This document shows positions 1 to 64,000 of a stretch of 64,000 nucleotides of DNA, one piece after another. Each line of letters opens with the position of its first letter. The stretch's first letter is position 1. The notes beneath the pieces were generated by a model that saw only the letters and a list, made by a program, of their open reading frames with translations, made no database searches and was not told where the DNA came from. This DNA is from Chlorokybus atmophyticus. Its lineage: Eukaryota; Plantae; Mesostigma and Chlorokybus algae. Made by a program: the position numbers and the translations under genes. The DNA is taken from assembly GCA_009103225.1 (NCBI GenBank), contig RHPI01002119.1, forward strand, positions 248,001 to 312,000. The letters are read 5' to 3'.

Positions 1-68
1 ATACCACTCCCGATCTCAGTATCAACCAACCAGAAAGCCGCTGCTACGCTGGTAGGGGACAGAGGGAG

Positions 69-3020
69 TTGATGTGTGTGTGGTTCCATGCGCGCATACG
101 CACACATACACGTACACGCACGGGCACGCACTTACGCACACACCCACATGCGCAGGCTTTGAAAGCTCGTGCCGCCAGCCGTGTGACCCTGGTCACTCTC
201 GACCCGTTGGTTATCCCCGAAGCCGTTGCTTCCAGCACGCAACTCCCCCCCTCTTCACCCAAGACAGCCTCATGCATGTTCCCATCAGCACCATCACCCA
301 CCACAATCCCCGCATGCTCAAGCCTCTCTAACAACAACAACAACCCAACAAGTCCCAAGAGCAAAGCCGTCGCGGCCGCACGCGCAAGCGTGATAGCGAA
401 CACGCCTCCATCACCAACAACGAAGCCGTCACCCGCTGCGGGGGGGAGCTTTAAAGTGGGGGTGAGGTCCACATCACGGGCGTCGCTCTCATCACCCACT
501 TCTTCGAGTCCAACAACACAAATGGAAGTGTGCGAGGACCTGCTGCAGGAGTGGCTCGACGCTAATGTCGGACAGGGGGAGGACAACAACATTAACAATG
601 GGGAGGAAACCAGCAGCAGTAACATTAACGAAGGCTTGTTTCGCCAGGCTGACTTTAGACTTGGCACGGAGATCGGCAACGGACGCTTCTCCACAATATA
701 CAAAGTGAGTCTCTAGTGACAAACACAACTATTCGGATGCGCACATGCGCGCGCGCGCGCGCACACACACACACACACACATGCACAGGCAATGCACGTG
801 CCATCGGGGGCGTTGGTGGCCGTGAAGGTGTACAAGTTTGCTTGCATGGACGCGTTCGCGCGCAACCAGGCGGAGCGCGAGGCCCGCATCCACCTACAGA
901 TGCGTCCCTGCGCCAACATCACGCGCATGTACGGAACCTACCTCGCCAACTCGCCTCACAGTGAACAACATGACGACAAGGGATCAGCGGCAACTTCTGC
1001 GGCTGCTATCGCATCTTCATCCTCGTCGCTTTGCCTGGTGCAGGTACAAGGGGGGGGGAGGGGGGATGCGTGCGCGCGTGCGTGCATGTGTGTACGTGTG
1101 TATGCTCGTGCGCGTGTATCGGTACGTGTGCATGTGCATGTGCGTGCGTGCGTGCGTGCGTGCGTTGCGTGTGTTCACCAACTGCATGCGAATACTGCAC
1201 CAAGGAGTGCCCCACAGCAAGCCTCACTCACACACTCGCACTCACACACTCGCACTCAATCTCAAACTCCTCCTTCCCAGGAATTCTCCGAGGCCGGTGA
1301 CTTATTCGACGCCCTACGCCGCAAGGACGGCCTTCATTCCAACCACAACCACACCACCTCCACCGACTCCAAACTACTCGCCAAGTCCAGCAGCGTGAAG
1401 CTCGAGGGAGAGACAGGAGCAGGAGGAGGAGGAGGAGGAGGAGGGGGGCCGAGGCCGATGGAGGAGGGAGAAGCGGTCGTGAGAGTGGTGATACCGATGC
1501 TGCAGGCGCTGAGGTTCTTGCATGCAAGGGGGATCATACACAGGTGGGAGGGGGTGGGTGGGGGGGCTGTGGTGTGTGTATGATCCCCCTTGCATGCAAG
1601 AACCTCAGCGCCTGCAGCATCGGTATCACCACTCTCACGACCGCTTCTCCCTCCTCCATCGGCCTCGGCCCCCCTCCTCCTCCTCCTCCTCCTCCTGCTC
1701 CTGTCTCTCCCTCGAGCTTCACGCTGCTGGACTTGGCGAGTAGTTTGGAGTCGGTGGAGGTGGTGTGGTTGTGGTTGGAATGAAGGCCGTCCTTGCGGCG
1801 TAGGGCGTCGAATAAGTCACCGGCCTCGGAGAATTCCTGGGAAGGAGGAGTTTGAGATTGAGTGCGAGTGTGTGAGTGCGAGTGTGTGAGTGAGGCTTGC
1901 TGTGGGGCACTCCTTGGTGCAGNGGTCTGCAAGTTATGCGATTTTGGGTTTGCCATTGACGGGCAGGAAGAAAGACCGTAAGTAGCAGTGTTATACCTGT
2001 ACCATACCTGGACCGTTTTACCACTGTACACGTACTCGATTGCAATCCATTCTTACATTAGATCTCTTGTCGACAGGGCGACTCGCCTTGGCACAACGGA
2101 CTACATGGCGCCTGAGCTCGTTACATGCGACACATCACTCAAGTGGGTGAACACATGCACATCAGTTGCTCGTTGGCCAAGGTGGAAGCGCACTGCCACC
2201 TGTTACACACACGTCATATGGATTCGCAGGCAACAGGGCGCGTACGATGAGATGGTGGATGCGTGGGCGGTGGGCGTGCTCGCATATGAAGTGCTCGCCG
2301 GCAGGTGGGGTCAATCAGTGTTTCAGTTCCAAATCAACAAACTGTGACATTGGACTGAATCAACTTCAACACTCAATTAGACCGCCATTTGAAGGCAAGA
2401 CCCGCGACGACACGTATGAGAACATCTTGCGCGGGCAAGTTGCGTTGCCGGAGCACTTCACACCCGAGGCCAAGGACTTCTGCAGGTCACGCTCTAAAAC
2501 CTACGGTGCATGTTGGTCTCAATCAAGAATAAGGGGGTTACTGATACTCATGAATACTATGTGATTGCGTAGGCGCGCGCTTGAGAAGGACAAGGGCTTG
2601 CGGTTGAGCATCGCAGCCATGTTGGAACACCCGTGGGTCACAAACAACTTGAGGTGTGTTGCGGGGTTGCATAGCTGTTCGTTAAACTATATGCATGAAC
2701 CAACTCGCGGCGCGGAGGTCCCCGAGCTTTGTGTGTAAATGTATGCCTCATTTATCATTATCCACTCCATACAGGAAAGCCCAGTTGAGTCGAAGGCACG
2801 CGTCTCTTCCAGCCACCGGGAGCGCATCACTCGCATCAGCCGCCCAACAACACACACAAGCAGCGAAGCCTCAGCGCAAGCCGCAGCACCAAACCACGCT
2901 GGTCACATCTCCTTTCTCCGCGCCACAACGCAGCCCCATCAAGGCGTGAGGAGACGAGGTGAAGCTGTATGTTGTGGGAGTGAGACAGAGAGAGCTTTTG
3001 GACTCGGAGGAGTGAGTTGA
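69..3020 (+). CDS. Aurora-like Ser/Thr protein kinase, multi-exon, probably 5'-partial; catalytic-loop exon missing at an inverted duplication
   Basis: Spliced motifs: GNGRFSTIYK (Gly loop), VAVKVY, AEREARIH (alphaC), LHARGIIH, KLCDFGFAIDG (1924-1977), TRLGTTDYMAPEL, YDEMVDAWAVGVLAYE, RPPF, LSIAAMLEHPW. The HRD..KPEN exon is absent where 1575-1922 duplicates 1195-1542. Confidence 0.85.
1195..1922. repeat. Fold-back inverted duplication: 348-bp arms 1195-1542 and 1575-1922 with a 32-nt spacer
   Basis: The arms are reverse complements (mirror ORFs in the ORF track) and end at a single n at 1923. Confidence 0.9.
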
Positions 3021-3655
3021 GATGAGATGAGATGAGATGTCATCTGAACACCTTGGCAGAACCAGAAGGTATCTCACACACGAGTTTTGACCGTGTCAGA
3101 CTTAGTTGCTACATCATAGATGATACACATGTATAAGCGTGTGCTGCAGCGCGTGTCGTCCCAGTTGTAAGAAGTAGTAGTAAGCAGCGTCCGCCTGCTT
3201 GCTCATGCCAACTCTACTGTCACACACAAGCAGTACGCATGGAGTGCATGTGTTGCCGTACGTGACTCGCTGCAATCCAATACTTGTATGTAGTGACTTT
3301 TCAGTACTTTGTGGCTTGTGCTGCAGCACATCACATATTTGCACTTGTGAAACATCAGAAAGGGCCTGCAAGCGAAGGTCTAATCTCCTGATACAATGAT
3401 CAGGCAACTTTATGGATAAACCAACTGCAACTTGCCGTTTGAAAATGCCTTCCACAACATGCAAATAGCGGCACATGCTGGTCATACAACTAAACTATAC
3501 ACCAATAACTTACCAATGTTATCTTAATTCAAAACTAGGATACACAATGTATATACACCCATGTGGTCAGTCTATCAGTTTGCCTACGTAGTCTGCACAT
3601 CATTTCCAACCTCAATACCTTACTCAAATAAACAACAAAGCGCACGCACGGCACA

Positions 3656-5238
3656 TTATTGTTCTTGTTGTTGTCGCAACTGCTTCAGCATCAACAGCCG
3701 ACGTGTCCTCCCGATCCACTCTGTCGACCAGACGGGATCCGACGCAATAACTTTGAACCCCGCTCGCTCATAGAGCTGCTGTGCACCTGCACACACATCG
3801 TCAAGAAAAGCTCACATGTGGGGTTTTTGAGCCCAGCAAGGAGCAACAAACACAATTGAGAGCATGAGACTTACCATAGTTGTTTGCATAGACGTGCAAA
3901 GCAGCGTGTGTCAGACCCCACCTGCATTGCACACAGTATGAGCTTGGAGAAGTTCGCATGCTGTAGTCCAACCCATTATGCCATGCACACACACGCACGC
4001 GAAGCACACGCACCACCGCCTACCTCAACACGACGTCATCCATCCCTTGCAGCAACGCGTTGGCTATCCCGCATCGCCGCACACGTGCATCCACCGCCAT
4101 GGATGAAATATACGCGTAGTCCATGCGCGTACCGTCGCTGTCCAGCGGTAGCCACCGGCACACCTGACAAACAACAGCAACGACGATGGATGCTCGAGAC
4201 TGGTGCCGAGCACACGCATTCAACACTTTGACAACAGGACACACATGTTGCTCATGCAGCTTGCACGAGACAAGCATTGGCGTGCAAAAGCCCACGCAAC
4301 ACCACGCATACACATCAGCTGGACAGTAATGAATAAGCAACCACACAAGCTTGACTACCAAGAGAGCGTCTCACAAACTCAAGCGAACAATTGAGTACAG
4401 ACTGTGAGCAAAAACCACCACAACAACAAGTCTATGTCTTATTGTCGTTGTACCTCCGGGTCTCTTAGTATGCTCACGTCCCCCACTCCGACCGGCTCGT
4501 CGCTCTCCTCGTCCGCCGCCACAAGACACGCGTAACGCTCGGGCGGGGACTTCAACTTGGCTCGCAGAACGGCGAGAACCTCAGCCCGGAACAGCTTCGA
4601 CAACGCGGTGTCAAACAACTCGAAACCGCTTTTCTCATAGAATGCTTCGGCCTGTGCATGCAGATGACACCTGTTTGTTTCAGAAACACGCTCTCTCCGT
4701 GTACAAAGCAAGAACAAAACGAGCATGTGCAAAGTGAGTGCGAATGGGGAGTGAGTGCTGATGAGCTGTAACACATGTGCTTGCGTGTACAGTAAGTCTC
4801 TGTGCATGCAACACAAAAGCATGCACAGGAGCATGCATGCAGTGAGTGCAGATGAGAAGTGAGAATTTGGAAATGAGCTTTTACCTGTATGTCTGCGACA
4901 GCTGGGATTTCATCTATGCGTAGTTGGCGCACGCGCACGGCGTAGGGTATGGTCAGGCGGCCGCTGCTGATGCCGGGGGAGAAGGTGGACGATGATGACG
5001 ATGAGGAGGAGGAGGAGGGGGAGGAAGAGGGGGAGGAGGCGCAGCAGGAGGTGGAAGGTGAGAAGGGAGTAGTAGCACTGGACGATAGTTGCGGCAGACT
5101 TCTATGCTTGGATCTAGAATAATTGTGCAAAGCTCTTCTTGTGGGCAGCACAAGCGGTAGTTGCGCACCAAACCCTAAGCTTGCAGCTGCTGACTGCATG
5201 GTCCTGCTGGTGGGAGGGTGGGCCACCGCCAGCGCCAT
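3656..5238 (-). CDS. Plastid-targeted GNAT N-acetyltransferase (GNAT4/At2g39000-like), multi-exon; start codon uncertain
   Basis: Ser-rich transit-peptide-like N-terminus; YISSMAVDARVRRCGIANALL (acetyl-CoA motif A); ALHVYANN; LYERAGF; C-terminal DPVWSTEWIGRTRRLLMLK. Stop at 3656-3658. Confidence 0.8.
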
Positions 5239-5447
5239 GACCGCCGCCGCCGTCGCCGCCGCTGTAACAACCCTCTGCCCGGACGGCACAGCGAGCGACA
5301 GCCCTGCTACGGCTCCTGCTACGGCTCCACCTTGTCCTACAGCTCCCCCTCCCCTCCTCGCCCACGTCTCCGCCGCCGCCGCCGCCGCCACCGCTGCCAT
5401 GCCAATAATGACGGACGGCGCCATTATCCTGCTCCTCCTCGTCCAGC

Positions 5448-6958
5448 ATGGCGGCGGCGGTGACGGCGTCGGTGTCGTTAGCTTGGGCGGTCAGCTCCAA
5501 CTCCGCCGTGAGGCTGCCGTCCCCAGCAAGCCCTTCTACCTCCTGCTCCTCCTCTTCCTCCTTCTCCTCCTCCGACCCAGCCGTGCTGGCCTGCTCCGCC
5601 GGGCGCAGGCCAGCCCTGGCCGCCCTGCGAGCTACGAGCATAAGGCGGCGGCAGAGGCGAGCTGCTGCTGCTGCTGCTGCTGCTGGCCGTGTGGTCGTCG
5701 CCCTGACGGAGGTGGAGGAGGAGGTGGAGCTCGTCAAGGAGGATGCCAAGGTGCGATCTCTTGTTCTCTTTTTTTTGAGTTTTCTTTGTTTTTTTTTTGG
5801 TTGTCCCTAGCTCAGCTCATGCATGGGCGTTGTTGTAATTGTTCTGTGCTGTTCAGTTTATGGTTGTGGCGCAATGTTAACTACCAACTTTTGTGTGTGC
5901 ATGCGTACACGTGTGTGTGTGCGCGTGGGCACTTGTGTGTATGTGTGCATGTGAGGAGCTTGTGTATGTGACTGCAAGCAAAAATGTGCAGGAGAGGATG
6001 GAGAAGACGTTGGACTCGGTGAAGTCCAATTTTGCAACGATTCGGACGGGCCGCGCGAGTAATGCCCTGCTCGACCGCATTGAAGTTGTGTATTACGGCG
6101 CACCCACCAACATCCGCGCCCTTGCACAGGCAACTTGTTATACTGCCTGCCTGTTTGTTTGAATGTGCACTCGGGTGTGCATGTACGTGATCGCGTGCAC
6201 GTGTGCACATGCGCGTGCGTGCGTGTGCATGTGCAATCTGACGCGTACTGTGTAGGTTTCGACCCCGGATTCAACAACGATTATGGTACAGCCGTACGAC
6301 AAGGGGACGCTTCGCGACATCGAGCGTGCGTTGCTCGAGTCGGACTTGGGCCTGACCCCGAGCAACGACGGCAACGTCATCCGCCTCATCATCCCGCCCC
6401 TCACGCAGGAGCGACGCAAGGAGCTCACCAAGCTCGTCGCCAAGCTTGCTGAAGAGGGTAAAGTGTCCCTGCGCAACGTACGCAGGGACGCACTCAAGTC
6501 ACTCACCGCTCTGGAGAAGGTGAGTGAGTGAGTAGGCAAGATTGCACATCGAGATGGCATTGGAGCGCTCAGCATGCGTGTGATGTGCATCATGCCAACC
6601 CTTACCTCAAACAACAACAACAACAGGATGGCAACTTGTCCAAAGACAACCTGCGAGACCTGTCGGATGAGATACAGGTACGAAGGCCTTGTTTGGAGTC
6701 CATCTTAACATTTCTTGCGGGCAGTCAACGGTGACACACGGCAATTGGACGGACATTCATTGATATTGTCGTGCTTGGCAGAAATTGACGGATGACTTTG
6801 TTGCAAAAGTTGATGAGCTGCAGAAGGTTAAAGACAAGGTATGGGTTGCTGCACATCGGCATCATGGCAACTGCTCACACGCCTGCACGCGCTTTGTGTT
6901 GTTCTGGATGAAGATAGCTAGACAGTTCCAATTGCTGCAGGATATCATGTCAGTTTGA
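5448..6958 (+). CDS. RRF: Chloroplast ribosome recycling factor, 6 exons
   Basis: Transit peptide, then [84 protein letters not shown]. Stop TGA at 6956-6958. Confidence 0.95.
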
Positions 6959-7479
6959 AGCCACAGATTGAGTTGCTTGGGCGCTGTTGCGGCGTCTTCA
7001 CTTCACCGAGGAGCGGTTGCACAAAACAAAGCGAGAGTTCAGCTTGGATAATGTCAGCAGTGCTTTGCTTGACTTAGATACATACCTAGTGAAAGTGCGA
7101 CAAGTGCAATGGGCAGAGGCGCAATCCTATGTGTCGGTAACTTGGAAGAAAAGCTAGCACATAAGGGCGGTTGACGCTGTCTGCATTGCAGTGATGTTTT
7201 TGAGCAGGTAATGGCTACTGTGTGGTTGTCGATCTTTCAAACAGCACTTAAACATCAGTGCGCTGTGTTACTTGGCTGGGAATTGCCCTGTGCCACAGTG
7301 CGCAAGACCTTGCGGTTTATGGCATGATTCATGGATGCTTTCCAATTGTTATAAGCATGCTATTTGCCAAAGCAGACACAGTGCATGGAACGAGCAGGAC
7401 AAGCAACCTGCATGTGCCTATGGCATGACTCTGCGCGTGCAACAAGCTTCACAATTTCGCAGAAGATCACATGGCAAGC

Positions 7480-8008
7480 AATAACCACGATGTTGCCAGA
7501 CATCAACAGCTCATCCATGCTCCTACGTGAGCAAACTGGCTTCATGCCGATACGCCCCGGCGAGACACGTGGACGGCGCGTGGACTTGGTGGTTCCAAGC
7601 CATCGCTGGCTTTTGGACGTCACGGTCACCGCGTGTGGGGTGACGGCAGGTGCGGGAGCGCGTGATGCGGAGAATGCCAAGCGGCGCAAGTACCAGGACC
7701 ACCCGCCGGCGGACAAGTTTCATCCCCTAGCCATCGAGACCAATGGCACGGTGGGGGCGGCTTTCGCCGAAGTGCTGAAGACATGTGCCAGGCAGGGGGT
7801 GTACACCAGGGGGCTGCCGCTGCAGCGCCTTAGCGGCTATGTGGCGTTGTTTCGGCAGCGCGTGGCGGTGGCGCTGCAACAAGCGCAGACCCTGGCGCTG
7901 CTAGAGCGTGGGGCGGCGGCGGTGGCGGCGGTACCAGGCTGGGCGGCGCTACGTACGGGTGCATTGACGTCCGAGGCGGATGTCGTCTTGGCGGCGTCCG
8001 GAGGCTAG
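7480..8008 (+). mobile_element. 5'-truncated non-LTR retrotransposon fragment with a restriction-like endonuclease (RLE) C-terminal domain
   Basis: Intronless GC-rich frame: RRVDLVV..WLLDVTVT..AENAKRRKY..FHPLAIETNGTVG..FRQRVAVALQQAQ. This is the typical C-terminus of RLE-clade (CRE/R2-like) LINEs. No RT domain seen upstream. Confidence 0.7.
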
Positions 8009-8517
8009 TGCTAGAGTCATACTGCTTGCTTGTGCAATAGCCGGTAGCCGTTGGTTGTTTGTGGAGTTGTGCTAGGTATGGTCAGCTGATACGGAACTGG
8101 TTGCATATGTATCCGAATACTGCTGGTGTCTCAAGTAGATCGCAAGGAGTCGCTGTCAATGCACTTCAAAGGCACGTGCAACGTCATCATGCAAAACATG
8201 CACAGAATGATCTTGCAAGTACTTGAGGCAGTTTGCTGAGATGAAGCCATTGGTGTGGCATGCTGCAAGTGATGTTTCACATGCTATAGCAACATGCACT
8301 TGCTTTGGGTCATACCACTTGATGGCACAGACGTGAACAGTAAGTGCACCCGAGTACAAGCACTTGGAGACACTCTTGGCATTGTCAGACCTTTCTGACA
8401 TCACATACATTGCTGGCGCCTATAGTATAGGCCTACATAATATACAACGCTATGCTCAAAAATAGCGCAGACCGCTACGCATTTCAACCAACGTATCGCA
8501 ACTCGAATAGAGCATAC

Positions 8518-9649
8518 CTAGCTGAGGTGCTGGTCCCTGCGCAGCTCTTCCAGCAATGCCTTGCGTGCATGCAGCTCCTCCGACAAGCTTGCGTACTCGT
8601 GTGCAAGAGCGTCGAAGTCCTCATGGATCCCATCATACGCTGCGACAGCAGCGCGCGCCTTGTCCAGCGCATGTTGAGCAGTGACCTGCATTGTGTTTGT
8701 GGCATTTTACATAGAAGTGATAACTATGATAATCTAACTTGTCCATACCAGTGAATGCCGGAGTATCTTGCGAGCCTTTCGCAGGGCAGACAGTGTATCC
8801 GCATCAGCGTACGTGTCCTGAAGCACCTGCGCCTCCATGGCTTCCATCTTGCTCAGCAGCGTCCTGATATAGCACACCAACCACTCCACCCGCGCCTCCG
8901 CATACTCGCCAGCAACACCAGCCTATTGTACCACAATTGCAAACCATCAGCTCTCCTCATTATTAACCCAACCGGTTGCAGCTGTGTTAGCTTCAATTAG
9001 ATAAACAATATCGGATAACAGCTGCCAGTATACGCACAGCAGAGTGTGCAGTGTATTCAAACACGCCTTGCTAAAGAACATATATGACATATATTCGTGA
9101 CTGCTCAGCATCTGGTTACCAAGTGATTGAGCGTCTGACCTTGGCTTTGACAGCGGACACGAGGGCGGCCTCCAAGCGCTCCCAGGCCGCTTTGCGCTCG
9201 GCCCAGTGGCGAGCTGATAAGTCCCAGTCGAAAGCCCCCTGATTGAGCCAGCTGAGCCGCTCCTCCGCCGCCACGACGGACCGCACCGCCGCCGCCAGCT
9301 CTGTGGGGGTCTCTGCGCCCCAGAAGTTGGCCAGCTGCTGCGCCTGCTGCACGACGCCCTCCTCCACCCTCTTCACCAGCTCCGAGTCGGCATTGGAGGG
9401 GGAATGGACGTTTGTGTGCACCCCGACGTCGCTGTCCAGCACGGAAGCGGCGGCGGTGACGGCGGCAGGGGGAACCCTCAGCCCAGCGTGCTGCACAAGC
9501 AGCCCCTGCAGCAGCGCTCTGCGCCGGTCGGCACTCAGCCTGCTCCGAGCCGCCTCCAACGCCTCGGCCACACCAGGCAACGGCAAACCTCTCCCTCTCG
9601 CCCTCGCTAACACCTTCTCCACCTCCTCCACCGCCGCCGCCGCCTGCAT
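8518..9649 (-). CDS. HAUS4: Augmin/HAUS complex subunit 4 (AUG4), about 4 exons
   Basis: Spliced C-terminus EYAEARVEWLVCYIRTLLSKMEAMEAQVLQDTYADADTLSALRKARKILRHSL / ALDKARAAVAAYDGIHEDFDALAHEYASLSEELHARKALLEEL* resembles the HAUS4/AUG4 pattern (L.DTY....AL..IR..L..A..Y....FD.L..EY..L). Recognised from memory, not by search. Confidence 0.7.
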
Positions 9650-9872
9650 GGGACAATCCTTCCCGCCAAATTTGTTCAAACGCTTTGAAACCCTACGCTG
9701 CTGAAACATGAGCGATTTGATCTGGTTTATAATAATTCTAAGCTGTGATCCCAATCATTGGATCCTGCCATCCAGATTAGGACAAATCAATGCATAGCAC
9801 TGAGACGTATGCTTGTCGCTGGTGTTGTGCTTGCGCAGGGTGTCCTCCTGGTGGTCCGCCTTCAAGGCGGCC

Positions 9873-12130
9873 ATGGGCGCCGCCACAGAGCTGCATGTCT
9901 GGGGTGACGAGGTGGTGGATCCTGCTGCTGCGGAGGCGGACCCTTACGTGCAGCCGAGCTCCGTCGCTTGCGGGTGAGCCTCGTGGTGCTGCCAAATCAG
10001 GCTAATTGAAGCTGTAAGGCGTGATGGGCTGATGTGATGTGTCACCTGCAGGTGGTCGCACGTGGCTGTGGTGGTGCGCGGGCGAGTTCTGTGCTGGGGT
10101 GCCAATGACTGGGGCCAGCTCGGCGATGGCAGCGAAAATGCGGCAACCCGCAGCGAGCCTGCTCGACCGAAGCACTTCGGCAAAGCTGTGCAGGTGCCAT
10201 GCTTTGGTCCCTTGGTCCCTAATGATGCAAATTGTGCAGGACTTGATGCTTCCGCATGGCCCCACTGGCTACCATGTGGGAACAGCCAGTTTTCCCCAAA
10301 GATGTGCATGTGGGAACATGCACTGAACGGTGCATGCAACATGCTGCCACCGCTTTGGTAACCAAAGTGACTTATATGCCAGGTTGCGGCCGGATCACAC
10401 TTCACTGCTGCCATTACTGATGCTGGCGAGCTGTGGGCATGGGGTCGCTACCAGGGTGCAAATGCGCCCAGGCGTGTTCCAAGGGCGTTCCACGGGACGT
10501 CACCTGTGCTGCAGGTTTGACGATGTTTGTGTGATCAGGCCCAAACAAACTCAGCGTACGTGTGCGATGGACCAAACTTTTTTATTGCATGATAGGTTGC
10601 TTGCGGTGCGCACCATGCTGCTGCAGTGTCTGCTGATGGTCAGTTACAGACATGGGGTTACAACACACGTGGTCAGCTAGGGCGTGGCACTCGGTATGTG
10701 CAAGTCCTTTACCCCTTCTCACTGCTAGCAAGGTGCTGAAGGGCCTGGGCCACTGACCCTTTCAGCTTGTTTGTAGCTCTGATGGGCAGCAGGTTCCCAG
10801 AAGAGTGGAGCACTTCGTTCGCGATCCCTACTATGACGATATGGAACGACCACTGATAACCGTTGTGGCTTGCGGTCAATACCACACGGCATGCGTGTCT
10901 GCAGGTATGCACACTTAGTGTTATGGCTGACATATGCCACTTGCTGCCCATCAAGCATGCCCAAGAACAGCATGATGATGACAGTTGGAGAAGTGTTCAC
11001 CTGGGGTGAAGGTTCCCAAGGCCAGCTCGGCCACCTGACTCTGTCAAGTTCTGACTGGCCGCGCCGCATATCAACACTTGTCGGAACTCCATTGAAGACA
11101 GTTTCTTGCGGTCAGGTACAGTATGCTGCTCAGCAAGTTGAATAAATGAAAAGCATGCCGGGTCCAAGCAGCAACATCTTGTCCATGGGACAGGCGCACA
11201 CTGCGGGAGTGACGGTCGAGGGGGCGCTCTACATGTGGGGCAGCAATGCCACCGGCGAGCTTGGCGTGGGGCCGCCTGCAGGCGAAGCTCTGTTACGTGG
11301 CATCGGCATGAGCACATCAGCTGGTGCACTTGTCCCCCTCCAATGCGCTCCCCTTATGCTGGTCCCTCGCAATGTGACCTCTGTCGCCTGCGGTCAGGTG
11401 AGCACAGATGCTCATGCAACGCTGTCGTCACAAGCAGGTGTGAGCTGATTACTAATGTGTATCATGCAACAGTGCCACACGGTGGCGTCCCTGTCCGATG
11501 GCTCTCTGCTTGGCTGGGGTTACAATGCGTACGGGCAGATTGCCGGGGGCCACGCTGATGCGAATGTCATCTGGCACCCGCAACGCCTTATGTGGCCGGT
11601 CGCAGGCAGCGTGGATTGCTTGTCGGCTGGCGGGGCACGTACAGCGCTGCTCGCCAGAATTGCAGACCTCAAAACCCTGTGTCAGCGGGTTCTTGCTTTG
11701 AAGTAAGCCACAGAGACCGCTGTGTGTTTTTTCCATTTGAACACCTCTGACTGTGCTGTTATGTACTTGCAGCTTAACAAGCGAGAACGCGCACAAGGTT
11801 GCTCAGGTTGCAACTAGCTGCGATGCAGACGCACTCTACCACTGCGCCAGGTATTGTGACAATAATTGATGTTATTGATGTCAATGTGTACTAGGTGCAT
11901 GCTGCGGTTGCTTGTTGACACGTCTGTGCCAGTGGTGTGTAAGTAACTTACTCTGCTTTCTCGTTTGCAGAGCCTTGATTGAGGGCAAGTGGCGCCCAAG
12001 CATTGAACACGCGCTGGGTAGCAGTCAGACACAGAAACAGCCACAGCGCTGGGACAGTGCGGGCGTTACAGGTTTGGCTGATCATTCAGCTGTCACGTCC
12101 ATGCGGCCGCACTGCCCACGTCGTCCATGA
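9873..12130 (+). CDS. RCC1-repeat (beta-propeller) protein, multi-exon
   Basis: Repeated units: SVACGWSH..VLCWGANDWGQLG, VAAGSHF..LWAWGRY, VFTWGEGSQGQLG, VSCGQAHT..LYMWGSNATGELG, VACGQCHT..LLGWGYNAYGQI. Confidence 0.85.
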
Positions 12131-13158
12131 TTGTCTTTGATCAAGCTGTAGAGTCCGCAATGATGTTTATTGGTGCTGCATTGGCGTGTACAGGAGCCAA
12201 TAGCAGGTTGTTGGATAGATGTCGACATTCTTGCTGAGGGTTAGCTTACAAAGTAGTACTGGCTGCCCGATAGGCTATCAACCATAGCCTCTTGTAGATG
12301 GTATATTACATACAGCCGCTTGCACACTGTGCTGCTGTAGTGCAATTGCCGTTCTGTAAAGCCTTGTGCATGCGTTATGTCAAGCGCAATTGAGTAGTGC
12401 AGCCAGACTAGGTTGCAAACAAACGAAGGTGCCCATCTGCGTTATGCCCGCGACAGAGTATACGGTGCCAGAGTGCATGCAGACGGACAGCATGTGATGC
12501 AGGTTGTATGTACAGGATATGCGTGTGGTAGTTGTGCTTAGCGCACAAGCGTAGGCGAGTGTCAGTGTGGACGCTCATGGCATAGTAAACGACACAGCAG
12601 CGAACTGTGCTGCTGCTGTATTGACATGAACGCATATATGTATGCGCAATGGCATGTCGCATTGTATGTACAACATAGAAAGCCATGACATAGCATGCGT
12701 ACAGACTCACAACACCTTCCCTCCACACAAAGAGGGGGCACGCTCTAAATCTCCGCAAGCAGGAGTGCAACTCAGCATAAGCTTGGTGCTTGTGTACTGC
12801 TGTCCACAGCAACACTTCCAAGTATACAATCATAATTGGTCATGGCAAGGGCCCCATGTAGCAAAGACTCGGTTGCCAGTCATGCGTGCACCAAGTATTG
12901 GCAGTGTGCACGCTTTGCAGATGTGGCTCATCAATGTACCATACATTGCAGAGTCCAAATGTGTATGTAATTACTGTCTAAAGCGTCCAAAGCGATGTCG
13001 ATCACCCAAGCATGTAGCAATGGCTATGCTCATGGAATCCTCTACTCTATGCACATATGTATATAAGGGGTATAGTACTATGTGCATCGGTGTACATGAT
13101 TGGATTGCACAACAAGTCGGCAATGATGATTGCATGAGGTGGAGCAATGCTTGAAGTT

Positions 13159-14460
13159 TTAAGCGGTTGGAAGACGTGCGCACTCAGCGAGTTTGCGCAA
13201 AAACCTGGCTATATTGCGTGCAACGTGTTGCAGTTTTAGCTTCATTGCTCGGACATCGTGTTGAACGTCCCTCTGCTCGCGATAAGTGTTGCCCACCACG
13301 CGCTTGACCTGCCACAACTCATACCAGATATTCCCTTCCTCACCCTTGACTTGCCGTAGCTTGCTATGGATGTTTTTAACAAGTGTCACCAAATCGTCGA
13401 CTTCAGGCCTCAGTATTGCGACATTTGCCAAGTTTGTAAGCAAATCTAGAGCAACTCTTTCCCCTCCCAGGAGCTCTTTATCCCACCAAGCATCGCTGCA
13501 TATCTGGCAGCGTTGCATGCAGCTATTGTGAAACGATGTACTGATCCAAAGTAGCATCTAGAGTAGCCGTAGCAACAACATCCATCTTACCTACAAAAAA
13601 GGCCATGGCTTCGCAAAGCGGGACATAGCAAAGCAGAGTGACGTAGCTAGAAAGACTATTTAACCATGCTCATCACTCGCTTGCAGAGAGCTGCAAGCGA
13701 CCTCAACTATAGTACACGGCGCGCCCACAACGATAAGCGCCCTCTGCACGACGACACAAGGGAAGAGCAACAGCGGACTAGCAGTAGCTGCAGCGGATGT
13801 GCTAAAAGCCTAAAAGGGGTTTGGTGATGTACTGGTCAACAAACGCGCAAGGCACAACCAACAAAACAATAATATATGCATATATAGCAGCGCATGCAGC
13901 TGGAGCGCAACCAACCAGCACGCGTACACTATACTTGTATGCACAAACACAACTACACATGCAACTACGCACAACATCCGCATGTGTGCGTAACCGCGCG
14001 CGTGCGCATTAAAATGTACTCATGAACACAAGCACTTATGTAAGCGCGCACACACGCACGCACATGTACTTAGCTTATATGCGCAAACAGAAGCACATAT
14101 GCAACTGCGCACATACGCATACACGCGCACAATGTGCATGCACATCACTAAGCAAGATGGCTTGCACGGTTATGCAGAGCAACTCAAATCAATGTGTGCA
14201 CGTGTGCGCACAGCCATTGCACATAGTTATAATTTGTCTGAATGCGTACGTGCTTTTGTGCTCTTTCGAACCTTGTCACATGCTCGACTTGTCTGTGGTG
14301 CACGGGGCGGAAGCTGCCTGCTTACGGTTACGGTAGCGGGCGTGGAGGAGGAGGATACGTGGGGCCGAAGAGCGGAAGTGGGAGCAGGAATTTGTAGGGG
14401 GGGCTTGTCTACATTGTAGGAAGGAACAGCCGCAACTGCTTCTTGTGTATTGTTCAATGC
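13159..14460 (-). CDS. Hypothetical protein (possibly degenerate); last exon is coiled-coil-like
   Basis: Open frame 13159-13557 with heptad-like text (DDLVTLVKNIHSKLRQVKGEE...VRAMKLKLQHVARNI) and a possible upstream Pro/Ser-rich exon near 14270-14440. No family recognised. Confidence 0.3.
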
Positions 14461-14730
14461 CATGCATGCACATCCAACATGCCTTTGCAGGTGCACTTTG
14501 ATGCTCTCACTAGTACGTACAACGTGCCTAGACCTGGACGCAACCACTGTGGTTGTAGCAAAGTGCGCGGTAGTACAACCACACAACCTTTCTACTGCAC
14601 CGTATGCGAAGGTACAGCCCGCCAGCAGGAAGCGATGACAACAGCAGTGTGCAGCACTGAGCACGACTGAACGATTGCACGCACGTCTGCACGCACTGAG
14701 CATTGTTGCTTGATTGTTGCGAGCAGCAGC

Positions 14731-17662
14731 ATGGCCGTCGCTGCGGCGGTCTTCAGCTGCGGCGGCGGCGGCGGTGGCGTTGGAGGCGCAGGCGCAGGTC
14801 TGAGGTTAAGGACGCGCGCATGCGCAAACGCCTCGCCGATTGCCGCAGCATGCAGCACGCCAAGCTCCGGCAAGCTCCTGTGCAGCCTCCTCAGCAGCAG
14901 CCTGGTGCGCCGCCGCAGCCTGGTGTTGCTCGGGTTACCAGGATGGCGGGGGGGGTCGCCCGTCAGGGTGTCGCCGCCGCCCTGCGACTTGCGACCATGC
15001 CTCACGTCAACTACAGCATGCAGCATATCGTCATCCTCCACTGCATACACCTCCAGCGTGTCGGCCTCCAAGCCGTCCAAGGCAACGGTGGTGGCCCTGG
15101 TCGCACTTGCGCTGGTCAGTGCAATGGGTTGCAAGCAATAGCGAAAACACTCAAAGTTGCTTCCTAGCTGAATAGACTCAACAACAGTGGTTGCTTGCTT
15201 GTTGCACAACACGCGGAGCATGGGCTCTCGAGTGCTACTGCATTGGTTGCTGCTTTGCTAGCAATGGTCAATGCATGGTGGATGAAACAATAACATCATG
15301 CAATGGTATAATTATTGTCACATACGATGCAGGTACATGAACGATGAGTGCGCAGGTCCCCGTATGCTTGTAAAACGCTCTACCATTATCAGGGTCATCA
15401 TCAATGACAGCATTACCATTGTCGTCGTCATTGCCACTGTTGATGATGACGGTAGATTTATGACACAACAATACACCATCAACACCAACGCTGATGATAA
15501 TGACGATAGTTATAATGCTCGTATTTGTTGCGGTGTCAACTGCAGGGTTTGTGCAATGCGTGCCGCAGCGTAATGTCCGCCGCCATTGTGCCTCTCTCCG
15601 CCGCCAATGGGTGGGGTGAAACCACCGCCGGCATTGTCCAGGTAAGCACACACAAAACCTCACCTGCAAAAAGCATAGTTGTAATAATGTTTGATGCAAA
15701 GTGTGCAGGGCAGCTTCTTGTGGGGTTACGCGCTCACGGGAATACCTGGAGGGGCCGCCGCAGATGCACTCGGGTCCAAGCCCGTGCTTGCACTGGTAAG
15801 AAGCAGACACGTGGTGTTTATCATCATAATGTAAACATTGGTATGGTCTGTAGGGCGTGTGCGTGTGGTCGCTATGTACGCTGCTGACGCCATGGGCGGC
15901 CTCCACGCGCTCCATCACCACACTAATAGCGGTCAGGGCTTTACTCGGAGCTGGGCAGGTGCGTGTGAAGCTTGTTGTCACGAAATACACGCATATGCAC
16001 AGGCATGTCCGTATACGTGTGTGCGCGTGTGCGTACGCGTACCNNNTCACGCGGCCCCCCAACTCATGCCCACATACAGGGTGTGGCGCTACCGTGCATG
16101 AACCTCACGCTCTCACGGTGGGTTGGCAAAGGCGAGCGCGCACGGGCCGTCGCTACAGCTATGGCCGGATTTCACCTCGGCAGCATGTCTGGTGCAGTAA
16201 CTTGCGTTGCTTTGCTTCAAATACACATGGCGAGACCCCTTGACAATGTTCTCATCACTTGCTATGTCTGCAGGGCTGTTGCTTGCACCTCCACTCATGT
16301 CACGCTTCGGCCTGCAAGGTACGCATAATTAAATGTGTGTGCAAGACAGCTGTCTGATAAGTAACTCACCACTTGCACAATAACAGGGCCATTCATCATG
16401 CTTGGAGCCCTCGGCGCAATGTGGCTATGCGCGTGGCTGACAATCATGCCTTCGCACCACACACCCACAGTCCCAACACCACAACCAGGTACAACGCATG
16501 CACACGCACTGTTCCCATCCTTTGGTTGCCATGCTTATACCAATAACATTCAGCACTGTTGTCAGCAGTTGAGAGTCGTGCGCATAGCGATATTGCGAAG
16601 ACAAGCAGTAATGTTGGGTACGGAGCCCTGGTTCGGTCTCCAGCGTGCTGGGCGATTGTCATAGCGAACGGCGTGAACAACTTTGGGTATTTTGTTCTTC
16701 TGTCGTGGATGCCACTCTTCTTTCATCGGGCTGTTGGACTTGACATCCGGCGCAGCAGTTGGCTCAGGTAACAATTCCATCAATCGACAATCGCTGTTGT
16801 GTACGGTTGTTAAGGGTCAGTCCGAGAGAAGAGTCAATGTGTTGAAACCTGTCTGTGTTGATAAAGTAGCAGAGCTTGTGTTGTGCTGTGTTGTGCTGTT
16901 GCTTTTGTTGCTTGCATGTCGTTGTGTTGACAAATCCAATCTGCTATGTGTTCAGTGCACTGCCGTGGGCGGTGATGGCTGCGTGTGGAAGCGTGGCCGG
17001 CTTTGCCTCCGACACGCTGGTGGCGAGAAGGGTCAGCATCACCACCGTGCGGAAGCTTATGCAGGTAAGTGTAACATGTAACTATGCGTGAACATCGATT
17101 GAACAAAGTACACAACAATATGGTTATGAACAGAGCATCGGCTTTTTGGGACCCGCGGCGGCCCTGACAGCCCTTTCCTTCACCACACAACCCGGGCCAG
17201 TAAGCGTGCTACATGCACATGTTTCTTAGCGATCAGTGTGAGCACCCATACTTCATGTGTGGAACATGTCTGTGTGCCCCTTTCCTCTATTGGCCAGGTT
17301 TTGGCGTGTTTTAGCGTGGCGCTCGGGCTGTCGTCCTTCTCGCAGGCGGGGTTCCTGGTGAACCACGCCGAGGTGGCCCCGCGCTTCGCCGGCATCCTGC
17401 ACGGCACCAGCAACGCCTTCGGCACCCTCACCGGCATTGCAGGTGCATTCAACACGTTGGTATGATGTGTTTCTCCCTCTTCGGCATGTGAATTGAATCT
17501 CTCCATCCCTCTGCCTCCCCTGCAGGCATTGCGATGACGGGGTTCATATTGGAAAGGACAGGTGGGAAGTGGCAGGCGGTGTTGGCGGCAACGGCGGCCG
17601 CGTATGTGATTGGGACGGCGGTGTGGCTGGCATTTGCCACAGGAGAGAAGCGAGTTGATTGA
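14731..17662 (+). CDS. PHT4: Plastid PHT4/ANTR anion (phosphate) transporter, SLC17/MFS family, PHT4;2/4;3-like
   Basis: Transit peptide; LCNACRSVMSAAIVP; SFLWGYALTGIPGG; RALLGAGEGVALP; SPACWAIVIAN; FVLLSWMP; GFLVNHAEVAPRFAGILHG; WLAFATGEK. Stop at 17660-17662. Confidence 0.9.
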
Positions 17663-18679
17663 GTCGCTGCGTATCGGTGTTGGTAGGCTTGGCTTGTACC
17701 CGATCATTGTTGCAACTGCTGGTTGCACTCGCGGACTCACAAGCCTAGAAGTAGTTGCACAGTGGGAGGTAGCTTCATGTTCCTGATTATGGTTAATGTC
17801 AATCATAGCAATGTACAGCTTTACAGATCGTTCATTCTGCAAAGCAATCAGATGGAAGCTGGTGAAGCGCTACAAGAACACCATGCGTTGCATCTCAAAG
17901 AGCTCTTTGCATGTTGCACGTAGCCACCATAATTGAATCAAGTTGCTCACCAGCTGTGCGCAGTCGTGTTTGGCAATTGGAAGACTAATTCATTGGGCGG
18001 ATGCGATGTTCTACATGTACCAGCTATAAGCCCACGTGACTTGACGACACCGAGCTGTCAATGGCGATCTAACAGCAACATATACACTCAACCAAGCTCA
18101 AGAGTGCAAGGATGTGTGCGCAAGCCAGCCAGCCAACACAGCAATAGCAATGGCATTGAAGCTAAACAGAAGTTCTGGGGGGCCCACAGCAGCGCTAGCT
18201 ATACACAAGCAGCGCTAGCTTTACAACAACTGACAGCAAAGAACGGCATGAGGCAAGCAGGCTGCCTGGCAGGGCAGGGTGTAACCCCATGTATTCGTGG
18301 CACCACCAACGCTAGAGCACAGCAATGCCACCATGCTGAGTGGCAGCCATTCGTAACCCCTTGCAACGCTTGCGAGTCACTCGCAACATGGGGTGTGGCT
18401 CGCAAGTATTTGCACCAGGCTAACTGTTGTTGGTGCACAACCTTGCAGGCCAAGTTCGCACTCTTGCGGCTTGCCAATCGCTTTGGCCAGGCCTCACAGC
18501 AGATCCATGTGCTCAAAGTAGCCGCATGTAGCCTCTCGCGGGCGCCAACTGCAGTTGGTTGCCGGCGGCACCCAATGTGACACGGTAGAGCACCATAATC
18601 CTCATCATCACTTTGTGTATATATAGCCTTGCCACAAACAAATGCCCGATGAACGCTGCGTGCTCTTCCAACTTTTTGT

Positions 18680-20919
18680 CTACGCAAAGTTTGGTGCTGT
18701 GGGTCCAGTCAACGAGGTCTTTCGCCGCACATTCATGCTTCGCAGGACGTCCCTCAGCGTGTCCGCATAAAGGAGATCCAAACTCGGGTGCACGCGCATG
18801 TTCGCCAGGTGGCAGTATATGTGTGACACGCACTTCTTACGGAGGTCCGCCAGGCCGTGCCGTGTGGCGTATGCGCACAGCTCGCACACATTGTCCTGCC
18901 ACATCATGGCGGAGGCTCTCACCAGGGCCAGATCTTTGTGTAAGATCTGATCAGCGTAGCGCATTGTCTCGACGGCAGTCATTGCATCCATCGTGGTGGG
19001 CAAGTTGTTGGTGTAAAGGTACTCCAACACGGCCCCGAACACGTCCGCGGACACCTCGCTTACATGGACACGGTCCAACACCCACGTGTCCCAAAACATG
19101 CGGCAGAAGTACTCGCACCGTTGGGCGAGAAGCTCCTTCAGAGCACGAACCTCCTTCCCTTCCACAACAAAAACCACCTTTCCTGAAGGCAGGTCTGTGT
19201 TCTTGAACAATGCCAGCATGTCCATCGCGAGCGTCTTGTGTGAAGAAGGGCCATGCGTCTCGAAGTAACTCCCCACTTCAATACCCTTTACGCAGTTACC
19301 ATCAACCTGGACATGTGACACAACACGTGAGCGTTAGTGATAAGCACAACTTCTCCTCCAATATTGTCCTCCATCATTGCAGATTACAACAATGGCTTAC
19401 AAAGTAGAGCCAGCCTCGCTTTGAGTCCAAGGCAAGGCAGGATGCTTTGCCATTTGGCAATATTTGCTTTGTTGTTGACAAGGATGGCTTATAAGCTATG
19501 TATGGCTTGGGTAGTGCACGCGAGTCGGCGATAAACAGAGCCCCGTTACCGTACGCTGCTGCTATTTGTAGCAATGGTGGATGAATTCGTGGACGCGTTC
19601 GAGAGAGATCCGAGGTGAAAGGAGGACACCTTATACTTGACCAACCCGCCAATGGTCCCGATGGGTGTGAGTCTCTTCCTCACAATGGGTTGGGAGTTGG
19701 ATGGAGGGTTGGTTGTCATGGTGCCAACAACCTCAACCATGGCGTTGGCGGGGTCGCGTGTCATGCCGCTGTGCCACGGACGCAGACCCAAGCACGCCTT
19801 GACGACGGTTTTCACCCCACCCGCAGACACGTGGTGCAACCCACCTTGGTAGTCCAACAGAAGCAACGCCCCGTCACCCAACGCCACCATCGCAGCCACA
19901 CACGTGTTCAACGTGGCCATCAAACACGCCTGCAGCACAAAACAACGTAAGCTACACCTCAGAGCTGCTGCTTCTAATGTGTCATGTACTCAACCATTGA
20001 ACAATTGTTCAATGAGTCAGTGCACCAGCACAATAGTTCACCTGTGTGAGACAGACATGAGCGTACCTGACCATCAATGAGTTTGTTGATACGTGAGTCG
20101 GAGAAGTATACAGTGCCATCATCGTGCGCAACAGTGATGCACTTGGGATAATGAGCTGTGCCACTGCGCGGGTGGTGCGCCGCCAGGGCCCCAACATGGT
20201 CTATTTGTGGCAGCACAATAGTGCATACCATAGAGTCTGTTCGGCTGATCCGTCGGATGCGATCGAGCGGCTCAACAACAAGGATGTTTCCGCTTGCATC
20301 GACGTTATCTCACGTGGAGCAAGGAAGCGAGCGCTTGAGCATGGACCGTCTAGCCGCCCTAAGTCGTGTCTGTGCCCCGCGATGAGCGTGACGGCGAGCA
20401 TCAGCGTTACTTTCTTGTTGCACTTGTTTACGTTGCCTGTGAGCACACAACAGCGCATGCTCTGTGAATATGGTTACTAACAGTTCAGCAGCTCACGTGG
20501 ATGTATGCATGTGTGCGTGCGCATGTATGCAGGTAAAGTCGTCAGTACAATCACAAGAAGTAAAGCACGTGCATGAACCAATTGGACCGAAAGATGCGTA
20601 ACTTCATTGGCGTGCATGTTTGTGTCTGCGTGCGGTAACGGATTGAGAAAGCTACGCATGGCTTGTCTTCCAGGATACCAACAGACCATTAGCTGAGCAT
20701 TACAGTAACACGCCAAGCACCGTGTCCAGACGCACTTACATGCTGACTGCAAACTGACTGCTGTTTGGGTGCAATACATTGCAACTCACTAGACTGATTG
20801 GCAGGAAAACAGTCCACAGCATCCTTGGCTGGAGTAAATGCAGCGATAGCCGACCCGAGCGTGCCATCACCTTGACCACCATTTGTTAAGCTGAACACAA
20901 GCTTTGGCAAGGGAAGCAA
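18680..20919 (-). CDS. NHL-like beta-propeller + BTB/POZ domain protein; ends uncertain
   Basis: TLIAGHRHDLGRLDGPCSSARFLAPREIT, CITVAHDDGTVYFSD and GNGALFIADS (NHL-like), followed by BTB: VVFVVEGKEVRALKELLAQRCEYFCRMF..VSADVFGAVLEYLYT..LRKKCVSHI. Confidence 0.75.
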
Positions 20920-22011
20920 ATCGGCTATTAGGCATTGTATTGTTTGCCTTTATGTGCTACGTGGAAGTAAAACCCACAAATCTCTTGCTCTGACAATTGG
21001 TGAAATGCGAAAGCACTGGACAAGCACTTGAAGCACTCACAACCAACGAGTGCAGGCTGTGGGTTGACAGACATTTTAACTGTACTTGAGGTTCAGCGCT
21101 GAGCCGCAAGCAAGGACGCTCTGGCAACGCCCGAGCTAGGTTGCGCTTGGCTTCAGCAGCTTTGTCATATGCACACTGCCATGCAGTTCCTACATGTGTA
21201 CAAACCCGTGGGCACTCAAGCAGAGGTGGCTACGGCCGGCCGATCTGCTGCACCCTGCTCTGCGCCAAGCCCGTCCTCCTCTTGGACCAGGCCAGTGGTG
21301 ACCCAATAGCGGGAGGTTCTGGCCAAGTCCCAGACACTCAAGCAGGCTCCCAGCTGTTTCCCAGAAACAGCTGGGAGCCTGCTTGTTCCTTGCTCAAGCT
21401 GTAAGTAACCGTGAATTAGGCACAGCAGGCGACGCAGTGGAGCTCCTCTTCACTCCTGCCGCCGCCCCTGCCTCCGCATGCGCCACGTCTGTGCACGCTC
21501 TTCCCCTCCCTCTGCTCAGTACCGAGTTATGGCGGGAAAGCACTGGAGTCAGCCCTTGATATACGGGTCTTGCTTATGATGCAGTCCCTGCCAGTCAATG
21601 ATCTGCCCGGGCCTTTCACGCGGGCCGCTTGTTCTTATGTGCATGCGCAATTTGCCAACATGCCCATAGTGCCCGCACTGTGGAGTTATTCTTGCAAATT
21701 GTCTTCATTGTGCGTCACCTGCAATGTTAAAGTACCAACAATTGCTGAGGTACTTGTTGTAAACAACAAACACTTGTTGCATTTAATGTCAAAATGATTA
21801 AATGAATCATTATGATATGCCTTACTCATTGTTTACCCAAAACTAATGAGTGTGGTTTACATAAGCCGCCAATTGCTCAAGTAAAGATGCTTATCGCAAC
21901 AACAGCATGTTACGCAATTCTTATAGTACAAACTAGTAGATATATCATATAAAGATGAATTTAAGATTCATTTTTACGACATGCAGTCAACACGTCTTAC
22001 CTTTTGCCTAC

Positions 22012-22520
22012 TGTCACGAATTGGGATAAATTGTGACAGACTTCACTCATGGTAGTGTCTTTTACTACCATAGCCTAGTGGTCATGCCCCAATCCTTACA
22101 TTGGTAACGGAGCTTGACGTCTCAGGTTCAATTCCCGTAGGGAACTGAGGCAGATCCAAGGCAAAAAACAACAACATTTTGGGCGGCTTGCCCTAGGCTG
22201 GGCGCGGGATCACGACCTGCGCGCCGCGCCAGTTCAACCTAAGGCCGCGTGAGCGGTCGCGTTGCGATGGCAGGTCGCGCGGTGAGGATGGCCGTTGGGT
22301 CGGCCAGGACCGTTCGCGGGCCGGATCCAACAGGCCGCGGGCAGACCAATCGTGGTACGGTCGCGAACACGGCGACGTGGGCTAGTGCCTCATTGGATTA
22401 TGAGGAACTCATGGGTTGAATTGGGGAGGAATGTCACGAATTGGAATAAATTGTGACAGACTTCACTCATGGTAGTGTCTTTTACTACCATAGCCTAGTG
22501 GTCAGGCCCCAATTGTTACA
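22012..22520 (+). mobile_element. TRIM-like miniature LTR element, copy 1 (509 bp): LTR-A' 22012-22100, PBS2 from 22102, int2, PPT to 22431, LTR-A 22432-22520
   Basis: 89-bp direct repeats TGTCAC...TTACA. TGGTAACGGAGC follows the 5' LTR and GGGGAGGAA precedes the 3' LTR. Non-coding. Flanks CCTAC and GGTAT do not match each other. Confidence 0.9.
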
Positions 22521-23243
22521 GGTATTGGAGGAGTCATCTCCGCAAGGCCTGCGCACAACAGCAGCGCCTGCGGCAGCAGTCAATGCCGGATGATTTTGCA
22601 ATTGCTTATGGACGTCAATGTCCCGCAACCGTTGAAACTCCTAACATACACACAACCATTGGTGCAAAGCAAGACATTGACGACCACACACAGCAGGCTT
22701 GATCAGGATGGTGTCCTGTGGTCAGTGCCCTAATCCTAATGCAGCTGCATACCGTAGAGACAATGCACCTATGTTGAATGCCATGGTTGCTGACAGAATC
22801 ACTGGTTGTACCTCGATGGGGTCTTGAACGGTGACACCCGTAGCTTCTATCACATCGCTTGTTTGTAAACTGCGTGCACCAGCCCTTTGGCGTTGAACCT
22901 TGCTGGCGTTGGGGAAGGGAAAGTTTAAGCACCTGCGCAAGAGATCTCGCTCTCGATCTAGATGATTAGCAATGATGTGGGAGACCTTTGACATGATTAG
23001 CTCTGTGGTAGATTAGTAACACGCTTGCACACCTGCCCCACTCGCAAATGGGGATCCATGTCCAAAAATGCCTACAAGTTGTGATATGTGCAGAAACGGA
23101 CGACATGGGTAATGTTTTCGCCGTCGACAGCTGCACGCTCGACAGCCACGACGAGCTTCCAATGTGTCTATAAGGTTGCTGCGGCAGCTGCACAAGCGGC
23201 TTGTCCGATTTTTTTCCAATATCCCAATTACTGATGTGCAAGA
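22521..23243 (-). pseudogene. Degenerate reading frame, 5' half of a locus split by the TRIM insertion and inversion (continues at 33851+)
   Basis: Long frame with sparse stops (SKVSHIIANHLDRERDLLRR...EFQRLRDIDVHKQLQNHPALTAAAGAAVVRRPCGDDSSNT) that stays open when joined through the TSD to 33856 onward (SATARAMEAMCLPGALAEDLRCQMKLYLMLVALP). Family unknown. Confidence 0.4.
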
Positions 23244-23244
23244 C

Positions 23245-24025
23245 TTAAAGTAAAGTGGCTTGATGGCGTTGAGATACTGCCTAGTGAGTTTTTAGTAGGT
23301 TTGAGTTTTTAATAGGTTGGTGATTAAGATCATGCAGACACGACGTAAACACCGACTCACCATTTAAAACGTATTAAACGAGGGGCTGCACTCGATCGTA
23401 CCTATCTTGAAAGGCAATGACTGATTTGCCGGTCCAAAAACTACCCGACATGTTAAAGCCATTTGCAGTTATGAATTATGCATCATTGTTGGGAACGGCC
23501 GCTATCCTTTCGCAGAATGGACATCTGGTGGCTTTTTTAAGCTTTGAATAAAAGCCGGCAGAGCGCAACTACTCAACAATTGATCAAGAATTACTGGGAG
23601 TTGTAAAAGCATTTTACAGGTTACTTTGAAGGTAATATATTCAGAGTGATTACTGACCACAATCTCCCTTCATATATCTTAATACCCAACCCAATTGGAG
23701 TAAAAGACAAGTTGGGTGGTGGATGCAATTCCTCTCGATTTAATTGGGATTGGGAGTATAGACCGGGTAGATTAAATGCCGCGGTTCCCCTAGGTGGAAA
23801 CCCTTTTCTAGTGAGTAAATTATTATTGACTTAAAAAGGGGGAGAGTGAATTGGGGTTTATCCATGAATTAAAAGCCTATTTGGATGCTCCCAAATTTAT
23901 TGTGAAACATGGTGATAAGCTTACCGAAAAACAGGGACGTTTGTATATGGGACGCTAAGTGGCGGTTCAAAGGGTTTATAATTTACGAACACAATGCATT
24001 GGTGAATCACATGATTCACCAAGGG
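23245..24025 (+). pseudogene. Ty3/gypsy pol remnant (RT thumb, RNase H, start of integrase zinc finger)
   Basis: Frameshifted and stop-containing motifs: LPVQKLPDMLKPFAVMNYASLLGTAAILSQNGHLVAFLS..KPAERNYSTIDQELLGVVKAF, YFEGNIFRVITDH, RQVGWWMQFLS, WEYRPGRLNAA, LRTQCIGESHDSP. Confidence 0.8.
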
Positions 24026-24027
24026 CT

Positions 24028-24290
24028 TTAACGCCTCGTGCCATGCCTGGCACTGCTTTTTCAAAGTTTTAATATTGGCACGTCTTACTGGGACAATATC
24101 GGTCTAAGTTTGTGCCAGCAGTGGCATACTATGTCAGTACTGGCACAGCATTTGTGTCATTTATGGACCTGTGTTGGCACACTTTGTGCCAGTACTAACA
24201 CTAGTCTTTTATAGGTTGCCAGCACTGGCACAATGTTTTTGTGCAAGTACTGGCACGGAATTGTGTTAGTACTGACACGGGGCGCTGGAA
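24028..24290. mobile_element. Degenerate MITE-like element with repeated palindromic motif GTGCCAGTACTGGCAC
   Basis: About 5-6 decayed copies of the 16-bp palindrome. Imperfect terminal inverted repeats AACGCCTCGTGCCA / TGACACGGGGCGCT (11/14). TTAA on the left side only. Confidence 0.45.
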
Positions 24291-27200
24291 CCATGTGTAC
24301 GCAAAAGACCGTAACATGTGCTGCTGGGCTACCTAAGTGACGTGAGCAGAAGAATGGTGGTGTGGTGACAAGTTGCGTGCAAATTGAACTCTTTCGCTTA
24401 TAGATATGCTTTGCTTTATGGACACATGAGCACATGTGAGCGCGTGTGGATAAAAAAAGTGCAACAGCTCATCCGGCATGTTACATAGCAACGGCTTGAC
24501 TAGCAACGCTATTGAAGTCAAGCAAGTCGAGGCAAAGATCAACAATGCCGTAGCAGTGATAACATTGTATAATATTAGCATTTAGACTTGACGGTATTCT
24601 TTTAATTAATAAGCATTTGATGCTTTGCAGGACATTCGCAAGCAAACGTGTTTACGCTATCGCGCATAGGCCTAATTTCAATATTCTTGTGAATTGGGTT
24701 TTTAGGTATACTGTGACAGCACAACCATGTCTAATGTAGTATTCGACTATTTGGCATCGAGTGTCTTTCACTTGTGGCCCACCGCGTGCTTACCGGAATA
24801 TTACATATTTGTAAGCACGCCATTTCAAGCGACCATCATTATTGTTTCGTGTTATAATCACAATGCTACCGTGTATGTTATTGTATAATATACATATGCA
24901 TATATGATGTATGTTGATCATGCACTTGTTGCGATTTCTAGCTGTTCATGCATAAGTTGACTTACTTGCTGTGTAAAGTATCTTGATTGCAATCAAGATG
25001 ATGCATTTGCAGCGCCCGTAAAAGTTTAGTAACTTACGGGACAAAACATACAAAATATGCCGTGGATGTTATTGAGTCACTGCGTTTTTAGGGCCCAGGT
25101 TTATAGGCTTACGGGTTATGAGCTGGATGGGAAGGTGACGCTGTATGGGAAGTCGCCGGAGCTTAACGGCCATAAGGGCCGAGTTTTCAAAGCCGTCACC
25201 ACGATCAACCCAATATACCGGTTGAAACAAGCATTGATGCCCATAAAAATCTACTTGAAAAGTTCAAATCAGTTCAGCTGCTGGAGGAGCACAATTCTGG
25301 TGCTCCAGGATTTGCAACGAACCGAGGAGGAACCGCTCCTCTTGAGAATCAGTTGTTGGGTGAGAGATCCTCCTCGCCAATGCCCTTCTCAAGGCCGCCT
25401 TGAAGAGGGCCGTACATGTCCAGGACATCTATGGCACATTGTCACATGCGGTGTAGTGAACGAGTGCATGGGTAATGAGTTTTGAGGGATGTTATGTACC
25501 TAATTATGCAACATTTGTTAAAGGGCATGTGGCTCCTCCTATGGTAGGCGACTTTTGCTGTCATAGCCCAGTAAGTGAGGCGCCGGTGTTGCACATTACG
25601 TCATGGCATACATGTTTTTTCGCCTTAGCTACCCTCGTGTTGAAGATGTCAGTTACTGCGGACAACAAAGCTGAAAGCATTGTGGTAGTACATAAACCAT
25701 GATGCCAGCGACGCGTACGGTATATTTTGTCCGTGAATCTGATGCAAGACGCACACTCAAGCACACTCAAGCACAGTCCACCATGCATGCACTCAAGCAC
25801 ACAAGCATGCACAGAAGCAGCACAAGGCAATCTATTACCATAGGGGCACGTAAGTGCTCTAACTAAATGAATGCAACGGGGTAGTGAGGAGCAGGCAGAG
25901 TTGTTGGGCAAGTAGACCTGGGCACAGACGCCAGAGGCCCACGATGAGAACGTGGAGGATGTGGAAGTAGTACAGCAGCAACAGGCAGCAGGGCGAGGGC
26001 GGGTGTGCAATGTGATGCTGTGCTGCTGAATGGTGGATGGCTCCGCCACTTTGCTGCTCGGCCGGTCTTGGTCTTGCCTTGTAAGACCTACAGTTCGCAG
26101 CCTGCAGCCGATCAATCGGCTGCAGGCTGTCACAGGACTTACAAGAAACTGCAACGGTTGGATTACAACAGAATGAGGGGTGTTGGCAATCAGTCCCGCA
26201 CCGTCATGCAGGCATGTACAGTCATGTGAGAGCCAACATGCACAGTCATGCACCGTCATGCAGGCATGTACAGTCATGTGAGCGAGCATGCACATGCACA
26301 TGCAGCATGCACATGCATAGTCATGCACAGTCATGCATTCATGTAGGCATGCTTGGTAAGGTATGTTGGTCATCGCAAAGCGCAATACACTATCCAATGA
26401 CATCCGTGATGAGGCAAGGAAGGCCGGAGTCTCGAACCTTCATTATCATCGACATGCAAGTGTTGCTGTTAGAGCTGCCACCCTGTCTAACTGCCGGAGT
26501 TATCATAATAGCCAATGAGAAGTGCTGTATTGTGTGAAGGGTACTCATTGTGGCAGCGTACTGCGTCGCATATATTCGCATAAATCGCACTTGTATCAGT
26601 GTCACGTCAACACCGTTGACATGGCACTGATGCGTTTACATGATGGTACCATGTGAACGTTGTAGTGTATTAGCGCGGGCGTGTATAGCACACAGTCGAA
26701 TGTTGGTATAAGGTGCATAGGCTTTCCAGCGGTACCGTTGCAAGATTGATAAGCACTTAAGCACTCAACAAGCACACAAGCACTTACGTGCTTGTGTGCT
26801 TGTTGGCGTGATGCACGCAATCAGCAGACAGTGCATGTGCGTGGTGTAGTGAGACAGGTGGCATGCAAAGCATGCTGAACGTGTGCAAAGCACTTTGCAG
26901 ATCTTGTACACAAAGGGGTGCATACCTTGTGTGCCGTACATTGTACAATGCATCTTAGACAGCATGCAGCTGGTGCATGACAGTTACCTGCAGAAAGTGT
27001 CCAATCACATACCCACTCAACACAACCTCAGCATTGCATATGTTGTACACATGCATGACATGTTTATTCACCAATCTGAGCGCATAATCCAATCTTGAAG
27101 ACCAATATCTACATGCGATGTCCTGACTTCTTGCTACATTATCTCATGATTTCATCACATTTGCCTTGCATACAAGTTTCCTGCTTTTATTAGGTTTGTC

Positions 27201-27711
27201 TGCCCCCGTGTTTGTCCTTGTTAGTGCAGCATAATGCTGGACATACTGTACCACAATGCATGCTGATGCCCATGAGTACATGCATGACTACCCATTTGGT
27301 TCTACTGCGACATTGCGCCTGCACATAACATCTCAGAAGCAGGACTGGTGTAATCAGAAGGTGTATGCTGCCTTTCTGCCTACGTTATACTGCAGTTGCT
27401 CTGCACAGTCACAGCCCTCTTCTTGCGTTTACAGCACATTCTGTTGGCATCCTTCTCTTCCTCAACTACCCAACAATGCTGGCCCTGAAGCATGCCCTTG
27501 CTGCTCCCCCCCCTGCAGCAGCTACTGCAACTAGCAGAGCGGTCTGACTGTGTTTCATCAAGGCAACGCTCGCCTACTTTGCTGCGGATTAGCATAGCAG
27601 ACTACAGGCAACAAAGCAATAAGCGAGCCATGTAATGAACATGTGATGTCGTGTGCAAGCAGAGCGTTTATAGGTGCACAGCTAACTACCTTACCATTGT
27701 CAACCTAGTTT

Positions 27712-28689
27712 CTAGATAGGCTTGATCTTGAAGTGCAGTGCAATGAGTGAGAAAACAAAACACTTGAGGTCTTGCACCAGGTAGTAGAATACTCGCAGAC
27801 CGTCGGGGTCATTTGATGACTGAACATCCAATAACGACCCAATCTTGGCTGTTGTAAAACTGCGACACACACAGAATTAGTACTTCGCTCACATCAGTCG
27901 CACCAACCATGCAAATAGCCGCACAAACCAACATGATGCAGAAAGCACCCCTCACAATAACGAGCAGCTCTGTACCTGATGTGCTCGTTGCCCATGACAA
28001 CCTCAAGCTCTTGGCGGCCAACCCTGTCGGGAACAGGCCAGGCAGCGTCGTCTTCACGGAGGATCTCGCTCTCCTTAACGATGCGCCTGCACTCGTTCAC
28101 AACCGCCTCACTCACGTACACCTCCTTCCGGATCATGGTGTCGTTCTTGTAGTTGCTGTTGTTCGCATACCGCAGCTTCCCATCTGGCCGAATCTGCGAA
28201 TGAACACAATAACATGATCACATACACGCGCAAATGCACACATGCGTGTGATTGCATTCCATACACGCATGACGACATTTATGCGAGCATGGAAACTGCA
28301 CGACCGCTTGATCTAATCTGATCACAGGCCAATGCTGGTTGAGGAGTCGGAACTACAAGCTGCGCAGTAGAGGAGTGGGACAAACTGACTGATTGACTGA
28401 CTGACTGACTAAGAGTACTAAGAGTAACAGCTAACGGCACACACTAAATCTAGCTGTACTCACAAACCCAGACAATCTCTCTTGCGACTGACAAAATGCC
28501 GCCTCGGTGCAACGGTGCAGAATGCCACTGAACAAGCAGCATGCATGCATAGACTTCGGGCAAACAGCAGACGACATGCGCTGTGTCTCTTACCTCAAAC
28601 TCAAGAAACTCATGGCCGAACTTTCCCTTGTGCCCCACATAGTATCGCACGTAGAACTCCTCAGCGTCGCCGCCGCCACCCGTCGCCAT
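27712..28689 (-). CDS. MAGOH: Mago nashi (exon junction complex core), 3 exons 28689-28594, 28193-27976, 27859-27712; 153 aa
   Basis: [45 protein letters not shown]...[13 protein letters not shown]...[52 protein letters not shown] splicing keeps the frame. Confidence 0.98.
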
Positions 28690-29434
28690 GCCGGCTGCAG
28701 CAGCTCTGTCACAGCAGAACCAACACTACCGCCTAACACAGCACTTTGAACGTCTAGGTGTCTAGCTGTCCCCTTGTCCAAGCGGATGTCCCTCTCAAGA
28801 CGCTACGGGCAAGCCACACGTCAGCGACGGCGGCGACGGCAACGACGACGACTATGGCACTGATGCCATTGGTAACAGTTAGGGTTAAGTTAGAAATTAG
28901 GGTTAGGAATTGTGATATCTCACGTCATGAATGTTGATACTGGGTGTAATAGATATGTGGTTCACCCATTAGATGATATCGCCAGCAGTGGAAGTTCCAA
29001 GTTGGAACTTCCAACTCAGAGCTTCCGGCCGACTGGGAAGCCAAGCCAACAAGAACAAACAGAAGGAACAACAACAAAGCGCTGCTGCTGCTCGCTCGCT
29101 GGATTGCACGTGGACAGCGTCGTTGAGATAATGCTGTAGAAATTGTTGTCGTTGAGCGCCTACACACGAGAGTCTCTCCGCTGCGCTGATCTTGCTCGCT
29201 CTACAACACCAGGTATGAGGGACAGGCTGGCTGGCTATGCTCTGGAGTTCAATCAAGCTGGCATGGCAGCGCTGTGTGCCTTTCCTGCTGGTGTTGTATT
29301 GCCCTTGTTCACCTGGATTGGCGAGTTCAGAAGTGACTGTAACTTGGGAAGACACTTAGACATCCTGTGAGGCTTGTCAGACCTTTGAGCTGGCCGCGGA
29401 TGTATGTACCTGTGAGCTGCCTGCTTTCCAATGG

Positions 29435-29529
29435 ATGCAGTTGTGCTTGACACGCACACATAACGCTTGTCACAGCTGTTGTGTCTCAAGGACACAAGCG
29501 TTATGTGTGCGTGTCAAGCACAACTGCAT
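29435..29529. ncRNA. Perfect 36-bp hairpin with a 23-nt loop; candidate pre-miRNA/hpRNA
   Basis: ATGCAGTTGTGCTTGACACGCACACATAACGCTTGT (29435-29470) is the exact reverse complement of 29494-29529. Intergenic. Confidence 0.4.
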
Positions 29530-29833
29530 TGCTTGTACTCTGCCAAGCAACTGTATGCTTTTGTGTACAATTATCATCTCCCTCAGTAGCTTACGTCCGC
29601 AGTATTGCTGTGCACTGCGGTCTGGTACCATCCCAGCTCAGTGCCGTGCGTGTCAACGCCTCCATGCACACCAGACTGTAACCGTCGTCCTGTGTGTATG
29701 GCTGGCGCAGTGCCGACTGTGGGTGCTTAGACCAGTCTACCAAATGCAGGCAGGCTGAAGGAAGGCAAGTACAGCGTATAAAGCCCAAGTCATGACCACC
29801 CGGATGGGGTCATGGTAATTTGCCACAAGGGCA

Positions 29834-32008
29834 ATGGATGCTGCTTCAAGCCATCAAACAACAGCAGTCGACAACCAAACAGCAACAGCTACCCCGGCCG
29901 AGGTCACTGCAGGCAACGACAACCACCATGACAACAACAACAACAACAACGACAGCAATGACTCACGTGCTCAGAATCTCGCTCCAGCGCCACAGCTCCC
30001 ACCACTGCACACATCACAGGTGTTGAGCGCGTGAGTGCACAAACATGCGCACCCGTGCGTGAGTGTGTGCGTGCTACCACACAGAGACAGCTTAACGTTG
30101 TTCCTTCACAATAAAGCCAATGTGTATATCAGCTTGCACCTCAACACCTAACCTTAAACTTATGACACCAATGCAGGCCCTTGTATCGCCTAAGCAAGTT
30201 GGATCAGATGCGGACAGCCCCACTTCGCCTTCTTCGCAGCCACTGAGCCCTAGCACACCATACCCGCCGCACGCCAATCACAAAGAACATTTTCGTGTAA
30301 GGGCAACTTTTGGTGGCTTACTTATTGCTGTGAATTCTTTCTTACCACTTTGCTCCTTTTCGAACAGGATGACAAGCAGCAAGAGAAGAAACCTGCCGAG
30401 CCTGTGACGCCGTTTGCCCCGGTGCCAGATGCCAAAAAATGGGGTTGCATTCTTTGGGCCGTGTACTTTGCTTGCATGGCGCTCGTTGTCATGTTCTGGT
30501 TGAGACCGCAGGTGGGTTTTTTTCTACGACGCGGTTTTGTTTTGATAATCTCACCATACTGAGATGACGTCATTGGCAGCCTCTTGCGGCCATTCAGTAC
30601 TGCGAGTTGAGTTCATGTAAGCAATACAAACTTGCGGCTGGCTTGGATTGCGCTGGCCGAGTGACAAAGGTGAGTGAGAGTGTGTTTTTGTGCAAACCTC
30701 ATCTGTTGTCTGCGACTTCATATGAGTGGGAATGCATGTTGGCAGGCGTTGATGACTACAGGTTACGTGGCTTTTACTCTGGTGGTGCAAGTGGACAATG
30801 CAAACTGGCTACCTGCGACTGTAGCTGATGTGCAGGTCAGTAATACAGGAAGAGAATATGACATTGCTGTTGGCTAAAATGCAAACAGTAACACTAAACA
30901 CCTTTGCAGCTGGACATGGATGATGGGGGTGTCATTGAGTACGCAACATGTGTTGGGTCAGGGAAAAGGTTGAAAGCGAACAGTTGGGGCCTCATGACAG
31001 TCGACTGCAAGCTTTACCTCACTCGGGTACACACTTGCTGCTTGCACGACTGCCCACATCTATTGCATGCTACCTGACCTGCATATGCACACAATATTGA
31101 CACTGCTATCTTGCAGCCTGCCGTGACAGTAGCCCTCGTCAAGTTCATTACAGGCGATGACATTCCCATCCGTGTCACTGGAGATGTGAGCTTGAAGGCT
31201 GGCTGGGGCGGTAAAATAATCAACTCTCATGACCAGCGCAAGGTGTGCACGTTGTGCGTGGGTGCGTGGTGCGTGCGTGCACTTGATGGTCCCATGAGCG
31301 CGAGTGCGTGTGTCAACTTGCATGTGTGCACACAACAGCAGACTGCATGCATATGGCTAGTCGTCGTGTCCAACCATTGTGTGATATAGGTACACTTTTC
31401 TTACATACCTGTGTTGGTGGCAGGGGATAATTAACAAGAACAACTACACAGTGTTCTTGACGGAGTCGCTGGTACAGGACAAGAGCTGCAAGCAAGGCAT
31501 TGACCTGCCATACTACGTGACAGACTTCTACACGTGTGAAACAGTTCAGATGCCTGACCTCTCGCTGCAAGCACGCTTGATTGCAACCAACCCAAGCGCC
31601 TTTTACAAGAACGTGTCTGGAGTTGTGATCAACCTAACCAATGCACGGGACAAGTCTATCACTTGGACCGGCAATATAAGCAGGTGGTTCATTGTAGCAC
31701 CTTATTCAGCAATGGAGCTAACCATACCCGTGCGAGGCACACAAGCCACCAACTATTCACAAGCATCATCATCAGCGGTGTGGGTGGAGGGGTCTGTTGA
31801 TCCTAGCTTCTCCTTTATAACAACTCGAACCATGATCAAGCGTGTTGCGAGCACTGTGCGCGTGAGTGCAGCCGGTGTGGGCTTAAGCGGGCCTAGGTTG
31901 TTCCCAATCAATGCGAATTACACTGGGGTTGGCGCGCTAGGGTGTCATTGTGCTGGTGGTGGGTGCTCGCCTTTCGAATATCTAAAGAACAACTTCACGA
32001 TGGCTTAG
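29834..32008 (+). CDS. Type II membrane protein with probably two LEA_2/NDR1-HIN1-like domains, multi-exon
   Basis: Low-complexity N-terminus; one TM segment (WGCILWAVYFACMALVVMFWLRP); YVAFTLVVQVDNANWLPATV; IPIRVTGDVSLK; second unit LQARLIATNPSAF..ELTIPV; Cys-rich C-terminus. Confidence 0.55.
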
Positions 32009-32359
32009 TGATGTGCTGAAGAGACAGCGTAGATTAGCTAGTAGCGATGGTCAATTACTACTCACATGGTTTGCATATGCTGTCATAGCCATGTTTTGTA
32101 TAATGCACTTTGTCGCGCTACACTCATTGTAACCCCAATGTCCCAAGTTTACCCACGTTTGCTTACATAAGTCCGGCCACCGTAATAAGGCCCCGGTTGT
32201 TTTGCACAGTCCCTCTATTCAAATCGAGGCAAAAGTGCTACTCGGTTGATATTTTCCCATGCAAGGAGAGTGTGTTACATGCTTCCCTTTGTAAAGCTTA
32301 ACGAGTAAAGGCCGGATCCCGTAGGCGCGGGAGGCAGAAGGGAAGGGGGGGGGGGGGGG

Positions 32360-32458
32360 NNNNNNNNNNNNNNNNNNNNNNNNNNNNNNNNNNNNNNNNN
32401 NNNNNNNNNNNNNNNNNNNNNNNNNNNNNNNNNNNNNNNNNNNNNNNNNNNNNNNNNN
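32360..32458. other. Assembly gap (N run); others at about 34330-34522 and 51375-51618
   Basis: Runs of n in the sequence. Confidence 0.99.
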
Positions 32459-32787
32459 GGGCATGAGTCGTATTTATGCAAGTGGCCTCTTACATACTAT
32501 AGGGACACGATCTGCGCATTGAAAACAATGATAGCAAATCGAACTAAGATCCGATCAATACCAAAGGGGGAATTTGCCTCAACGTCAACGCATTAATGTT
32601 GTTGCTTTGCCAGTCGCGGCCATCGTTACAATAAACGATATCAAAACAAATGGCCCATTGCAGGCAGGATAAACACTTCGTGTCCCTACAGTGTCATGTT
32701 ATCAATATGAACATACTGAGGCTATGGTCGTGAATGTATTGCATGAAACATCGACAAATAACAATGTAAGCATCACTTGAACGTAGG

Positions 32788-33850
32788 TGTAACAATTGGG
32801 GCCTGACCACTAGGCTATGGTAGTAAAAGACACTACCATAAGTGAAGTCTGTCACAATTTATCCCAATTCATAACATTCCTCCCCATAACATTCCTCCCC
32901 TTTAACCCATAAGTTCCTCATAATCCAATGAGGCACTAGCCCACGTCGCCATGTTCGCGACCGTACCACGATCGGTCTGCCCGCGGCCTATTGGATTCGG
33001 CCCGCGAACGGTCCTGGCCGACCCAACGGCCATCCTCACCGCGCGACCTGCCATCGCAGCGCGACCGCTCACGCGGCCTTAGGTTGAACTGGCTCGGCGC
33101 GCAGATCGTGATCCCGCGCCCAGCCTAGGGCAAGCCGCCCCAAATGTTGTTATTTTTTGCCTTAGATCTGCCTCAGTCCCCCACGGGAATTGAAACTGAC
33201 GTCAAGCTCCGTTACCAATGTAAGGAGAGGGGGTGCTCCCTCCTCCATTTAATCCCCTACCCCAACACCACCACCAGCCACGACGCCCACGACGCCGCCG
33301 CCAGGGGGAACTGCCGAAGCAGAAGATCTTCTGGCTATGGCGGTCGCTGCGTTAGCAGCGCCGCCATGCGGCTGATATCGACATGAGACTCATGTCTCAT
33401 GTCGATATCAGTGTTACAGATAAGTAACACTACATTAGGGCCTTAACATAAGTTAACGGCCCTAATATGGCTTAATAGGCTGTATAATCCCGTTGGGACC
33501 CTTATTTAATCCTAAATAAAGGCGGGGAACCTCTATGGAGGTAGCACACCGTTACATTCCCCCCCACTTAGGTTTCAATGTCCTCATTGAAGGGGTAGCA
33601 AAGCCCCACCACGAGTAAAGAAACGAAAGTAGTAAGAAAATCAGGGCCGAAGCGGTAAAGATGTCTGCCAGCACCCTTCCGCCGCGTGTGGACGCATTAC
33701 TCCAGTACCCGCGAAGAATCTCCTGGCAGTTGGTAAGATTCCTTTCGGGCTTCGATACCAATGTAACAATTGGGGCCTGACCACTAGGCTATGGTAGTAA
33801 AAGACACTACCATGAGTGAAGTCTGACACAATTTATCCCAATTCGTGACA
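32788..33850 (-). mobile_element. Miniature LTR element, copy 2 (1063 bp), A-B-A layout: LTR-A 33850-33762, PBS1, int1, PPT1, LTR-B 33556-33219, PBS2, int2, PPT2, LTR-A 32876-32788
   Basis: Two 89-bp LTR-A copies nearly identical to copy 1. Central 338-bp segment has TGTAA...TTACA termini, is preceded by GGGGGGGAA and is followed by TGGTAACGGAGC. PBS1 is TGGTATCGAAGC. int2 is shared with copy 1 in inverted orientation. Confidence 0.9.
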
Positions 33851-35600
33851 ATACCTCAGCAACAGCACGCGCAATGGAGGCGATGTGCCTGCCTGGTGCA
33901 CTTGCTGAGGATCTACGCTGCCAGATGAAGTTGTACCTAATGCTTGTGGCTTTACCTTGATTATTTCAAGAAGGCCATGTCAATGCGGAACTGGCGTCTC
34001 GCAGCTGTACTTTTTGGCTTATGCAAGTGCTGTAGGCAGCCACAAATGCGTTGTACAAAAAAACACCTTCTCTACATCCGATCGCAAGCTTTGAAGGAAG
34101 CTCATGAAACTTCCCGCTTGTTACCTCTGCACCGGTCCAACGCAGAGCACTACAGTGACTCTCATACAGACCTCAAAGGCAGCGCAAAGCGGTCCGCGTC
34201 CTCCTGGCTATGTCATGCTGTGGTTCTGAAGGCAGGTGCCTACATTGTGGCATGGCATCTCATCGACCGAATTTGCTACCAATACATGTGTACCTGTTCA
34301 CTGCAGCAGACCTGAGCCCAAACTAGCCCNNNNNNNNNNNNNNNNNNNNNNNNNNNNNNNNNNNNNNNNNNNNNNNNNNNNNNNNNNNNNNNNNNNNNNN
34401 NNNNNNNNNNNNNNNNNNNNNNNNNNNNNNNNNNNNNNNNNNNNNNNNNNNNNNNNNNNNNNNNNNNNNNNNNNNNNNNNNNNNNNNNNNNNNNNNNNNN
34501 NNNNNNNNNNNNNNNNNNNNNNCTACCCCCCCCTGGACAATGATATGCAGGAGCTGCCCGTGTCTGAACAGGCAACAAGAGGAGACGAGCAACAGCAGTA
34601 ACTGGCTTGCTGCTGAAAATCCAGGTCTGGTATGTCGCGTGCTAGTAATTCAAGTAGCCAACACATGCTGCACTGTACGGGTGTTTTACGTAGGGGTGAC
34701 ACGGTGCTTGTGCTTTGCCAGATGGAAGCATGTTTGACGACTTCAAGGATTCCTTGGAGTAGATGAGGTAGCCTGCCTCCTGAACACGGGTTTTGTTGCT
34801 CAATATGCGACAGTCTGGGCAGCTGTACAATGACACGTGCGCTGCGTTCTCACCTCAAGCATGTGACTGGCTGCTTGTGCGGCAACTTGAGAGTGTTGCT
34901 GATCAGTGCTTGTATAGCCAGCGTTGTTGGTTGCGCTCTGTGGCACGTGTGCCTTCAGCACAAAGACTCTCTTGCGCCGTCTGGGAATAGCCATTGGGTG
35001 TGGAAGCTATTCCCAGACAGCGCAAGACTCTGTTTGGAGCAAATGCTGGCTTTGCTGGTGTGCACCGTTGTAGCGGTAGAGTATATGTAAGTTGTCATGA
35101 CTGTACTTAGCTGGCGCCATACATGGCGCCAGCTGCAGTATGTGTGTGGCACAAGCTCTCTGCTGCAGCAATCTAGACATCGCGGAAAACATTGCGCTTC
35201 TCAATAAACTCCTGACATACTATGTATGTGTGCATGAGTCATACATAGCGCCAGATGCTCACTAGTACACCACTCCTGTCTACACGAGTCCACGAACACG
35301 ACACCCGCCCATAGCTCCAACCATAGTCGCCCTGCCATGCATTGGCTGTCACCTGCGTTGTTGTTGTCATTGTCTCACACAGCAGCCACCAAGTGGCCAA
35401 CAGTATGATTGCTGCATGCAACATCCCAACATAAGCAACTGACAAAGGTGTACATGCAAGACAAGCAAAGACGCAATATTTATGGCACAGTATCAGTTAG
35501 CACAGTCACCTGACCAGAACAGCAGTTTCATTCCTGCGCGCAGCCCATGCTCAACAGACCCATCCTAAACCTGTGTCGCCTAGCCTGAACGCAGCAGCTC

Positions 35601-38000
35601 CTATCGCCTGGCTGAAACCCGTAGCTTGATACCTCCTTTGGGGGCCTGTACAAAGCCGCTCATCTCGGGCTTCACGCCAAACCCTGGCACGGGACTGAAT
35701 TGGAAGTTTTGCAGCAGCACTGCAAGTATGATGGAGCTCTCTGTGAGTGCAAAACGCTGGCCAGGGCAGTTCCTTGTGCCTCCACTGAAGGCGATGTTGC
35801 CATATGATGCGCGCGCCTCAGCCGTCGAGAAGCGCTCTGGCTTGAACTCATCAGCATCTGGGCCCCAGTTCTCCTTGGAACGCCCTATACACCAAATGGG
35901 AAGCCTGCAGCATCCACCACAACGTGTCAACAACGCACCGCAACATCAGCACTTGCGCAGCACCTGCTGTATCTGACCGCCTGCATTGCAACATACCATA
36001 GCTGGGTGCCTGGTGGTAATGTAACACCACCTATTGTTAGCGTCTTCACGGCTGTGCGTGTGGTAAGTGGAGCAGGGGGGAACAACCTGAGCGCTTCGAG
36101 GAAGATCTGCAGCACAAAGAAAGGGTGTATCACTGATACCAACAACCACAATTGCAAGGCATTGCTTCACTGACCGCTGGCGGCTGCATTGCTGTACCTG
36201 CCGAGTGTATGACAAGCGTGGTAAATCCTCGTACTTTGGTCGGGAGGACCCTAGCACCTCATCAACTTCCTTGTGAGCTCGAGCTTGTATGTGTGGGTTG
36301 GTCGCGAGCAGGTACAGGGTATAGGCTAGTCCTATGCTTGTCGTGTCATACCTACAGCAGCAGAGCATCTGTGTCATGCCAACACACAGCAACCGGCAAA
36401 ATTGAAAGCAGGCAGTAATGAGCACGTACCCACCGAACCACATAGTCATTATGTTGTCGCTAAGGATTGCATCCGTCAGCACGAAACCTTGCACGACGCC
36501 ATTCTCATCAATGTCTGGCTCGTCGGCTGCCAGTAACAACCTGAAAAGGTGTTGGCAGGAGCTCCACAGGCAGCACGCGTACATGGTATGTTGTATGCTA
36601 GTAGAAAGCATTTCACTACTTAGCACCTTGTTAAGAAGTCGTCATGCACTTCTTCTTTGCATGAGATGGCAGCGCGGCGCTTCTGAATCATCTGAGCAAT
36701 TGCAGATCGCACAACCTTCTTAGCCTGACATTGCAGCAACACTGTCAGGCGCAGCACGTCTAACCCTATAGAAAAAATGCAATCGTCACCTTTGCATGCT
36801 CCCAGTTGGCCTGTGTAGGTGGCCAGTAGTACCAATTGAGAGGATTCATAGCATCTGTGAAAGTCCTTTTGCTGACTTCACTCAGCAAGAATTCAAAACT
36901 GGTCACAATTGGGCTCAACGCTGCTCCCGCAGACATGCTCTTCACAGATTCAAAGTGATGACCAAAGGCTGTAATCCTACAGCAACTGGACATCAGGTGC
37001 TCATGTTGAACAAGGGTGAATAAAGCAGTACAGACGCGAAGCACCATACCCGATGATATCCATCGTCACATTCCGCAGGGCATTGTGAACTTCCAACTCT
37101 ACACTTGGTTCTCCTTCCACCTTCAAAACCTTTTGAAAATGCTGGACCAAGTCTAGGCTGCACGAGTAAATATCATCGGCCCACTTTGAAGTATCCGCTA
37201 CACCAAAGGCCCGCATCATCAACCTGGGAACCACCAAGCGAAAGATGCTATTGCTGCTGTCGGGCGTGCCAAGCAAAACTTGTAAGGCTTTTCCAAAATT
37301 ATGCTCCCCATATGAAACAGCGCAGGCCCCAATGAGGTGCAACACAGTGCAAGTGTATTTGAACCTGACCTTCTGACACCTTTCCAGTCGTCTCCAGTGA
37401 GCTGAGCCAACGAATGGGCACCCAAGAAAGCTATACCATGCCTCGCAAGGAAAGGGATTGGTTTTCGGTACGTGGAAGACTGCAGTACTTCCTTGACCTA
37501 AGCAGTGCAGCACTTGAGCTTCAACATGCCTGACTCGCAATGTACACTACATGCTACCAGCTGGCTTGCACGCAGAAGCATGCGGCATACCACACTGCTG
37601 CAATGCACCCACCTGTTCTGTTCTTTGCACAACCACCACTTGCGTCGCAGACAACCAGAGGCTAGACAGGCCGGTCTTTGGGTCTGCAATCTTGCAACTG
37701 TCCTCCAGGCCCTGCACCCAACAAGTCACATGACTACAACTAGAAACCACTGAAGATGACACATGACAAGCGTACATGCTCAGTAGCAGCCTTTTTCCGA
37801 GTCAGGCACTACAACAGCAAGTTACAGAAGTTTACCTTCAAGAAATCTGAGAAATACTGCATGTTGCCGGCGGGAAACTGTACAGGTCTGTGAAGCAACG
37901 GCAGCTTGCGGGAGACTGTTTGCCAGAATGACCAGTAAAAGGCACCCAGAGCCCCTACGACGGCGGCCAGGAGCACTCCCAACACCACTGCCGCCGCCAT
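35601..38000 (-). CDS. Cytochrome P450, multi-exon; family not assigned
   Basis: N-terminal anchor MAAAVVLGVLLAAVVGALGAFYW; I-helix MWFGGYDTTS; K-helix EALR; FKPERF; heme motif FSGGTRNCPGQRFA. Confidence 0.95.
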
Positions 38001-38103
38001 TGCAGGAGGGTGCCACCTGACAACAATTTCCCTCCCAAGTACTTGTAGAGCAAGGAGCAACTGTACTTTCGCAGTGTGGTCCAGTCTGTACATAAAGGCA
38101 AAT

Positions 38104-38468
38104 GATTTACCAAGCGAACAATCTGAACTGATGACGCCAGCTTCTATCAACGCCTGCCTTTCAACGCAACTGGGACCTTGCAAGCTTGCCTACAACAGGA
38201 AGACTACTGTGCTGCGAGATGTGTTTACTACCAAAGTGTCAATGTGGCTTAACCAAGCCAAGAACATGACACAGACACAGAGCGCACGAGGGCGATCTAC
38301 CAAGCAAACAATCTGAACCGAACAACAGCTGCTACCAAGGCCTTTCATCTCAACTGGGACTGCAACCTTTCCTCCACAACAGAAAGACTACGATGCTGAG
38401 AGATGAGTCTTCTATCAAATCAAGCCGGTTTGCCTTCACCAAGCCAAGAACATGACACAAACACAGAC
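38104..38468 (+). repeat. Degenerate tandem duplication, unit about 190 bp, between the P450 and SET genes
   Basis: ACCAAGC(G/A)AACAATCTGAAC ... CAACTGGGAC ... ACCAAGCCAAGAACATGACACA occurs twice, at about 38109 and 38299. Confidence 0.7.
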
Positions 38469-38691
38469 ATGCAATGGTGGTGCGCACAACCGATTGACCG
38501 CGTCCCAAACTTAAACACATCGTGTTAGGCTTACGGTCCCACTAGCTAAAACAGGCACTACTGACAGGGAGACCACGCCACACAACAAGTTGCAACCCCA
38601 TAATTCTGAGAAGCTGGGTCTGGCGTCACCATCCAGACGCAAGAGCACGAGCAGCAGGTGCAAGCAGTAACCGCTACTCACCAGGCCAAAG

Positions 38692-41600
38692 TTGGCGACC
38701 AGGCGGTTGCAAGCTGGCGAAGGAAGCCAAATCCTCGTAAGACGTCACGCTGAGATCACCAATGACGACCAGCCTAATGACGCTGTTGCTCCCACCACCG
38801 CTCCCGCCGCCTCGCCCAGCAAGGAGGCAGGCAGGCAGGCAGGAACAGCTTCCCCACCACTCCGGAAACCACCCAGGAAAAGATTTCCCAGGTCTTACTG
38901 TGGCAGTGGCACCTATGAAAAATATCCCAGTAACTGCAGTTCGTCCAGCTTGTAAGTCACACCGGGTGACTCACATGCCTATCGCAAACACTTGTGCCGT
39001 ACGAGATGTACGGTACAAGTCCGGGTTTCAATTACGCCTACTCGGTGTGCTTCAATTACGTGTCTCGCCTCAACCCTAACAGGCGGACACATGCAGGCAA
39101 GTGGCCAACCACCGGCGCAAGCATGAGGGCGACGATGAGGCGGCGGAGGCGGAGGTGGTGGCCTTGTGTGCGCGGTTGACTGCATTGTTAAGCTTTGTTG
39201 ATAGTTGCAATTTCTGTGGTGTGGCATTGAGCCTGTCATGGCCATGGGCGCTGTCGCCGTGGACGATGCCAGTGGCGGGAAGGGTGCGCAGTCAGCGGGA
39301 GGCGTGTTGGACGGCACCGCCGTCGCGAACAAGCTTGACGACACCAACTTCAGGGACATAGCTGAGGTTGCCAGAGCGCAGGATGATCACGCAGGAGAGG
39401 AACAGCTCGTTCCTCCCAAGCGGATGGTCATACCCAGGTTGAAGAAGTATGCTAGCAAGGACGAGGACAAGAAGAAGCAAGCTACAGCCAAGAACTTACA
39501 GACTTGGGTGCAATGCGACAACCCTGAATGCAGCAAGTGGAGGCGGGTTTCTGTAGAGATAGCCAAGCGGTGCGTGAACTGTCGTTGCATGCAATGGTGC
39601 AAGCTTGTTGCAGTATGCTTGGTCGGTTCTGATAGAAGCGAAATGGTGGAGTACATTAGGAAGCAGGGTGCAAGCGGGTGTTGACAACATACGCAATGAA
39701 TCTAAGGTGATTGAATAAACCACTGAAGTGCATGCGCAGGGTGCTGGTAACTATAGCAGTAAATAGCAATTGACGTGCACAATTTCCCTGCTTGCACCAT
39801 GCAGTGTAATTGCACTGGACCGCAGCATGCACAGAAGCTGTGGCTAGCTTGCAGTGCCTGGCATGTATGCGACTGCATTGACACATGGACAGAATAGTGG
39901 GGAGGTTTGTATGCCTTGCCCAGCAGGAGCAATCACTCGCGTTTCACCATATGGTTGTATTGCATCTCTAACGCAATGTGCAGGATAGAAGATGACACCA
40001 GGTGGCAATGCAAGGACAATCCAGACAAAGCGTTTGCGAGTTGCAGCGCTCCCCAACAGCTCACGGACGCTGAGATCAATGACCAGTTGGGAATCAGCAG
40101 CACTTCAGAATCTGACATTGGTTCAGACTCTGGTGAGCAAGACCTTGTACTGCAATTGCCTCTCTACTGCTTGTATGCACAGTCAGCGCGCACATGTATG
40201 CTGACCAGGTGTGACGATGCAGAAGAAGAAGCCTCGAAGCCGGTTGTGTGGCACGCCGTTACACAGAACCTCTTCATGCATCGACAGCGGAAAAAGCTGA
40301 CAAGGGACGAGGTGACCATTCCCTTGCTTGACACATTTGTCATTTTCATCTTGTTGTACACACGCTGCCACACTCTATTCAGGGACTGACCCGTTGTGGT
40401 CTATGAGCAGATATATGTCTGCCAATGCAGACCCCCTGCAAATGGAGGTCCAGGCTGCACCGAGGCTTGTATGAATCGACAGCTGTACATAGAATGCATA
40501 CCAGGACACTGTCCCTGTGGCAGCCAATGCACCAATCAGCAGGTGTGTTGTCTGTGATCTGAAAGCGCTGCCCAATCGCGGAAATAAACATTGCGGTTGG
40601 CAGTTTCAACGACGGACATATGCAAATGTGGATAAAGGGCGTTGCGGGGCCAAAGGGTTTGGTGTTATCGCTCAAGACGTTATTAGGCGTGGTTCATTCA
40701 TTCTTGAGTATTGTGGCGAGGTACAGATGTACACAGTTGTACACAGCCGGCTGGAAGGTGTGGCCTCACCTGATTGGCTTGCAGGTCATAAATGAAGCAT
40801 TATTCAAAGAGCGCACTACGGAGTATGCTGAACGGGGTATCCGCCATCATTACTTCATGACACTTGGTACCAATGAGGTACTGTGTTATCCATCAACAAC
40901 ACGCGGGAACTCAATTCAGGCTCATTTACATGTGGTACTGATTTGGTATGGTATATATTGTAGGTCATTGATGCCACCATGAAGGCAAACATTGCTCGCT
41001 TCATGAATCACAGCTGTGACCCAAACTGTGAGACGCAGAAGGTGATGCGTGGTTGTTTGGCAATTGCTGCGTTGTTACAAAACTGTGTGCAGCATGTTTG
41101 GGTAGTAGCCTGCATCTCACACTTACAAACATGACGGATCGCAGTGGGAAGTGTGCGGCGAGTTGTCAGTAGGATTCTTTGCCATCAAGAACATAAAAAA
41201 GGTACGCACTCGTGCGCAAGGCTCAAGGTAACACATGTAGCCACATTTCTTGATGCGCCCATGGCCTTCAGGGAGAGGAGCTGACATTTGACTACAAGTT
41301 TGAGCGATGCGGGTTTAGCGCACAAGTGTGTCACTGCGGTGCAGCTAACTGCCGGGGAATGATCGGAGTTGCAAATGTCAGTGACACAGCAACCATTGAC
41401 CTTGCGGACTATGATTTCTCGCAAGACCCAGAGCCTATCATGCTGACGGATGGGTCCGATGCCAATGACAAGGTTCGCGAACTTGTGAGACACACAAGCA
41501 AGAGGAGGGGACGGCGTGATGATGGAAGCAACCAACCTGCAGTCACGCGCCCAACTCTGGCAGTCCGGCGTGTGGGAGTGTTTGGAAATCAGCGTTATAG

Positions 41601-43453
41601 CAGTGAAGTGGAGCGCCAGCTTGATGACCTGTTAGCAGGCCGGAACGGAGTATGCAACAAGGTGTGTGCGGCATTTTGTGACATGAACAAGTTAAGGAGT
41701 GTCATATGAGTTTCAATCCTGATGCATTGCAGGAGGAGATGATCGCTGTGCTTCGACTGTTCAAGCTAGCTATGGCTGATAGCATCGACACCGATGGCAC
41801 CCGAGTTTTCAGTGCTCGTGACCTCTCATTGCTGCTGGATGCGATAATGAAGTGCAACAGCTATAACGCGCGCAAGTACTTCATTGACAAGAACGGTGTT
41901 GCTGTGCTGCAAACCGTCACGCAGAAGCTTGCACACTCCTACAAGAAGACCACAAAGCCTGTTCTCCGGAAGATCTTTCAGGTCCTTTTGCACAGACACT
42001 CATTTTAAGACAGGTTGTGTTGCTGTAGTACTCATGTGCGCGATGATGTTGGCAGGTCCTAGATCATGTAGCAGTGACAAAGGAAGACTTGCAGCAAGTT
42101 CACACAGGTTCCGGGTCATTTGCCACCACGCTGAATGATTTGCTGGAGTATCCTGAGCCCGTGGTGAAGACCAAGGCAGAGCATTACCTGGTAAACGTGA
42201 TGGAGGTTGCACCACAGCCTACGCTGAGAAGCGGCATGAATGGCACCAACACAACAAGTGATCGCAGCGACAGGCAGCATGCAGCACAACCAAGTGGCAG
42301 AACGTGGTCGCCCAAGCGGCCTGAACATGCCAATGCAAACGGCTCGCCATGGACTGCAAGAGGTTGGTCTCCGCAAGTCTGCGGAAGGTCATCCAGGCAC
42401 TCATCGGACTCACCACCGCCGCGCACGACGCAGCGAAGTTCGAGCTCCTCACCACGTCGCAGTTCTCCTAGTCGTGACATGCAGCCAGTGCGCAAGCGGA
42501 TGACTGGTTGGGATGTTCTGCCATCAGACAGTCTGGCTGGTAGAGCAGTTGCCTCTGCTGCAGCCACACCATCAGGTCATCGATTTGCACCAACTTCAGC
42601 TGCGGATGCATCAGCTTCCACCAGCAGCCCGTCAGATGCTTTTGCTGTTAGGAGACAAAGCCGATGGGACCGCACTGGTCCACACGGGTTTCACGCCAAT
42701 CCGCAGCATTCAGGCATGCAGCCTTTCATCAACAGCGTGCATGCACGCATGCTCGCTCCAGCAACTTCCCATCAAGTCAGTCAACAGCCCGCACCTTCAT
42801 GGCATTTGCCGCCTCCTTCAAACTCGCCTCCGCCAATGCCAAGCAGCAGCTCCCCTCCTCCCGTGCCACCAAGTTCTCCAAAGGCAAACTTGGATGCACA
42901 ACTGCTGGCACTGCCACCAGAAGCTCTTAACCACCTGCAAACTATGAGACTAACCGAGCCCTCGCCACTTGGTGTTAACAGCCAAGTCGCGATCCCTTCC
43001 GCTCAGCCGGAAGGCCATGATGTAGATATGGAGATATCAACGCCACCACCATTCTCAGCAGCTGCTTGTGAACCCTCTAGCATACCTGATAGTCAACCCG
43101 TCCATCGCACATCCTCTGCACATGCGCCACACACAGCAAGCAACGGCCCCTCCAACTCAGATGCAAGCCATGAAGCCAGCAGTTGGTCTGATCCTTACGC
43201 GCCAGAATTCCGACAATCTGTCGTGCAAATTGTCAAGCTCGCCGTCAAGAAGCACAGGCACAAAGAGCGGCATAAACACCTTGACAGGAAAGAAACGCAG
43301 AAGCTCGTGCATCACATTGCGCAGGGAGTGGTTGCCAAGGAGAAGGCGCGATACACTCAAACAACAGTGGCCGGCAACATCAAGCCAATACTGCGTGAGC
43401 GGCTGGCACCTAAGGTGGATACATACGTTCAAGAGTACTTGCAACGGCATTGA
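38692..43453 (+). CDS. ASHH2: ASHH2/SDG8 (Set2-class) histone H3K36 methyltransferase: CW zinc finger + AWS-SET-postSET + helical domain + SRI-like C-terminus; start uncertain
   Basis: CW: [16 protein letters not shown]...[13 protein letters not shown]: [31 protein letters not shown]: [43 protein letters not shown]. postSET: [13 protein letters not shown]. Confidence 0.88.
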
Positions 43454-44063
43454 TTGATTGCATAGTGTACATAGTCTCTAGACACAGCCTGTGTAGCGTG
43501 CAGTGCGAAGAGTGCACAGCGGCATATTCTGTGCCAGTGCATTGCAAAGAGTGGCAACTGCCCGCTTTGCTTGCAACGTCTGTGGCCATGTTTTGTTGTT
43601 CGATTGCAAAATGCACAGAAAGGCAACTGCTGCATTCCACAGCTTCCGAGGTGTCAGCCAGGGATACTATATCCGTAGGTTGGGGCCCTTTGCTCCGCAC
43701 CATCTTTGTGTCACTGTTGAGAGGTGAACACAAAAGCATGACTCCACTGCAGCATGTGTTGCAGGAAGTTGTTGCCTGCTGGACAGGATGTTCTTTCTCG
43801 CATCAGTCAAGTATATGAGGAATGCAATGCAGTAATGTATGCAAGTGGTGGCACAGGTCAGCTAGCCACACTTATTGAAACATCCACTCCGTCCAAAACA
43901 CATGCGTGTCCACTTCAACTTAGCTTCCTGTTCTGTAGAATCCATGCCCATACAGCCACACTGTGCAGCATGAACACACTTGATTGTATCACTGCTAACA
44001 GTTGGTACACCAGTACAGATGGTATATACAGGCTAGTTTAGCGACTCCACTCTGAGCTACGTG

Positions 44064-46216
44064 CTAGAAATCATCGTCATCTGAACTATCCGACTCGCTG
44101 CTACTCCCCGAGCTCCCGCTCCCGCTGCTGCTGCTTCCGCTGGTATACGAGCTGCTTCCGCTTGAGCTGGAGGACTCATTTCCGCCTGCAAGCTCCTCTC
44201 GCCGCCCTTTATTATTCGTGGCCCCTGCACCGTTGGTATGCTCCATGCGCAGCCGTGCCGCGAGGTTGTCGTCCTCGCCCGCGTCGAGGATGTCCACGTC
44301 CTCCTCCTCGATCTCCTCCACCACAACCTCCTCCTCCTCCGTGGCGTCCTGAAGGGCGTTGTTCTGGTCATGCTTGTCCTTATGTTGGTCGCTGTCATCG
44401 TCATCATCCTCGCTGTCATCCCCAAAAAGGTCCCTCATCTTCACGTCCTCGTGCACAGGTGCGGCAGGCTTCTTCTTCTTGTTGCTGTGGTTGTTATTAC
44501 CATTGTTGCTGCTGTTGTTTCGCGCGGATGCCACAGGCGGTGGCCTCTTGCCACTCGTGCTCGGGACAGCAGTGTTGGTGTTGTTACCCGAGCGCGCAGC
44601 ATTGCCACTGTTGGGTTTCTTCTTTCCGCCAGATTGTTGCTGCTGTTGTTGCTGTACTTGTTGTTGCTCGGGTGTGGCAATTGGCTGCGGTGTTGTGGCC
44701 GGCGACTTCGCTTGCGAATCCTCCTGCGCGGCTGCCGCACCCGCAGCCGATTCAACATCTCGCCTTGTTGCTTGCGGTTCAGCCACACGCACGTGGCGAA
44801 GCCCCTTCACCGCGTCCGTCAAACGTTCCAAACGCAGGGTTTCGCCGTCGAAGATCAACACGCAGTCGAGGTCCCTGTACGCCTCATGGTAGCCCTGTAC
44901 GACGTCGCGAAAGAATGTTCAGCAAAAGTGCAATGCAATGTTGTGTGAAGCATCATGGCGGTATGCGAGTGCCATGTGTGAGCAATACACTACTGTGAGC
45001 TTTCTAGATCACCGTGCAACTGTGGATGAAGTCTATCTCAAACGTACCGATATACGCTCTCGTAAGCTGGTGTTTGTAAGCTCGCATGCAGCTGATGTGT
45101 GCGGAAGGGCTGAGATTGCACACAGAACTGTGCTCGCCAACATAACCACATCGACAACCATAAACAACACCACCAGTACTGCATAGGTGCATGCGTGCGT
45201 GCGTGTATTTGCATGTGTGGGTTTGACCGCACGCACACGCACACGCTAATGCTCGCACGCTTACATGCCACTCACCTGGAATGTGACACGCGGTTTCTCA
45301 GGCTCCTTGTTACAGAACTCCACCGCCACCTTGCTTTGCTGATCCGATGTGGTCCCCTTTTCTCCCCCCTCATTGCCGCCATTCCCTTTCTCCGCCCCGT
45401 CCGATGCTTTGCGTCGCAGCGTCCCGGGCTTCGCGCCATTGGCCGATGCGGGCTTGAAATCATCTGCGTGGGGAAGGCAAGTGCGTGTGGGTGCATATGA
45501 GTTGGGGTGTTGTGCTTATGAAGATTGCAGCTTGGTTGAAGCTTAGGATAGGGTTCTTGGGGTTTGGCGATTGCGTGTGCGCGTGTGCGCATGCGCGTGT
45601 GCTTGTGTGCATGTGTGCGTGCGCAGATGTATGCATACGTGTGAGCATGTGCAATGGCTCGTGTGTGCGCGTGTGTGAGCATGCGTGCATGTGCGTGCAT
45701 GTCCGTGTGCGCATGTGTCCGACAAGTAATGTTAGTATCTAGGGAACTTGCGAGCATTTTTGCAAGTACACGTTCAGGCGATCTGAGAACACATGCCATC
45801 ACTTCAATCAGAGCAGGAAAGCTGACGAAAATTCCTTGTACCAGGACATTCATAGATAAATAATGTCTCCAGTATACCACACGAACAATTGTGTCAAAGT
45901 CAGCAAACTGTACAGCCCTTGGAGAAAACTACTCTCAAACTCCAAACAATGCTGACTCATAATGATGCAAACCTGAATCAATCTTGCATTGGGTTTGTTA
46001 TACGGACAGAAGACAGACTCAACAGCTGACAATTAGGGTTTGATGCTCCACATATAGAGCACTGCTCCAAACACCAACTGCGCAAGACCCATCCATGATC
46101 TGCTTACATCTCAGCGTGAACAGCCTCGCGCTGGACGTCCCGCCGAACGTCTCACCCAGCGTCACCGGGTACTCCACGCCGGGCCTCGGAGGAGGCGCCG
46201 TCGCCGCCGCCATCAT
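44064..46216 (-). CDS. EAF: ELL-associated factor (EAF1/2-like), 3 exons
   Basis: EYPVTLGETF..LFTLR|YDFKPAS..VAVEF..|..DCVLIFDGETLRLERL, followed by an acidic, Ser-rich tail. Confidence 0.85.
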
Positions 46217-46486
46217 GACGTCGCTGCGCACGTCCGTCGACGCCTTGCGCACGTCGTCGGCGTAGTTCACCGCGTGAAGCCAATACGTCGACGGTCGGTT
46301 CATAAATTGCCGTCACGTGAGGAGATGAAATAGTACTAACGTTAGGTGCAAGGGTGGTTGTTGCTGGGCGGCGGCGTTGCTGCAGGTGTGGGCGGTGTCG
46401 CTGATGTCGGGGAAGGCGTAATTCGTCAACTTATACAAGGATGGTCCCGTGAACTGGAGCAGCTGTCACGCGTTCGCTCCTTAAAC

Positions 46487-49400
46487 ATGGTGAGGCTGGT
46501 CAACAAACTTGTGTGTTGCCGCTTGTGCAATGAAATGCTCAGAAATTGGGTGGCTTCAGACACATTGGGTTATATAGTACAAACGATTTTGATCCTGCAT
46601 TGGTATAATTTTAATATGTTCACACGACCAGTCGTCCTTCCCGCTTATTGTTTGTGGTGCAACCCATTCGCATTGTCTGCACTGCACTCTGGATGCATGC
46701 ACACTCTTACCCAAAACCGGTTGAGAAAGCTCTCTTGTTTGGTTCTCTCTGCACTGATCATTTATGAATGCAATGCAGTGCTTATCACTCAACTCACATC
46801 CACCAGTAAGTAATGACTCTCATCACCTAGCTGGTTCCATCCCCCCCTCGTGCCTACAACCATACTCAACTTCCACCCCACCACTCTGTCCAATTACACT
46901 CAACATCATCCTGACCATTCTGATCATTTTCATTATCACTCCACGCAGAAGCGCCTCTTCTCCGTATCGGCAGATGAGCTCGGCCGCGGTCCATCCACCT
47001 TCGCATGGAGCCCAAAAGGAAACCTACTTGCATGCGCAGGATCCAAGGCAAGAAGAACCACATTCTCAACACCACCACCGCAACAACAACAACAAGGTCA
47101 TCATCAAACTTTTTGTCCTTTGTGTAGAGGCAGGTGTTGATCTACGACCGCAGCGGGCGTCTGTTCGAGAAGATACCCATCCCTCAGGACGCGGTTGGGG
47201 ATGGCACGGGTGGCGCGGGCACGGGCGCGGGAGGGGTGGACGGGTGCGTGGTGGCGTTGGACTGGGACGGGGCGGGGGAGAGACTGGCGATAATGGTGGT
47301 GGGAAGCTCCGTTGTGGTGATATACTCCACGAGCGCGAAGCAGACAACGAGGCTGGATACCAACATGAAGGTGCGGGCATGTTGCGGCGCGCTTGGTGCT
47401 TCATTAGTACACAGTAACTGAGTTGTTGATCGTACTGAGTCAAGCACTCACCGGAACACGCACGCGGACGTGCTTATACACGCATGCCCGTACGCATGCA
47501 CACGCTCGCGCACGCATAAACACAAGTGCGCGCAGGACGCGTGCTTCATCTCATGGTGTCGAACAGCCCCCCTCCTCGCCGTCGCCACCGCCAAGGGCAA
47601 CCTCCTCCTCTACAACCACACCCTAAGCAAGAAGGTACCACATCATGTTGTCAACCTCTCTCCCGCTTACCCACACTCACACACTTTGTCCTTAGATCCC
47701 CATCGTTGGCAAACACACCCGACGCATCACCTGCGGCGCATGGACCACAACGACCGCCACCAACAACAACAATAGTAGTGTGCCGGTTTTGGCGTTGGGC
47801 GGGGAGGACCGATCCGTCTCGCTGTCGGGGCCCGATGGCGAAGGCATCGAGGGGGCGAGCACGGCGGTTCTAAGAGCCGAAGCGGTCGAACTCGCGTGGG
47901 GACCAAACAACGGAAAGAATGTGAGTGGATGTGTTGGGATGATGGTGTGGGCGTGGGTTTGGGCTTGGGGTTGAGTGTGAGTGTGGGTGTGGGTGTGGGT
48001 GTGGCTTTGTGTGGGTGTGGGTCATGTTGGGGTGTTGACACAATACCCCGACACGTGCGACACAACTTGGACACATACCCACATATCCACATACCCACAT
48101 ACCAAGCTGTATCAGGAGTGCGGATTATCTGTCAACGTGGGGAGGAGACTCCTTCAAGTATGGCGCAACGGTCTTCGCATCAACGCCAACGACGACAGCA
48201 ACCAGGCTATGGAAGTGACCTTCCCCGAGCGGTACGGCCCCATCGTGGCGCACAAGTGGGTGGGCGAGGGTCTCATCGCCGCGGGGCTGGGGGCCGGATG
48301 GATCGCGGTCGTGGATGTGAGGGGGGATAAGCCGGCACACGTGTACGCCAACCAGTGCCACAGGGTGAGTGTGACTTTCACAGTGTTTGAACCGCATGCG
48401 TGTGGACACATAAGCGTACACCTACGCATACGTACACGTGCTAACAGGCGTGTGTCGCACTCTTGTGCCAGCATATCCTTACATGCACGTGTAAGCATGT
48501 AAGGATGTGTGTGCGTGACCATGCACACGAATGTCTGCCTTTGCCGCACTCTCCCGACAGCAAACCCTCATTCAACCTATGCGCCTTTGTCAATGTGCAT
48601 GCGTTCGTGCGCGTCACATGCACATACGTATGTACCTGTGAGTAAGTGACATGTTCGCATGGGCACATACACATGTGTATATGTGTATGCTCCGACGCAC
48701 GCACGCACGCACGCACGCACACGCCTGTGTGCCTGCGCAACACCCCCACGCTACTCCCGCAGGACGTCTTGACCGGTCTGGCGGTGTGCGCGTCCGGCGG
48801 CAGCAAGGTGGCCACGTGCGGCAGCGGCGGCGTGCGCGTGACGGAGGTGGGCACGCGCGAGTGCGGGGAGAGCAAGGGGGATGCTGTGGAGATGGACGCG
48901 GGGGCGAGGAGCCAGAAAGTGGAGTGGACGCCCGACGGACAGGTGGGTGGGAAGAGGGGTGTGGGTGGGTGGGTGGGTGGGTGTACAAGCGCCCATGTGC
49001 CTACGCAAACCCATGCATGAGAGCGTGCATGTGCTCATGCATGCATGTGTGCAAGCTCATGGATACACACATGTCAACACACACGTGCACGCATTCATAC
49101 AATTGTCCATCCGCATGTCCCTGTGCATGTGCTCATGCCAGAGCCGCATGCGTGTGTGTGCATGCATGCGCAGGTGTTGACGGTGAGCACGGCCGACGGC
49201 GAGTGCATCTCCTACCTCGCGTCTCTCCCCGCCCTCGCCGCCGCTTACGACACCTCCGTCGCGTGCATGACGTCCCTCATGGAGCTCACCGTCATCGACA
49301 CCCTCGGCAACGTACGCACATAGTGACACAACAACTACTCACACACCTGCTCGCACACCACTCACTCACCCATCGTTCAGGTGGGGCCGCTCAAGATTGA

Positions 49401-52400
49401 GCTCGAGTGCGAGCCAACGCTGTGCGCGCTTGGGCCGGCACACGTGGCTGTTGGTGTCAATAACCAGGTGCGGTTGCATGCATGTGCGTGCGTGTACACG
49501 CGCGTGTTTACATGTGTCCGTGCGTGTGACCTATTACCCACACGGCGCACATGCACACATTGCAACCAGGTGTGGTTTTACCGCACGGATCGCGATGTTC
49601 CGAAAGAACACTTGCTGGTGTGCCAGCAGGACTATCCCAACAACATCGAGCAGGTGCGCGCAGCAACTTCTCAATCACTGAACCATCGTTGCATGTGTTG
49701 GTGTAACCTTTACGATACTGTGGTCAGGTGTGTCTCAGCGAGCACTGGGCAGCCGTCTACTTCTCCGGCAGAATCTCCTTACACACAATCGAACCCAACC
49801 AACACAGTGGTAACACACACATGCACATACGTGCACCCACGCACGCACCCACCCACCCACCCACTCACCCACAACCACTCTTCTCAGAGTCGCGTACCTT
49901 CCCCGAGGTGGTTGACACCGACCACCCCGCGGACATCACCTCGCTTGCCATGACGGACCACTTCCTTATCTACGGGACGCGGCGGGGGGTGTTGAGGTAC
50001 TGGTACCACGCTGGCGGTGAAGACGGCGACAACTGCGTGGTGAACGAGTACAGGCATACGGGTGGGGAGGGGAGGGGTGGGGAGGGGAGTGGGATTGTGA
50101 GGGTGTGGCCGAATGCGACGGGGACGAGAGTGGTGTTCACGGACGAGCAGATGAACACGTACCTGTACAACCCTGTCAACGATCAGGTGCATAAGCATCA
50201 CAACGACAATATTTACCAATGGCAGCACACTTGCCAAGTAGCACCTGCAATCATGTGCACGCGAGCGCGTGTACGTGCGAATTTCTCTGCGTGCGTGCGC
50301 ATGTGTGCGTGACCACGTGCGCACGCACACGTGCGTGTGACAGCTCAGTATCGGTTGCTCTAGTCATTGTTTCACCTCGTCACTTACACCACCTCCCTCT
50401 CCCCCTCCCAGCTCGTCCCTCTCCCCTCCCTCCCCCCCTCCCTCCCCTCCACCGTCCTCTGGGACTCTTACGACAGCTCCCACTCCACCACCTTCCTCGT
50501 CTGCTCCTCCACCTCATCCCAAACCTACACATACACGGGCGTATCATCCACCGGTCCCACCCTCACTCCCATCTCAACCCCACACCCTTTACCCGCCCCG
50601 GGAGCGAAAGGAGTGCTGTGTTACAACGGACACGTCACGTGGCAGACCAACACGGGGGGATTGGTGGAGACGGTGATGCCCAGCCACACCGCGCTGCAGG
50701 AGGATGACAACAACAACAACAGTGTGAAGCAGCAGCAGGTGAAGTTCAGTCAGAGTCTGGCGCTGGGGAGGCTGAGAGAGGCGTGGGAGGCAGCGCTGGC
50801 GATCAAGAACCAAGAGGTGGGTGTTGGATGGTTGAGGGCATGCGCAGATGCATGCAAGTCTTTTTGTGTGTATGTCTGCGCGCGTGTGTGTACATACGCA
50901 TACCTACTTGAAATCAAGTATGTAGACGTGAACAAGTGTGCAACTATCTGTGCACGTTCATGTGTGTTGATGTGTGTGCACGTGCTGAACATGCCCTTCT
51001 TGACCTATACCTTCTCCCCCAGACCTGGAACCTCCTTGGCGAGAAAGCCCTCACCTCCCTCGAGATCGACCTCGCCATACGCGTCTACCGAGCCGCCGGC
51101 AAGGTGAGTACCAAACATCACACACCACCCCTTCCCCAACATACCCACTCTCTCCCCCGCCTCCCTCTCGCAGCCCTCCCTGGTCCAGTCCCTCCTCCTC
51201 CTCTCCTCCACCGAAGACAAGCACTCCCTGGCGGGTCACGTCGCTCTCCTCACAACGTCGGACCACGACGGGGCGCAGGAGATGTTCCTACGGAGCGGGA
51301 GGCCGGGGGAGGCGCTGGAGATGAGGAAGGATCTCATGCAGTGGGAGGAGGTGAGAGGGGAGGGGGATTGCGTGNNNNNNNNNNNNNNNNNNNNNNNNNN
51401 NNNNNNNNNNNNNNNNNNNNNNNNNNNNNNNNNNNNNNNNNNNNNNNNNNNNNNNNNNNNNNNNNNNNNNNNNNNNNNNNNNNNNNNNNNNNNNNNNNNN
51501 NNNNNNNNNNNNNNNNNNNNNNNNNNNNNNNNNNNNNNNNNNNNNNNNNNNNNNNNNNNNNNNNNNNNNNNNNNNNNNNNNNNNNNNNNNNNNNNNNNNN
51601 NNNNNNNNNNNNNNNNNNGGGGGGACCTAGTGTGGGGATGCATGTTTATCGTATGCATGTGCGTGTGTGTCTGTGCGCATGCTTGTGTACAAGTGGGCAT
51701 GGGCGTGTACATGCGTGTTTGCCATTGCTAGCGCGCGTGCTTGGTTGAATGCATACGTAAGACGTGTACGCGTGCATGCTTTATTTAGGCGCCCGTATGC
51801 ACTGTGTCATGCTATGCACACGTGAACTCGCATGTGACTACTACTCAAACATCAAGACCACTCTGCCCCCAGGCCGTCGAGCTCGCTCGCGTCCTCGCCC
51901 CCCGCGAGCTCCCCTCCCTCTCCCTCCGCCTCGCAACGTCCCTCGAGGAGGCCATGGCCACCTCCGGCTCTTCTGGCACAGGGACGGGGCCAGCCGGGGG
52001 GGCCACACCCGCCGCAGCCCTCACCGCGTACGAAGCTGCACTCGCGGTCGCTGACCGTAATGATGAACCGACCGTTGCGGCATGCCAGGTGGGGAGTTGA
52101 TGATGGTTGGGTGTGTGGTGAACATGGTTCAACTTGGGAGATGTATCCTACACGCACATACAATCACACACGCACATTCAGTCGCACACGCGCACGCAAA
52201 CCAACACGCACACGCACACGCACACGCGTAAACGCATGCGTGTAAGCAGATGCATACACGCGCACACATGCACACAATCTCTCTCTCACGCACAGGCGGG
52301 TATCGCGCGGTGTGCGTGTGCTGCGGGAGACATCGCTCGGGGTCGGAGAGTGGCTTTGGCCAGCGAGAGCGCTACATTGGCACGCGAATGCGCCGCGATA

Positions 52401-55400
52401 CTGGAGACCATCGGCCAACTCCAAGTAAGCAGCAGTCAAGGCATTGCTGATGTGTGTGAACTTGCGGAGATGCGCGCGTGCGCATGCGTGCAAGTGTCTT
52501 TGTGTCCGACTGGGTGCGTGCGTGCGTGCGTGCGTGCGCGTGCATGCCTGCATGTGTGACACGTCTCATTGTTGTACCCATCCCTCTCAGGACGCCGCGG
52601 AGCTGTACGAGCGCGCCGGTCAATGGGACCGCGCGGCCGCCATCTACATCCAGACCAAGTCCTTCCACCTCGCGGGCCGCCTGATGGAGAAGATCTCGAC
52701 GCCCAAACTCCACGCGCAGTACGCCAAGGCCAAGGAGGCGGAGAGGAAGTACGAGGAGGCGGTGGTGTCGTATGAGAAGGCTAACGTGAGCGTGGTGTGG
52801 GTGTGGGTGTTGGGGTTCAAAGGCTCACTTGCTTGTCATCTCAGGATTTTGATAGCGTTGTGAGGTTGAATCTGGAGTACCTTCGCAACCCGCAGCGTGC
52901 GTACGCGCTCGTGCGCAAAGTAAGCATGTGCGCGTGTGTGTGCATGACTCGTCTACATGTTGTACGAAGAGCCCTGTGACCACAGTAACAATGTGTGCCT
53001 GTGACAGTACAAGTCGCCGTCATCCGCGGCCGCCGCGGCCAAACACACAGCCGCCACGGGGGAGTACGCCCTCGCTGTGGAGTTTCTCCTCCTCTCCGGC
53101 AGGCACGTTTCTGTTGTTGTTGTTGATGTTGTTGCTGTGGTTGTGAGCGTGTTTTGATTGATGATGCGCGTGTCACAGGCATGCGGAGGCGTGGGAGATG
53201 GCGCAGGCGCACGACCAGGTGGACGCCTACGCCGCATGCGTGCTTAATGACAACAACGACAACGCTGCTGTTGGTGATGGCAGCAATGCACCTGAGGAAT
53301 ATGCCAAGCTTGCAAGGTATGAGATGAGGTTCACGCCCAACATTTCACAAGCACACAGAGCTGCAGAGGAGTCGACAAGACAAGTGTCCCGAACTTCATC
53401 ATAATCAATCATGTGTGCAGATACTATGAGACAAAGTCCAACTTTGCACGCGCGGCGGAGACGTACGAGAGGTGCGGAAACCTCCAGGCAGCCGTGCGGT
53501 TGTATCTCCGGTGCGGTGGCGACCACGTTGACAAGGTACCAAACACCATCCGCACACACACATACACACATACACACAATGCGTGTGCGAGGGGTGTCGG
53601 TCAATTGTGGGATTGAATGAGGTCTCAGGGTGCGACTCGGTCCTAGGACTTACTGGGATGTTTTTTGTAGACATGGTAATTTTCAATTCAACAATTGACG
53701 GTCATAGCAATCTGCATGTGCGTGTGCACTTGTGTGTGCTCGCCAATGCTCAGGTCTGAGCATTGGCGACCACGTGCGTGCGTGCGCGCATGCGAGAGCG
53801 CGTGTGCCTGAGTGCCTTCGAATCAAGACTGATGACTAAGTGGCTGCCAGTTCGCGTGTGTAACAAGCAAGAGTCATATCTACTGAGGCAACACAACACT
53901 CACGCTTACCCTTTGTGTAGGCAATCTCATTGGTGGGAAGCGTGGGCGACCCGGCCCTGGTGTCGTTCGTGGTGGATCACCTGACGTCCGCCGCGGGCGA
54001 CGCCGACAGCAACCCCGGCAGCGGGGCAGAGAAGCACCTATTCAAGCTGCACCTTGCACTCAAAGACTATGGGCGCGCAGCCAACGCCGCCCTCCTCATC
54101 GCAAAACACGAACAGGTGAGACACACGCACATACGCACGCACGCATGCACGCACGCATGCCCCCGCACATTCAACCACACGCATACCAAGCGCGCACGCG
54201 CCCACGTACACGCACGCGCTCATGCACACACCCATCCGTACGCCCGCGCACTCACGCGTTGAGCCAACTTTCCAACAACAGCAGCACTCATCACCTCTTC
54301 ATCTTGCTTTTCAGGACCAAGGCAACTACCGGTCCGCGCATGGCGTGCTCAGAGACTGCGTTTCGGCCCTGCGCGGGACGGACGTCAGCGCGATATCCGC
54401 CAACCTGCTCGATGTCCGTCGCGCGCTGGCACTGCTGCACAGCTACGTCATCGTACGAAGCCTCGCCAAGATAGGTACGGAGTAAAAGTGCGTGCGCCTG
54501 CGTGCGTGCGTGCGTGTGCACGTACATGCGCACAAGCGTGAGCATGCGCGTGCACATGCCAACATGGAGTCTGACCCACAACCAGGTGATCACGTATCCG
54601 GCGCACGTATGTTGATCCGCGTCGCCAATTCCGTGTCTCGTTTCCCCTCCCACGTCGTCTCCATCCTCACCTCTACCGTGATCGAGTGCGCCAAGGCGGG
54701 TCTTCGCCGCACCGCCTTCGAGTACGCGTCCGTGCTGATGCGACCAGAGTACCGCGCGCAGATCAAGGCGGAGCACAGGCAGAAGATAGAGAAGATCGTG
54801 AGGAAGGGAGTAGGGGCGGGAGAGGAAGAGGAGAATGAGAAGGAGACGGCGTGCCCGTTCTGCTCGGGACAAGTGACGGAGACGGCACTAGATTGCCCAC
54901 ATTGCGCCAACACACAGCCCGTAAGCACACACACGCACACATACACACGCACGCGCACGCGCAGGCAGGTGTGTGCACACACTTATACTACTCACTCGCT
55001 TGCACGCACATGCGCATGCACTCGCACTCACACTCACATACGTGAACGTGCACGCACTGATAACATCTGAGGTAGAGTGAGAGTCTGAGAATCTAAGAAC
55101 TGAGAGTCTCGCTGTTGATGCGTGGCGCAGTTTTGCATCGCCACAGGTCGCCACATGACCCTCTCCGACTGGTCGCAATGCCCATCTTGCCAGTTTCCCG
55201 CACTCTACTCGGACTTCATTAAGGTGACATTACCGAACAACAACACCATCACCACCTTATTACTGCTCCCACATGGACCAATAGCAAGCCTCAAGCTCTA
55301 CTCATCATCCTGAGAGTGTGTTTTTCTGTTCACCACACAGGTGTTGTCGTCCGAAGGTGCGTGCCCGATGTGCCAACACGCCGTGGCACCCGCGGATGTG

Positions 55401-55454
55401 GAGAAGGTGGCCGAGGGCGACGCGGGGCTGCTACTCAAGGAGTACAGACCATAG
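46487..55454 (+). CDS. IFT144: Intraflagellar transport protein IFT144/WDR19 (IFT-A), many exons; one N gap inside
   Basis: M|KRLFS..FAWSPKGNLLACAG; LDWDGAGERLA; LLAVATAKGNLLLYN; GKHTRRITCGAW; WTPDGQVLTVST; EMRKDLMQWEEA; AYALVRK; MLIRVANSVSRFPSHVVSILTSTVIECAKAGLRRTAFEYASVLMRPEYR; FCIATGRHM..WSQCPSCQFPALYS. Confidence 0.95.
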
Positions 55455-55940
55455 TTGATTGTTTGCAACATCTCATCACCAGTAACAACAATACACACTG
55501 TGACCAACATGTTCATACCATGCAAATGGCTGTGTCCAGCAGGCAAGCACATGTCACATACTAGGAGGGTTTATGTTTGACAACAGCTGTGTTGGTTTTG
55601 CACTAACATGCTGCACTGTCGTTGTCATCCTTGCGCGTGTGTCCGTGTGCACTGTTGGGGATGTGTTCGTGCATGCGCGCGCGTCGGGGGGGCGCACCAT
55701 TAGCAATGTGTATATATCATATAATAAAAAGGTAGTTGAACTTTGAGATTTGAATCATATCGGAAGCATGGTTCACGAACAAAGTCATGTGCACACAGTT
55801 GCACTACATGCGCCATGAAACATACGTCCATATTGATGCAAGGCGTACAGCGCATGTTTTATATACAATGTTAATAGCATTCATGCAAGGACTTGGATGT
55901 TGGAGTATGAGAATGAGTGCAAAATATATAATGGCGTTAT

Positions 55941-56035
55941 AGATGATGATGATGATGATGATGATGACAATGATGATGATGATGATGAGATGAGATGAGA
56001 TGGTGTGATGATGATGAGATGTTTCGATCGTACAG
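55941..56035 (+). repeat. (GAT)n / (GAGAT)n microsatellite
   Basis: Direct reading of the sequence. (CA)n, (CGCA)n and GCATGC-rich tracts also fill many introns of the kinase, EAF and IFT144 genes. Confidence 0.9.
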
Positions 56036-56204
56036 AGATGAAAAGCCTTACGGCCCTGCACCTTATATCATGTTTGTAAAGTCATGTGTAAGTAAGTGTG
56101 GGCAAAGCTCGTTGGGTACGCTTTTACACGTCGGTTACCATTCACACGATTATTTGTACAATCGACATTGTGAGTGTGGCATTCTGCATCGTATAAAGCT
56201 GCTA

Positions 56205-56629
56205 CAGTCTAACCTCGATAAGTGCATATTCGATTAGTGCATATCCGCGTTTAGTGCATAAATTCGGCCATCACCGACGTCTTCAGGGGGAAGACCTGTG
56301 CGTTAAGAGCATATGCATTTATCGATAAGTGCATACATTGAGATGCCTAACCTTTGGTGTGTCTATGCACTTATCAAGGTGAATTACGCTTAAGTTACAA
56401 ACAGATTATCATCACAGTGTAACATAGTTACGGTTATACACGTTACAACGTAACTCAGGATTAGGTTTACTCGATAAGTGCATAGGTTATGCATTAATGC
56501 CAAGCCTAAGTGCATAAAAAATGCACTTAAAGCGGGTGCATAATCTATGCACTTAACGAGGATGCATAAACGCGATAAGTGCATACATTAGCCCGTTCCC
56601 GATGGTATGCACTTATCGAGGTTAGACTG
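56205..56629. mobile_element. pogo/Tc1-mariner-type MITE, 425 bp
   Basis: Perfect 24-bp TIRs CAGTCTAACCTCGATAAGTGCATA, TA on both sides (56203-4 and 56630-1), and about 10 internal copies of TAAGTGCATA in both orientations. Confidence 0.9.
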
Positions 56630-56779
56630 TACATTGATACGGTATCAGTAAAAGCCATGTACGAGCATGCGCAAGGACGCTTACATGCACGCACACGCGC
56701 TTGCGCATATGATATTGTTAGTTTGAGCAAGCCTGGCCCAATTCCTTCGCCTCACGGTTAATGAACCTAACGTAACATA

Positions 56780-57488
56780 TGTAACGGAGGCCGTTTTTTT
56801 TGATTCACGAAGTAAATCCGACCTTGGTCATCTCACACGGACTAGTGCAATTGAATTCAAGACAAGTGTTTACGCTTGGCAATTCCTGCAATTCGCGACT
56901 TTGCAAGTTTGGCCAATGCTTCACTCACCGATTCTAACTTGTTGGTCCACTAATTCACTTAGAGAACTATAACTCGAAATTTTGCGAAGGGCTGACGCCC
57001 TTAAGATTCCCAAGTGCGGGAAGGCGCTTTGCCGCCTGAGAGTGTCGGCGGCAAGGGAGATACTGAACCCTACTCAAGTTCCAATTACCTCCCCAACCTC
57101 GATTAAGTTGAATCCGATTTTGGGGCGTGTACTCGCGTCTCCACGAATCCGCATATGTTTTTAATATGGCTAACTCCTACCGCGGGCATGAGAAGCTAGC
57201 TATGCTAGTGCTAGTATGCGCCGTTGCAAAGCTAGCCAATGCCTTAGAGATTTTCGCGACAATTCGCTTGACGGCGGAACTTAGGATAATAGCGATTTTT
57301 GTCATGCCCATTGTCCTCGTGTGCCAGCTTGCTTCGAGCATGCTTACATTAAGACCCTCGCCCGGACTATCAGCATACCAACCCGCGCGCATCACTGACC
57401 AGTAGCTAGATCATGACCTTGGACTAGCTCATGACCGTAGCCTACATAGGCACCGCGCGTAGCTATTTCAGTTGTGAATTTGGTTACA
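56780..57488. mobile_element. Possible solo LTR (TGTAAC...GTTACA, 709 bp)
   Basis: Perfect 6-bp inverted termini and non-coding content. No matching TSD, PBS or PPT found. Confidence 0.25.
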
Positions 57489-60409
57489 CGTTGTGTTCCA
57501 CATCGAGGGGGAGTTTCTTGTGGGAATAGCCCCGATATGACCGTTAGCTTATGTTTTAAAAAGTCATGATGTGACTTGCATAAGTAGTCGCGGTGTTCAC
57601 CGGATCAGCTGGTGACACTGCGACTGAGAAAGCTAGGAGCTTGTGAAGCGACTTGAACTGCGAACACGCCGTCCTAGTTACCAAGAATCCCTCCACCGTG
57701 TGATAGCCTACGCATGCTCGTGTGCACTGTGCTTGTCGTTGCTGTGAGCTTGGTGCGCTTGGTGGCGGTGTGCTTGTTGGCATCAATCGGGGCATAGCAT
57801 CCACGTGTTGCCTGCTCATTCACCTCACTTAACAATGTAACACATTTTCCACTCATGTAAAGAACGGTGTAAACAGGACTACCTATAGTAGTGGCTTGTT
57901 GTGTCCTACAGCACATCATGTATACTAAGGAGGAGATTTGCTCCACATGTACGCACCACTTCACATTGGCGGATGTGCTCCAGGAAGCACCTGCTGTTAC
58001 AACAGCTGGGTTATCTTTTGCTTTTGCTAACATCACAAAATGTGCTACAGCTTGCTGCAGTAGCATGTCCATCACGCGTGTCTTTCCTTCCAGCGGCACG
58101 AGACAACGTGATCCTTGACTCTCCTCGACCCGACACTTCGCTTATTCCTCCTCGCCCAAAGTCTAAGGGGTATCTTCCTTCGAATAGATTAAGATCTATG
58201 GACAATTTTTGACCTAATTGACTTGTCGTACATTAACCTCCTACCGCGGCTTTCTATCACCGCAAGAGGAATTGGATCCCCTAAAACCTCGGAACATAAG
58301 TAGTGGTTTCGTTTATTCCTATCATTACCCCTGGAGTTCCAATTTAGGCCTTGGCCTATTTCGCTAAATCTTTGCGGACGGAGCACCTACCTCACCGCAC
58401 TGAATTTTCAAGGACATGATTGGCACGCAAAAGGTTGCTCATAAGTGCACAAGCTACAGCATCCACACACGCTAAGAACCAATTACTCACGCTATATATA
58501 TAGTAATCGCATGCAAAAAACAACTATACATGACACCCTATTGTGATCACACAGGTAATGCACTTTAATAATGTTATAATCAGCTGCATGTATATTTTGT
58601 TGTAGTTTTGATCCGTAGATAGGATGACATTTAATAGTTGCGCAAAACTCGTGAAATGCAATGTGCTAGCTTCAAGTTGTATTCATATGTAACTGTTAAG
58701 GCTCATTCGATGTGCTACAAGTTTGTGCCGCGCCGCTGTGTGCTTCCACTTATGTAAAATGCAATTGCACTATAAGCACGCATATAAAAAAGCACCCAAT
58801 CAAACACAATGACTTATCTTAAAGTTGGCGACAAAAAACTGCAATGAATTTGTCACCAACTTGAAGCCTTTAGGTTTTACATGATATCTGCCTTATGTAT
58901 CATGTTGTACATGGTATGTAAGGTACTATGTACAACATGGATATTCAACTTATCATTGGTAGATAGCATGCTATCTACCTTTGTATCATGTATAATAAGA
59001 TATCATAAATAACACAACATTCACAATAAGGAAAAGCGCCATGGCCGTACAATGCCATGAGTACGACATACAAGCATTGATAACATTCAGCTGATACTGT
59101 AGCGGCTACGACAATGACAACACACAAGTTGATTGCTCCCGCATTAATTAGAGCCATTCGTGCGTCTCATTGCGTCATAAGCAACCCGAAGTTCATCAAA
59201 CATTTAAAACCTTGTATTAACTCTGAAAACGGAGCACTCCGAGCTGGCCCACAACAACATGCGCAGAGAAAAAGCGCTGACAGATTCACAAGCGCCTCCA
59301 GCGAGAGATGTTACCAACAATATGGACAACACATGACATTAACTGCTTAAGCAAGCCCGCTCATTGCAATGGTCGGCGACTGAAGCTAACAGGTTTGGCA
59401 CATCCGTCAATTTGGGTTCGCAATTACGGACTATTTTCGGCATTCAATTTTGCACATTTATTATCTGGCTTCATAAGGCTTGTACCGCCAATCCCTCCAA
59501 ATGCAATGCAGCGGCGTCGAGGCGCTTCAATTGTGAGCCATTGCTCATTGCAACACGTATGGCTGCAGGAATTGCTGCCTCTGCTTTTCGCGTATTCGTT
59601 AGCATGATATTTGTGACTTAGACCATACTGAAACGGCGCATGTCAAGTGCAGGCGGGCTATTCGAGAAGCGTTGAATCGTCACCTCAGTTAGCCTGCATT
59701 CTACTGCAACAGCTAACCATCATAAACAGGCATGTGCATAGCTGCGCAAGCATTTCGTTATCATGAGATGCATTTGCATTGACACCATGCTGCTGCTGCA
59801 ATCATATTTTGGCAAAAGCTACGGTTTTTAAAACGCTGCCTCTATATGACATTTATTTTTATTTGAGCGATTTGCCAGTCCGAGGCACCATAAGGCCTAG
59901 GGGGATTATATGCATTGCAATTAGTTCTTGCAACTTCAACTCAAGATCTCATAAGCTAGAAGGCAGATGTTAAAACAGTGTTGTCTGTCAATACGCAATT
60001 ACAATGTGAGCTGCTACAAGTAAACAATTGATCCCCTTTTTATGCAACACTTGAACTTTTCAAATTGTTATAATTGGCACAAGACAAACCACATTACATC
60101 ATAGTTTATATGCAATTACATGAATGCGTTACCATACATTTATGCATGATAAAGTTAATGATATTTACATTGATAACCAAATTACCTTAAAGCCAAGTTA
60201 AAACATGCGTTAATGTACAATTGTGTCTTGTGCCACAAAATGATTGCCCTCCTGTAAACTTGGTGCTTAAGGCATGGTTGCCAATGAACGTGATGAATGT
60301 GATGATAATCAATATTATCAGCTTGCATTGCGGATGATGCACCCAGGCACAAAGCAGGCTTATGCACCTTTGCACGGAAGCAAAGTGAGTCCCCTTCCTT
60401 CCGTGCGAA

Positions 60410-60418
60410 TTAGGGTTT
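60410..60418 (-). promoter_or_regulatory. Telo-box (AAACCCTAA) about 105 bp upstream of the MPP-alpha ATG
   Basis: Exact motif. Other AAACCCTA copies at 5170, 9688 and 46033 also lie near start codons. Confidence 0.45.
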
Positions 60419-60522
60419 GGTGCAGCTGCTTGCTGCAGGTCGTCTCTGCGGAGGTTGGCGGCGGTGGTGGGCGGCGGGGATCCGGTGCCAGCGCCGCCAG
60501 GTGACGAGGAAGGGTCGCCACC

Positions 60523-63500
60523 ATGCTATCGTCAGCGCTGCGCCGCTCCTTGCGGCATGGCGTGGCGTCTGTCCCGCGGGTGCGTGCAGCAGTTGTTGTC
60601 AATCAACCTCCCAAGCATTGCATTGCACTTACTTGGGCAAGCATTTCTGGGCAGCAGACTGGCTCTGTGCAATATACAAGCATTGCTTGATGTGGCTGAA
60701 GAGTATGCGGTTGTTGGAGTGTTTTGTACATCCGAGCAACTTATGTTTGCTCAACACCTCCATTCTGTGTGATGATCATTTCATTGTTGCTGCGATCCGA
60801 AATGCCATCTTTGCTTGGGTGTTCACAAATAGCCTTTTGGCGTTTTGTCGTTACCCTGCAAAACCTGTTGACAATGCATGCATGCGCGCGAAAGCGCGTT
60901 GCTTGACCTGCACTGACTGCTTGTCTTCAGCGTATACTGCACAGCTGCGAAGCTGTATGTGTGCATGTTTTGTCAGAGGAGCTGTTGCACTTGCATTGTA
61001 AAGAGTGGGATTGTTGGGATAGTGTGCTGTGTACGGCGTACAATATAATTGAAAACGTTGCGTGCAAGTTTCTTTCACTACAACACGGGTATTTTTCTGC
61101 ATTGTCTGCGATGTGCATGTGCTGACCGGGTGCTTGATTGCCCAGGCTATTGCTGGGTCAGAGCGACACATTGCCACACGCACAGAGCCATTGCTCAGGG
61201 CAGTTCCCGCTACAGTCGCTCCCTCAGCTGAGAAGCCCGGGTTTCTGGCATCATTGTTTGGGAAAAGTGTCACAAAGGTATTATCATAACAAGTCTCATA
61301 TTGTGAACAGCAAGTAAGGACTGACGAACTGTTTTCTACCTTGGGGACTATGGTTTGTGTGAGTGCATGCATTGTGTCTGACGTGTCCTGGTGCAGGTTG
61401 ACGTGCCATTGACACAAGCGCTGCCGGGAGTGTCAATACCAGAGCCAGAAACTCCTTCAGCAACACCTCCAGAGACACGCATAACCACTCTGGACAATGG
61501 CTTGAGGATTGCATCTGAGAACACTGTGGTACGCCTTAGCTGTCCTGCGTGCACGAGTGCTGGACACGGACTATGCGCGCACTTGTTGCAATGTTGGGTT
61601 CTTGGTCGTGCAGGGCGCCAGCACGACGGTCGGTATCTATGTGGACTCGGGTAGCCAGTATGAGAACGCAAGCAACAGCGGCGTGTCGCATCTGCTGGAG
61701 CACATGGCTTTCAAAGGCACCAGACACCGCTCGCACTTCCGTCTCGTGCGCGAAATTGAAGCCATTGGTGCCAACGTGCATGCATCAGGTAGGCAGAAGT
61801 CTCATGACGGCTTTCACAACCAAACACTCATCAAAGTTTGTTGTTGCATTGTAAGCAGTTCCAATTAGGTTGAGCTGTTGACTTATCTAATCTATCCTCG
61901 CGTTGTCTTCACCTCATCTCCTGGCAGCGTCGCGGGAGCAAATGGCTTACACCATGGATATCTTGCGGCCGCATCTTGCGCCTGCTGTAGAGCTACTAGC
62001 AGACAGTGTATTGAACCCAGCTTTCTTTCCTTGGGAGGTTAAAGAACAGGTACTGGCCTCTTTTGCGTTTGGTGCTGTCAGGTCACGTCTTCATGGGCAA
62101 CATGGCTTGAAGTACATTTTGCACGCACGCAGTCCTATTACATGCTTGGTGTGCAGTTGAACAAAATGAAGTCGGAGATTGAGGACCTGAAAAATAACCT
62201 GCAAAGCATGGTGCTTGAAGCCCTCAACTCTGTGGCCTTTACCGGCGGGCTTGGCCGCCCTTTGATTGCTCCAGAGCACGCTCTCGGCACACTGAACGCC
62301 TCATTGTTAGAAGAATTCGTGCAGGTATGAACACAAGCACTCGACAGTAGGTGATTACGTTATGCATTCACTATTTGTCAGCAGTCTATGATCGCTTGTT
62401 TTGGTTGAGCTCAAATCTGCAGCTAAAACGTTTGAGAGGTCATGTGTGAAAGAACGCTGTTAGTGCTGAGATAAATTTGCTGTTTTGTTGCTGCTGATGA
62501 CAGGCAAACTATGCTGCGCCTCGCATTGTGGTTGCGGCATCTGGGGCTATCCATGAAGAGCTTGTGCACCTTGCAAAGCCCTACTTTGAGGGTTTGCCCA
62601 AGGTTGCATCCACAACAACGCCAACCTCTCATTATGTTGGAGGAGACTGGCGCGCTGCAAAGGATAGCCCGGTATGTTTTGTCTGTTTGAATCTTCTCCA
62701 CCTTGAAGTATTGTGGAGAATGTTGCGCAGTGTGCACTTGCTCGTGCTGTTGCACATGTCTGTTTTGGCATGTATCAAGCATGTGGGCTCTGGCTGACTG
62801 TGCAAGTGATGTGCTCGTGTGATTTTGTGGTGACAGTTGACGCATGTTGCTGTGGGCTTCGAGTTTATTGGCGGCTGGAAAGATGTCAAGAACTCGGTGA
62901 CGATGACGGTTCTTCAGGTACGTATGCTTTCTGCGAGTTGCATGTCATGGTAATGGTAATAAGACACTTGCATTGTGCACTGTGCAACCATTCCACAACG
63001 CGTTTTTTGCTGCAGATGCTGCTTGGTGGTGGTGGTGCATTCTCCTCTGGTGGTCCTGGCAAGGGCATGCACACCAGGCTATGTGAGTTTTTGATCATGA
63101 ACAAGCATGCATTTCACAGCAAGTGAATGAGCTCCTGTTGGCTAACGATGACAGCTATTGCCGGTGCAGACAAGCGCGTGTTGGTGAACTGCCCCTGGGT
63201 TGAGTCGTGCACAGCCTTCAATAGTGCGTACAACGAAACCGGCATTTTTGGCATTCACGGCACAACGGTAACTTGCTTATTTGCCCAATAACCTGTGCAC
63301 AAATGTCAGCTGTAGCTTACTCATGCAGAGGATGCTGGTTATCACAGGACGGTTCTAACATTGGAAGGCTTGTGGACATCATTGTAAAGGAGTTGCAGTC
63401 TGTTGCACAGTCTGGCTCTGGTATGTATGCTAGGACAAGTGTGAGTCGTGAGTTTGTGCGCTTTTTGCATTGTTGGCTTATCGTCATGTTCTGTTTGCAG

Positions 63501-64000
63501 TTACGGAAGAGGAGCTCTCCCGGGCAAAGAATGCAACCATATCATCAGTGTTAATGAACCTGGAGTCTCGGGTATGCTTCTTGGTCGTTGGTATGGTCCT
63601 TGTGATGGTTGGCTAACATTGCTTTTCTTGCCAGGTGGTCGTGTGCGAGGACATTGGCAGGCAAATTCTCACATCAGGGGACAGGTTCATGCAATTGATG
63701 TTGTAGTAGATGCTTGCATGTTCAGTGTTTTTGCGTGGTGCTGACTTGTGGATTGTGCGCAGGATTCCTCCGTCTCAATTTGTGAAGATGGTGCAGGAGC
63801 TGACATTGCAACAGGTGACAGAGGCAGCTCAAAGGTTGCTTCAGACGCCGCTCTCCCTTGCTTCAATTGGAGACAGTAAGTATTGCTCGCTTTCTTATTG
63901 GACTGTTCCACATGTGCTCAACAGCTGGAGAATTCATGCTCATGTGGCGCTTGCGGTCGTCACTGGTCACTGCCTTGCATGGTCACCAATAATTGGCTTG
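60523..64000 (+). CDS. MPPA: Mitochondrial processing peptidase alpha subunit (M16 family), multi-exon, 3'-partial
   Basis: Presequence MLSSALRRSLRH; TRITTLDNGLRIASE; VGIYVDSGS; SHLLEHMAFKGT..RLVREIEAIGAN..ASREQM; alpha-specific Gly-rich loop LLGGGGAFSSGGPGKGMHTRL; ELSRAKNATISSVLMNLESR; EDIGRQILT. Confidence 0.95.

Follow-up and report, generated by a model that had tools for sequence, protein, structure and literature searches.

A gene-less LTR retrotransposon of 1,063 bp, with the layout A-int1-B-int2-A, is found in Chlorokybus on the minus strand of positions 32788-33850 of the window, i.e., the whole 64-kb stretch of DNA that was analysed. This A-B-A element, in which two outer copies of one LTR (A) enclose two internal regions and an inner LTR of a different sequence (B), most likely arose once, by the fusion of two families of mini-retrotransposons, rather than representing a new class of mobile element. 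More specifically, there is about an even chance that it represents a heterologous three-LTR "complex" TRIM (L3I2), which fuses two non-autonomous families of LTR retrotransposons. The parts of the element, from its 5' to its 3' end, are:

33762..33850, minus strand: LTR-A, 5' copy, 89 bp, TGTCAC..GTTACA
33781-33791, in the 5' LTR-A: A-box-like motif of the tRNA type, TAGCCTAGTGG
33761: spacer T, followed at 33749-33760 (minus strand) by PBS1, TGGTATCGAAGC
33566..33748, minus strand: int1, 183 bp, non-coding
33557..33565, minus strand: PPT1, GGGGGGGAA, which adjoins the start of LTR-B
33219..33556, minus strand: LTR-B, 338 bp, TGTAAC..CTTACA
33372..33411, no strand: perfect palindrome in the centre of LTR-B, 18+18 nt with a spacer of 4 nt
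33218: spacer T, followed at 33206-33217 (minus strand) by PBS2, TGGTAACGGAGC, the same as the PBS of the second element of the window, X
32901..33205, minus strand: int2, 305 bp, rich in GC and with homology to the internal region of X
33186-33196, in int2: B-box-like motif, GTTTCAATTCC, decayed
32886-32900, minus strand: duplicated unit of 15 bp, GGGGAGGAATGTTAT
32877-32885, minus strand: PPT2, GGGGAGGAA, the working copy, before the 3' LTR-A
32788..32876, minus strand: LTR-A, 3' copy, 89 bp

The LTRs, PBS1 and PBS2, and the PPTs were each found where the initial annotation of this DNA had put them, and its description of a miniature retroelement of the LTR type, in which three LTR-like blocks are accompanied by two complete PBS/PPT sets, was borne out, as was its layout of the internal regions, although the sizes that it gave for these need to be corrected from about 200 to 183 bp (int1) and from about 330 to 305 bp (int2). 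The PBS/PPT set is complete at the outer LTR-A pair, with T plus TGGTATCGAAGC after the 5' copy and GGGGAGGAA before the 3' copy, and the inner LTR-B has PPT1 upstream and T-PBS2 downstream, the internal regions being two in number (int1 and int2). PBS1 and PBS2 each agree at 10 of 12 bases with TGGTATCAGAGC, the plant Met-tRNA PBS, a consensus taken from PMC7215508. The 18-nt combination of LTR end, spacer and PBS, TTACA-T-TGGTAWCGRAGC, occurs three times in the 64 kb, always at LTR ends, for a chance expectation of 0.08, and the combination of PPT and LTR start, GGGGRGGAA-TGT, is confined to LTR starts, save for one match with two mismatches.

Alignments of A with B, and of int1 with int2, score no higher than shuffled sequence, in agreement with the earlier claim that B is unrelated to A. 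The outer LTR-A pair, with its TGT..ACA ends, has 4 mismatches in 89 positions (95.5% alike), the 3' copy carries three private C>T changes, and all the differences among the four LTR-A copies (two here and two in X) are private to single copies. At the junction of int2 and the 3' LTR, two tandem 15-bp GGGGAGGAATGTTAT units occupy positions 32871-32900, the unit consisting of PPT2 plus TGTTAT, the 6 nt with which the 3' LTR begins. This duplication is absent from X and from the contigs of other copies, and, together with the C>T changes, it points to A-B-A being an old, inactive copy.

The longest ORF in the element has 80 aa, and protein searches with its ORFs of 69 and 80 aa (one across int1 and one across int2, PBS2 and B) gave no homologue, while exact-product look-ups of three ORFs in or beside the element gave no match. 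No Rfam family matched the window at the gathering score, the matches obtained for 32459-34329 at E<=5 were all at chance level, and no tRNA gene was found at the element. LTR-B folds into some six near-perfect hairpins in a row, with an MFE of -171 kcal/mol and a z of -9.8 relative to shuffled sequence. Cassandra and the retrozymes are, like A-B-A, small non-coding LTR elements with a PBS of the Met-tRNA type, but they have a functional RNA motif in the LTR (5S rRNA-like or hammerhead), and an identity with either was rejected, given that A-B-A matches no 5S rRNA-like, hammerhead or other Rfam family.

The sole other copy within the 64-kb window is a plain A-int2-A element, here called X, whose position and relationship with the flanks of A-B-A are the following:

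22012..22520, plus strand: X, a plain TRIM, A-T-PBS2-int2-PPT2-A, 509 bp
33851..33855, minus strand: upstream flank of A-B-A, GGTAT, equal to the downstream flank of X
32783..32787, minus strand: downstream flank of A-B-A, CCTAC, equal to the upstream flank of X
Sites without the insertion: these would read ..GCTGAGGTATTGGAGG.. and ..TTTGCCTACGTTCAAG..

X is 92% identical to the right-hand 445 bp of A-B-A, i.e., approximately one base in 12 differs, and it lacks a 543-bp block, PBS1-int1-PPT1-B, which has an 11-nt direct repeat, TTACATTGGTA, at both of its bounds, so that A-B-A is equivalent to X plus this block. There is no direct TSD around A-B-A, and a 5-bp TSD reappears only when its flanks are swapped with those of X. 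Given that the two elements are inverted in relation to one another and have exchanged their flanks, a recombination event between them would have inverted the approximately 10.3 kb that separates them (22007-22525 and 32783-33855). The initial annotation had held that a 5-bp TSD is recoverable, which here depends on the swap of flanks with X, and also that the A-B-A form appears to have inserted as a unit, which does not follow from it, since an outer TSD would survive a later nested insertion and is no proof of the insertion of the whole.

Two parent families can be considered for A-B-A. Family alpha, A-T-PBS2-int2-PPT2-A, is intact as X, and family beta would have the structure B-T-PBS1-int1-PPT1-B, its one trace being a high-depth contig across int1-PPT1-B, which is described below. 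The cis signals common to alpha and beta are the TGTxAC..xTTACA tips, the one-T spacer, the Met-tRNA-like PBS and the GGGGRGGAA PPT, and, given these common signals, the two families probably use one helper element and could be co-packaged. In the window itself, where the longest ORF has 459 aa, there is no sign of an autonomous LTR helper element, as judged by ORF length only.

The fusion is supported by the clean junctions, in which an LTR end leads into T plus PBS and a PPT leads into an LTR start, and by the presence in the same window of the plain alpha element X, which differs by one 543-bp block. It is also supported by the lack of relationship between A and B and between int1 and int2, despite their similar termini and the similarity of their spacers, PBSs and PPTs. 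Such a fusion had been proposed initially as an alternative only, and it is now the reading favoured by the evidence.

A-B-A was probably made by a single template switch of the reverse transcriptase. In this process, the minus-strand DNA would copy the alpha RNA up to PBS2, and would then switch onto the beta RNA at the 11-nt TTACATTGGTA common to both, after which B would be copied, followed by a jump via B's own R region and the copying of PPT1-int1-PBS1. The A-type plus-strand strong-stop DNA would then anneal to PBS1, and the product would be A-PBS1-int1-PPT1-B-PBS2-int2-PPT2-A, with identical outer LTRs that the integrase can use, and with one 5-bp TSD upon its integration. Later decay may account for the C>T changes as well as for the 15-bp duplication, and the flanks may have been exchanged subsequently with the inverted neighbour X.

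Further evidence comes from Logan contigs, of approximately 100-300 nt, which were obtained from two sequencing runs of two studies, and none of which lies on the unique flanks or runs across B; two further runs, X3 and X4, yielded none. All four modules (A, B, int1 and int2) are covered by contigs from two organisms or strains, and their coverage in both runs indicates that each module is repeated. The depth of a contig is not equivalent to copy number, and run X1 is not on record as either DNA or RNA, so that all the depths given here are weak evidence. In run X1, a 108-nt contig spans the junction from int1-PPT1 into B with one mismatch and a depth of 70, which suggests that this junction is common, and a contig with A plus a PBS has a depth of 92. 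In the same run, the junction from A into PBS1-int1 is found in a contig with a depth of 3.9 that is exact over 85 nt, comprising the last 43 nt of A together with PBS1 and int1, and that diverges from the window beyond one end of this match.

One contig contains a junction of the X type, with A followed by T plus TGGTAATGGAGC and then int2, one contig of run X1 has another LTR end followed by a diverged int1, and a junction between the end of B and PBS1 was found in none of the contigs listed. The rough depths (B approximately 50-200, int1 approximately 75, A approximately 100 and int2 approximately 35) are weak evidence that fits a structure in which B flanks int1 and A flanks int2. Equally weakly, the contig depths lean towards separate alpha and beta families with a rare A/int1 junction. 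The X1 contig with the other LTR end and the diverging A/PBS1 contig also raise the possibility that these families are more modular than a simple alpha/beta pair.

Some points count against the fusion. No intact B-int1-B is seen either in the window or among the contigs listed, and the 11-nt identity would be the whole of the basis for the switch. The swapping of flanks is needed to reconstruct the outer TSD, which is not observed as such. The outer LTRs are 95.5% alike, and, as the differences among the LTR-A copies are all private, the original LTR pairs cannot be established. In addition, the assembly appears to be of the short-read type, with the A-B-A locus lying between gaps:

32360..32458, no strand: assembly gap of 99 N, on the left side of the contig island that carries A-B-A
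34330..34522, no strand: assembly gap of 193 N, on the right side of this island

It is unlikely that A-B-A is an assembly artefact, in which a short-read assembler or gap closer would have joined or collapsed reads of different TRIM copies in a common repeat, and the A-int1-B-int2-A path would either not be one locus or would conceal extra units. The element is located on a contig island of 1,871 bp between the two N runs, and the Chlorokybus assembly was produced from short reads by SOAPdenovo (k=85), GapCloser and Pilon (PMC7027972), a build that would favour such an error, assuming that the window belongs to that assembly. The most probable site of a misjoin would be LTR-B, whose length exceeds the k-mer and probably also the reads, and the multi-copy state of all the modules, with no contig of the runs on the unique flanks or spanning B, also leaves room for one. 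On the other hand, each unique flank joins an LTR-A, and these flanks pair with those of X as they would in a real exchange, while X and A-B-A differ by approximately 8%, so that a graph of 85-mers would not confuse them. In each module, there are also positions at which A-B-A departs from all, or from most, of the contigs of the two runs, which makes A-B-A unlike a majority-read fill, and a break inside B would still leave A joined to B in both halves.

A separate 115-nt "inverted repeat" at 32344-32458 and 34420-34534 was considered as a TIR and rejected, as it is merely made up of the two N runs. A further assembly gap, of 244 N, is located at 51375-51618.

Quite unlikely, too, is a nested insertion followed by a deletion, in which a beta TRIM would have inserted into an alpha element already in place, at TTGGT (the spacer T together with bases 1-4 of PBS2), giving B-TTGGTAACGG at its right end, and its 5' LTR-B would then have been deleted between 10-nt repeats, TTACATTGGT. 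The sequence of the right junction, B-TTGGT-AACGGAGC, is precisely the one that a TTGGT target duplication would leave, the extra block is bounded by a direct repeat of 10-11 nt, and the outer TSD of the host element would persist. LTR elements are also commonly subject to nested insertion, and to deletion through illegitimate recombination (PMC11899658; PMC13570524). This history does, however, call for two events, namely an insertion at one exact position in approximately 500 and a base-perfect deletion, and there is no remnant of either the 5' LTR-B or the left TSD copy, while B and int1 are apparently about as decayed as the rest of the element, on a rough estimate. A simple nested solo LTR, which the initial annotation had already dismissed, does not account for B, with PPT1 before it and PBS2 after it.

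It is highly improbable that A-int1-B-int2 is a two-module replicon that propagates as A-B-A and, through priming at the inner PBS2 and PPT1, as B-A-B, with strand transfer to the inner PBS2 spinning off plain A-int2-A monomers. Both PBS/PPT sets are complete, and, under the standard scheme of reverse transcription, priming of an A-to-A transcript at PBS2 and at PPT1 would be expected to yield B-A-B. The exact 85-nt match of the X1 contig with the A end, PBS1 and int1, followed by its divergence, also hints at another locus with this junction. However, one A-B-A and no B-A-B are known, the 64-kb window holds neither a second A-B-A nor any B-A-B, and the contig from A into PBS1 is approximately 20-fold shallower than those from PPT1 into B and with A plus a PBS (3.9 versus 70 and 92). 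Given these depths and a sole other window copy of the plain A-int2-A type, the A-B-A/B-A-B replicon advanced initially is not upheld.

The LTR end of X is relevant in this context. The 5' LTR of X ends in ..AATCCTTACA (22094-22100), B ends in ..CTCTCCTTACA, and the three other A copies (the 3' copy of X and both copies of A-B-A) end in ..AATTGTTACA. The last 8 nt before PBS2 in X, ..TCCTTACA, match the end of B, and the 3' LTR of X has ..TTGTTACA. This B-like end could be a footprint of strand transfer to the inner PBS2 of an A-B-A template, as the replicon would predict, but gene conversion during the recombination of X and A-B-A, at the left edge of their homology, would explain it just as well, and would argue that the exchange is real and that B already stood before PBS2 by that time. 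It could also be a polishing artefact.

The extra block further alters the spacing of a putative split promoter. In X, the A-box-like TAGCCTAGTGG and the B-box-like GGTTCAATTCC (after PBS2) are 54 nt apart, whereas in A-B-A this distance is 595 nt and the B-box-like motif has decayed to GTTTCAATTCC. If these TRIMs use a putative split Pol III promoter of this kind, the A-B-A copy would be crippled, which would also weigh against its propagation as a replicon. Finally, the permuted-LTR layout reported for Gypsy elements of this genome (A-internal-B-A-B) was rejected, given that B is followed by T-PBS2-int2-PPT2-A and that the ends of the element are normal A tips.

The fusion of alpha and beta has close parallels among known elements. 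TRIMs with three to five LTRs, in which the inner LTRs have a PBS and a PPT and the TSDs are kept, are common (PMC4079214; 10.1101/010850; PMC11899658). The tandem TRIMs and multi-LTR Cassandra elements of the L3I2 type (Gao et al., 10.1101/010850; Yin et al. 2014, PMC4079214) resemble A-B-A in having three LTRs and two non-coding internal regions, with the inner LTR between a PPT and a PBS, a total of approximately 1 kb, and a 5-bp TSD that is often kept. In those TRIMs, however, a single family supplies all the LTRs as well as both internal regions, whereas the inner LTR and one internal region of A-B-A are foreign.

The mechanism proposed for A-B-A is also related to that of Sabot and Schulman (2007; PMC1950507), who described a heterodimer of co-packaged RNAs that passes through one round of reverse transcription. 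Their complexes are like A-B-A in having two cores that share an inner LTR, and similar outer LTRs. One TSD surrounds the whole of their complexes, and that of A-B-A is reconstructable only via X and would fit a nested insertion equally well. Their cases are also autonomous Copia elements of one family, in which the switch takes place through homologous R regions, unlike the switch in A-B-A, which would need an 11-nt identity of LTR end and PBS between unrelated LTRs.

Parts of a study of sugar beet (PMC13570524) report chimeric TRIMs with extra LTRs from another TRIM family, together with modules common to several families, which are ascribed to template switching; they do not detail the PBS or PPT at the donated LTR. 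The combination of a foreign inner LTR and a foreign core is also already in print, going by those parts of that study, which concern a flowering-plant host, whereas A-B-A is found in a streptophyte alga. The initial statement that no element like this had been described was therefore too strong, in view of PMC4079214, 10.1101/010850 and PMC1950507, and of those parts of PMC13570524, although no description of such a fusion in streptophyte algae was found in the literature. As exact patterns, LTR-A and the start of LTR-B had no match in metagenome contigs, and LTR-A had none among prokaryote genomes or viral contigs either.

If the fusion is real, two unrelated non-autonomous retrotransposons have been stitched together exactly at their common cis signals, which would mean that the two families rely on one helper element and are packaged together, and would make the shuffling of modules a source of new TRIM families in an early-diverging streptophyte alga. 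In practical terms, A-B-A provides a marker locus with which both template switching and the quality of a short-read assembly can be tested.

With regard to its surroundings, the element lies approximately 1.7 kb past the 3' end of a cytochrome P450 gene, whose exon at 35601-35933 on the minus strand encodes the C-terminal heme-binding part of the protein (Pfam PF00067, E 5e-23). Elsewhere in the window, there are many low-complexity tracts of the (TGCG)n/(TG)n type, such as those at 1053-1174, 45558-45699, 52493-52552 and 54477-54532, and two 40-nt direct repeats, 95% alike and 52 nt apart, are found at 26191-26282 in a spurious Cys/His-rich ORF.
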